Positions 1 to 64,000 of a DNA stretch of 64,000 bases are shown here, one piece after another. Both the position numbers and the translations under genes were made by a program. This DNA comes from Eledone cirrhosa (taxonomy: Eukaryota). A model generated the notes under the pieces. That model searched no databases. It was not told where the DNA came from and worked only from the letters and a program-made list of their open reading frames with translations. Numbering within the stretch: the first letter of the stretch is position 1; each line of letters begins with the position of its first letter. The stretch lies in contig OZ024742.1 in NCBI GenBank assembly GCA_964016885.1, positions 357,430,001 through 357,494,000 on the forward strand, in the 5' to 3' direction.

Positions 1-248
<248 letters not shown>

Positions 249-856
249 CAATAAGTAGCAGTAAGTGCCCACGAAATAATAGCTCTTTCAATTGCGCAGA
301 GGGTTCTATAGAAATAGTGGACAGTTTCCGTTACCTGGGTGATAAAATCAGCAGTGGGGTAGGGTGCTCTGAAAGTACAGTAGCTAGAGTCAGAACTGGT
401 TGGAAAAAGTTCAGAGAGCTTATACCACTATTAGCTGCTAAAGGGTTCTCCCTAAAAATGAAAGGCAGGTTGTACGATGCCTGCATACGAACAGCAATCT
501 TGCATGGCAGTGAGACCTGGGCATTGTGTGCAGAGGATATACGCAGACTAGAGAGGAACGAAGCTTGCATGCTCCGCTGGATGTGTAACAGTAATATACG
601 TGAACGGCAAAGCATAAACGAACTAAGGAAAAAATTAGAAATAAGAGGGATCAGATGTTGTTTACTCGAGAGAAGACTACGTTGGTATGGACACGTGATG
701 CGCATGAAAGTCGATAGCTGTATAACAAAGTGCAGGGCAATAAAGATAGACGGTAGCCACGGAATAGGCAGACCTAGAAAAACCTGGGACGAGCTGATAA
801 ACTCCGACCTCACACACACCTCTCCAAGACAATGTCACTGGACCGAGACCTTTGGC
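249..856 (+). mobile_element. RTE-clade LINE fragment, ORF2 C-terminal (post-RT) region
   Basis: ORF 317..913: [29 protein letters not shown] motifs; near-identical to 5330-5732 until 856, where it switches sequence. Confidence 0.92.
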
Positions 857-1895
857 CTCTTGGACGAGAATGCGAGCACTCCTCGTTGTTTCGACCGCGG
901 ACGGCTAACATAACCCCATCGCCCCCCGTCCCCAACCCCCAAACGCAATCCAAAACTTCAGAGTTGGTACCATAAATGTAGGCACCCTAAAGGGTCGCGC
1001 TAACGAGGTTGTAGAAATGCTTGAACGTAAGGAGGTCGATGTTTGTTGTATTCAAGTGACCAGGTGGAGGGGTGGTTCTGCTAGGTTCATTGAGGGTAAA
1101 AAACGATGTTATAAGCTTTTCTGGGTGGGAAACGACGATGGGCTGGGTGGAGTAGGAATCATGGTAGCAGAAAAGTGGGCAGATAAGATAATAGACGTAA
1201 ATAGTGAACGACAGAATAATTAAAATACGACTTGTCCTCAATAGAACTACGGTGACAGTAATATCTGCGTACGCACCCCAATCCGGACTGCCCGGCACTA
1301 TAAAAGACAGATTCTATGAGACACTGATGCTAACTACCTCCCAAATATCCGACAGTGACTATATAATTATCGCAGGCGACCTAAATGGTCACGTTGGACA
1401 ACATTGTGACGGCTACGACGGAATCCATGGAGGCTATGGGTTCGGTACTAGAAATGAGGAAGGCTCCAGAATCCTGGAATTCTGTGATGCAAATAACCTA
1501 ACTATCTGTAACACTAACTTCAAAAAACGTGACAATCACCTGATCACCTATAGATCCGGGGAACACACAAGCCAGGTAGATTATATCCTTACCAGAAGAC
1601 GTGACAGAGTGTCTGTTGTAAACACTAAATCCCTCCCCCATGAAGAATGCACCTCCCAACATAGACTGATAATTAGCGACCTCATAGTCAGGACGAGACG
1701 TACTCGACAGCAGAAGAGGACTATCCTCAGGAGAAAAATATGGAAGCTAAAGGAGCCCACAGTCAGGAATAAATTTCAAAGCATATTACTTGATGCTTTC
1801 GACAGTAAGGAAGAACATTTAGAGTCGGACAATATAGAGGGAGAGTGGGAATTTCTGAAAGCAAACCTGCTGTTGGCGACAGACGAAGTCTGTGG

Positions 1896-1896
<1 letters not shown>
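857..1896 (+). mobile_element. RTE-clade LINE fragment, APE endonuclease domain (frameshifted)
   Basis: FRVGTINVGTL start, SAYAPQ, AGDLNGHVG, SQVDYIL, SQHRLI motifs across ORFs 1017..1223 and 1204..1956; frameshift near 1200; ends abruptly in (TA)n. Confidence 0.92.
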
Positions 1897-1939
<43 letters not shown>

Positions 1940-2510
1940 ATATATATAACAATTAAATGTAGATAAAATGGGGTTATTTCACTAGAATTGAGTTATTGCA
2001 TGATATATATTTCTGTTACATGGTTATGCATTTGACTTCATCAGATGCTCATACAATCATAGGTGCAGTTATGCAATCATATAATACATGATTGCATAAC
2101 TGAAATATACATATATACAAAAGATAGCATTAATAGAGTTTCTGAACCTACCTGACTTTCTTTCCTCATAACTTTCTTAATAATGTATATTTTGCAGAGA
2201 TAGATTTTTGTCGATTTAGATAAGTTTTTTGGTACAATTGAAAGAAAAATGTCATTTTCACTCACAGAGCATACTGGCAGTCCTATGTGAATTTAAATGA
2301 AGCATTACTAAAATATATATTTTTATAGAAGACATCTTGTCTATTGAAATACTGTTATATTAAATATAAAAACTTTCAAAATTACTTTTATAAATATAAT
2401 AGAACATTGACATGCTCATACACAGATTTATAATCATGCATAGACTATGGCATATGCACATACACTTGTGGACAGATAAATATAAACAGACTATATATAT
2501 AGAGATATAT

Positions 2511-2584
<74 letters not shown>

Positions 2585-2801
2585 TATGTATGGTAATATT
2601 GGAGTTTTCCAGTATAGATCCTGATAAAATGAGAGATGCTCTATGCTATCCAGTTTCCTTGATACAGCTGTAATTCAAAATCGGCTGAGGATTTTCCCAG
2701 CCATTGTAGATTCAGTTGTAGACTGTTAGGCTACGGGCAGCAGAGCTCAAAATTTATAAATAGAGAAAGAATAACCAAGTTCTACATAAAACATACTTTT
2801 C

Positions 2802-2888
2802 ATTCTACATATGTTTCAATGTAGAGTGATGGGCCATACCTCTATACGTATGAGGTAAATGTCCCTTGCTCTACATGTCTTCAGGAAT
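2802..2888 (-). ncRNA. Type I hammerhead ribozyme motif
   Basis: Minus strand: ATTC-CTGAAGA-cATGTAGAG...CTCTACATt-GAAAC-ATAT-GTA-GAAT; stem I ATTC/GAAT, palindromic stem III ACATATGT, GUA site; first pair of stem II mismatched. Confidence 0.7.
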
Positions 2889-3010
2889 TTAGATAAGTTT
2901 CAAGAGTAATATATACAAGAGATGACTCCATACCATAGATGAGGGCCATGCCTTATCAATTAATACATTGCAAATTACAAGCAAAATCAAAAGCAACTAA
3001 GAATATCTAA

Positions 3011-3090
3011 ATTCCTGAAGATATGTAGAGCAAGGGGCACCTCGTATGTATTGTGGAATGGCCTGCCTCTCTACATTGAAACATATGTGG
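3011..3090 (+). ncRNA. Degenerate hammerhead motif (inverted partner of 2802-2888)
   Basis: CTGAAGA 3015-3021, stem II ATGTAGAG/CTCTACAT, GAAAC 3078-3082, ATAT, then GTG (non-cleavable triplet). Confidence 0.55.
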
Positions 3091-3542
3091 TAAAATGTAA
3101 GGTATCCTAGTTGGATAGTTCATTGACATAGACGTGAGGGAAGGTCCCTCGTCTATTTACCATTTTGTGTTTGTGAGAATTATAACAAAGTGAGTGAGTG
3201 TGTACACAAACAAGACAATAACCACAACGAGAGTTAAATTCAACAATTGTAAATAATGGTGATTTATTTATACTACAAATGGAACGTACCAAATGTTGAC
3301 GTGGTCAGTTGTGGTGAAAGGAACGTATTACCATTACAAAAGTATTGTGGGGTTTATTGTTTGCTGTTCCCTTGGCTGTTTTCTGGCGTGTGATCAGTCT
3401 GCTTTCTAGTGGCTGTCTGTTTACTCCTCGTGTTCTCAACCAGCGGGAGATAACTAGGGTTGTTCTATTATCCCGGCAAGAGGCGTGAGGCGTCTTACTA
3501 CACATATGTAGGTGTACAATTATGTTTTAAGTGTAACTTGGT

Positions 3543-3623
<81 letters not shown>

Positions 3624-3628
<5 letters not shown>

Positions 3629-3932
3629 ATATGCCCCTATCCCATCCCACTGCAAAGTGGTTGTGGAGGTGCCATGGCAAAAATGCACCCAGCCCACACT
3701 GTAAAGTGGACGTGTAAGTGCCACGGAAAAAAAGCACCCACCACTCACTGTAAATGAAGTCGGTGTTAAGAAGGGCATCTAGCTGTAGCAATCAAGCCAC
3801 AATCATTTTCCGTATGAGCAAGACAAGGACACCCGACCTAACATTGCCCACAACAGGACAACCTGTTTAACCCATGCTAGCGTGGAAGAATCAATGTAAA
3901 ACGGTGATGATGATGATGATGATGATGATGAT
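3624..3932 (+). mobile_element. RTE LINE 3' UTR fragment with (GAT)n tail
   Basis: Matches the 3' UTR of the LINE at 29458-31076 (cccacactgtaaagtgg, gaagggcatc, acccatgctagcgtggaagaa, GAT tail). Confidence 0.88.
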
Positions 3933-4113
3933 ATATATCATTCGGGTTCCTAAATAGAATATTAACGAACCAAAGTATCATCTTCCTGTTTTCTTTCGGT
4001 TGCATCATTTTTCGAAATATTTACTTCTGCGTACACGGATTGATTTTTTTTAGTTTCAGAAGATCCCGCTAAGGGTGAAAGCAGCGATTTTTTGCTTAAA
4101 CTTTAATCTGTTA

Positions 4114-4196
<83 letters not shown>

Positions 4197-4255
4197 TTAT
4201 TTATTTATTTGTTTATATATTATAAGTATGGCCGTGGTGTAAAATTTTCATGAGG

Positions 4256-4354
4256 TTTATTCAGATGTGATGCGCGTTTCACAACTGATCAGCTCAGGGT
4301 TCAATATTTATCGATGGGGCCCCACTCTGGTATCAAAAGTTCATCAGACTTTTG
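4256..4354 (-). ncRNA. Degenerate type I hammerhead motif followed by AATAAA
   Basis: Minus strand: CAAAAGT-CTGATGA-ACttTTGAT...ATCAGttGT-GAAAC-GCGC-ATC-ACATCTG-AATAAA; ATC is plausibly decayed GTC. Confidence 0.6.
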
Positions 4355-5325
4355 TTAGCTTAATGAAAGTAATTGACTCTATATAGAAAAAGGGAAAGGT
4401 AATAATCTGACCATGATGTCTATTGGTTTTGGCTTGTATTCAGAAAGTTTTTTCCAAGGGTGTATTGAAGAAATCTTCTGAAAATTATGTGGGAAGTGGT
4501 TTTGTGGAATGTATTTAATTAGGTCACTTGCTGGGCTGGTCAGACACTAATGGTGGCTTATGGTCAGAGATGTCATTGTAAACAGCTGGCAAGGGGATAT
4601 TGCACTGGGATAATAGAAAGGATTGGGGAAGGGCATGGGTGGTAGAGAATGGTTAGTTTGTCTATAGAGGCTAGAAGTTAGGGTAAAGAAATAATCTGGC
4701 TGAGGGTAGAAAAGGGAAAATTATAAAAAGAGAAGAGAAATGATAGATGGATGAATAAAAATTCATTATACCCCAGTAGACTCCTGAAAAAGCTTACTGA
4801 ACACAAGCCAAATCTGTTAGGTGATGCAATTGGGATTTTACCTTCTTCCATAATATATCTACATCTTCCCAAATATAGAGTACTCCTCTGATTTTTGGTC
4901 TCCACAGTCTCATCATCGCAGATTTTCCATAGATATATATGGTAGAAAAGAGGGGCAGAGGCGACTTGCAGAATTTGTTCCTATAGCTATGACTTCCTAT
5001 TTTTGCCAGCCACTGGAAGTGACATGAGACAGGGACCCAGACTTCCACCTCAGCATTAGGGATCATACAGTGTTTGGCACACCTAGAACCAACAGTGCAT
5101 CCTGCCACTCCCTCATATCATAAACATTTTAAAAGTAATTTGAAATTGTTTGTTTAAATATTTGTATACCATTTGGAGAGCTCAGGCTAATGGAGTGGGT
5201 AGGAAGAGCACTACCTAGCCATCGACCCCAATGAAATATCATGGATATGAAAATAAACTTACATACAACTACATATGGCCTATGATATATTCAAAGTTCT
5301 CTCTCTCTCTTTATATATATATATG

Positions 5326-6385
5326 AAAAATGAAAGGCAGGTTATACGATGCCTGCATACGAACAGCAATGCTGCATGGCAGTGAGACCTGGGCATTGTG
5401 TGCAGAGGATATACGCAGACTAGAGAGGAACGAAACTTGCATGCTCCACTGGATGTGCAATAGTGATATACGTGAACGGCAAAGCATAAACGAACTAAGG
5501 AAAAAATTAGAAATAAGAAGGATCAGATGTTGTTTACTCGAGAGAAGGCTACGTTGGTACGGTCACGTGATGCGCATGAAAGACGACAGCTGTATAACAA
5601 AGTGCAGGGCAATAAAGATAGACGGTAGCCACGGAGTAGGCAGACCCAGAAAAATATGGGACGAGCTGATAAATTCCGACCTCACACGCTTACACCTCTC
5701 CAAGACAATGTCACTGGACCGAGACCTTTGGCGGTACTCAGTAATAGAGAAGACCCGCCTTACCTAAATACAAAGTCAAAACCTACTACAGTCAGTAGGC
5801 ATCTCTATCAACCCCCCCCCCCGTCCCACCACCTCCACCCCATCCACACCGCCCCTTTCAATGTAAAGTTATGTTGGTCCCACAACATCCAGGCCGAAAC
5901 AAATGAGATCGTGTAGGTGTCACGATAAAAAAACACACAGTCCACGCTGTAAATGTGGCCGTGTAGGCAACACGGTAAAAACCTTCCAGCCCCACACTGT
6001 AAATGTGGTTGGTGTTAGGAAGGGCATCCAGCTGTAGAAAACCCGCCAGACAGTCCACGCTGTAATGTGGCCGTGTAGGCAACACGGTAAAAACCTCCCA
6101 GCCCCACACTGTAAATGTGGTTGGTGTTAGGTAGGGCATCCAACTGTAGAAAACCCGCCAGACAGTCCACGCTGTAATGTGGCCGTGTAGGCAACACGGT
6201 AAAAACCTCCCAGCCCCACACTGTAAATGTGGTTGGTGTTAGGAAGGGCATCCAACTGTAGAAAACCCGCCAGACAGTCCTATGCAAGCAAGACAACCAC
6301 TCTTGCCTCAAGTGGGAAAACCCCCGTCCAAACCCATGCAAGCGTGGAACACGGACGCTAAACCTGATGATGATGATGATGATGA
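5326..6385 (+). mobile_element. 5'-truncated RTE LINE: ORF2 C-terminus plus 3' UTR with triplicated ~112-bp block
   Basis: ORF 5330..5767 (LHGSETW, LRWYGHV); cagtcc block starts at 5938, 6051, 6163, 6275; (GAT)n tail. Confidence 0.92.
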
Positions 6386-6456
6386 TATATGTGTTAGGTA
6401 ATTCAGAAGGAAAAGCAAAGGAAAAAAGAGTGCTCTATGTGAAGAAGAGAGCTATT

Positions 6457-6742
6457 TAATTAGAAAGTGAACAAAACAAAATATAACTACTCCATTACCA
6501 AAGGTTTCTGGATGCCAGACAATAATAATATATGTCTGGATCGGTCGTCAGACAGATATGTGAGGGATAAAAAATATGAAATGAGATTTAAAATGTGTTA
6601 AAAATTGGAAGTGAAGCTGGAAAAATAACAAGAAATATATTTCCCGTTATTTTTCCAGTCTTGATCCAGACGTATATTATTATTGTCTGGGATCCAGAAA
6701 CCTTTGGTAATGGAGTAGTTATATTTTGTTTTGTTCACTTTC

Positions 6743-6748
<6 letters not shown>
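6457..6748. repeat. ~86-bp inverted repeat (6457-6542 / 6663-6748), PLE-like
   Basis: Arms are reverse complements with about 2 differences; right arm ends in (TA)n. Confidence 0.9.
6491..6556 (-). ncRNA. Type I hammerhead ribozyme motif
   Basis: Minus strand: TCTGT-CTGACGA-ccGAT-CCAGAC...GTCTGG-cATCca-GAAAC-CTTTG-GTA-ATGGA; stem I with G.U pairs, stem III ACC/GGT, GUA site; base of stem II imperfect. Confidence 0.62.
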
Positions 6749-6795
<47 letters not shown>

Positions 6796-7110
6796 ATTAG
6801 AATACTGGAGCGTGTTGGAGTCAAACACCCTCTTCGTATTATAGAAATGACAGTAAAAGGTATAGCTCAATGCAGTTAAACAGAGCCAAAAAATTTCTTA
6901 AATGCACGCGAGGCCTAAGTGTGTATATATTTGCTTTTGCTTTTGTTTTTTAATTTCCGGTTGATTGTATTTATTTATTTTATTCTATATTCTATTTGCT
7001 ATTCACTGTCTGACTTTGCTTACTCATCCACATATGTCTGTCTACTAACCTTGTAATTATAAGTATTTATATATTTTATGCCAATTTATAATATATTATA
7101 TTATATTGTA

Positions 7111-7289
7111 TTGTAATATTGATCCTTATTACTTACTGTTCATTATATGTAACATTATGATATTTAAACTTTATATATCATGTAAGATGTCTGGATTTTT
7201 GTAATATTGTAATATTGATCCTTATTACTTACTGTTCATTATATGTAACATTATGATATTTAGACTTTACATATCATGTAAGATGTCTG
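7111..7289. repeat. Direct tandem duplication, period 96 bp
   Basis: ttgtaatattgatccttattacttactg...gtaagatgtctg at 7111 and 7207. Confidence 0.9.
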
Positions 7290-8084
7290 TATATTTTTTT
7301 CTGTAACATCATAATTTTTCCCTGTACCATTATAGTGTTTTTTTTTAGTATTATATAATTTATTTTTCCTCATTTATTCTGTAACCCAGTATGAATCGAT
7401 TTGTATATATTGTTTATGGTAAATGTTAGTACACTGTTAACGTATTATCATTGTATTTTATTGTGACATCTATATTGTTTCTGTAAATTAACCGGGGATT
7501 ATCTATTTTATTTTATTATATTATATTGAATTATATAATTTTGTTGTTTATTATTTGTTATATGTGTTTCTTGTAATTATATCATATTATTGCCTCATGT
7601 ATATTGGGTAGATGTATTAGTATTATTTTCACTCTTATCATGCTTATTTTTATATTCAAACTTCTAATAGGGCTTAATTTTGTGTAGCGGAACATAGATG
7701 TGTGTGTTGTTATATATGTGTGTGTGTGTGTGTGGGTGCGCACATATATACATGTATATATTGTACCTTTTGATTTTTAATTTGTAATTTTAATGTTGGT
7801 AAAAGTATATTATTATTATAATGTATTATATTGTGTTATATATAATTCCTGCTCTATATAACCAAATTTGTTTAGATTTAGGTTAGTTGCTTTGGACTAT
7901 ATTTGTAATATGGTTCTTAATGTTATCTACATCCTTAGTTATTCTTATTATATATTTTTATTATTTTTATTTTTATTTTCATTTTTATTATCATATATAT
8001 TTTTGTAAGACATTAGTGTATGTACACTCCATATTCTTCAGAGTTTCCGGCTTGTATCTGCCGATATTACCTCTTGTTGTTTTG

Positions 8085-8132
8085 ATTGCTCTGATGAGTC
8101 CTTAATAGGACGAAACATTGTCGGCTAATAAA
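8085..8132 (+). ncRNA. Minimal type I hammerhead ribozyme with canonical core
   Basis: CTGATGA 8091-8097; stem II GTCCT-TAAT-AGGAC 8098-8111; GAAAC 8112-8116; ATT; GTC 8120-8122; stem I attGCT/GGCtaat; AATAAA 8127-8132. Confidence 0.88.
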
Positions 8133-8170
8133 AACTTTTGATGTATTAAAGGATTCTTTGTTTTACTCTC

Positions 8171-8207
<37 letters not shown>

Positions 8208-8344
8208 ATACATTGGGAGGGTCATGTTGCCAATAAGAAACACACGCACCAGTTGCTTTCACTTCAATTTATTATAATAAATTTATAAATTTATAAATTT
8301 CTGGTTGGTTGGTTGGTTCCACAACCAGATAGTTGTTTATATAT

Positions 8345-8389
8345 AGTCATAGTTCTTTCGTCACACACTCTGTGACCTCTTCAGTGACT
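8345..8389 (-). ncRNA. Hammerhead motif (left arm)
   Basis: Reverse complement of 8790-8834. Confidence 0.68.
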
Positions 8390-8789
8390 GGGGATTCCTT
8401 TCTTTGTTTCTGTGCCTCTCCTTTGTTCTGTCCTACGCCATTTTGTTTCTGTGTGTGTGTGTTGTATGCTCAGTCTGCGCATGCGCCATATCCGGGTGTC
8501 TGTGTGTGTTTATGTTCATTTATTTATTTGTTTATTTACATGTTACTGGTTGGTTGTTTGTTCTGTGTGTGTGTGTTTTCATTTTGTCCTTAATTGTAAG
8601 TTGTGATGTTGCTGTTCCACTCATATTTTCTATTTAATTTTGGTTGTAATTCTTTTTTTTTTTTTCTTTTTTTTTGTTTATTGCCTCTGTAATTTGTCTA
8701 AACATTGCGTCTTTTCTGTGTGTAGATTCTATTTTTATTTCTATGTTCTCTAATTTACTCTTGTGTTCTAAACAAAGAAAGGAATCCCC

Positions 8790-8834
8790 AGTCACTGAAG
8801 AGGTCACAGAGTGTGTGACGAAAGAACTATGACT
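8790..8834 (+). ncRNA. Hammerhead motif (right arm)
   Basis: AGTCA-CTGAAGA-g-GTCACA-GAGTG-TGTGAC-GAAA-GAA-CTA-TGACT: 5-bp stem I, 6-bp stem II, one extra G, minimal stem III, CUA site. Confidence 0.68.
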
Positions 8835-9041
8835 ATATATATACAACTATCTGGTTGTGGAACCAACCAACCAACCAGAAATTTATAAATTTATAAATTA
8901 TTATAAATTTATTATAATAAATTGAAGTGAAAGCAATTGGTGCGTGTGTTTCTTATTGGCAACATGACCCTCCGAAAGTATAACAATATCGGTTTCAACA
9001 CACGATTTCAGATAAAGAATCTTGCTAAACAAATTCAGAAA

Positions 9042-9084
<43 letters not shown>

Positions 9085-9277
9085 CACCCTCATCATCATC
9101 ACTGATTAACATCTACTTTTTCATGCTAGCATGATGCTAGCCAGATTAGATGACTGTGTCTTGCTCATACACAACTGACTCTGGCTTAATTTCTATGGCT
9201 GGCTGCTCTTCCTAAAGCCAACATGTATGCATATTTATTGTATATATATTACATACATATATATTGACAATACAATT

Positions 9278-9437
9278 AAATGAGGTTGGTGTTAGGAAGG
9301 GCATCCAGCTGTAGAAATCAAGCTAAATCAGTTCCTGTATGAGCAAGGCATAGTCAGCCGACCAGACACTGCCCACAACAGGACAACCCGTCTAACCCAT
9401 GCTAGCGTGGAAGAACGGACGTAAAACGGTGCTGATG
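9278..9437 (+). mobile_element. RTE 3' tail fragment (an older minus-strand tail lies at ~9081-9222)
   Basis: gttggtgttaggaagggcatccagctgtagaa...gcgtggaagaacggacgtaaaacgg. Confidence 0.85.
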
Positions 9438-9898
9438 AATAATGTGACACTTGTGTGTCTACGTTTTCTGTGAATTTTATATATTAAAGTCATTTTTTAT
9501 TACAAACATTTTTTTCCTATTATACAATATATGGGTATCAAATTCACAGCATAAATCTTTAATATCTTCATAAAAAAATGGATCTACTTATGGGAGATTA
9601 AATGGTTTCCAAGTTTTTTAAAAACAAATGTTTCATTCAATTTATAGTTAAATAAAAACATGTTACATTCAGAAGATGTCTGAGAAAAATATCTAAATAA
9701 AAGTTTTAGAAACTCATTGAAACTTTATAAAACTGAAATAGTAAAAAAATATTATGTAATTTAGTTGTGAAACAAAAGCTTTACTCTAAAAGATATTTTT
9801 AAAAGTTTTAGATATCAAAATATTACAACTTCCTACAAATATTCTCCACTCATTGGAATTTATAAAACTGAACCATCTAAACATAATGTGTTGATTAA

Positions 9899-10119
9899 CC
9901 CTTTAGAATTTACATTACTCTATATCTGCTATTGTATTATTGTGGTAAAGGCTTTACCTCACATAATTATCTCACATAATATCAAATCTCTGAGATTTTG
10001 ATATTATTTATTTTGGAATAATACCTTAACATAAGTACGAGCAGCCGGTTATGGCCAATTTGAACAGAAAGAGGGGGAGAGAATTCTGGCTGGATACAGC
10101 CAGTTTAAATGCTAAAGGG
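9899..10119. mobile_element. piggyBac-type MITE, 221 bp
   Basis: TTAA|CCCTTTAGAATTT ... AAATGCTAAAGGG|CTAA; second copy in opposite orientation at 16803-17023. Confidence 0.75.
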
Positions 10120-10130
10120 CTAACTGCTGC

Positions 10131-10294
10131 CAGGGCCTCAAAAAGAAATTTTGCAAGGCAGTACAAGATCCCATTGGGGCCCGAAGCAGGCATAGGTTTT
10201 TCTCGAAATTGATGATGCATGGTTGCTGTGGGACCTTCTTAGCTTTTGGGCCCTGGAACAAAGTACTACCTGGAATCCCCTCTCATAGGCCCTG
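10131..10294. mobile_element. hAT-type MITE
   Basis: TIR CAGGGCCT/AGGCCCTG; perfect 8-bp TSD ACTGCTGC (10123-10130 and 10295-10302). Confidence 0.85.
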
Positions 10295-10379
10295 ACTGCT
10301 GCAGCTTGTTCACTGTTTTTCTAGTTTTCCCGATTTCTCTGGCATAAAATAGGGTTGGGCAGCTTATATCTGAATTAAC

Positions 10380-10740
10380 TTACACATGGCGTAACGCAGT
10401 AATATAGAAGACCCAACTTCCCACGGGTACAAGCCGAAGCTGAAGCATATAGACAATATGCCCACCCCCTCCCACTGTAAAGTGGTTGTGGAGGTGCCAC
10501 GGCAAAAAGGTACCCAGCCTACACTGTAAAGTGGACGAGTAGGCGCCATGGAAAAAAAGCACCCAGCACTCACTGTAAATAAGGTTGGTGTTAGGAAGGG
10601 CATCCAGCTGTAGAAATCAAGCCAGAATCAGTTCCTGTATGAGAAAGACAAGGTCAGCCAACTGGACACTGCCAACAACAAGACAACCCGTCTAACCCAT
10701 GCTAGCATGGAAGAACAGGCATAATACGGTGATGATGATG
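10380..10740 (+). mobile_element. RTE 3' end fragment
   Basis: Same 3' UTR and GAT tail as the other RTE copies. Confidence 0.88.
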
Positions 10741-10749
10741 CAATATACA

Positions 10750-11030
10750 TTTCTTCTTCTTAGGCCACTTCTTCTGTCACCAATTGATCCAGTGGGATCT
10801 CCAAGTGAGACCAGCTGAGTTCATGGATCTTGTTCAACCATCTTGCTTAGAGTCTACTCCTGAGTTTTCTGTCATTTGGTTTTGCCTATAAAATCTGTCT
10901 AGCATTTTTTTCCTCAGACATTCTGACTACATGTCTGTAGTATTAGAGCTGTGATCTCTCAATTTGGAGAATTAGTGTCTCTACCTGGAGTGAATCCTCA
11001 TTTATGAGCTATGCACTTTATTGAGTAACA
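10750..11030 (-). mobile_element. Old degenerate RTE fragment with (GAA)n-like tail; related copy at ~13010-13260
   Basis: Minus strand reads LQIERSQL*YYRHVVRM (RTE C-terminal motif); gagctgtgatctctcaatttgga shared with the 13190 region. Confidence 0.65.
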
Positions 11031-11134
11031 TTATTTAAAAGACCGTTTAGCCACAACTTGTATTTGCAATCGTATTCTTTTGATTATTACACAAGATTCA
11101 TGAACATAGGTAAGTGTTGGCACAAATACAGAAT

Positions 11135-11935
11135 TGAAGATAGATTTCTTTATTTGCCACAAGGGTGCACAAGTAATGGGACAATACAAACACATATGGT
11201 GGGGATTTTACATACAATCGTGTAAAAATAGTAAAATTATAACATTTAAAAAATTTTAACAATCGAAATCCCCAATAGGGGGAGGCATTAAAATGGGTTC
11301 TTTTATACCCTGTAGATAGAACAACCCTCAACTCCAGGAGAATGTTTTGCAAGTGTTCCTTTCTTCCTCAACCTATAGGTTTATATACAAAGAAGGCCCA
11401 ATCACTTGGGCCATTCGCGCCATATTCACCCACCTTTCAGTAAATTTACTGGGGTGCAGTACCTCTCTCTCCACTCTGATTCTCCTTCTGAAGTGGTATC
11501 TAAAGAAGGGAATGAGCTGTTGTCTGGAGAGAAAGGCATCTATCGTCAGTCCTCTCAACCTTGTCTACCATATAACCTCTTTCACCATAGCCACCATACA
11601 GAGGAAAACTGCCTCTATTTCGTTTTTAAATGAAGTTGGCGGTTTGATCCTTACTATGGACTCGGCAGTCAACTGAATTTGTCCCACACGCGACAGCAGT
11701 TGTTCTGCGTAGTTCCACAGGTCGGTTACACCCGGGCAGGGTACAATTGCATGCAGGACGGTTTCAATGTCCTGCTCACATCTTGGACACATCCTCTTTG
11801 AAGGATCTCTGCTGGGGCGTCCGTGCCTGTAGATCTTTTCTCATACTGGTAGAGCTCCTTGGCAGCACTGCTAGGCCAGGGACTTTTGGAAGTTGTCCAT
11901 AGGTCCTGGGTGGAAAGTCCTACTGAACAGACCGG
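11135..11935 (-). mobile_element. L1/Tx1-like LINE 3' fragment (zf-RVT zinc knuckle)
   Basis: ORF 11565..11792 CPRCEQDIETVLHAIVPC...LW fits CxxC-x8-H-x4-C; continues in 11373..11558; AATAAA near 11150 on the minus strand. Confidence 0.8.
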
Positions 11936-12220
11936 TCAGCTCGTCTTCTACTGAATTGAAGATAGCAAGTTTGGCAGAGCTGTTCTGCTAGAGAATGGGC
12001 CACAGGTGGTGGACAGCAATATACCCACCAGATATAACCACAGTAACAATAATATTGCCAATTGTTTGTCTCTATCAGTGCTAGAACAACAGGATGGCGA
12101 TGGTCATCTAAACAACCTAGTCTAATGAAGTTGATTGTGTGTGTGTGACATCTCACACCTATGCAGGTTTAGCTGGCCTCCTCCAAGGTATTTCCCATTG
12201 GAGGTGTCTTGGGTAATTTT

Positions 12221-12389
12221 AATGATAGGGACCCCAGTCCTATCATCTCATTTCTACAGCTGTAAACTGGAGCAACGTGAGATAAAGTGCCTTGTTCAAG
12301 GAAACAACACATCACCCGGTCCGAGAATTGAACTGACAATCTTTCGATTGCAAGCCCAATGCTTTAACCACTAAGCCATGCGCCTTCAC
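12221..12389 (-). mobile_element. tRNA-derived SINE (head and core)
   Basis: Minus-strand A box TGGCTTAGTGG and B-box-like AGTTCAATTCT; same family as 42107-42446. Confidence 0.85.
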
Positions 12390-13386
12390 AATGAGGCTGT
12401 TTGCTGGCAAATGAATCAAATATTATTATTATTTTATATAAAACTCACAAATGAAATTAAAATTGAAGAGAAAAGCAAAGATTAAACAGAATCAAAAGTC
12501 AATATAAAATTGTCTAGCAGATAAAGACTGGTTGTCTAAGTTTCCCAGCAGAATTGTCAGAGTTCTTCTGTCTGACAAGCAGCAGCAACACATACTATGA
12601 GTTTTATGTATGTAACTGAGTGTTGGAATAAGTGAGTGGAGTTAGAATAACCGGGGAGTTGGAAAATTGGTAATTTTTCTAGGTTGTCTTTACTGATTTC
12701 TTTAAAAACCAGAATTAGTTGTTTAGTTTACATATTGAGAACCCAACCCATCCTATTTATTTTATAATGTGTGGGATCTCTTGTAATGTTCTCTTTTTGT
12801 TATGTATTGTGTTTTTTAATGCCTAAAAAAAATTAAAATAAAATTTCGCCTGAGATAGATTAAGAAAATGTAATGGGGGGGGGGGGGGGTAAGAGCAGGG
12901 AAATATGAAAAATTAATAAATGGTGTGGGGTGGGGGTGATCGCTTGTTTGAGACCCAAGAAGAGATAATAACTACAACTAAATATGTTTAAGAAGAATGA
13001 AGTATAAACACTTCTTCTTCTTCACCCACTTATTCCTAAGCAGGTCCTGTTAAAAGTATCCCTCCCCAACTGATCTGGCTGGATCCGCAAGCTCATGTTT
13101 GTTATCCAACCATCTTGCTCGGGGTCTACTGTAAAATCTGGCCAGTGATTCTTTCCTGAGACATTCTATCCACATTCCTATAGTATTGGAGCTGTGATCT
13201 CTCAATTTGGAAAAGTAGCAGCTCTACCTGGAGTGACTCTCTCATCTCCAAGCTATGTACATGACATGCAATAGTTATACACACTAAATAAATATAAATG
13301 CTTTATCCAAGAACATGTGTTTAATATAAATGTTAGCAAATAAGTAAAATCTTGGAATAAGATATTGTTCAGTAATATGATGTTGT

Positions 13387-13680
13387 CATCATCATCATTA
13401 TCACCGTTTACTGTCCGTTCTTCCATGCTAGCATGGGTTAGATGGGTTGTCCTGTTGTGGGCAGTGTCCAGTCAGCTGACCTTGCCTTGCTAATACAGGA
13501 ACTGATTCTGGCTTGATTTCTACAGCTGGATGCCCTTCCTAACACCAACCTCATTTACAGTGAGTGCTGGGTGCTTTTTTCCGTGGCACCTACACAACCA
13601 CTTTACAATAGGAGGGGGTCGGGGCATATCGTCTATATGCTTCAGCTTTGACTTGTACCTGTGGGAAGTTGGGTCTTCTC
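13387..13680 (-). mobile_element. RTE 3' end fragment
   Basis: (CAT)n followed by the reverse complement of the RTE 3' UTR. Confidence 0.88.
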
Positions 13681-14482
13681 TATTTATTTTAAAGGGTCTG
13701 CTGTTGACAAGTGGACTGTTAAACCATAGGCTCTCTGTTCAAAACATAACAATAGAGTCCAACCATACAATAGAGTCCAACTGCAGAAAGTCGATTGTTT
13801 TGTACAAACCAGAGTAGTTATAGTAAAGACAGAGCATGCAAACGATGTGGGCATGTGGTTCATCCCACTTGAGACACATGAATGTAGAATAGTCCATTGT
13901 TACTTGATAGGGGAGGGAGGTGAACATGTGCACTATCAGACACGTACAGCAGTCGTGATCAGTCTTCCTTACAGTATTGTTGTTATGACCATGGGGATCC
14001 TAATCAAGACCTAATCCAACCATGAACAGTTTTTCTTTTAATGTTTAGTTTATCCAGGTCTACATCCTACAATGACTCTCTTGTTTTTAAGATGATAGAG
14101 CATAATATGTGGAAGATTTAGCAACTAATTCTAGCAGGTCAATGAACCTCATGGTTGTTCCATTATTTCCTCATTAAATGTAATTTCTAGAAGACATTTA
14201 AGGACATGAGATTAGCGCTGTATTTATTGGATTTAATGGTTAATAATTAATCTTCCGGATTTAATACTAGCATATTGCAGGAAATATCGACAGATAATCA
14301 GCTACTTAATCCCAACATACATCATGTATATGCCACCTTCCACCCTTCCATACACCTCCACCTCATACTCCCCCCCGTCCATGTTCCTCTCCTTTTGCAC
14401 CTCCCATGTCCTTACACTCCACCTGCACCTAAACATTCTGCTCCCTCACATACACCCTTTGATCTATCTCCCCAATCCCAAG

Positions 14483-15080
14483 TCCCCAGCCCACACTGTA
14501 AAGTTATTATGTAGGTGTCACAACAAAAAGTACCCAGTTCACACTGTAAAATGGTCATGTAGGTGTCACAACAAAATCACCTAGTCCACACTCTAAAATG
14601 GTCATGTAGGTGTCACAACAAAATCACCCAGTCCACACTGTAAAGTAGTCATGTAGGTGTCACAAAAAAAAGCACCCAGTCCACACTGTAAAGTTGTCAT
14701 GTAGGTGTCATAATAAAAAGCACCCCATCACACACTGTAAAATTGTCATCTAGGTGTCACAACAAAATCACCCAGTCTACACTGTAAAGTAGTCATGTAG
14801 GTGTCACAACAAAATCACCCAGTCCTCACTGTAAAGTGGTCATGTTGGTATCATGACAAAAATCACTTAGTTCACACTGTAATGTGGTCGTGTAGGTGAC
14901 ATGATAAAAAGCACCCATCACACACTGTCAATGTGGTTGGTGCTAGAAAGGGCATCCAGTGGTAGAAACGAAGCCAGAAACAGTTTTGTAAGAGCAAGAC
15001 ATGGTTCGTCTCACAGTGAATTAACTCATCTAACCCATAATAGTGTGGAAAAATTGGATGTTAAACGTTGATGATGATGA
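14483..15080 (+). mobile_element. RTE 3' UTR with a ~48-bp module expanded to about 9-10 tandem copies
   Basis: cccagtccacactgtaaagtggtcatgtaggtgtcacaacaaaatca repeated ~14483-14940, then gaaagggcatcc and a GAT tail. Confidence 0.85.
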
Positions 15081-16364
15081 ATGCATTCAGTCTAGAAATA
15101 TATGAAATACCAGCAACATATTTGAATTTGAAATATTTTCAATGTTATTCTGTTAAAGGGATAACCAGGTATTTATTCCCAACAATCAGATGAACTACTT
15201 GTACTTACTTGTACTTGTGGTGGCGTTCACCCTGTGTTGGTTGAGCTGACTCTCTTGATGGAATTAATGGTGTCCCACACACAATGATCAGAGGCAATTG
15301 AATTGTTGAGGGCCAACTAATCACGATTCCAACAGCAGGTACTGAACACTCTTGGGTCCAGGTTGATTTCAACATCGCTTTTCACAATGTTCAGCTAAGT
15401 TTTCAACTGTCCACTGCGTAGTTTGTGCTATTCTTGAAGTGGTTGTGGATCAACTGCTTCATGGAAGAATTCCACGAAGAACATTCCTGATTGGTTTGAT
15501 GTTACAAAGCAAGTAGACCTCTGCATTCAATAGGAAGAGGTGCCAGCAGACAAAAAGAATGTGGTAAAGACAAAAGTAATCAAATATTTCAAGCTTGTGC
15601 AGATCAGTTACTGTCATGGCTTATGACTCACAGCCATAGAGGAAGATTTTGAGGACAAGGGCTTGGTAAATTAGGGTTTTTATCCTAAATCTGATCTCTT
15701 ACCTAGATCACAACTGAGATATCAGCCAACAGAAGGTAAGGTAGGTGCTGACAATGTGGGTATCAATATCCTCTTTTTCCTGGCCCATGGTGGATGAATT
15801 GATGTAATATAGAAAATAATGCACTCTCTCTAGGAATATACAAAATACCAGCAACCTATTTGAACTCCAAACATTTCAGATGTTAGTCTAAATATTTAAC
15901 CATTTAGCTATCTTTCTCTGTACATAAAATATTGCCTCACCCATCCTTAACTTCTGACATTTCCGACCTAAGTTGGGGGCCCATTATAAACAATGCTAAG
16001 TTTGAACTTCCTTAGAAGAAGAATCAAATAATTAAAGATTACATAGCTGTAGCTATAACAGTGTTATTCATAAACATGTACGATGAAATCAGAATTTTTC
16101 TTTTCAAATTAGATCTTTTACTGACTGACAAAGATTTATATTAATTCTTGAGTGAAGAGTTTTCAGTAGAGAATACTTCTTAATTATATATTCAGAATCC
16201 AACTGTGTTATTTAAAGATATTTTTCAACATTCAATGTGTTGCTTGACTCATATATAATACACTTTTCTATTGTAGCTATCAATATATTTAATGAGAACA
16301 AACAGTGGCACTCTCTCTGATTCCTCTGTTTTTGTCTCTCTCTACGTCTTTCTCTCTCCCCACC

Positions 16365-16405
<41 letters not shown>

Positions 16406-16802
16406 CACACACAAATTTTTCAAACTCCTTATTTCTATCTCTCCTATCTTTCTCTGACTCTCTTTCTCACATTCACTCTTTCTGTCTTTCTCCCTCTCAC
16501 ACACACACACACATATAGGTATATATACCTATCAAGTTTTCCTTACTTCCTCCCTATTTCTGTCCCTTACCTATCTCCTTATATATCTATCTATCAATCT
16601 ACTTATCTACCTACCACTGTATGCCTCCCTCCTAAGAAATGTATCTAAAACCATGTATCATACTCTTGCTAGCAAACATATTCCAAGATAAACCATTTAG
16701 TTAGATTTTTTAAATGTGCAGTTATCAAAGTCTATGTAGAACCTATTACAATCTGTTCTGATTTACTTTGATTTAGGATTATTGGCTATAACACATGTTT
16801 AA

Positions 16803-17023
16803 CCATTTAGCATTCAAACCGGCTGTATCCGGCCAGATATCTCTCACTTCTTTCTGTTCAAACCAGCTGTAACTGTCTGCTCACACCTACATGAAGGTAT
16901 TGTTCTCAAAATAAATAACATCAAAATCTCATAGATTCAATTTTACGTGAGATAATTATGTAAGATAAAGCCTTTACTGTTGAAATATAATAGTAGATAT
17001 AAAATAATGTAAATTCTAAAGGG
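16803..17023. mobile_element. piggyBac-type MITE, 221 bp
   Basis: TTAA|CCATTTAGCATT ... AATTCTAAAGGG|TTAA; homologous to 9899-10119. Confidence 0.78.
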
Positions 17024-17076
17024 TTAAATATCACTCAAGTCTTTCATATTTTAGCTGATATGCCTGCACTGACGGT

Positions 17077-17357
17077 ATCATCATCAACATCATCATCACA
17101 GTTTAATGTCCATTCCCCACACTAGCATGGGTTAGTTGAGCTGTCCTGTTGTGAGACAAGCCAGGTCAGATGACCATGGTTTACTCATAGAGAACTGATT
17201 TTGGCTTAGTTTCTATGGATGGATCTCCTTCCTAATACCAACCACATTCAGTGTGTACTGGGTGCTTTTTGTCCTAACGTCTACATGGCAACTTTAAAGT
17301 GTGGGTTGGCTGTTTTTTGTCATGACACCTACACGGCCACATTTAACAGTGTGAGCT
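17077..17357 (-). mobile_element. Diverged RTE 3' end fragment
   Basis: (CAT)n, ctagcatgggttag, cttcctaataccaacc. Confidence 0.75.
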
Positions 17358-17454
17358 GAAAGTTAAAATATGACTGACTTGAGCAAATTTCAAAGTGGGA
17401 TAAAATCATGATAGCCTGTATATTGTTCATTTATGTAGCTATATATTGTGTACA

Positions 17455-17932
17455 TAGGTGTTGGTATGGCTGTGTGGTGAGGAAGAACACATTGCAGCCA
17501 CACTGTCAAAGGTTTGGTCTAAATACAGGGCACCTTGTGCAAGTGTCTTCTACTTTAACTACACACTCAAATAAACACTTATGGCAGTGCTCCAGCTTGG
17601 CCACAATCCAAGGAGTGAAACCAGTAAAAGTGCCTCAGCTTGGCCATAATCCAATGAGTGAAACCAGTAAAAGTGCCCCAGCCTGGTCACAATCCAAGGA
17701 GTGAAACCAGTAAAAGTGCCCCAGCCTGGTCACAATCCAAGGAGTGAAACCAGTAAAAGTGCCCCAGCCTGGTCACAATCCAAGGAGTGAAACCAGTAAA
17801 AGTGCCCCAGCTTGGTCACAATCCAAGGAGTGAAACGAGTAAAGGTTCCCCAGCTTGGCCACAATCCAAGGAGTGAAACCAGTAAAGGTGCCCCAGCTTG
17901 GCCACAATCCAAGGTGTGAAACCAGTAAAAGA
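17455..17932 (+). mobile_element. SINE whose 43-bp 3' terminus is tandemly amplified about 8 times
   Basis: Head tggctgtgtggt...ggcaccttgtgcaagtgtcttctac; unit ccagcctggtcacaatccaaggagtgaaaccagtaaaagtgcc with period 43 from ~17585 to 17930. Confidence 0.75.
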
Positions 17933-18369
17933 ACAATATAATAAGAAAGAAAATAAAGAACTAACCAACATATTAGGTTTTAGCACTTTATGTTTTGCGT
18001 GGCGTGGGCAAGTTTTCATAAATTTCTGATTCTTATCAAAGGTTGTATATGTATTCTGAGTACACAATGTCTGTTGGGATATCTGCTTATTTAACACTGA
18101 AATGTGGCAGCTGCTTTCCATTATCTTCTTTCTCTCAGTGGATCCTAAACTCTAACAATATATCTCCAATTTTGGAAAATAATTATTTTCTTAAAAGCAT
18201 GTAACAAGTAGTATTACTCTATAAATAGGGACAACACATGTAGTAAGACTATGTTTTGTATTTTGTACAGTGAGATTGCTGCTGAAATATTGTAATGAGA
18301 AAGAATACTCTAAATCTCAAAATGTTGCACAAAATGTACGTATCTAGCCATAAACAGATGACTACAGAA

Positions 18370-18630
18370 AGGGACGGATTTAATGGGGAGCCATCGCTAG
18401 TGGGAGCTCCTGCTTTGTGGGGCCCCACTATTAATGGCTATATTTGTGCCCTCAGCTGGGCTTTTCAGTTTTAGGATAGTTAGAGTTTTTGAATTTAATA
18501 CCTGTATGTATAACTTTTCAATTTCAATTTCTTGCGTGGGGGGGGGGCTGTGTATTCTAATTTTTTTGTGTTTGAGGAGACCACCAAACCTGAATTGCCC
18601 CAGGCTGCACAAATCTATATCTGACTGTGA
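18370..18630. mobile_element. Possible decayed hAT-type MITE
   Basis: agggacggattta ... tatatctgactgtg resemble decayed TIRs; ggggcccc internal motif; TSD only partial. Confidence 0.3.
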
Positions 18631-19367
18631 CTATGGGCTATTCTGAAAGTTTAGTGTAACTACTAGATGAAGTGTTCTGCTAGATATATGAATAACAACT
18701 TCTAGTGACTTAGTGTTGGACCTGTTTAAGGTTGCTGATTCTAAAAATAATATTAGCTTTTCTCCATCAGCTGTGCTTATCAATATATCATCATTATCAC
18801 ATCTGTTTTATATCTGTTTTACCATGTTTGCATGGCTTGGATAGGAAAAGATGACTTTGCTTGCTTGAGAAATGACAGTTTAGAAGGATTGCTGATGTAT
18901 ATTGGGAGAAGACCACTGTTAAAGGAGTACTCAGTACTTTAGTTGAGCATCAGCATCTTTCTTTGTTATATTGGGTCGTCAAGTATGAAGATTGTAGACA
19001 TTTGCAGACAAAATAACAGATTTCTACAAATTTCATACTTGATGACCAATAGAAATAACTTATACAGGACTAGAACTGTTTGATTCATAAAAAAACATTG
19101 GGAAAGTCCTGATGATTTCTTACGAATGAACCAGCTCTACTCATGTAGAAGTTATTTTTATAATAAAATAAAGATATCATCATCATCACCATCATCGTTT
19201 TATGTTTATTTTTCCACACCAACATGGGTTAGCATATATATATATAGTAAAAAGGTAAAGGTGAAAATGCACAGAAATATATTTAAAGATTATTTTTTTA
19301 CTTTAATCTGACAGAATGAAAGATTTTATAATTGTTACATTAAATATAACTGGTTTCAATTGATGTA

Positions 19368-19727
19368 ACACTTTATTTCACGTTGCTCCAGTATACTCAG
19401 CTGGTAAAAATGAGTTGCACCTGTAATTTGAAGGACCAGGTTTCACACATTCTGTGTCTTGCTGAATCTCCCTGAGAGCTATGTTAAGGGTACATGTGTA
19501 AGTGGCTGAGCTCAGCTACTTGCATGTTAATTTCTTGAGCAGCCAATTCCAATTTGAAGGACCAGGTTTCACACATTCTGTGTCTTGCTGAATCTCCCTG
19601 AGAGCTATGTTAAGGGTACATGTGTAAGTGGCTGAGCTCAGCTACTTGCATGTTAATTTCTTGAGCAGCCAATTCCCTTAATTGTATCAACTGGAACATT
19701 CATTTGTGTAATCAACAGAGTGCCAGG
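19368..19727 (+). mobile_element. Headless SINE body with a 125-bp tandem duplication
   Basis: acactttatttcacgttgctcc core shared with the SINE at 23461; 19426-19550 duplicated at 19551-19676. Confidence 0.7.
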
Positions 19728-19766
19728 TTTTATATACAGGATGTTTCAAAAAATTAGATATCATTT

Positions 19767-20886
19767 GAGCTGGTTTAATGTTGAGCAACATAAGATATCA
19801 TTGGAGATGTAAATATCCCAGAAACTATGAAGTCTAGATCAACAAGACTGAGCTGGTTTAATGTTGAGCAACAAAAGATATCATTTGAGATGTAATATCC
19901 CAGAAACTACCAAGTCTAGATCAACAAGACCGAGCTGGTTTAATGTTGAGCAACATAAGATATCATTTGAGATGTAATATCCCAGAAACTATGAAGTCTA
20001 GATCAACAAGACCGAGCTGGTTTTATGTTGAGCAACATAAGATATCATTTGAGATGTAAAATCCCAGAAACTACCAAGTCTAGATCAACAAGACCGAGCT
20101 GGTTTAATGTTGAGCAACATAAGATATCATTTGAGATGTAAAATCCCAGAAACTACCAAGTCTAGATCAACAAGACCGAGCTGGTTTAATGTTGAGCAAC
20201 ATAAGATATCATTTGAGATGTAAATATCCCAGAAACTATGAAGTCTAGATCAACAAGACCGAGCTGGTTTTAAGTTGAGCAACATAAGATATCATTTGAG
20301 ATGTAATATCCCAGAAACTATGAAGTCTAGATCAACAAGACCGAGCTGGTTTAATGTTGAACAACATAAGATATCATTTGAGATGTAATATCCCAGAAAC
20401 TATGAAGTCTAGATCAACAAGACCGAGCTGGTTTTATGTTGAGCAACATAAGATATCATTTGAGGTGTAATATCCCAGAAACTACCAAGTCTAGATCAAC
20501 AAGGCTGAGCTGGTTTAATGTTGAGCAACATAAGGTATCATTTGAGGTGTAAATATCCCAGAAACTATGAAGTCAAGGACAACGAGACTGGACTGGTTTA
20601 ATGTTGAGCAACATAAGATATCATTTGAGATGTAATATCCCAGAAACTATGAATTCTAGATCAACAAGACCGAGCTGGTTTAATGTTGAGCAACATAAGA
20701 TATCATTTGAGGTGTAATATCCCAGAAACTATGAAGTCTAGATCAACAAGACTGAGCTGGTTTAATGTTGAGCAACATAAGATATCATTTGAGGTGTAAT
20801 ATCCCAGAAACTATGAAGTCTAGATCAACAAGACCGAGCTGGTTTAATGTTGAGCAACATAAGATATCATTTGAGGTGTAATATCC
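19767..20886. repeat. 82-bp tandem array, at least 13.6 copies, truncated by the gap
   Basis: Unit gagctggtttaatgttgagcaacataagatatcatttgagatgtaatatcccagaaactatgaagtctagatcaacaagacc (starts at 19932, 20014, ...). Confidence 0.97.
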
Positions 20887-21086
20887 NNNNNNNNNNNNNN
20901 NNNNNNNNNNNNNNNNNNNNNNNNNNNNNNNNNNNNNNNNNNNNNNNNNNNNNNNNNNNNNNNNNNNNNNNNNNNNNNNNNNNNNNNNNNNNNNNNNNNN
21001 NNNNNNNNNNNNNNNNNNNNNNNNNNNNNNNNNNNNNNNNNNNNNNNNNNNNNNNNNNNNNNNNNNNNNNNNNNNNNNNNNNNNNN
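20887..21086. other. Assembly gap (200 N)
   Basis: Run of n. Confidence 1.
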
Positions 21087-21634
21087 CATTCTGTTATGTA
21101 CTGCAGAGTAACAAATTAATGACTTTTTTTTCTATAGCATCTGGCCTCATGCTATAATTCAGCATGGCATATCCATGTTGCAACATCAAATCAATGCATA
21201 TGATATAACAAAATAATTTTTTTTTTTCTTCCTCAAAGAATGTCTACATTAGCTCAGCCTATTAATACTTAATGAATGATATTTTGCAGATCTTCTAAAA
21301 AGTATGCAATCCTAAAAGAAATCCTGTTGTGAAACATAATATTCTCCACGTTGCTGTTTTGATTTCAAGGGAACAATAAAATGTTCCTTCTCAATAGCAC
21401 TGTTAGATTTGAAGAACTATATGAGAGAGAACATAATATATACTCTAACACAATACTCTCCTTACCTATTAATTCTCTCAGTCTCTCTTTCTATGTAAAT
21501 AGTCTCTGTTTCTATATAAATAGATACATATATATGTGTGTGTTTGTATTATATATATAAAAACACACATATATACACATATATATATATATATATGTGT
21601 ATATATATATATACATACACACATACAGACACAT

Positions 21635-21672
<38 letters not shown>

Positions 21673-21673
21673 G

Positions 21674-21896
21674 CACTGCAAAGTGGTCGTGGAGGCGCCA
21701 TGGGAAAAAAGCACCCAGCACTCACTGTAAATGAGGTTGGTTTTAGGAAGAGCATCCACCTCTAGAAATCAAGCCAGAATCAGTTCCTGTAGGAATAAGA
21801 CAAGGTCAGCAAACTGGACACTGCTGACAACAGGACAACCCGTCTAACCCATGCTAGCGTGGAAGAACGGACGTAAAACGGTGATGATGATGATGA
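21674..21896 (+). mobile_element. RTE 3' end fragment
   Basis: Same UTR and GAT tail; begins at a TA run. Confidence 0.88.
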
Positions 21897-22209
21897 CACA
21901 CACTCACACACATACACACACACATATATATATGTATGTACTCATATAAAAATGAGAAATCTCTTCACTAGGAGAGTCATTAAAACAGCCAAATACTGTC
22001 AATGAGAGTGATGGGCAAAAATGACGGAGAGAAGAGAGACCAACGTCGTCGTAGAAGATTTAGAATATATCATCTTATTTGAAATGTATGCATTCCAACG
22101 CAAATGACCATATAATTTGTTTTTAAGGAGAAATTTTATAATAATGAAAATGATTGTGTACAGTGTTCAGGTGCACTACAACTCATCAAATGTGCATGTA
22201 TAGTACATA

Positions 22210-22324
22210 GAATAATTGTTTCTACTTTTAGCACAGTGCCAGCAATTATCCCAGAGCGTTACTGGTACTTTATTTTATCAACCCCATAAGGAGGAAAGGC
22301 AAAGTTAACCTCGGTGGGATTTGA
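22210..22324 (-). mobile_element. SINE fragment (family of 32088-32270); another copy at ~25315-25490
   Basis: ctggtactttattttatc...aaggcaaagttaacctcgg motif. Confidence 0.8.
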
Positions 22325-23159
22325 CCTACTCTGCATGTGTATGAAGAGGTAATATCAGGTGTAGTTGTGGTGAATTTCAGGAAGCATAGAAGCTTTGAAA
22401 GATGCATTGTCCCAAAAACTAACAACTAATACAGGTAGTTTGTTCCTTGCTTCAGCAACTCTGAGCATGGAAAAATGTTTCTGAAAGTCTTGGGAGCTCT
22501 ACTGTTTTCTGATTTTGTAAGCATGCCCACATGTGTTAGACATATTAAGCTCTGGCCAGGGAAGCTAGGCATTCAAGGTTTTTAGCAGTATTTGAACTCA
22601 AAGCAAACATTGATTATTCATACTATGTCCTAGCTGCTTCTTAATATGCAGTCTATTCAATTCAATTGAAGTGAATTGATGTAAGTAAACTAAACTAATA
22701 TGAGGTATGTATTGTGATCATGAATGTAGTACATTACTTGGCAGAGAGAAACTATAAAAAGTTTTGTACAATAAGTTGACATATCATTTGAGCCAAACAT
22801 CACTTTACAGAAATATATTAATGTAAGTGTTAACATTCTCAGTAGTAATCCAAGAAAGCTTCATTCATTGAATTTCAATCTATAATGAAGAGAGGCAATT
22901 GTTTAGTTAATTACTGATTCTGTCCAAGAAAGACAGGACTGGTTCTATTGGAAATCAAACTAATCAAAACTTTTAAATATATACGGTGGGTAATGAGTCT
23001 GAATTTTTAGCAGTGCAGTGACATCTATATTTATATTGTGGTTATATTCATAGACTGCAGGGATGTTTTTCAGTGTAGGTAATAAGAAAGAAGCAAGTGC
23101 ACACACATTCACACCCCAAGTACAACTCTGAAATATATATCATATACATATATATATAG

Positions 23160-23358
23160 AAAAAGAGTCAGGACCCCGATGGCTGAGCTCTGGCCGTTTT
23201 GACAGCTAGATCCTGGTTAAGTTCAGATCTAGCTGTCGAAATGGCTGGAGTTCAGCCATTGGGGTCCTGGCTCTTTTCCTATTACCCACTCTACTACCGT
23301 AAGTATTGAGTACTCTGGTGCATTATGGTCCACCTGGTTTCTTATCACACCCTCTTTG

Positions 23359-23362
<4 letters not shown>
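23160..23362 (+). mobile_element. PLE-like terminus with fold-back hairpin containing the 3' half of a hammerhead
   Basis: 52-bp arms 23161-23212 / 23227-23277; homologous to both ends of the 53261-53666 element; TA runs on both sides. Confidence 0.65.
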
Positions 23363-23392
<30 letters not shown>

Positions 23393-23460
23393 TCATCATT
23401 ATCATTTTACGTCCGCTTTTCCCTGCTTGCAAGGGTGGGACGGGAACTTATATATATATC

Positions 23461-23670
23461 ATGAAGGTGTGTGGCTCAGTGGTTAGAGAATTGGATTCAC
23501 AATCGTGAGGTTGTGAGTTCGATTCCTGCACTGGACGATGCGTTATGTCCTTGAACAAGACACTTTATTTCACGTTGCTCCTTCAACCTGGAGTTGCGAC
23601 CAATAGAAACTGGAAAGACTGACGAAAACATTGTTTCCTCGGTCCGATTTGACGAAAGTCAATCAATCCT
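23461..23670 (+). mobile_element. tRNA-derived SINE
   Basis: A box TGGCTCAGTGG, B box GAGTTCGATTCC, core tgtccttgaacaagacactt; second copy at 33136-33353. Confidence 0.88.
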
Positions 23671-23671
23671 T

Positions 23672-23703
<32 letters not shown>

Positions 23704-24224
23704 TGCGTGCATGCATGTATGTGTGTAGCAAAATTCATAGATATGAAAAAGAAAAAGAAAACTGCTCAATTCTGGAGGTATGGTAGCACTTTTGTTCCGT
23801 GTACGAACATCAATAAATAATATTATATATATGTGAGGGTGTGTGTGTATAATAGATGTGTTAAAATACTAAAATATATTTCTACATTCTACTTCGGTAT
23901 TATTTTCTCAATTGAAAGGTTTGTAGGGTTGACAACAGGATTTGTAGCTCCCATAATTCCATGGTGCCTGACATTACACATCATCAATGAAGGAAATTAT
24001 TACTATTGCTTAATCATAGAATAACTAGAGAATCCTTAGGATTGCTTTATAAAGTAATGCCTTAGAAAACATATGAGGGATGCTTGTTGTATAGGAAACA
24101 TTACTATGGGGCAATTAACATGTCTGAGGGATTTAGAAATGATTTATTTCACAGGCATTACAACAGAGCCCGTCAAAATTACTCTGTAAGTTTAGTAATT
24201 TAATGGAAGGATAAATATCTATTA

Positions 24225-24289
24225 TCACCATCATCATCACCATCATCATCTTCATCATGATCATGATCATGATCATCATGATCATCATC

Positions 24290-24323
<34 letters not shown>
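24225..24323. repeat. (CAT/CAC)n microsatellite
   Basis: Directly visible; similar tract at ~27730-27835. Confidence 0.9.
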
Positions 24324-24516
24324 ATATCTTTAAATGTTGGTGTAAGTTGAAGGAGGTATCATGCACCAGGATGTTTCTTCTCTAGAGTAACTACTCTCAT
24401 ATATAAAGGTGGAATGGAAGAGTTACTAATAATACAGAAACTGGTTGGGGTTAATAACATTGTTGTTTGAGATGATAAGAATTTGCAAGTATTTATTTGT
24501 TCAATTTAAACATATG

Positions 24517-25135
24517 TATAGAGAAGATTACTAATATAGGCGGGAAGCCACTAGAATTGGTTGAGGACTTCCTGTATTTGGGAGCAAAGATTGGGAATAC
24601 GGAAGATGATGTGGTTGAGAGGAAGAGTAACGCCTGGGCGGCATGCCACAGCTTGAGATCGGTGTGGAAGTCGGAACTTCGTAAAGACCTGAAGATCCGT
24701 CTCTTTGTTGCTGTAGTGGAGTCTGTGCTGCTGTACGGGTCTGAGACTTGGACACTGACCAAGAAACTCACTCAGATGGTGGATGGGTGCTACACGAGAA
24801 TGCTGAGGATGGCTCTGAACATTAATCAGTATACACTGAGGATGAAAAACTCAGAGCTGTATGGGAGCCTCACAAAAGTCAGCTCAAAAGTGACACAGAG
24901 GAAACTGAGGTTAGCTGAACATGCTCACCAGCATCCAGAGTTGACATTGCACTCAGTGCTCCTGTGGCAGCCCCTACATGGACACACTGGAAGAGGAAGA
25001 CCGAGTTTAACATCTGTTGATGCCCTAAGGAAAGACACTTGTCTGTTGGAGACGCAGGACATGACAGCGATAATGAGGGACAGAGACCGCTGGAGAGAAC
25101 TCGCCCATGGATCTCGGGAATTTTATCCGCCCTAG
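24517..25135 (+). mobile_element. RTE-clade LINE 3' fragment of a distinct family
   Basis: ORF 24497..25135: LELVEDFLYLG, SVLLYGSETWTL, LRLAEH, GRGRP, RDRDRWR. Confidence 0.9.
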
Positions 25136-28100
25136 ATATAGAGCTAGTATGCCATGACAGACTAGGGGAAGTATCAAGTGCCCCTGAAAGTTGGTCATCA
25201 AAAAGAGCTAGTGATACAAGTAATAAAAAAAATAATATAAGGGGAAAAATATAAAATAAAATGAAAATAAAAAGAATCTGGTAAAGCTCTTTATTATAAA
25301 TTACAATATTTATAATAATGGTTTCTACTATAGGCACAAGGCCAGCAATTTTGGGGGAGGGGAATGTCGATTATATCAACCCCAGTGCATTACTGGTGCT
25401 TTATTTTATCGACCCCCGTAAGGATGAAAGGCAAAGTTAACCTCAGCGAGATTTGAACTCAGAACGTAAAGGGATGTAACTCTATACCACAAAGCATGTT
25501 GTCTGATACTGACAGTCTACTGAAGAATTCCTAACATCCCCACAAAGACACAAATTTAAAAGGAAAAAATCATTTAATTAAAAGGCTGCCCATACTCGAC
25601 TGGTACTTATTTTAACAACAACAACATAAATATATAAATGAAAGGCAAAGATTTGAACTTAGTACATAATCAAATACCATTTGGCCTATTGTTCATCACT
25701 CTATTGATTATACCACTTGCTGTCATTTTCAATAACAATAACGAACGTTCAAAAATTCTCTTATGAATTTATAAATTTACAGAGAAAAATAATACTGATG
25801 TAAGAATCTCACCGCTCATTCACAGAAATCAATATTAGAACCAGAGGGTGTGCAGAGTCTCTGTTGTGTGACTAATGTCCTTGAGAAAGGCCTGAATATA
25901 CCATTGTCTCATTTGTCTTGCCTATAAATTTGTGGTCGTAAGCATGAGTATAAAAATATCTCTCATCAATACAGCATTAACATTTTTGGACCTTCTTCAT
26001 TGCCAACCAAGAGATTTTTATTATTTTGGTCAAGACGAAGTTCACTGGAATCTGCTTTATTTCTAGTATCATAGAATGAGAATAGATGTAAAGATGTGTG
26101 CATGTTCATCTGTATGTATATAAATATATGAACAGATGTATATATGGATGTATGTAGATATGTGTGTATGTATGACTATATTATTATATATATGTATGTA
26201 TATAAATATATGAATAAATGTAGACATATTTGTATGTATTACTACACCTATGTATATATGTATGTATGTATCTAGGTAGGCAGCTATTCATTTACGTATG
26301 TAGGTAGGTTTTCATGTATGTAACTTTTTGTGTGTATTCCATGTATGAAATTCTTTCATATATTTTCTTTTGCTCATATATATGTATGCGTTCATGCATG
26401 AGTGTGTCCATGTAAATATATGATTATGTGTATGTATATATAGTTCATACACCCAATATTGTGTATATTACATTATATATATCATACACCAAATATTGTG
26501 TATATTGTGTGTATGTGTAGATATATCAAATACCCATATTTTGTCTATTGTGTGTATGTGTATATACACACATCGCATAGACATATGTGTATGTGTGTAT
26601 ATATGCATAAGTTTTGCGTGTGTCTTTTTTTATTCATGTGTGTATAAATGTAGATGTGTTTATCTGTGTGTATATATATATATATATATACATTATATAT
26701 GGTTTGTTATTAGTTTGTGGGGGCACAAATGTAGGTGTGTTTAGCTGTGGGTGTATACACATTATGTGTGGTGTGTGTGTATTTTTTATTCATGGGTGTA
26801 TAAATGTTGGTGCATTTATCTGTGTATATATATATGCCCAAGTTATGTGTGTATGAATGTAAGTGTGTTTACATTGTATATAAGTTCACAAGTTATGTAT
26901 GTGTTTTTCTAATTCAAGGGTGTATAAATGTAGATGTGTGTTTATCTCGGTTAATGTATATGTGATAAATCACAAGCTGGAGCATAAGATAACCTATCAT
27001 GATATTTCAGTACTTTACTCTTTATTAGATAAAAGTATAAAATCAATAGATTTAACTAAATTAAGTTCTCTGGTGATAGTCTGTATCTATTATTAACAGA
27101 GGCATTTTGATGGTGTATTTAAATATGCATTTTTCAGCTTGAATGATTGCTGCTTATTTGAGTAGTATTTTTCTGGTGGACAGAGTCTAACCTGTGGACA
27201 ATTGAAGACAGAGAATCAGATGAAATATATATGGATAGGTAAAGTGTATGGGGTTATAAGCACAAACCTCTTGCTTGATGTGGAAATAACATCAGAGAAA
27301 CTTCTCTCTTATAATGGTTTTCAACAAGCCAAATGAAGATCGATATTACTCGTTATAAAAATGTGAATTATTGGCAAATCTATAAGTAATATGGCAAAAG
27401 TTTTACACTACAATAGCAAGTGAATCATTTCAATCCTATTCTCAAGCAATCATTTGAACTGTTAACTTGTGTTAGTGTGTCTGTATGTATGAGTGTCAGT
27501 TTGTGTGTGTGTGTATATATATATATATATGTATGTGTTTGTATGAGTGTGTGTGTATATATAATGTGTATATGCGTGCCTGTATGCATGCATGAATAAT
27601 GGTGATAAACTATTACAATAAACGCTGCATTTACTAGGATCATTTATTTCTCTTTGTTTTTATTACTACAGGTAAAAATATATTTTAGAGGATCAGATGG
27701 TGGATGTGTATACCTTAGTATTGACTGCCTCCATCATCAGCATTATCACTACCACAGCCACCAACAACAGCAATAATAAAAATATCATCTCCATCATCAC
27801 CACCATCATCATCATCATCATTATCAATATCATCATTTTATATTTGCTTTCCAACTTGGCACAACATGAACAATTTGTTATGGTCCAAACCAGTTTTTAT
27901 TTGGAGTTATTTCCATCAAAGATGGATGGAGGACAATGTTTTGCTTAGACATTCTTTTTTTGCTATGTGTATTTTACAGTTGGATGACCTTCCTAACACT
28001 GCTGCTTTTGTTGTGTTTACTGGGAATGTTTTATTGTGTTACCTGCAGTAGAGAGTTTGTCAGTTTTTTTATGTAACTATTGAGTCCTTGTTATCCTATG

Positions 28101-29260
28101 TTACCTCTGTTTCATTGTTAAAATCACCCTTTGAAATGACCCACTCCTATGAACGTTTTAAAGAACATCTGGAAAAATTGGTGAAACTGAGGACAAAGTA
28201 ATATTTTAAAGTATCTGACTAGATACCTGATCGGAATTCTTATAACAGGAATATTTGCTAAAGACAAGTAAAGGTCAACTATTACGTTAAAACATGTAAC
28301 AGATTAAATCTCACATACAAAAACTAGTACCATCTATCTGGGTGTTCAACACAGCTCCCTTCTACCCAATATCACTAGGGTTAGGTCAACCTGAAACAGA
28401 GGAATAAGCATGCAGTGAAATTGTACACCTGATCAAACATCTGATACCGATCTTTTAGATAACTATAAAATCAGCTCAAAAATGCCATTCACGTATATGT
28501 CTAATAATTTATATAAATGGTTTAATGATCCAGCCATTATAATGCTTCTCACCCATGATAATCAAAGACAGATCATATATGTGAAGAAGTTCCTTTTTTC
28601 ACTCACCAATGTTAGTTTATCTGACTTTGATAAAAAGTGCTCCTAGTCCAAGTGGCACCCCCTAGTTATGCCTCTGATCTGAAGGTATAAATAAGTAACT
28701 AGTCAACTGTGAGAGTCAACGTACAATCAGATTATTGCATACTAAACTTCTTAACCATCTGAGCTGACCACTGTAAAAATCTTCTAAGTAATTGCATTGA
28801 GTAAAGTATATATTGGTTATTTTTTATCAAGTGTTGTTGAGAAATGTTGGTTAAAGAATATTTTCAGATAATTTTCATGATGTGCAGCCGATTGTTGCAC
28901 TTGGTGGTTAATTGATGGTCATTTTCGTTTTTGTTTTTACTTCCCTTTTTTGTGTATTATATTTGATATATTTTAGTGTATCTCTAACGTTATTTAGGCA
29001 ACTGTGAATAAACTAATATATATCTCTATTAATAAAATAGAAATCAAAATTTTCAAATTCAGATATGAACGTTGAATTTAATCCTCAGGAATTACAGAAA
29101 TTCTCAAAATCTGAATAAAAGGTAAATTCAACTCAACAATGTGTTTTGAAAATTATTTTGTCTATGGATAATATATTTATAATTGCTATCACTGTTTCAT
29201 TACTACTCTCAACAGTTTTAACTCCTTAGATCAGTGTATTGTCTGTACTGTCATTATACA

Positions 29261-31724
29261 CAGTGGCGGACTGGGTCTAAAAATATATAAAGAGACCCAC
29301 CAATATATAGAATGCTATCATTTAATTTTTATAATCAATAATAACATTTTCAAAAAATACATAAGTGAAAACAAAACAGTTCAATCAAAATTTTGCAGAA
29401 AGAAATGTGTATTTATTAATATTTATAGTGTATACAAACTGTACATATTTTTGGCAGTCATCATCATCATCATCATCACCGTTTTACGTCCGTTCTTCCA
29501 CGCTAGCATGGGTTAGACGGGTTGTCCTGTTGTGGGCAGTGTCTGGTCAGCTGACCATGCCTTTCTCATACAGGAACTGATCTGGCTTGATTTCTACAGC
29601 TGGATGCCCTTCCTAACACCAACCTCATTTACAGTGAGTGCTGGGTGATTTTTTGTGGCGCCTACACGTCCACTTTACAGTGTGGGCTGGGTGCTTTTTT
29701 GCCGTGGCACCTCCACGACCACCTTGCGGTGGGCGGTGTGGGGGCATATTGTCTATATGCTTCAGCTTATACCCATTGGAGGTCGGGTACTCTGTATTAC
29801 TGCGTGACGCCAGAAGTCACGGTCATGTGTCATTGCCTTTGAGAGGTGTAATTGGGTAAGGTCGGCTTTTATCACCTTATCCCAGGTCATCTTGGGTCTC
29901 CCCACTCCGCGGTTTCCATCAACTTCTAGTGCTCTGCACCTTTTTATGCAGCTGTCATCCTTCATACGCATCACGTGTCCATACCAGCGCAACCGCCTCT
30001 CCTGCACACAGCATTTGATTCCTCTTATGCTCAGTCTCTCTTTCAATTCATTTATGCTTTGTCGTTCACGTATATTACTGTTACACATCCATCGGAGCAT
30101 GCAGGCTTCGTTTCTCTCTAATCTACGTAAGTCTTCCACCTTCAGCGCCCAGGTCTCACTACCATGCAACATTGCTGTTCGGATACACGCATCATACAGT
30201 CTGCCTTTCATTCTGAGGGAGAAGCCTTTTGCAGCTAGCAGTGGTAGTAGTTCCTAAACTTCTTCCATCCCGTGGTTATTGTACTTTCTGAACACCCACC
30301 TCCGCTGCTAATTCGGTCACCTAGGTAGCAGAAGCTGTCTACTGTTTCTACAGAACCCTCCCAGAGATTGGTGGTACTTGTTTCCTGTGGCTGTTTGCTG
30401 CTTGCTGTCTCAGCACAGCTGCTGCATGTGAAGCCTACATTCTTAATTAAGCTTCCTGAGATCCCGCTACATCTCTTGTGTACCCATTGTTTGCATTTGG
30501 GGCAGAGAATGGAGTTCCTACCAACACCTTTCCTACATACTGAGCAAGGCCATTTCCCTGAGGGGATCTGGGTTCTGTTTTCTCGTCTACTTACAAGGAC
30601 CTTAGTCTTTGTCATGTTGACTTTGAAACCCTTTCTTTCTAGTCCCTGCTTCCAAGTTTGGAATTTATTCTCTAGTTCTACCATAGATTCAGCTATGAGT
30701 GCGAGGTCATCAGCATACAGGAGTTCCCATGGGCATCCGGTCTTAAACTCCTCCGTTATTGCCTGCAGGACTATGATGAACAGGAGGGGGCTAAGAACAG
30801 AGCCTTGGTGGACCCCAACCTGTACGCTAAATTCCTTGCTATACTCATTGCTAATCCTAACTTTGCTGACTGCTCCCCTATACATGGCTTGTACCGCTTT
30901 CATAAGCCATTCATCTACTCCTAGTTTTCTAAGAGCCCACCAGATTACAGCACGTGGAACTCTGTCAAAGGCTTTCTCAAGGTCGACAAATGCCAGGTAG
31001 AGTGGCTTACTTTTAGCTAGGTACTTTTCCTGTAACTGCCTCACAAGGAAGAGGGCATCAGTGGTGCCTCTTCCTGTATCCAGTAATATTAAATGTTAAT
31101 ACAGAATGTTATAATTGAATTTTTTTAATAATTGTGAATGTATAGTATATTGTTATTTAGTATACTATATGCAAGTGATCGTTGTTACCTTCTCCAATAA
31201 AAAAAATATAAAGTACCTTGAAAATATACACATCCAGAGACTCTCAATAATTTATCTGGAAGTGTGTGCATGTGTGTACATGTACATGTGTATATATAGA
31301 TTTATATACATGTTTTCAACTTGTACAAACATATTTGCTGACTCATTCTCACTGGGGACTTTAGACTGAAGAACTGACCAATAATTGATTTTAAATATGC
31401 CTTTTACCAATTCATATAAAAAATTATTTGGCGAGCACCTCCTGTGTATGTGTAAGTATATATATATATATATGCATGTGAGTGTGTGTGTCCATGCACT
31501 ATCATATATTTTGGTTTCTATTAATTCCCTAGGGAATTTTTTGACCAAATGCTTTTCTTATTTGTTTATTTATTTTTGAAAATGTTCATTCTTTGTCTAA
31601 GACTTTTTTTTTAAAGATATTTTTTGGCCTTTAAAATACTACAGTGGGCCTCTGCAATGCTACCGTGGCCCCCTGGGGCCCACTTGCCATTTGGGAACCT
31701 GGAAACCTGGCCAGTTTGCCACTG
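29261..31724. mobile_element. Non-autonomous hAT-type element containing a nested LINE
   Basis: TIR CAGTGGCGGACTGG / CCAGTTTGCCACTG (12/14 match); 8-bp TSD ATTATACA / GTTATACA (7/8 match). Confidence 0.72.
29458..31076 (-). mobile_element. 5'-truncated RTE LINE: RT, PHD-like finger, C-terminus, 3' UTR; frameshifted
   Basis: ORF 30235..31044: AFVDLEKAFDRV, GVHQGSVLSPLLF, LLYADDL; continues in 29762..30211 after a 1-bp deletion near 30255; (CAT)n tail. Confidence 0.96.
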
Positions 31725-32087
31725 GTTATACATTTTCTGTATTTTAACTCTTTCAATACTGCCTGAGATTTCTTAAGATTCTTTCATATAAAATCTCTCA
31801 TTTTAAAATGAATATTTATAAAAGTTGAATTAGAAGATCTCATCGTAACTTTATCTAAATAAAATAGTCTAATAATTGTTTCTACTTTTGGCACAAGGCC
31901 AGCAATTCCCCAGTGCATTACTGGTACTATATTTTATCGACCCCGTAAGGCTGAATGGCAAAGTTAACCTCGGCGGGATTTGATAACAGGACATATCAGC
32001 CTACTGAATGGAAAAACGATTCACATCAACACACTTGTGATCTGATGCCCATCTCTCTCTGTTCAATGGGTTCTTACATTCCGTGGA

Positions 32088-32270
32088 TTGGCAGTAGCGG
32101 TAGAGGGTTGGACGCCATGCTTTGATGCATAGAGTTACGCCCCTTGTCATTCTGAGTTCAAATCCCGCCGAGGTTAACTTTGCCTTCCATCCTTACGGGG
32201 TCGATAAAATAAAGTACCAGTAATGCACTGGGTAATTGCTGGCCTTGTGCCAAAAGTAGAAACAATTATT
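32088..32270 (+). mobile_element. tRNA-derived SINE; partial inverted copy at 31871-31983
   Basis: TGGCAGTAGCGG A-box-like, GAGTTCAAATCCC B box, central ttgccttccatccttacggggtcgataaaat domain. Confidence 0.85.
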
Positions 32271-33135
32271 AAATTATATTTTATTTAGTCAAAGTTGCAA
32301 TGAGATCTTCTAATTCAATTTTCAAACACTGCACCCCATTTTCTAAACTTATGTATATTTATTAAATTCAAACATGTTATACTTTTATACAAGAACCTTT
32401 TGTTAAGTTATATTTCCCACAAAAGTTTAATAATAGTAAACTTAGTTATTTTACTAAATCTATCCAATTTTCTTTGTTATTTTCAAAATTCTTCAAAACA
32501 CTTAAGTAAAGTATTTTATTAAAAATATTTTAATGAAAAGGTTAAGTCCAACCTATTCCTGAGCTAATCAATTCTTGGGTTTCGTTTTCCTTGTTTTGTA
32601 TATATTTTTCTTTCTGATAATAGTTTCTGTAAACAATTTTCCCCTAATTATATATCTAAAATATTTTAGTTTTCTCTCTGAAGATTTCTAATAAAATGTT
32701 ATACAACTCCTTACAGATTCATAATTCTCTAGATTATTTCTTCTCTAAACACCTGTTACAAATCTTATTTCTTTACTATTCACTTCTGCTGTCTCTTTTC
32801 TTCTTCAACATTGCAGGTGCATGTATTTAACATATGTTCACATATGTATTTCTGTTTCTATCTTCATTAGCATTATCATGTCCACTGCTTCAGTTGGCAT
32901 AGCTCTTAAAGTGTGTATAACCTATTTTTCATTCTTTACTGTACATCTCCAAAATTATTCATGCTGCCTTCAATTTGTTTAAGCCCCCCCCCACACACCC
33001 CCACATACACACACACAACTCCATATTACTTAAACCTTTCTTGACCAAGTCTCTAATGAAATACACTCTATTTCAAATAACTAATGCACAAATTCCAGGG
33101 ATATACTAAAATTATAAATTATTTACTATAAAGAG

Positions 33136-33353
33136 TGAAGCCGTGTGGCTGAGGGGTTAGAGAATTAGATTCACAATTTTGAGGTTGTGAGTTCGATTCC
33201 TGGACTGGGTGATGCGTTATGTCCTTCAGCAAGGTACTTCATTTCACGTTGCTCCTTCTACCTGGAGTTGCGACCGATAGATAGTGTTAGCAACTGGAAA
33301 GACCAATGGAAACATTGTTTCCTCGGTCCGATTTGACGAAAATAGATCGATCC
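33136..33353 (+). mobile_element. tRNA-derived SINE (family of 23461-23670)
   Basis: TGGCTGAGGGG / GAGTTCGATTCC boxes and the shared body. Confidence 0.88.
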
Positions 33354-34076
33354 ATTACTATAAAGAATGATGTGCTCATGTGTGAAGATGTTATAAAATA
33401 GCTTATCAGATAAGGTGAAGACCCTTAAAAATGGAGAAAGAAGCTGCCATTTCTAAGATAGTTACTGAACATAGGTTTCTTATGAAAGATTTTCTTGAAA
33501 GATTTTACTTTAAATTGGAACCCTTTAAATTTGTTTTATTGTACCAATACCAGTAAGGAAACGGTTAATTTCTTTCCTCAGCAACTGTGGACCTAACTTT
33601 TAATGCTTAGGCCACTCATCTGGGACGTTAAATATTGTGACACTTTCTCTAGTGGCAAGCTGGTGCATTAGACTACCATCCAAGGCTTTACTACTTATCA
33701 GGCCAAAGGAAGCAAATTATCAAAGTATCAGCTGCTCTCTTAGAGGCTTGTAATTAAGCCTCTGGCAGTGGAGACTTCCTGTGTTCTTGGCCTCCAGACC
33801 ATATCTCTATTTATAGAGGCAGCATTGGCTATCCACTGGTGTGAGTCCTGTGAGCTGGAGTGACTGTTTCAGCTCGTCTCCCTCGCCACCATCTGGAACA
33901 ATCTCTTCTCCATTCTGTCGACCAGAACCACATGACAGACTAGTACTTAAATAGTGCTTAGTAAATGTAGATCTAACACACACAATAACCACTGCTAGTT
34001 GGCGGAGGGTATTGTATCCAATACCCCGAGACAAACTAGCCCTTAAACAGTGGATAATAAATGCAGATCTCTCTCC

Positions 34077-34107
<31 letters not shown>

Positions 34108-35362
34108 ACACACACCCACACAATATCTACTGCTAGTTAACAGAAGGAGTTGTATAATACACTGCCATTAATAGAGATACAGTAAAAGAGACATCTCGCC
34201 ATCTGTAAAGAAAGACAAGTTTCTAAACCATTAGAATTCTTTTCTTCCTGACTGTAAAGTTTACTCCACTTCTTCCTAATATATATTACTTTTTTAAATA
34301 ATACAATACATCATTAGTTTATGTGGATTCTACTGTTTATTGTTTGTAGGAAAATGTTTTCCAAGATTATATTAAAATTCATTTCTTTATGATCAAAATA
34401 TGAATGGGAAATTTACAAATTTTGAAATCAATCATTTACAAAATTCATGTAGAGCTTTTAATATAAGCTTATTAGGTAACATATTTCGTTCCATTTTTTT
34501 ATATATATATCTATTTTATCAGAATATACAGACTGTCAATTATAATGTAAAACCAGTCTGTTTAAACTATATTTATGATTGAGTCTGACCTAAGAATGAT
34601 CTTGTTCAGCATTATTGCTGCAGCTATTCAATGCTAATTCATTTCTATTTTCTATGTATAAACAAAAGTCTATAGCAGTCTTCAAATATAGATAACTTTT
34701 CTATAATGTAGATTCTATCTTCATATAACTGCTTATACATACTTATTGATAATATATGAGTATCATCTAAATTCAAACAATTCTTGCTACGTGAAGTAGT
34801 TCACCTTCCTTCTATTAATTTACTTTTTGAAATCAATTATTATGATGTATATATTCTCAAAGTATATCTGTGATAAGGTTCTGAGAAGAATCGCCACTGA
34901 TATATATATATATAATTATTTCTCTATGCTGTGAGAGTTGGTTGGAGATTTTTTTGTTTTCATTTCTCTTTACTCTTGCCTCCAATTACAACCTTTTCTG
35001 TTTCATCTACAAAGCTAAATTTTCTAAAAGGAAATAAGCTTCTATACATTTGACCTATCATCTGACCTTTAGTCTCATAACGTAGTGACCATTGCAGTAC
35101 TATTAAATCTTTAGCCTTCTTGTACTGATAGAAGTGTTGTATACTATGATTCTTCGCACTACTCCTGGTAGAAGGAGTAACGACAGCAGTCAAAGTATAG
35201 AGTTGCAGCTGGTAGATAGTATCAGCAATGGAATGACTATTGGAAACATAGTTTCTTTAGTCTGATCTAACGATCAGTTCCTTTTCCTTCCATTTTTTGG
35301 GTGGGGTTCTTACTATATATTTCTATATAGTGATTTTACAATTTGATTTGCTTTTGTAGTAT

Positions 35363-35950
35363 AGTAAAATCTCGGTTATCTGAAGATCAATAAACTGAAT
35401 TTCGAATTATCCAAACAAGATCTCTAAGTCTCGTGAATATTTAATTTGTCAGAACTTAAAGATAATAATACTGTTACCATTTTCTTTTGTTTCCAGTGAT
35501 TAAAAGTATATTTAAATTACTAAGGAACATGTAAAAACATTAGATCAAAGAGCTCACCTTCAGTAGTTTTGAAAAAACATGTTAACATATAAATAACTAA
35601 CATGAGGAAGGATTTACAAGCATGGTACAATCAGTGGTGTCTTCATTCACTTGATGACCTTCTTCTAAGTATATATCTTTAACAAGTAATCAAGCTTGTT
35701 GCTATGACTATATCCTTGAAGGCAAAGCAAATACTATTCATAATAAAAAAGAATAAAGAGATTTAACTGCATCTAGATCATGGTGAAAGGGCATCAAAGA
35801 TTGCACAAGAGTACAATATAAGAAAACTTATACAATTTCTGTAAAAATATTTTTGTGTAATTATATTGAATAAAGTTTCCTTTGTTTATGACCAAATCAG
35901 TTAGTGAACAGTCAGTTATCCAAACAATCTCATTCTTGAATAATTTGGGC
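35363..35950 (+). mobile_element. Decayed pogo/Tigger-like DNA transposon relic
   Basis: tagtaaaatctcggttatctga resembles a pogo-type terminus; ~35745-35825 translates KNKEI*LHLDHGERASKIAQEYNI, similar to a CENP-B/psq helix-turn-helix. Confidence 0.4.
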
Positions 35951-36067
35951 TTGAAGTATTTGTCTTAGAGTAGCTAATCAAATGACTATAGCTATCTTCA
36001 AGAAACTAGTCTTTTTATTAGTTTTACAAACAGACCAATGTTTTAAAATTTTCGTTTCATGATATCT

Positions 36068-36445
36068 ATTACTATTATTATCATTATTATTGTTCTTTGA
36101 GTCTCAGTCATTGATGTTATTTAACTGTAAAAGTTTGTTGAAATGAATATCAAGCCGCTACCTGCAGCCTCAGATATTCAGAACATATCGGAGGATTCTT
36201 GCTGTTCCCAGCAAGCATGCCTTTTGAAGTGTTCCAAAAAGCGGGGCTGGACTAACTTTCTTTAACCATCCTTGGAAACTCTTTGAGATAGTACCTAGAG
36301 TGCCTATGACAACCGGGACGACCTTGATTTCATGGCAGTTCCAAATCCTTTTTAACTCTCACTTTAAATCCTGGTATCGGTTAATTTCCTCCCTCTCCTT
36401 TTCTTGCACTCTCATGTCAAATGGGCAGGCTACATCTACATTGTA
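36068..36445 (-). mobile_element. R4/Dong-like LINE, extreme 3' fragment
   Basis: Minus strand reads DVACPFD...VVPVVIGTLG...LQKACLLGTARILRYVL (RLE C-terminus); (AAT)n at the 3' end. Confidence 0.75.
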
Positions 36446-36466
36446 GATTATTATTATTATTATTAT

Positions 36467-38598
36467 AGTTTCATTTATCTTGCTTTATGTTCATATGAGT
36501 TATCACCAAGTCACAACCAGTGACCTCAAGAGACAACAAGGTCCGCCATGTTCAAGAAAAAACATACATACTCACACATGCATGTTTAGGTGTTTAGACT
36601 TGTGCTGTACTTATATTGACAGAATCTTCCTTAGTATATGGGCAGTTCCCATTAGTACTATCTTTTGTATTTCTCCTATACGCGGGTTTCCTGGGATTTG
36701 TGATAAGTAATCATTAGACCCCTTAGGTATCATTCCTAGAGCGCCTACAACCACTGGTATTGTTTTAGTTCTCAATTTCTATATTTTTCCAATTTCTATC
36801 TTCAGGTCCTTATACTTGCTCAATTTTTCAAATGTTTTATAGATACATTCTTGACTATTGGAACGGGCATATCAATTAGCAGGCATACCCTCATTTTAAA
36901 GTCCTTCAGTATTATATCAGGTCTATTTGCATCTATTTTTCGGTCTGTTTGGATGCTAAAGTTCCACAAGATTGAGATGTGATCTTTTTCAAGTACAGGA
37001 GGTGGTTGATGCTCCCACCAATTCTTTTGATGGGGCAGGTCAAAATGCTTACACATTATCCAATGTATGTATTGTGCAGCTCTGTCATGCCTGTTTAGGT
37101 ATTCGGTTGGAGCTATAGGACTGCACATTGAAATTATATGATCAATGATCTCTTGTTGTTTTTTACATACACGGCATAATTGGTTGCATCCATTTTTTAT
37201 TATGTTGGGTTGGTAATTTTTTGTTGGCAGACACTGATCTTGTGCTGATATAATCAGTCCTTCAGTCTCCGATTTCAGTCCAGAGGATGCCAACCACTGA
37301 TGGGTTAAAGTTTTGTCAACATCAGGATTGTTAGCTCTTTCTGGGTATTTTCCATACAGAGGCTTTTCTTGCCATTTCTTAGCCAGTTTCTGTAGCAGTT
37401 ATTTCTTTGCAGTTACTTTTACCTGCTTTGCTTTTTTTTTCTGTGTTTTCCATTTCAGCAGTAAATAGGACTTCTGAAATTTGTAGTCCATTACTGTATC
37501 TTTGTGCATCTTTTGTAATGTAGTATGATCTTTTGATGCTTTCGTGTTTCAAAACGAGTTTGATCATCCAATCATGTGATTCCCTTAGATATGTAGATAA
37601 TCCAATTGTTGCAGTTTTCAACGCAATGTCTAACTGGATTAACCCACGTCCTCCTTCTTTCCTAGGGAGATATATTCTATCTGTATCTGCCTTAGGGTGA
37701 TGCATTCTGTGCATGGTTAAGAATTTTCTAATTTTTGTATCGAGCCTACGGATCTCTGTGCTTGACCAGTTGATGACATTGTAATTATAGGTTACTACTG
37801 GTATGGCAAGCGTGTTTATGGCATCGATCCTATTCCTTGCATTCAATTCCGTTCTTAAGATTGCTCTTACTCTGTGGTAACATTCCTTCCTTATCCTTTC
37901 CCTCATTGTCGAGTGCTTGATTCCGTCTCCTTCACAAACACCTAGATATGTGTAAGTTTCCTCCTGATCAAGTTCTCTTTAACACATTCCCCCATCAAGA
38001 TTAATGTCTGAACTTTTCAGCAGCTTTCCTCTGGTGAACGTTGCTTTGGCGCATTTATCTAGTCCAAACTCTATTTTAATGTCATCACTGAACTGTTCCA
38101 CAGTGGATAATAGCCCTTGCAATTGTTCATTATTTTTTGCAAATAGTTTCAGGTCATCCATGTAGAACAAGTGATTAATGGTTTTGTCATAGACTTTATA
38201 TCCATGTTTTGTTTCATTGAGCATTTTACTTAATGGTATAAGTGCGATGCAGAATAAAAGCGGTGATAAAGAGTCACCCTGAAAAATTCCACAATTAATA
38301 TTAACTTCTCCAACTTCCAGTGATTTTTTTTCATTATTCAAAAGGAATGTCGTTTTCCACATATTCATACTGAATGACAACGGGAGATATTTTGAAAATC
38401 TCTAAACATTTTTCAATCCAACTGTGTGGCAAACTATTGAATGCTTTTTTATAATCTATACAAGCAATTGATAGATTCTTGTGTCTATTATGACAATCTT
38501 CCAGTATCATTTTGTGAACCAAAAGCTGATCCTTACAGCCATATGAGCCTCATTTACACCTTTTCTGCTCATTGGGAAATAGATCATTTGTTATCAGG
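36467..38598 (-). mobile_element. R4/Dong-like LINE (RT, CCHC finger, restriction-like endonuclease); decayed and 5'-truncated
   Basis: GSYGCKDQLL, IDYKKAF, GIFQGDSLSPLLF, HLFYMDDLKLF, SETEGLIISAQDQ, CRVC...H....C, RHD, RPDII motifs in consecutive broken ORFs; 3' end at (ATT)n 36447-36466. Confidence 0.9.
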
Positions 38599-38640
38599 TG
38601 GTCATATGTATATTCAGTTAGGACTGATGTTAACATTTTT

Positions 38641-38653
38641 ATTATTATTATTA

Positions 38654-38699
<46 letters not shown>
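38641..38699. repeat. (TAT)n microsatellite
   Basis: Directly visible. Confidence 0.95.
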
Positions 38700-39349
38700 T
38701 CATAGTTTATTTCATACAATTACAATGTAATGATTTTTATACACATGCCTAACTGTTGAATTAATTAGCAACACATTATCTTTATTTAAATCACATACCT
38801 TATCAAGAAATCAATAAGAATATCACATCTAAGCTGGTTTAATTCCTCAGTGACTCAGTACTTGTACAATACTATGATTATTGTTAAATGCTTTACACAT
38901 ATCCTTACCAGCTTGCCACATTAATTGTCTTCCAGTGTTTCTCACTTATCTTAGTAATCTTAACACCTAGTTCACTAGCTAACTTTCCATTACATATATT
39001 TACTAGACTACTTTCTCCGTGTCTTTATGTATCGTTACTCTTTGATAATCTAATTCTAGAAACTATTTCTCAATCATTTTACATCTTGCTGTAGCCTACG
39101 TGTGTAGTAGACTTAATTTGTCACTCAGTTTAACACGATAAACACATACTTGTGTGTAAATTATTAGAGTCCACATTATTGCAAGCAGGTCCCTTGTAGG
39201 AAAATAACATCCTCCTTTCCTCTTTACCACACCCAGTCGCTCTGAAAAAAGGTCATGGTCTGGTCAGTGACCCCCCCTCTTACTTATTGCCTATACAGTG
39301 AAGCATGTACGTGTTCTACCTATAGAGGTACTTCATATAGAAATTCTTA

Positions 39350-39574
39350 ATCTACATGTACTCCATGTAGATGTTTCCATGGAGACATATTCTATGCAGA
39401 TGTAATCTCAGGAAATATACTCTCTGTAGATGTACTTGATATAAATGTACTCCATGTAGATGTTTCCATGGAGACATACTCTATGTAGATGTAATCTCAA
39501 GATATATACTCTCTGTAGATGTAATTAATATAAATGTACTCCATATAAATGAACTCATATATACGTCATTTAAC
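39350..39574. repeat. Degenerate ~15-bp repeat (gatgtactccatgta-like) with a ~90-bp duplication
   Basis: catgtactccatgta / gatgtttccatgga / gacatattctatgca / gatgtaatctcagga ...; block at ~39356 recurs at ~39445. Confidence 0.75.
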
Positions 39575-42106
39575 GTCATCTAGATGTATTCTATCCATAT
39601 ATATGTCATCTAGATGTATTCTATACATATATATGTCATCTAGATGTATTCTATCCATATATATGTCATCCAGATGTATTCTATACATATATATGTCATC
39701 TAGATGTATTCTATCCATATATATGTCATCTAGATGTATTCTATACATATATATGTCATCTAGATGTATTCTATACATATATATGTCATCCAGATGTATT
39801 CTATTCATATGTACGTCATCTAGATGTATTCTATTCATATGTACATCATCTAGATGTATTTTATTCACATATACGTCACATAGATGTATTCTATTCACAT
39901 ATACGTCATCTAGATGTATTCTATACATATATATGTCATCTAGATGTATTCTATACATATGTATGTCATCTAGATGTATTCTATAGTTATATCATGTCAT
40001 CCAGATGTATTCTAGTCATATGTATGTCGTCTAGATGTATTCTATTCACATGTATGTCATCTAGATGTATTCTATACATATGTATGTCATCCAGATGTAT
40101 TCTATACATATGTATGTCATCCAGATGTATTCTATACATATGTATGTCATCCAGATGTATTCTATACATATATATGTCATCTAGATGTATTCTATACATA
40201 TGTATGTCACCTAGATGTATTCTATACATATGTACGTCATCTAGATGTATTCTATACATATATATGTCATCCAGATATATTCTATACATATGTATGTCAT
40301 CTAGATGTATTCTATACACATGTATGTCATCCAGATGTATTCTATACATATGTATGTCATCTAGATGTATTCTATAGATAAATATGTCATCTATATGTAT
40401 TCTATACATATGTCATCTAGATGTATTCTATACATATGTCATCTAGATGTATTCTATACATATGTATGTCATCTAGATGTATTCTGTACATATATATGTT
40501 ATCTAGATGTATTCTATACATATCTATGTCATCTAGATGTATTCTATTCACATATATGTCATCTAGATGTATTCTATACATATCTATGTCACCCAGATGT
40601 ATTCTATACATATGTATGTCATCCAGATGTATTCTATACATATATATGTCATCTAGCTGTATTCTATACATATGTATGTCATCTAGATATAGTGTATACA
40701 TATCTATGTCATCCAGATGTCTTCTATACATATATATGTCATCTAGATGTATTCTATACATATGTATGTCATCTAGATATATTCTATATATATCTATGTC
40801 ATCCAGATGTATTCTATTCACATATATGTCATCTAGATGTATTCTATTCACATGTATGTCATCCAGATGTATTCTATACATATATATGTCATCTAGATGT
40901 ATTCTATTCACATGTATGTCATCCAGATGTATTCTATACATATATATGTCATCTAGATGTATTCTATACATATGTATGTCATCGAGATGTATTCTATACA
41001 TATATATGTCATCCAGATGTATTCTATACATATGTATGTCATCTAGATGTATTCTATACATATATATGTCATCTAGGTGTATTCTATACATATGTATGTC
41101 ATCCAAATGTATTCTATACATATATATGTCATCCAGATGTATTCTATACATATATACGCCATCTAGATGTATTCTATACATAAGTAATTCATCTGGATGT
41201 ATTCTATACATATATATGTCATCCAGATGTATTCTATACATATATACGTCATCTAGATGTATTCTATACATAAGTAATTCATCTGGATGTATTCTATACA
41301 TATATAGGTCATCCAGATGTATTCTATACATATATACGTCATCTAGATGTATTCTATACATAAGTAATTCATCTGGATGTATTCTATACATATATATGTC
41401 ATCTAGATGTATTCTATTCACATGTATGTCATCCAGATGTATTATATACATAAGTAATTCATCTGGATGTATTCTATACATATATATGTCATCCAGATGT
41501 ATTCTATACATATGTATGTCATCTAGATGTATTCTATACATATATATATCATCTAGATGTATTCTATACATATGTATGTCATCCAGATGTATTCTATACC
41601 AATATATGTCATCAAGATGTATTCTATACATATATATGTCATCCAGATGTATTCTATACATACATATGTCATCCAGATGTATTCTATACATATATATGTC
41701 ATCTAGATGTATTCTATACATACATATGTCATCCAGATGTATTCTATACATATGTATGTCATCTAGATGTATTCTATACATATATATGTCATCCAGATGT
41801 ATTCTATACATATGTATGTCATGCAGATGTATTCTATACATAAGTAATTCATCTGGATGTATTCTATACATATGTACGTCATCCAGATGTATTATATACA
41901 TATATATGTATTCTATACATATATATGTCATCTAGATGTATTCTATACATATGTATGTCATCCAGATGTATTCTATACATATATATGTCATCTAGATGTA
42001 TTCTATACATATATATGTCATCCAGATGTATTCTATACATATATATGTCATCCAGATGTATTCTATACATATGTATGTCATCTAGATGTATTCTATACAT
42101 ATATAT

Positions 42107-42446
42107 ATCATCATCATTTCATTTTACGTCCACTTTTTCCCTGCTTGCAAGGGTGGGACAGGAACTGATTCTGGCTTGATTTCTACAGCTGGATGCCCTT
42201 CCTAACACCAACCTCATTTACAGTGAGTGCTGGGTGCTTTTTTGCCGTGGCACCTCCACGACCACTTTGCAGTGGAATGATAGGGACCCCAGTCCCTATC
42301 ATCTCATTTCTACAGCTGAGTAAACTGGAGCAATGTGAAATAAAGTGTCTTGCTCAAGGAAACAACACATCACCCGGTCTGAGAATTGAACTCACAACCT
42401 TTTGATTGCAAGGCCAATGCTCTAACCACTAAGCCATGTGCCTCCA
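42107..42446 (-). mobile_element. Composite tRNA-SINE with RTE-derived 3' tail, inserted in the satellite
   Basis: Head TGGCTTAGTGG and GAGTTCAATTCT on the minus strand, core, GATAGGGAC/GTCCCTATC hairpin, then RTE UTR and GAT tail. Confidence 0.88.
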
Positions 42447-45400
42447 TGTGTGTGTGTACATATATGTCATCCAATATGTATTCTATACAAATATATATAT
42501 TATCTAGATGTATTCTATACATATATATGTCATCGAGATGTATTCTATACATATATATGTCATCTAGATGTATTCTATACATATATATGTCATCTAGATG
42601 TACTCTATACATATATATGTCATCTATATGCATTCTATACATACATATGTCATCTAGATGTATTCTATTCATATATATGTCATCTAGATGTACTCTATAC
42701 ATATATATGTCATCTAGATGTATTCTATACATATATATGTCAACTAGATGTATTCTATACAAATTTAAGTCATCCAGATGTATTCTATACATATATATGT
42801 CAACTTGATGTATTCTATACATATATATGTCATCTAGATGTATTCTATACATATGTATGTCATCCAGATGTATTCTATACATATATATGTCATCTAGATG
42901 TATTCGATACGTATGTATGTCATCTAGATATATTCTATGCATATATATGTCATCTAGATGTATTCTATACATATGTATGTCATCTAGATGTATTCTATAC
43001 ATATATATGTCATCTAGATGTACTCTATACATATATATGTCATCTAGATGTATTCTATACATATATATGTCATCGAGATGTATTCTATACATATATATGT
43101 CATCTAGATGTATTCTATACATATATATGACATCCAGATGTCTTCTATACATATGTATGTCATCCAGATGTATTCTATTCACATGTATGTCATCTAGATG
43201 TATTCTATATATATATATCTCATCCAGATGTATTCTAGACATATGTATTTCATCTAGATGTATTCTATACATATGTATGTCATGCAGATGTATTCTATAC
43301 ATATATATGTCATCTAGATGTATTCTATACATATATATGTCATCTAGATGTATTCTATACATATATATGTCATCTAGATGTATTCTATACATATATATAT
43401 ATATGTCATCTAGATGTATTCTATACATATGTATGTCATCTAGATGTATTCTATACATATATATGTCACCTAGATGTATTCTATACATGTGAATGTCATC
43501 TAGATGTATTCTATACATATATATGTCATCCAGATGTATTCTATACATATGTATGTCATCTAGATGTATTCTATACATATATATGTCATCTAGATGTATT
43601 CTATACATATGTATGTCATCTAGATGTATTCTATACTTATATATGTCATACAGATGTACTCTATACATATGTATGGCATCTAGATGTATTCTATACATAT
43701 ATATGTCATCCAGAAGTATTCTAAACATATGTATGTCATCTAGATGTATTCTATACATATATATGTAATCCAGATGTATTCTATACATATGTATGACATC
43801 TAGATGTATTCTATACATATATATGTCACCTAGATGTATTCTATACATACATATGTCATCTAGATGTATTCTATACATATATATGTCATCTAGATGTACT
43901 CTATACATATATATGTCATCTAGATGTATTCTATACATATATATGTCATCCAGATGTAATCTATACATATATATGTCAACTAGATGTATTCTATACATAT
44001 TTAAGTCATCCAGATGTATTCTATACATATATATGTCAACTTGATGTATTCTATACATATATATGTCATCTAGATGTATTCTATACATATATATGTCAAC
44101 TAGATGTATTCTATACAAATTTAAGTCATCCAGATGTATTCTATACATATATATGTCAACTTGATGTATTCTATACATATATATGTCATCTAGATGTATT
44201 CTATACATATGTATGTCATCCAGATGTATTCTATACATATATATGTCATCTAGATGTATTCGATACGTATGTATGTCATCTAGATATATTCTATGCATAT
44301 ATATGTCATCTAGATGTATTCTATACATATGTATGTCATCTAGATGTATTCTATACATATATATGTCATCTAGATGTACTCTATACATATATATGTCATC
44401 TAGATGTATTCTATACATATATATGTCATCGAGATGTATTCTATACATATATATGTCATCTAGATGTATTCTATACATATATATGACATCCAGATGTCTT
44501 CTATACATATGTATGTCATCCAGATGTATTCTATTCACATGTATGTCATCTAGATGTATTCTATATATATATATCTCATCCAGATGTATTCTAGACATAT
44601 GTATTTCATCTAGATGTATTCTATACATATGTATGTCATGCAGATGTATTCTATACATATATATGTCATCTAGATGTATTCTATACATATATATGTCATC
44701 TAGATGTATTCTATACATATATATGTCATCTAGATGTATTCTATACATATATATATATATGTCATCTAGATGTATTCTATACATATGTATGTCATCTAGA
44801 TGTATTCTATACATATATATGTCACCTAGATGTATTCTATACATGTGAATGTCATCTAGATGTATTCTATACATATATATGTCATCCAGATGTATTCTAT
44901 ACATATGTATGTCATCTAGATGTATTCTATACATATATATGTCATCTAGATGTATTCTATACATATGTATGTCATCTAGATGTATTCTATACTTATATAT
45001 GTCATACAGATGTACTCTATACATATGTATGGCATCTAGATGTATTCTATACATATATATGTCATCCAGAAGTATTCTAAACATATGTATGTCATCTAGA
45101 TGTATTCTATACATATATATGTAATCCAGATGTATTCTATACATATGTATGACATCTAGATGTATTCTATACATATATATGTCACCTAGATGTATTCTAT
45201 ACATACATATGTCATCTAGATGTATTCTATACATATATATGTCATCTAGATGTACTCTATACATATATATGTCATCTAGATGTATTCTATACATATATAT
45301 GTCATCCAGATGTAATCTATACATATATATGTCAACTAGATGTATTCTATACATATTTAAGTCATCCAGATGTATTCTATACATATATATGTCAACTTGA

Positions 45401-47495
45401 TGTATTCTATACATATATATGTCATCTAGATGTATTCTATACATATGTATGTCATCCAGATGTATTCTATACATATATATGTCATCTAGATGTATTCGAT
45501 ACGTATGTATGTCATCTAGATATATTCTATGCATATATATGTCATCTAGATGTATTCTATACATATGTATGTCATCTAGATGTATTCTATACATATATAT
45601 GTCATCTAGATGTACTCTATACATATATATGTCATCTAGATGTATTCTATACATATATATGTCATCGAGATGTATTCTATACATATATATGTCATCTAGA
45701 TGTATTCTATACATATATATGACATCCAGATGTCTTCTATACATATGTATGTCATCCAGATGTATTCTATTCACATGTATGTCATCTAGATGTATTCTAT
45801 ATATATATATCTCATCCAGATGTATTCTAGACATATGTATGTCATCTAGATGTATTCTATACATATGTACGTCATGCAGATGTATTCTATACATATATAT
45901 GTCATCTAGATGTATTCTATACATATATATGTCTTCTAGATGTATTCTATACATATATATGTCATCTAGATGTATTCTATACATATATATATATATGTCA
46001 TCTAGATGTATTCTATACATATGTATGTCATCTAGATGTATTCTATACATATATATGTCACCTAGATGTATTCTATACATATGAATGTCATCTAGATGTA
46101 TTCTATACATATATATGTCATCCAGATGTATTCTATACATATGTATGTCATCTAGATGTATTCTATACATATATATGTCATCTAGATGTATTCTATACAT
46201 ATGTATGTCATCTAGATGTATTCTATACTTATATATGTCATACAGATGTATTCTATACATATATATGTAATCCAGATGTATTCTATACAGATGTATGACA
46301 TCTAGATGTATTCTATACATATATATGTCACCTAGATGTATTCTATACATATATATGACATCTAGATGTATTCTATACATATATATATCAACTAGATATA
46401 TTCTATTAATATGTATGTCATCTAGATGTATTCTATACATATATATGTCATCTAGATGTATTCTATACATATGTATGTCATCCAGATGTATTCTATACAT
46501 ATATATGTCATCTAGATGTATTCTATACATATATATGTCATCCAGATGTAATCTATACATATATATGTCATCTAGATGTATTCTATACATATATATGTGA
46601 TCCAGATGTATTCTATACATATGTATGTCATCTAGATGTATTCTATACATATATATATATGTCATCCAATATGTATTCTATACACATATATATATTATCT
46701 AGATGTATTCTATACATATATATGTTATCCAGATGTATTCTATACATATATATGTCATCGAGATGTATTCTATACATATATATGTCATCTAGATGTATTC
46801 TATACATATATATGTCATCTAGATGTACTCTATACATATATATGTCATCTAGATGTATTCTATACATATATATGTCATCCAGATGTATTCTATACATATA
46901 TATGTCAACTAGATGTATTCTATACATATATAAGTCATCCAGATGTATTCTATACATATATATGTCAACTAGATGTATTCTATACATATATATGTCATCT
47001 AGATGTATTCTATACATATGTATGTCATCCAGATGTATTCTATACATATATATGTCATCTAGATGTATTCGATACGTATGTATGTCATCTAGATGTATTC
47101 TATACATATATATGTCATCTAGATATATTCTATGAATATATATGTCATCTAGATGTATTCTATACATATGTATGTCATTTAGATGTATTCTATACATATA
47201 TATGTCATCTAGATGTACTCTATACATATATATGTCATCTAGATGTATTCTATACATTTATATGTCATCGAGATGTATTCTATACATATATATGTCATCT
47301 AGATGTATTCTATACATATATATATATATGTCATCTAGATGTATTCTATACATATGTATGTCATCTAGATGTATTCTATACATATATCTGTCACCTAGAT
47401 GTATTCTATACATATGTATGTCATCTAGATGTATTCTATACATATATATGTCAGCCAGATGTATTCTATACATATGTATGTCATCTAGATGTATT

Positions 47496-48528
47496 CATCA
47501 TCATCATCATCATCACCGTTTTACGTCCGTTCTTCCACGCTAGCATGGGTTAGACGGGTTGTCCTGTTGTGGGCAGTGTCTGGTCGGCTGACCATGCCTT
47601 GCTCATACAGGAACTGATCTGGCTTGATTTCTAGAGCTGGATGCCCTTCCTAACACCAACCTCATTTCCAGTGAGTGCTGGGTGCTTTTTCGTGGCGCCT
47701 ACACGTCCACTTTACAGTGTGGGCTGGGTGCTTTTTTGCCGTGGCACCTCCACGACCACCTTGCGGTGGGGGGGGGGCATATTGTTTATATGCTTCAGCA
47801 TGTACCCATGGGAGGTCGGGTACCCTGTATTACTGCGTGACGCCAGAAGTCACGGTCGTGTGTCATTGACTTTGAGAGGTGTAGTTGGGTAAGGTCGGCT
47901 TTTATCACCTCATCCCAAGTCATCTTGGGTCTCCCCACTCCGCGGTTTCCATCAACTTCTAGTGCTCTGCACCTTTTTATGCAGCTGTCATCCTTCATAC
48001 GCATCACATGTCCATACCAGCGTAACCGCCTCTCCTGCACGCAGCATTTGATTCCTCTTATGCTCAGTCTCTCTCTCAATTCATTTATGCTTTGTCGTTC
48101 ACGTATATTACTGTTACACATCCATCGGAGCATGCAGGCTTCGTTTCTCTCTAATCTACGTAAGTCTTCCACCTTCAGCGCCCAGGTCTCACTACCATGC
48201 AACATCGCTGTTCGGATACACGCATCATACAGTCTGCCTTTCATTCTGAGGGAGAAGCCTTTTGCAGCTAGCAGTGGTAGTAGTTCCCTAAACTTCTTCC
48301 ATCCCGTTCTTACCCTAGTTATTGTACTTTCTGAGCACCCACCTCCGTTGCTAATTCGGTCACCTAGGTAGCAGAAGCTGTCTACTGTTTCTACAGGGCC
48401 CTCCCAGAGATTGGTGGTACTTGTTTCCTGTGGCTGTTTGCTTGCTGTTTCAGCACAGCTGCTGCATGTGAATCCTACATTCTTAATTAAGCTTCCTGAG
48501 ATCCCGCTACATCTCTTGTGTACCCATT
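47496..48528 (-). mobile_element. 5'-truncated RTE LINE inserted in the satellite
   Basis: ORF 47795..48547 intact from WVHKRC to the stop; same subfamily as 29458-31076; ATTC at both junctions. Confidence 0.96.
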
Positions 48529-51500
48529 CTATACATATATATGTCATCTAGATGTATTCTATACATATATATGTCATCTAGATGTATTCTATACATATGT
48601 ATGTCATCTAGATGTATTCTATACTTATATATGTCATACAGATGTATTCTATACATATGTATGGCATCTAGATGTATTCTATACATATATATGTCATCCA
48701 GATGTATTCTAAACATATGTATGTCATCTAGATGTATTCTATACATATATATGTAATCCAGATGTATTCTATACATATGTATGACATCTAGATGTATTCT
48801 ATACATATATATGTCATCTAGATGTATTCTATACATATATATGTCATCTAGATGTATTCTATACATATATATATATATGTCACCTAGATGTATTCTATAC
48901 ATATATATGTCATCTAGGTGTATTCTATACATATATATGTCACCCAGATGTATTCTATACATATGTATGTCATCTAGATGTATTCTATACATAAACATGT
49001 CATCCAGATGTATTCTATGCATATGTATGTCATCCAGATGTATTCTATACATATATATGTCATCTAGGTGTATTCTATACATATGTATGTCATCCAGATG
49101 TATTCTATACATATGTATGTCATCCAGATGTATTCTATACATATATATGTCATCCAGATGTATTCTATACATATATACGTCATCTAGATGTATTCTATAC
49201 ATAAGTAATTCATCTAGATGTATTCTATACATATGTACGTCATCCAGATGTATTATATACATATATATGTCATCCAGATGTATTCTATACATATGTATGT
49301 CATCTAGATGTACTCTATACATATATGTGTCATCTAGACGTATTCTATACATATGTATGTCATCTAGATGTATTCTATACATATGTATGTCATCCAGATG
49401 TATTATATACATATATATGTCATCTAGATGTATTCTATACATATATATGTCATCCAGATGTATTCTATACATATGTACGTCATCTAGATGTATTCTATAC
49501 ATATATATATATGTCATCATCCAATATGTATTCTATACATATATATATATTATCTAGATGTATTCTATACATATATATGTCATCCAGATGTATTCTATAC
49601 ATATGTATGTCATCTAGATGTACTCGATACATATATATGTCATCTAGATGTATTCTATACATATGTACGTCATCCAGATGTATTATATACATATATATGT
49701 CATCCAGATGTATTCTATTCATATGTATGTCATCTCGATGTCTTGTATACATATGTATGTCATCCAGATGTATTCTATACATATGTATGTCATCCAGATG
49801 TATTCTATACATATGTACGTCATCCAGATGTATTCTATACATATGTATGTCATCTAGATGTATTCTATACATATATATGTCACCTAGATGTATTCTATGC
49901 ATATGTATGTCATCCAGATGTATTCTATACATATGTATGTTATCCCGATGTATCCTATACATATATATGTCATCTAGATGTATTCTATACATATATATGT
50001 CAACTAGATGTATTCCATACATATGTATGTCATCTAGATATATTCCATTCATATATATGTCATCTAAATTTATTCTATACATATATATGTCAACTAGATG
50101 TATTCTATACATATATAAGTCATCCAGATGTATTCTATACATATATATGTCAACTAGATGTATTCTATACATATATATGTCATCTAGATGTATTCTATAC
50201 ATATGTATGTCATCCCGATGTATTCTATACATATATATGTCATCTAGATGTATTCTATACATATATATGTCAACTAGATGTATTCCATACATATGTATGT
50301 CATCTAGATATATTCCATTCATATATATGTCATCTAGATGTATTCTATACATATGTATGTCATCTAGATGTATTCTATACATATATATTTCATCTAGATG
50401 TATTCTATACATATATATGTCATCGAGATGTATTCTATACATATATATGTCATCTAAATTTATTCTATACATATATATGTCAACTAGATGTATTCTATAC
50501 ATATATAAGTCATCCAGATGTATTCTATACATATATATGTCAACTAGATGTATTCTATACATATATATGTCATCTAGATGTATTCTATACATATGTATGT
50601 CATCCAGATGTATTCTATACATATATATGTCATCCAGATGTCTTCTATACATACGTATGTCATCCAGATGTATTCTATTCATATGTATGTCATCTAGATG
50701 TATTCTATATATATCTATCTCATCCAGATGTATTCTAGACATATGTATGTCATCTAGATGTATTCTATACATATGTACGTCATCCAGATGTATTCTATAC
50801 ATATATATGTCATCTAGATGTATTCTATACATATATATGTCATCTAGATGTATTCTATACATATATATGTCATCTAGATGTATTCTATACATATATATAT
50901 ATATATGTCATCTAGATGTATTCTATACATATGTATGTCATCTAGATGTATTCTATACATATATCTGTCACCTAGATGTATTCTATACATATGTATGTCA
51001 TCTAGATATATTCTATACATATATATGTCAGCCAGATGTATTCTATACATATGTATGTCATCTAGATTTATTCTATACATATATATGTCATCTAGATGTA
51101 TTCTATACATATATATGTCATCTAGTTATATTCTATACATATGTATGTCATCTAGATGTATTCTATACTTATATATGTCATACAGATGTATTCTATACAT
51201 ATGTATGGCATCTAGATGTATTCTATACATATATATGTCATCCAGATGTATTCTAAACATATGTATGTCATCTAGATGTATGTCATCTAGATGTATTCTA
51301 TACATATATATGTAATCCAGATGTATTCTATACATATGTATGACATCTAGATGTATTCTATACATATATATGTCACCTAGATGTATTCTATACATATATA
51401 TGTCATCTAGGTGTATTCTATACATATATATGTCACCCAGATGTATTCTATACATATGTATGTCATCTAGATGTATTCTATACATATACATATCATCCAG

Positions 51501-53260
51501 ATGTATTCTATACATATGTATGTCATCCAGATGTATTCTATACATATATATGTCATCTAGGTGTATTCTATACATATGTATGTCATCCAGATGTATTCTA
51601 TACATATGTATGTCATCTAGATGTATTCTATACACATGTACGTCATCTAGATGCATTCTATACATATGTAGGTCATCCAGATGTATTCTATTCACATGTA
51701 TGTCATCTAGATGTATTCTATACATATATATGTCATCCAGATGTATTCTATACATATATATGTTATCTAGATGTATTCTATACATATATATGTCATCCAG
51801 ATGTATTCTATACATATATATGTCATCTAGATGTATTCTATACATATGTCAACTAGATGTATTCTATACATATGTATGTCATCTAGATGTATTCTATACA
51901 TATATATGTCATCTAGATGTATTCTATACATATGTATGTCATCTTGATGTATTCTATACATATGTATGTCATCTAGATGTATTCTATACATATGTACGTC
52001 ATCTAGATGTATTCTATACATATGTATGTCATCTAGATGTATTCTATACATATATATGTCATCCAGATGTATTCTATACATATATATGTCATCCAGATGT
52101 ATTCTATACATATGTATGTTACCTAAATTTATTCTATACATATATATGTCATCTAGATGTATTCTATACATATATATGTCATCTAGATGTATTCTATACA
52201 TATATATGTCATCCAGATGTATTCTATACATATGTATGTTACCTAAATTTATTCTATACATATATATGTCATCTAGATGTATTCTATACATATATATGTC
52301 ATCTAGATGTATTCTATACATATATATGTCATCCAGATGTATTCTATACATATGTTTGTCATCCAGATGTGTTCTATACATATGTACGTCATCTAGATGT
52401 ATTCCATACATATATATGTCATCTAGATGTATTCTATACATATGTATGTTACCTAAATGTATTCTATACATATATATGTCATCTAGATGTATTCTATACA
52501 TATATATTTTCATCTAGATGTATTCTATACATATGTATGTCATCTAGATGTATTCTATATATATGTATGTCATCTAGATGTATTCTATACACATGTACGT
52601 CATCCAGATGTCTTCTATACTTATATATGTCATGTAGATCTATTCTATACATATGTATGTCATCTAGATGTATTCTATACATATGTATGTCATCTAGATG
52701 CATTCTATACATATGTATGTCATCTAGATGTATTCTATACACATGTACGACATCTAGATGTATTCTATACATATGTAGGTCATCCAGGTGTATTCTATTC
52801 ACATGTATGTCATCTAGATGTATTCTATACATATATATGTCATCTAGATGTATTCTATACATATATATGTCAACTAGATGTATTCTATACATATATATAT
52901 ATATGTTATCTAGATGTATTCTATACATATATATGTCATCTAGATGTATTCTACACATATATATGTCATCTAGATGTATTCTACACATATATATGTCATC
53001 CAGATGTCTTCTATACATATATATGTCATCTAGATGTATTCTATACATATGTATGTCATCCAGATGTATTCTATTCACATGTATGTCATCTAGATGTATT
53101 CTATACATATATATGTCATCTAGATGTATTCTATATATATGTATGTCATCTAGATGTATTCTATACATATATATGTCAATCCAGATGTCTTCTATACATA
53201 TATATGTCATCTAGATGTATTCTATACATATGTATGTCATCTAGATATATTCTATACATA

Positions 53261-53666
53261 ACGAAGGAAATGTGGTAAGGAACCAGGTGGACCATAACGC
53301 ACCAAAGTACTCAATACTTTCCTATTTTTACCCCCCATTGTTCTACCTACCGTTCCGACTTCCTCCCCCTCCCCCTCCCCTGTAACTTCTTTGACCTCAT
53401 GCCCAGCTGTAGCTGGCACTACCAACGCTTGATTGGGTCTACTCCACCCCCTCCCCTCTTTCTCCTACTGGCAGGTTTAGCCACCATCTCCCCTACTAAT
53501 TTGCAACCACAGAATTACTACTGATTTTTGACAATCACTTTGACCATATATGGAATTACCCCTTGAGAAGATCGGCTATTTAAATACCAGGATAAATGTT
53601 CATTTAGTCCAGAATTAGCCGTCGAAACGGCTTGAGCTCAGCTGTCGGGGTCTTACTGGTTCCTAT
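53261..53666 (+). mobile_element. 406-bp PLE-like insertion with degenerate hammerhead and 15-bp TSD
   Basis: TATATTCTATACATA on both sides (53246-53260, 53667-53681); ACCCC-ttgagaa-GAtCGGCTA...TAGCCGTC-GAAAC-GGCTTGAGCTCAGCT-GTC-GGGGT at 53558-53651. Confidence 0.72.
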
Positions 53667-56600
53667 TATATTCTATACATATATATGTCATCCAGATATA
53701 TTCTATACATATATATGTCATCTAGATGTATTCTATACATGTGTATGTCATGCAGATGTATTCTATACATATGTATGTCACCTAGATGTATTCTATACAT
53801 ATGCACTTCATCTCGATGTATTCTATACATATATATGTCATCTAGATGTATTCTATACATATGTACGTCATTTAGATGTATTCCATACATATATATGTCA
53901 TCTAGATGTATTCTATACATATGTATGTCATCTAGATGTATTCTATACATATGTATGTCATCTAGATGTATTCTATACATATATATGTCATCCAGATGTA
54001 TTCTATACATATGTATGTCATCTAGATGTATTCTATACATATGTATGTCATCCAGATGTATTCTATTCACATGTATGTCATCTAGATGTATTCTATACAT
54101 ATATATATGTCATCTAGATGTATTCTATACATATATATGTCATATAGATGTATTATATACATATATATATGTTATCTAGAGGTATTATATACATATGTAC
54201 GTCATCCAGATGTATTCTATACATATATATGTCATCTAGATATATTCTATGCATATATATGTCATCCAGATGTATTCTATACATATATATGTCATCTAGA
54301 TGTATTCCATACATATATATATTTCATCCAGATGTATTCTATGCATATATATGTCATCCAGATGTATTCTATACATATATACGTCATCTAGATGTATTCT
54401 ATACATAAGTAATTCATCTAGATGTATTCTATTCACATGTATGTCATCTAGATGTATTCTATACATATATATGTCATCTAGATGTATTCTATACATATGT
54501 ATGTCATCTAGATGTATTCTATACTTATATATGTCGTGCAGCTGTATTCTATTCATATATATGTCATCTAGATGTATTCTATACAAATATATGTCATCCA
54601 GATGTCTTCTATACATATATATGTCATCTAGATGTATTCTATACATATGTATGTCATCTAGATGTATTCTAAACATATATATGTCATCTAGATGTATTCT
54701 ATACAAATATATGTCATCCATATGTCTTCTATACATATATATGTCATGTAGATGTATTCTATTCACATGTGTGTCATCCAGATGTATTCTATTCACATAT
54801 ATGTCATCTAGAAGTATTCTATACATATATATGTCATCCAGATGTATTCTATACATATGTATGTCACCGAGATGTATTCTATACATATGTATGTCATCCA
54901 GATGTATTCTATACATATATATGTCATCTAGATGTATTCTTTACATATATATGTCATCTAGATATATTCTATACATATGTATGTAATCCAGATATATTCT
55001 ATACATATGTACGTCATCTATATGTATTCTATACATATGTATGTCATCTAGATGTATTCTATATATATGTATGTCATCTAGATGTCTTGTATACATATGT
55101 ATGTCATCCAGATGTATTATATACATATGTATGTCATCCAGATGTATTCTATACATATGTATGTCAACTAGATGTATTCTATACATATATATGTCATCTA
55201 GATGTATTCTATACATATATATGTCATCTAGATGTATTCTATACATATGTATGTCATCTAGATATATTCTATACATATATATGTCATCCAGATGTATTCT
55301 ATACATATGTATGTCATCTAGATATATTCTATACATATATATGTCATCCCGATGTATTCTATACATATGTATGTCATCTAGATATATTCTATACATTTAT
55401 ATGTCATCCAGATGTATTCTAAACACATGTATGTCATCTAGATATATTCTATACATATATATGTCATCCCGATGTATTCTATACATATATATGTCATCTA
55501 GATATATTCTATACATATATATGTCATCCCGATGTATTCTATACATATATATGTCACCTAGATGTATTATATACATATGTATGACATACAGATGTATTCT
55601 ATACATATGTATGTCAACTAGATGTATTCTATACATATATATGTCATCTAGATGTATTCTATACATATATATGTCACCTAGATGTATTATATACATATGT
55701 ATGTCATACAGATGTATTCTATACATATGTATGTCATCTAGATGTATTTATACATATGTACGTCATCTAGATATATTCTATACATATATATGTCATCCAG
55801 ATATATTCTATACATATATATGTCATCTAGATGTATTCTATACATGTGTATGTGATGCAGATGTATTCTATACATATGTATGTCATCTAGATGTATTCTA
55901 TACATATGCACTTCATCTCGATGTATTCTATACATATATATGTCATCTAGATGTATTCTATACATATGTAAGTCATCTAGATGTATTCCATACATATATA
56001 TGTCATCTAGATGTATTCTATACATATGTATGTCATCTAGATGTATTCTATACATATGTATGTCATCTAGATGTATTCTATACATATGTATGTCATCTAG
56101 ATGTATTCTATACATATATATGTCATCTAGATATATTCTATGCATATATATGTCATCCAGATGTATTCTATACATATATATGTCATCTAGATGTATTCCA
56201 TACATATATATATTTCATCCAGATGTATTCTATGCATATATATGTCATCCAGATGTATTCTATACATATATACGACATCTAGATGTATTCTATACATAAG
56301 TAATTCATCTAGATGTATTCTATTCACATGTATGTCATCTAGATGTATTCTATACATATATATGTCATCTAGATGTATTCTATACATATGTATGTCATCT
56401 AGGTGTATTCTATACTTATATATGTCGTGCAGCTGTATTCTATTCATATATATGTCATCTAGATGTATTCTATACAAATATATGTCATCCAGATGTCTTC
56501 TATACATATATATGTCATCTAGATGTATTCTATACATATGTATGTCATCTAGATGTATTCTATACATATATATGTCATCTAGATGTATTCTATACAAATA

Positions 56601-59600
56601 TATGTCATCCAGATGTCTTCTATACATATATATATCATCTAGATGTATTCTATTCACATGTGTGTCATCCAGATGTATTCTATTCACATATATGTCATCT
56701 AGAAGTATTCTATACATATATATGTCATCTAGATGTATTCTATACATATGTATGTCACCGAGATGTATTCTATACATATGTGCGTCATCTAGATGTATTC
56801 TATACATATATATGTCATCCAGATGTATTCTATACATATATATGTCATCCAGATGACTTCTATATATATATATGTCACCTAGATGTATTCTATACATATG
56901 TACGTCATCCAGATGTATTCTATACATATGTATGTCATCTAGATGTATTCTTTACATATATATGTCATCTAGATGTATTCTATACATATGTATGCAATCC
57001 AGATGTATTCTATACCTATGTACGTCATCTAGATGTATTCTATACATATGTATGTCATATAGATGTATTCTATACATATGTATGTCATCTCGATGTCTTG
57101 TATACATATGTATGTCATCCAGATGTATTCTATACATATGTATGTCATCCAGATGTATTCTATACATATGTACGTCATCCAGATGTATTCTATACATATG
57201 TATGTCATCTAGATGTATTCTATACATATATATGTCACCTAGATGTATTTTATACATATGTATGTCATCCAGATGTATTCTATACATATGTATGTTATCC
57301 CGATGTATTCTATACATATATATGTCATCTAGATGTATTCTATACATATATATGTCAACTAGATGTATTTCATACATATGTATGTCATCTAGATATATTC
57401 CATTCATATATATGTCATCTAGATCTATTCTATACATATGTATGTCATCTAGATGTATTCTATACATATATATTTCATCTAGATGTATTCTATACATATG
57501 TACTTTATCTAGATGTATTCTATACATATGTATGTCATCTAGATGTATTCTATACATATGTACGTCATCTAGATGTATTCTATACATATGTATGTCATCT
57601 AAATGTATTCTATACATATGTACGTCATCTAGATGTATTCTATACATATACATGACATCTAGATGTATTCTATACAAATATATGTCTTCTAGATGTATTC
57701 TATACATATATATGTCATCTAGATGTATTCTATACATATACATGACATCTAGATGTATTCTATACAAATATATGTCTTCTAGATGTATTCTATACATATA
57801 TATGTCATCTAGATGTATTCTATACATACATATGTCATCTAGATGTATTCTATACATATATATGTCATCTAGATGTACTCTATACATATATATGTCATCT
57901 AGATGTATTCTATACATATATATGTCATCCAGATGTAATCTATACATATATATGTCAACTAGATGTATTCTATACATATTTAAGTCATCCAGATGTATTC
58001 TATACATATATATGTCAACTTGATGTATTCTATACATATATATGTCATCTAGATGTATTCTATACATATGTATGTCATCCAGATGTATTCTATACATATA
58101 TATGTCATCTAGATGTATTCGATACGTATGTATGTCATCTAGATATATTCTATGCATATATATGTCATCTAGATGTATTCTATACATATGTATGTCATCT
58201 AGATGTATTCTATACATATATATGTCATCTAGATGTACTCTATACATATATATGTCATCTAGATGTATTCTATACATATATATGTCATCGAGATGTATTC
58301 TATACATATATATGTCATCTAGATGTATTCTATACATATATATGACATCCAGATGTCTTCTATACATATGTATGTCATCCAGATGTATTCTATTCACATG
58401 TATGTCATCTAGATGTATTCTATATATATATATCTCATCCAGATGTATTCTAGACATATGTATGTCATCTAGATGTATTCTATACATATGTACGTCATGC
58501 AGATGTATTCTATACATACATATGTCATCTAGATGTATTCTATACATATATATGTCTTCTAGATGTATTCTATACATATATATGTCATCTAGATGTATTC
58601 TATACATATATATATATATGTCATCTAGATGTATTCTATACATATGTATGTCATCTAGATGTATTCTATACATATATATGTCACCTAGATGTATTCTATA
58701 CATATGAATGTCATCTAGATGTATTCTATACATATATATGTCATCCAGATGTATTCTATACATATGTATGTCATCTAGATGTATTCTATACATATATATG
58801 TCATCTAGATGTATTCTATACATATGTATGTCATCTAGATGTATTCTATACTTATATATGTCATACAGATGTATTCTATACATATATATGTAATCCAGAT
58901 GTATTCTATACAGATGTATGACATCTAGATGTATTCTATACATATATATGTCACCTAGATGTATTCTATACATATATATGACATCTAGATGTATTCTATA
59001 CATATATATATCAACTAGATATATTCTATTAATATGTATGTCATCTAGATGTATTCTATACATATATATGTCATCTAGATGTATTCTATACATATGTATG
59101 TCATCCAGATGTATTCTATACATATATATGTCATCTAGATGTATTCTATACATATATATGTCATCCAGATGTAATCTATACATATATATGTCATCTAGAT
59201 GTATTCTATACATATATATGTGATCCAGATGTATTCTATACATATGTATGTCATCTAGATGTATTCTATACATATATATATATGTCATCCAATATGTATT
59301 CTATACACATATATATATTATCTAGATGTATTCTATACATATATATGTTATCCAGATGTATTCTATACATATATATGTCATCGAGATGTATTCTATACAT
59401 ATATATGTCATCTAGATGTATTCTATACATATATATGTCATCTAGATGTACTCTATACATATATATGTCATCTAGATGTATTCTATACATATATATGTCA
59501 TCCAGATGTATTCTATACATATATATGTCAACTAGATGTATTCTATACATATATAAGTCATCCAGATGTATTCTATACATATATATGTCAACTAGATGTA

Positions 59601-60118
59601 TTCTATACATATATATGTCATCTAGATGTATTCTATACATATGTATGTCATCCAGATGTATTCTATACATATATATGTCATCTAGATGTATTCGATACGT
59701 ATGTATGTCATCTAGATGTATTCTATACATATATATGTCATCTAGATATATTCTATGAATATATATGTCATCTAGATGTATTCTATACATATGTATGTCA
59801 TCTAGATGTATTCTATACATATATATGTCATCTAGATGTACTCTATACATATACATGTCATCTAGATGTATTCTATACATTTATATGTCATCGAGATGTA
59901 TTCTATACATATATATGTCATCTAGATGTATTCTATACATATATATATATATGTCATCTAGATGTATTCTATACATATGTATGTCATCTAGATGTATTCT
60001 ATACATATATCTGTCACCTAGATGTATTCTATACATATGTATGTCATCTAGATGTATTCTATACATATATATGTCAGCCAGATGTATTCTATACATATGT
60101 ATGTCATCTAGATGTATT

Positions 60119-61154
60119 CATCATCATCATCATCATCACCGTTTTACGTCCGTTCTTCCACGCTAGCATGGGTTAGACGGGTTGTCCTGTTGTGGGCAGT
60201 GTCTGGTCGGCTGACCATGCCTTGCTCATACAGGAACTGATCTGGCTTGATTTCTAGAGCTGGATGCCCTTCCTAACACCAACCTCATTTCCAGTGAGTG
60301 CTGGGTGCTTTTTCGTGGCGCCTACACGTCCACTTTACAGTGTGGGCTGGGTGCTTTTTTGCCGTGGCACCTCCACGACCACCTTGCGGTGGGGGGGGGG
60401 GGGCATATTGTTTATATGCTTCAGCATGTACCCATGGGAGGTCGGGTACCCTGTATTACTGCGTGACGCCAGAAGTCACGGTCGTGTGTCATTGACTTTG
60501 AGAGGTGTAGTTGGGTAAGGTCGGCTTTTATCACCTCATCCCAAGTCATCTTGGGTCTCCCCACTCCGCGGTTTCCATCAACTTCTAGTGCTCTGCACCT
60601 TTTTATGCAGCTGTCATCCTTCATACGCATCACATGTCCATACCAGCGTAACCGCCTCTCCTGCACGCAGCATTTGATTCCTCTTATGCTCAGTCTCTCT
60701 CTCAATTCATTTATGCTTTGTCGTTCACGTATATTACTGTTACACATCCATCGGAGCATGCAGGCTTCGTTTCTCTCTAATCTACGTAAGTCTTCCACCT
60801 TCAGCGCCCAGGTCTCACTACCATGCAACATCGCTGTTCGGATACACGCATCATACAGTCTGCCTTTCATTCTGAGGGAGAAGCCTTTTGCAGCTAGCAG
60901 TGGTAGTAGTTCCCTAAACTTCTTCCATCCCGTTCTTACCCTAGTTATTGTACTTTCTGAGCACCCACCTCCGTTGCTAATTCGGTCACCTAGGTAGCAG
61001 AAGCTGTCTACTGTTTCTACAGGGCCCTCCCAGAGATTGGTGGTACTTGTTTCCTGTGGCTGTTTGCTTGCTGTTTCAGCACAGCTGCTGCATGTGAATC
61101 CTACATTCTTAATTAAGCTTCCTGAGATCCCGCTACATCTCTTGTGTACCCATT
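60119..61154 (-). mobile_element. Duplicate of the 47496-48528 RTE insertion
   Basis: Identical junctions and translation (ORF 60421..61173); G-run is 3 nt longer. Confidence 0.96.
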
Positions 61155-64000
61155 CTATACATATATATGTCATCTAGATGTATTCTATACATATATATGT
61201 CATCTAGATGTATTCTATACATATGTATGTCATCTAGATGTATTCTATACTTATATATGTCATACAGATGTATTCTATACATATGTATGGCATCTAGATG
61301 TATTCTATACATATATATGTCATCCAGATGTATTCTAAACATATGTATGTCATCTAGATGTATTCTATACATATATATGTAATCCAGATGTATTCTATAC
61401 ATATGTATGACATCTAGATGTATTCTATACATATATATGTCATCTAGATGTATTCTATACATATATATGTCATCTAGATGTATTCTATACATATATATAT
61501 ATATGTCACCTAGATGTATTCTATACATATATATGTCATCTAGGTGTATTCTATACATATATATGTCACCCAGATGTATTCTATACATATGTATGTCATC
61601 TAGATGTATTCTATACATAAACATGTCATCCAGATGTATTCTATGCATATGTATGTCATCCAGATGTATTCTATACATATATATGTCATCTAGGTGTATT
61701 CTATACATATGTATGTCATCCAGATGTATTCTATACATATGTATGTCATCCAGATGTATTCTATACATATATATGTCATCCAGATGTATTCTATACATAT
61801 ATACGTCATCTAGATGTATTCTATACATAAGTAATTCATCTAGATGTATTCTATACATATGTACGTCATCCAGATGTATTATATACATATATATGTCATC
61901 CAGATGTATTCTATACATATGTATGTCATCTAGATGTACTCTATACATATATGTGTCATCTAGACGTATTCTATACATATGTATGTCATCTAGATGTATT
62001 CTATACATATGTATGTCATCCAGATGTATTATATACATATATATGTCATCTAGATGTATTCTATACATATATATGTCATCCAGATGTATTCTATACATAT
62101 GTACGTCATCTAGATGTATTCTATACATATATATATATGTCATCATCCAATATGTATTCTATACATATATATATATTATCTAGATGTATTCTATACATAT
62201 ATATGTCATCCAGATGTATTCTATACATATGTATGTCATCTAGATGTACTCGATACATATATATGTCATCTAGATGTATTCTATACATATGTACGTCATC
62301 CAGATGTATTATATACATATATATGTCATCCAGATGTATTCTATTCATATGTATGTCATCTCGATGTCTTGTATACATATGTATGTCATCCAGATGTATT
62401 CTATACATATGTATGTCATCCAGATGTATTCTATACATATGTACGTCATCCAGATGTATTCTATACATATGTATGTCATCTAGATGTATTCTATACATAT
62501 ATATGTCACCTAGATGTATTCTATACATATGTATGTCATCCAGATGTATTCTATACATATGTATGTTATCCCGATGTATTCTATACATATATATGTCATC
62601 TAGATGTATTCTATACATATATATGTCAACTAGATGTATTCCATACATATGTATGTCATCTAGATATATTCCATTCATATATATGTCATCTAGATGTATT
62701 CTATACATATGTATGTCATCTAGATGTATTCTATACATATATATTTCATCTAGATGTATTCTATACATATATATGTCATCGAGATGTATTCTATACATAT
62801 ATATGTCATCTAAATTTATTCTATACATATATATGTCAACTAGATGTATTCTATACATATATAAGTCATCCAGATGTATTCTATACATATATATGTCAAC
62901 TAGATGTATTCTATACATATATATGTCATCTAGATGTATTCTATACATATGTATGTCATCCAGATGTATTCTATACATATATATGTCATCCAGATGTCTT
63001 CTATACATACGTATGTCATCCAGATGTATTCTATTCATATGTATGTCATCTAGATGTATTCTATATATATCTATCTCATCCAGATGTATTCTAGACATAT
63101 GTATGTCATCTAGATGTATTCTATACATATGTACGTCATCCAGATGTATTCTATACATATATATGTCATCTAGATGTATTCTATACATATATATGTCATC
63201 TAGATGTATTCTATACATATATATGTCATCTAGATGTATTCTATACATATATATATATATGTCATCTAGATGTATTCTATACATATGTATGTCATCTAGA
63301 TGTATTCTATACATATATCTGTCACCTAGATGTATTATATACATATGTATGTCATCTAGATATATTCTATACATATATATGTCAGCCAGATGTATTCTAT
63401 ACATATGTATGTCATCTAGATTTATTCTATACATATATATGTCATCTAGATGTATTCTATACATATATATGTCATCTAGTTATATTCTATACATATGTAT
63501 GTCATCTAGATGTATTCTATACTTATATATGTCATACAGATGTATTCTATACATATGTATGGCATCTAGATGTATTCTATACATATATATGTCATCCAGA
63601 TGTATTCTAAACATATGTATGTCATCTAGATGTATGTCATCTAGATGTATTCTATACATATATATGTAATCCAGATGTATTCTATACATATGTATGACAT
63701 CTAGATGTATTCTATACATATATATGTCACCTAGATGTATTCTATACATATATATGTCATCTAGGTGTATTCTATACATATATATGTCACCCAGATGTAT
63801 TCTATACATATGTATGTCATCTAGATGTATTCTATACATATACATATCATCCAGATGTATTCTATACATATGTATGTCATCCAGATGTATTCTATACATA
63901 TATATGTCATCTAGGTGTATTCTATACATATGTATGTCATCCAGATGTATTCTATACATATGTATGTCATCTAGATGTATTCTATACACATGTACGTCAT

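What the first reader, a model, noticed from the sequence alone, without database searches (positions are those of the whole stretch)
8085..8132. Canonical minimal hammerhead with its cleavage site just before AATAAA
Seen: every core nucleotide is present (CTGATGA, perfect 5-bp stem II GTCCT/AGGAC, GAAAC, GTC). Cleavage is predicted after 8122 and AATAAA starts 5 nt later; the 4256-4354 motif is also followed by AATAAA. It caps a ~1.4-kb ORF-less segment bounded by TA runs. Inference: this is the best candidate for a still-active ribozyme; the 2-bp stem III suggests it may need to dimerise.
Basis: partly seen in the sequence, partly recalled or inferred. Interest (0 to 1): 0.75.

Follow-up and report, generated by a model that had tools for sequence, protein, structure and literature searches.

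The report
Penelope transposon hammerhead masking AATAAA
This is a hammerhead self-cutting RNA motif at the end of a truncated copy of a Penelope-like jumping gene, one of over a thousand near-identical copies in this animal genome and a known arrangement; the AATAAA beside it is kept across related families and is predicted to fold inside the ribozyme's first stem, where it may act as a masked polyadenylation signal, but neither cutting nor polyadenylation has been tested.

Summary
The motif is real: type I hammerhead at 8091-8122, AATAAA at 8127-8132. It is not a lone find. The 32-nt core occurs 1,088 times exactly in the genome. It marks the 3' end of a young 4.8-kb Hydra-clade Penelope-like retrotransposon (897-aa telomerase-like RT plus GIY-YIG, (TA)n target). 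The window copy is 5'-truncated (inverted 101-nt tail plus 1.28 kb of 3' UTR), has no ORF and one hammerhead, and carries a U-G pair where 30 of 30 sampled copies have C-G. It is therefore not the best active candidate. The family looks selected for cleavage: C-G/U-A covariation, cut-site base C, U or A, and a palindromic stem III that favours a dimer. No excess of copies begins or ends at the cut. AATAAA lies in the 3' strand of stem I and is kept, as A[AGT]TAAA, in 1,191 of 1,300 sister-family motifs, but is absent from most other hammerhead families. A masked poly(A) signal is plausible, untested; no RNA run was listed. The scan noted a related hexamer-in-hammerhead case in another genome.

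The parts
6747..6792 (.). (TA)23 run, left half of the insertion target
6792..6895 (-). Inverted 101-nt 'tail' of the element (sequence that follows the pLTR and leads into the 5' UTR in tandem copies); its outer end is end B, 154 nt after the cut site; joined to the body by a 4-nt overlap AATT at 6892-6895
   Evidence: 98% to L074:3620-3724
6892..8175 (+). 5'-truncated body: last 1,284 nt of the element (3' UTR / pseudo-LTR), no ORF
   Evidence: 1.1% substitutions from the nearest of the long loci compared, L069
7109..7297 (+). 96-bp tandem duplication inside the 3' UTR, shared with most copies
8079..8090 (+). 5' strand of hammerhead stem I; T8090 (position 2.1) is a rare variant, family has C
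8091..8097 (+). Catalytic core CUGAUGA (C3-A9)
8098..8111 (+). Stem II (4-5 bp, G10.1-C11.1) and loop; longer in sister families
   Evidence: (pair probabilities 0.94-1.0)
8112..8121 (+). GAAA core and palindromic stem III ACAUUGU (2 bp as monomer, 3+3 bp as swapped dimer)
8122..8123 (+). Predicted cleavage site, after C17 (GUC)
   Evidence: established hammerhead rule applied to the sequence; not tested
8123..8135 (+). 3' strand of stem I
8127..8132 (+). AATAAA, predicted to be paired in stem I; candidate masked poly(A) signal
8154..8164 (+). U-rich stretch (TTCTTTGTTTT) kept in 8 lineages; position fits a downstream poly(A) element (recalled geometry)
8170..8175 (+). End A of the element, 53 nt after the cut site
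8174..8203 (.). (AT)15 run, right half of the insertion target

Best explanation
The motif is the type I hammerhead in the 3' pseudo-LTR of a 5'-truncated, ORF-less copy of a young Hydra-clade Penelope-like retrotransposon; in full-length tandem copies it likely cuts the element's RNA after GUC as a dimer or with the element's protein, while this particular copy is likely a passenger. Shown: family membership, copy number, tandem layout (hammerhead - 230 nt - ATG - 897 codons - about 1.9 kb UTR - hammerhead), two fixed ends 53 and 154 nt after the cut, one of each in every inverted insertion examined. Inferred: two hammerheads 4.8 kb apart pair through ACAUUGU and release a unit-length RNA; reverse transcription starts internally at the two fixed sites, each primed by one nicked strand of a (TA)n target, on an uncut or re-circularised RNA rather than on a cut linear end. 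Inferred and weakest: the AAUAAA in stem I is a poly(A) signal that the folded ribozyme masks (about 0.4).
For: 1,088 exact cores and 1,293 flank-anchored copies, reversed-pattern controls 0. Uninterrupted ORFs of 913-916 codons in 5 of 20 long loci chosen from the top RT hits; hammerheads in tandem 4,781-5,073 nt apart in 9 of the 20. Model pLDDT 83; the 7 best Foldseek hits are telomerase RTs; C-terminal domain matches Pfam GIY-YIG, E 1.8e-4, 22.2 bits against a cut-off of 22.6. Hydra motifs RWR, DKT, CxCX5C, CxxC..E, CxH present (criteria in PMC8557442 section 11). Pair 2.1:1.1 is C-G in 12, U-A in 6 and U-G in 1 (the window) of 19 rows; covariation score 0.106, reached by 2 of 500 shuffles, a control that ignores relatedness. 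Cut-site base is C, U or A in whole subfamilies; among 146 purine cases 95 of the first 100 listed are A and 5 are G. 43 of 43 inverted insertions have one A end and one B end (one search gave 44 rows; L066 was dropped because its A end belongs to another family). The two pLTRs of one insertion differ by 0.6% against 4% between insertions, n = 9. Hexamer identity across 8 lineages is 96% against 53% for its partner strand (ungapped) and 62-68% for the flanks.
Against: No cleavage or RNA data. ViennaRNA gives the monomer stem III a pair probability of 0.00 and prefers a misfold 5.7 kcal/mol below the active fold; the swapped dimer is also 5.1 kcal/mol above the cofold minimum. RNAalifold recovers only stem II of the hammerhead fold. 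No genomic trace of cutting: 0 of 30 examined copies with a purine before the cut are truncations (30 of 146 examined), 0 of 10 copies reaching the 5' UTR start at the cut, and 1 copy ends at the cut against 2 control matches. In the Anolis PLE, hammerhead mutants did not affect insertion in vitro and no RNA-seq reads ended at the cut (PMC11167929). For the poly(A) part: A(A/T)TAAA lies within 30 nt after the cut in 1 of 13 other motif groups found in my loci (grouped by eye) and within about 25 nt in 2 of 25 published Hydra families (by eye); the ORF itself holds 5 AATAAA; the 3' UTRs are not depleted of AATAAA (2 seen, 2.4 expected in 5 lineages).
Confidence: 0.72

Rival explanations
1. The hammerhead fold is kept as a binding or folding element of the element's ribonucleoprotein, or cuts only rarely; AATAAA is conserved because it pairs in stem I or touches the protein, and has no poly(A) role.
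For: The last three A's pair with a U run in nearly all rows (UA in 19, 17 and 17 of 19); the one variable hexamer base (position 2) is the unpaired one. Most other hammerhead families lack the hexamer. No footprint of cutting in genomic copies. The Anolis PLE hammerhead cut only with protein and was dispensable for insertion (PMC11167929).
Against: T at hexamer position 3 is invariant although unpaired in 6 of 19 rows, and A-to-G changes that would keep a wobble appear just after the hexamer but not inside it; stem II and loop II change in length while the hexamer stays; cut-site base avoids G in subfamilies.
Confidence: 0.35
2. The hexamer is a TATA-like promoter box in the pseudo-LTR: in tandem copies it would start transcription about 30 nt downstream, just before end A, giving an RNA with tail, ORF and only the 3' hammerhead.
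For: PLE promoters lie in the pLTR (PMC6765202, passage; putative TATA boxes in PMC3846280, passages). The spacing to end A (43 nt) and to the ATG (220 nt) would fit.
Against: Sister lineages read ATTAAA and AGTAAA, which fit the tolerated poly(A)-signal variants better than a TATA box (recalled consensus). It leaves the palindromic stem III without a partner in the same RNA.
Confidence: 0.12
3. One reading: this single copy is an active, stand-alone ribozyme that cuts a host or element transcript just before its poly(A) signal, as in mammalian Clec2 genes.
For: Core intact; the copy is young (1.1% from its nearest compared relative); in this copy the hexamer is predicted to be more open than in C2.1 copies (all six bases free 0.15 against 0.006).
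Against: One of about 1,300 near-identical copies; weaker U-G closing pair; no tandem partner, no ORF; nothing ties it to a host gene.
Confidence: 0.07

Closest known systems
Hydra clade of C-terminal EN+ Penelope-like elements, incl. Hydra-1_Obim (Craig et al. 2021, PMC8557442; seen: abstract, section 11, passages, supplement parts 1-2 and searched rows)
   Same: RT then GIY-YIG, RW(K/R), DKT, CxCX5C, CxxC and CxH motifs, (TA)n target, sense-strand type I hammerhead near the 3' end with a palindromic stem III, inverted 5'-truncated copies, tail at one end only.
   Different: Unit 4.8 kb against generally under 3 kb; 3' UTR about 1.9 kb; tail 101 nt against 30-40 bp stated for PLEs; 140-residue low-confidence insert between RT and EN; hammerhead sequence unlike that of Hydra-1_Obim; AATAAA inside stem I, seen in only 2 of 25 listed families by eye.
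PLE hammerheads (Cervera and de la Pena 2014, PMC4209133; seen: parts 1-2 of 4)
   Same: Type I motif in both pLTRs, unstable palindromic helix III, proposed dimeric cleavage, many solo copies from truncated elements.
   Different: This one resembles their 'canonical' metazoan form (4-bp helix II, short helix III with a small palindromic loop) rather than the min-HHR without helix III; stem I is extended and holds the hexamer.
PAc Poseidon element of Anolis (Frangieh et al. 2024, PMC11167929; seen: parts 1-2 of 4)
   Same: Two internal reverse-transcription start sites that define the tail, AT-rich targets, no sign of RNA ends at the hammerhead cut.
   Different: Other clade; there the hammerhead overlaps the ORF start, here it lies 230 nt before the ATG; tail 101 nt.
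Clec2 3'-UTR hammerhead (as described in review PMC6765202; seen: passage)
   Same: Cut site between stop codon and a polyadenylation signal.
   Different: Clec2 is a split ribozyme in a single-copy host gene with activity shown in cells; here a mobile repeat, contiguous motif, hexamer inside stem I, untested.
Non-LTR retrozymes (bioRxiv 10.64898/2026.07.22.740005; seen: part 1 of 5)
   Same: Type I hammerhead related to PLE pLTRs.
   Different: Retrozymes are short non-coding tandem arrays; this copy is a truncated piece of an autonomous, ORF-bearing family and is not in a tandem array.

Membership tests
Type I hammerhead ribozyme | Core CUGANGA, GAAA and NUH in order around three helices | tested here: met
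Type I hammerhead ribozyme | Rfam RF00163 gathering score (34 bits) | tested here: inconclusive
   This copy 27.8 bits; 19 of 74 listed genomic matches pass, and all 19 belong to this family
Type I hammerhead ribozyme | Helices supported by covariation | tested here: met
   Pair 2.1:1.1 C-G/U-A; stems II and III invariant, so uninformative
Type I hammerhead ribozyme | Self-cleavage after H17 | not testable with these tools
   needs in vitro assay or raw RNA reads
Penelope-like element, EN+ | Single ORF with telomerase-like RT | tested here: met
   (in full-length relatives; absent from the window copy)
Penelope-like element, EN+ | C-terminal GIY-YIG endonuclease | tested here: met
   Pfam PF01541 E 1.8e-4, just under cut-off
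Penelope-like element, EN+ | Partial-tandem pLTRs, inverted 5' copies, tail at one end, hammerhead in pLTR | tested here: met
Hydra clade | RWK-like and DKT motifs | tested here: met
   RIRWR at 36, DKT at 129; RWR rather than RWK
Hydra clade | CxCX5C linker; CxxC and CxH around the conserved E and N | tested here: met
   CNCRVSANC 748, CNLCILE 846, CPH 874
Hydra clade | Insertion into (TA)n | tested here: met
Hydra clade | Placement in an RT tree with published Hydra families | not tested
   published proteins compared by eye only
Metazoan polyadenylation signal | A(A/U)UAAA with a downstream U-rich element | tested here: met
   (sequence only; geometry recalled)
Metazoan polyadenylation signal | Poly(A) addition 10-30 nt downstream | not testable with these tools
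Non-LTR retrozyme | Short tandem array with a hammerhead in each unit, no ORF in the family | tested here: not met
   single motif, parent has an ORF

The most novel reading that the evidence does not exclude
In this Hydra-clade lineage the hammerhead is a switch for 3'-end choice: stem I folds over the element's own AAUAAA. Unfolded, the RNA is polyadenylated before the two reverse-transcription start sites and serves as mRNA. Folded, the signal is hidden, the RNA reads through into the tail or is cut and circularised, and becomes the transposition template. This would give the PLE hammerhead a function, which the papers read call unclear.
Probability: 0.25. Interest if true: 0.7.

Novelty: new member of a known kind. 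Interest (0 to 1): 0.32.

Why it matters
Hammerheads in Penelope-like elements are known and their role is an open question (PMC8557442, PMC11167929). This locus alone is ordinary. The family is useful as a test system: thousands of motifs in several lineages, natural variants at the cut site (GUC, GUU, GUA), uninterrupted ORFs, and a strict one-A-end/one-B-end rule that matches the two internal start sites found in vitro for another clade. If the hexamer in stem I is a masked poly(A) signal, it links ribozyme folding to the choice between mRNA and template.

Tried and rejected
RNA evidence: no RNA holder listed; four runs of unrecorded kind, one study, were laid as contigs on L074:2900-6700 and showed no GT..AG joints and loose ends into TA runs at end B, as DNA would; they say nothing on expression or RNA ends. 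Pfam on the whole ORF, and PDB sequence searches with the protein and with a profile, found nothing relevant. The protein atlas gave no result. Truncation at the cut site as a fossil of cleavage: not found. AATAAA depletion upstream of the hexamer: not found. Reading the flanking inverted copies as a DNA transposon with terminal inverted repeats: rejected, the inverted arms vary from a few bases to kilobases and the parent encodes an RT. Naiad membership: rejected, the endonuclease is C-terminal. Selenocysteine read-through at a TGA in L035: rejected, other copies read through without it. A short intron before the ATG (GT...CAG): donor not kept in all lineages, left untested. Literature: searches for hammerhead+AATAAA+Penelope gave 0 papers; hammerhead ribozyme+polyadenylation signal+Penelope gave 1 review whose polyadenylation passage concerns Clec2; searches listed no paper on a poly(A) signal inside a PLE hammerhead (listings only). 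The library lacks most subscription papers, including early Drosophila Penelope work, and bioRxiv supplements are closed, so absence from print is not established.

Full report
Observation. Every element is at the stated place: CTGATGA 8091-8097, stem II GTCCT/AGGAC, GAAAC 8112-8116, GTC 8120-8122, AATAAA 8127-8132. A strict descriptor gives one hit in the window and 0.005 per shuffle. Rfam RF00163 scores 27.8 bits, under the gathering score of 34.

What it belongs to. The genome is 3.0 Gb; the species was not determined (a cephalopod is my untested guess from recalled repeat types). The 216 nt around the motif have 1,701 candidate matches, the best 40 at 97-100% identity. The exact core occurs 1,088 times, a flank-anchored pattern 1,293 times, a wider pattern covering sister families 3,504 times; reversed controls gave 0. 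Of 20 long loci taken from the 40 best RT hits, 5 hold an uninterrupted frame of 913-916 codons and 9 hold two hammerheads 4,781-5,073 nt apart on the coding strand. In L074 the order is cut site, 230 nt, ATG, 897 codons, 1,917 nt, cut site. The predicted structure (pLDDT 83) is closest to telomerase RTs, and the C-terminal domain matches GIY-YIG. The motifs that Craig et al. give for the Hydra clade are present, and the target is (TA)n. 335 proteins match at E <= 1e-20 among 8,000 scored, the best at 34-45% identity, essentially unnamed. This is a new family of a known clade; no tree was built.

The window copy. 6892-8175 is the last 1,284 nt of the unit; 6792-6895 is the inverted 101-nt tail, joined by a 4-nt overlap. 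Copies end at two fixed points, A (53 nt after the cut) and B (154 nt after). Of 44 inverted pairs found in my loci, one was dropped as a mix of two families and all 43 others have one A and one B end. This fits the two internal start sites and two-strand extension shown in vitro for the Anolis element: each target strand is likely primed at one site. The copy has no ORF and a single hammerhead. T8090 is C in 30 of 30 position-sampled copies; the change lowers the probability of the closing pair from 0.84 to 0.38 and costs 2.2 kcal/mol. It is a young passenger, not the best candidate.

Is the family's ribozyme under selection? Likely. Across 19 rows chosen to span lineages, pair 2.1:1.1 switches between C-G and U-A, the core and the first four pairs of stem II are constant, loop II varies in length, and stem III stays ACA-Y-TGT; these rows were found with patterns that fix most of the core, so core constancy is partly built in. 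The cut-site base is C, U or A in whole subfamilies and G only sporadically, as the NUH rule requires (established knowledge). The monomer stem III is not predicted to form, and the swapped dimer is 9.7 kcal/mol below two active monomers though still above a misfold. This agrees with the dimer model and low activity reported for PLE hammerheads.

What the cut does. Genomic copies show no trace of a cut linear template: none of 30 examined candidates is truncated at the cut (only copies with a purine before the cut were sampled), none of 10 copies reaching the 5' UTR starts there, and one copy ends there against two control matches. The two pLTRs of one insertion differ by 0.6% against 4% between insertions, and 5' pLTR length varies from about 390 to 1,370 nt, so both were likely copied from one template in more than one round. 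A circle closed at the cut and an uncut read-through RNA both fit; the data do not separate them.

The hexamer. In sister families selected without reference to it, 1,191 of 1,300 motifs carry A[AGT]TAAA at the same +5 position (about 11 of the 1,300 are chance by the control). The lineage forms are AATAAA, ATTAAA and AGTAAA, which I recall as common poly(A)-signal variants. Across 8 lineages the hexamer is 96% identical, its partner strand 53% and the flanks 62-68%, and a U-rich stretch follows about 22 nt later. In 8 folds the hexamer is less accessible uncut than in the 3' product. An unrelated family, that of 4256-4354, also has AATAAA after its cut in 13 of 19 relatives. Against: the variable base is also the unpaired one; 12 of 13 other motif groups in my loci and 23 of 25 published Hydra families (by eye) lack it; the ORF holds five AATAAA; no depletion upstream. 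I put a poly(A) role at about 0.4, a structural or protein contact at 0.35, a TATA-like role at 0.12. An earlier unreviewed note of this scan reports a similar hexamer in stem II of a Hydra-type hammerhead in another genome; it is a lead, not support.

Verdict. Observation confirmed, interpretation partly supported. A hammerhead in a Penelope-like pLTR is known, and a Hydra element is already listed for an octopus. New here are the family itself, the long tail, the 43-of-43 end rule and the conserved hexamer in stem I. Interest 0.32; 0.7 if the masking switch is real.

Noticed in passing
window 8200-8989: Inverted-repeat insertion next door with hammerheads of another family at 8795-8829 (+) and 8384-8350 (-): 5-bp stem I, 6-bp stem II, cut after CUA, no AATAAA after the cut.
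   Followed up: partly
window 2884-2806 (-): Hammerhead with 8-bp stem II around a long loop and palindromic ACATATGT stem III.
   Followed up: no
window 4347-4256 (-): Decayed hammerhead of an older family (674 candidates, best relatives 83%); long branched stem II, palindromic ACGCGCGT in several relatives, AATAAA 8 nt after the cut, ends about 47 nt after the cut in TA or TAT runs. Parent element not identified.
   Followed up: partly
window 6453-6752: 300-bp element with 90-bp inverted arms (97%), MITE-like, directly left of the TA run.
   Followed up: no
window 5329-5757, 416-816, 29784-30253: Fragments of a LINE-type RT 3' end, similar by eye to the long RT frame in L033.
   Followed up: no
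window 39575-64000: About 24 kb of a 30-bp AT-rich satellite with a few interruptions.
   Followed up: no
L074:3798-6491, residues 489-626: Low-confidence, N/S/R-rich insert between RT thumb and endonuclease, variable between lineages; N-rich inserts are described for rotifer Penelope elements.
   Followed up: partly
L077 (oriented 3613-8547): A unit-length copy that starts at end A directly after a TA run and finishes at end B, so the tail is duplicated in direct orientation.
   Followed up: no
L066/L074, 75 nt before the ATG: GT...TTTTATCTGACAG just after end B looks like a short intron ending at the start codon; the first donor is not kept in two sister lineages.
   Followed up: partly
loci L001-L225: About 13 further hammerhead motif groups turned up in 0.87 Mb of flanking DNA, so this genome is dense in such motifs.
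   Followed up: no
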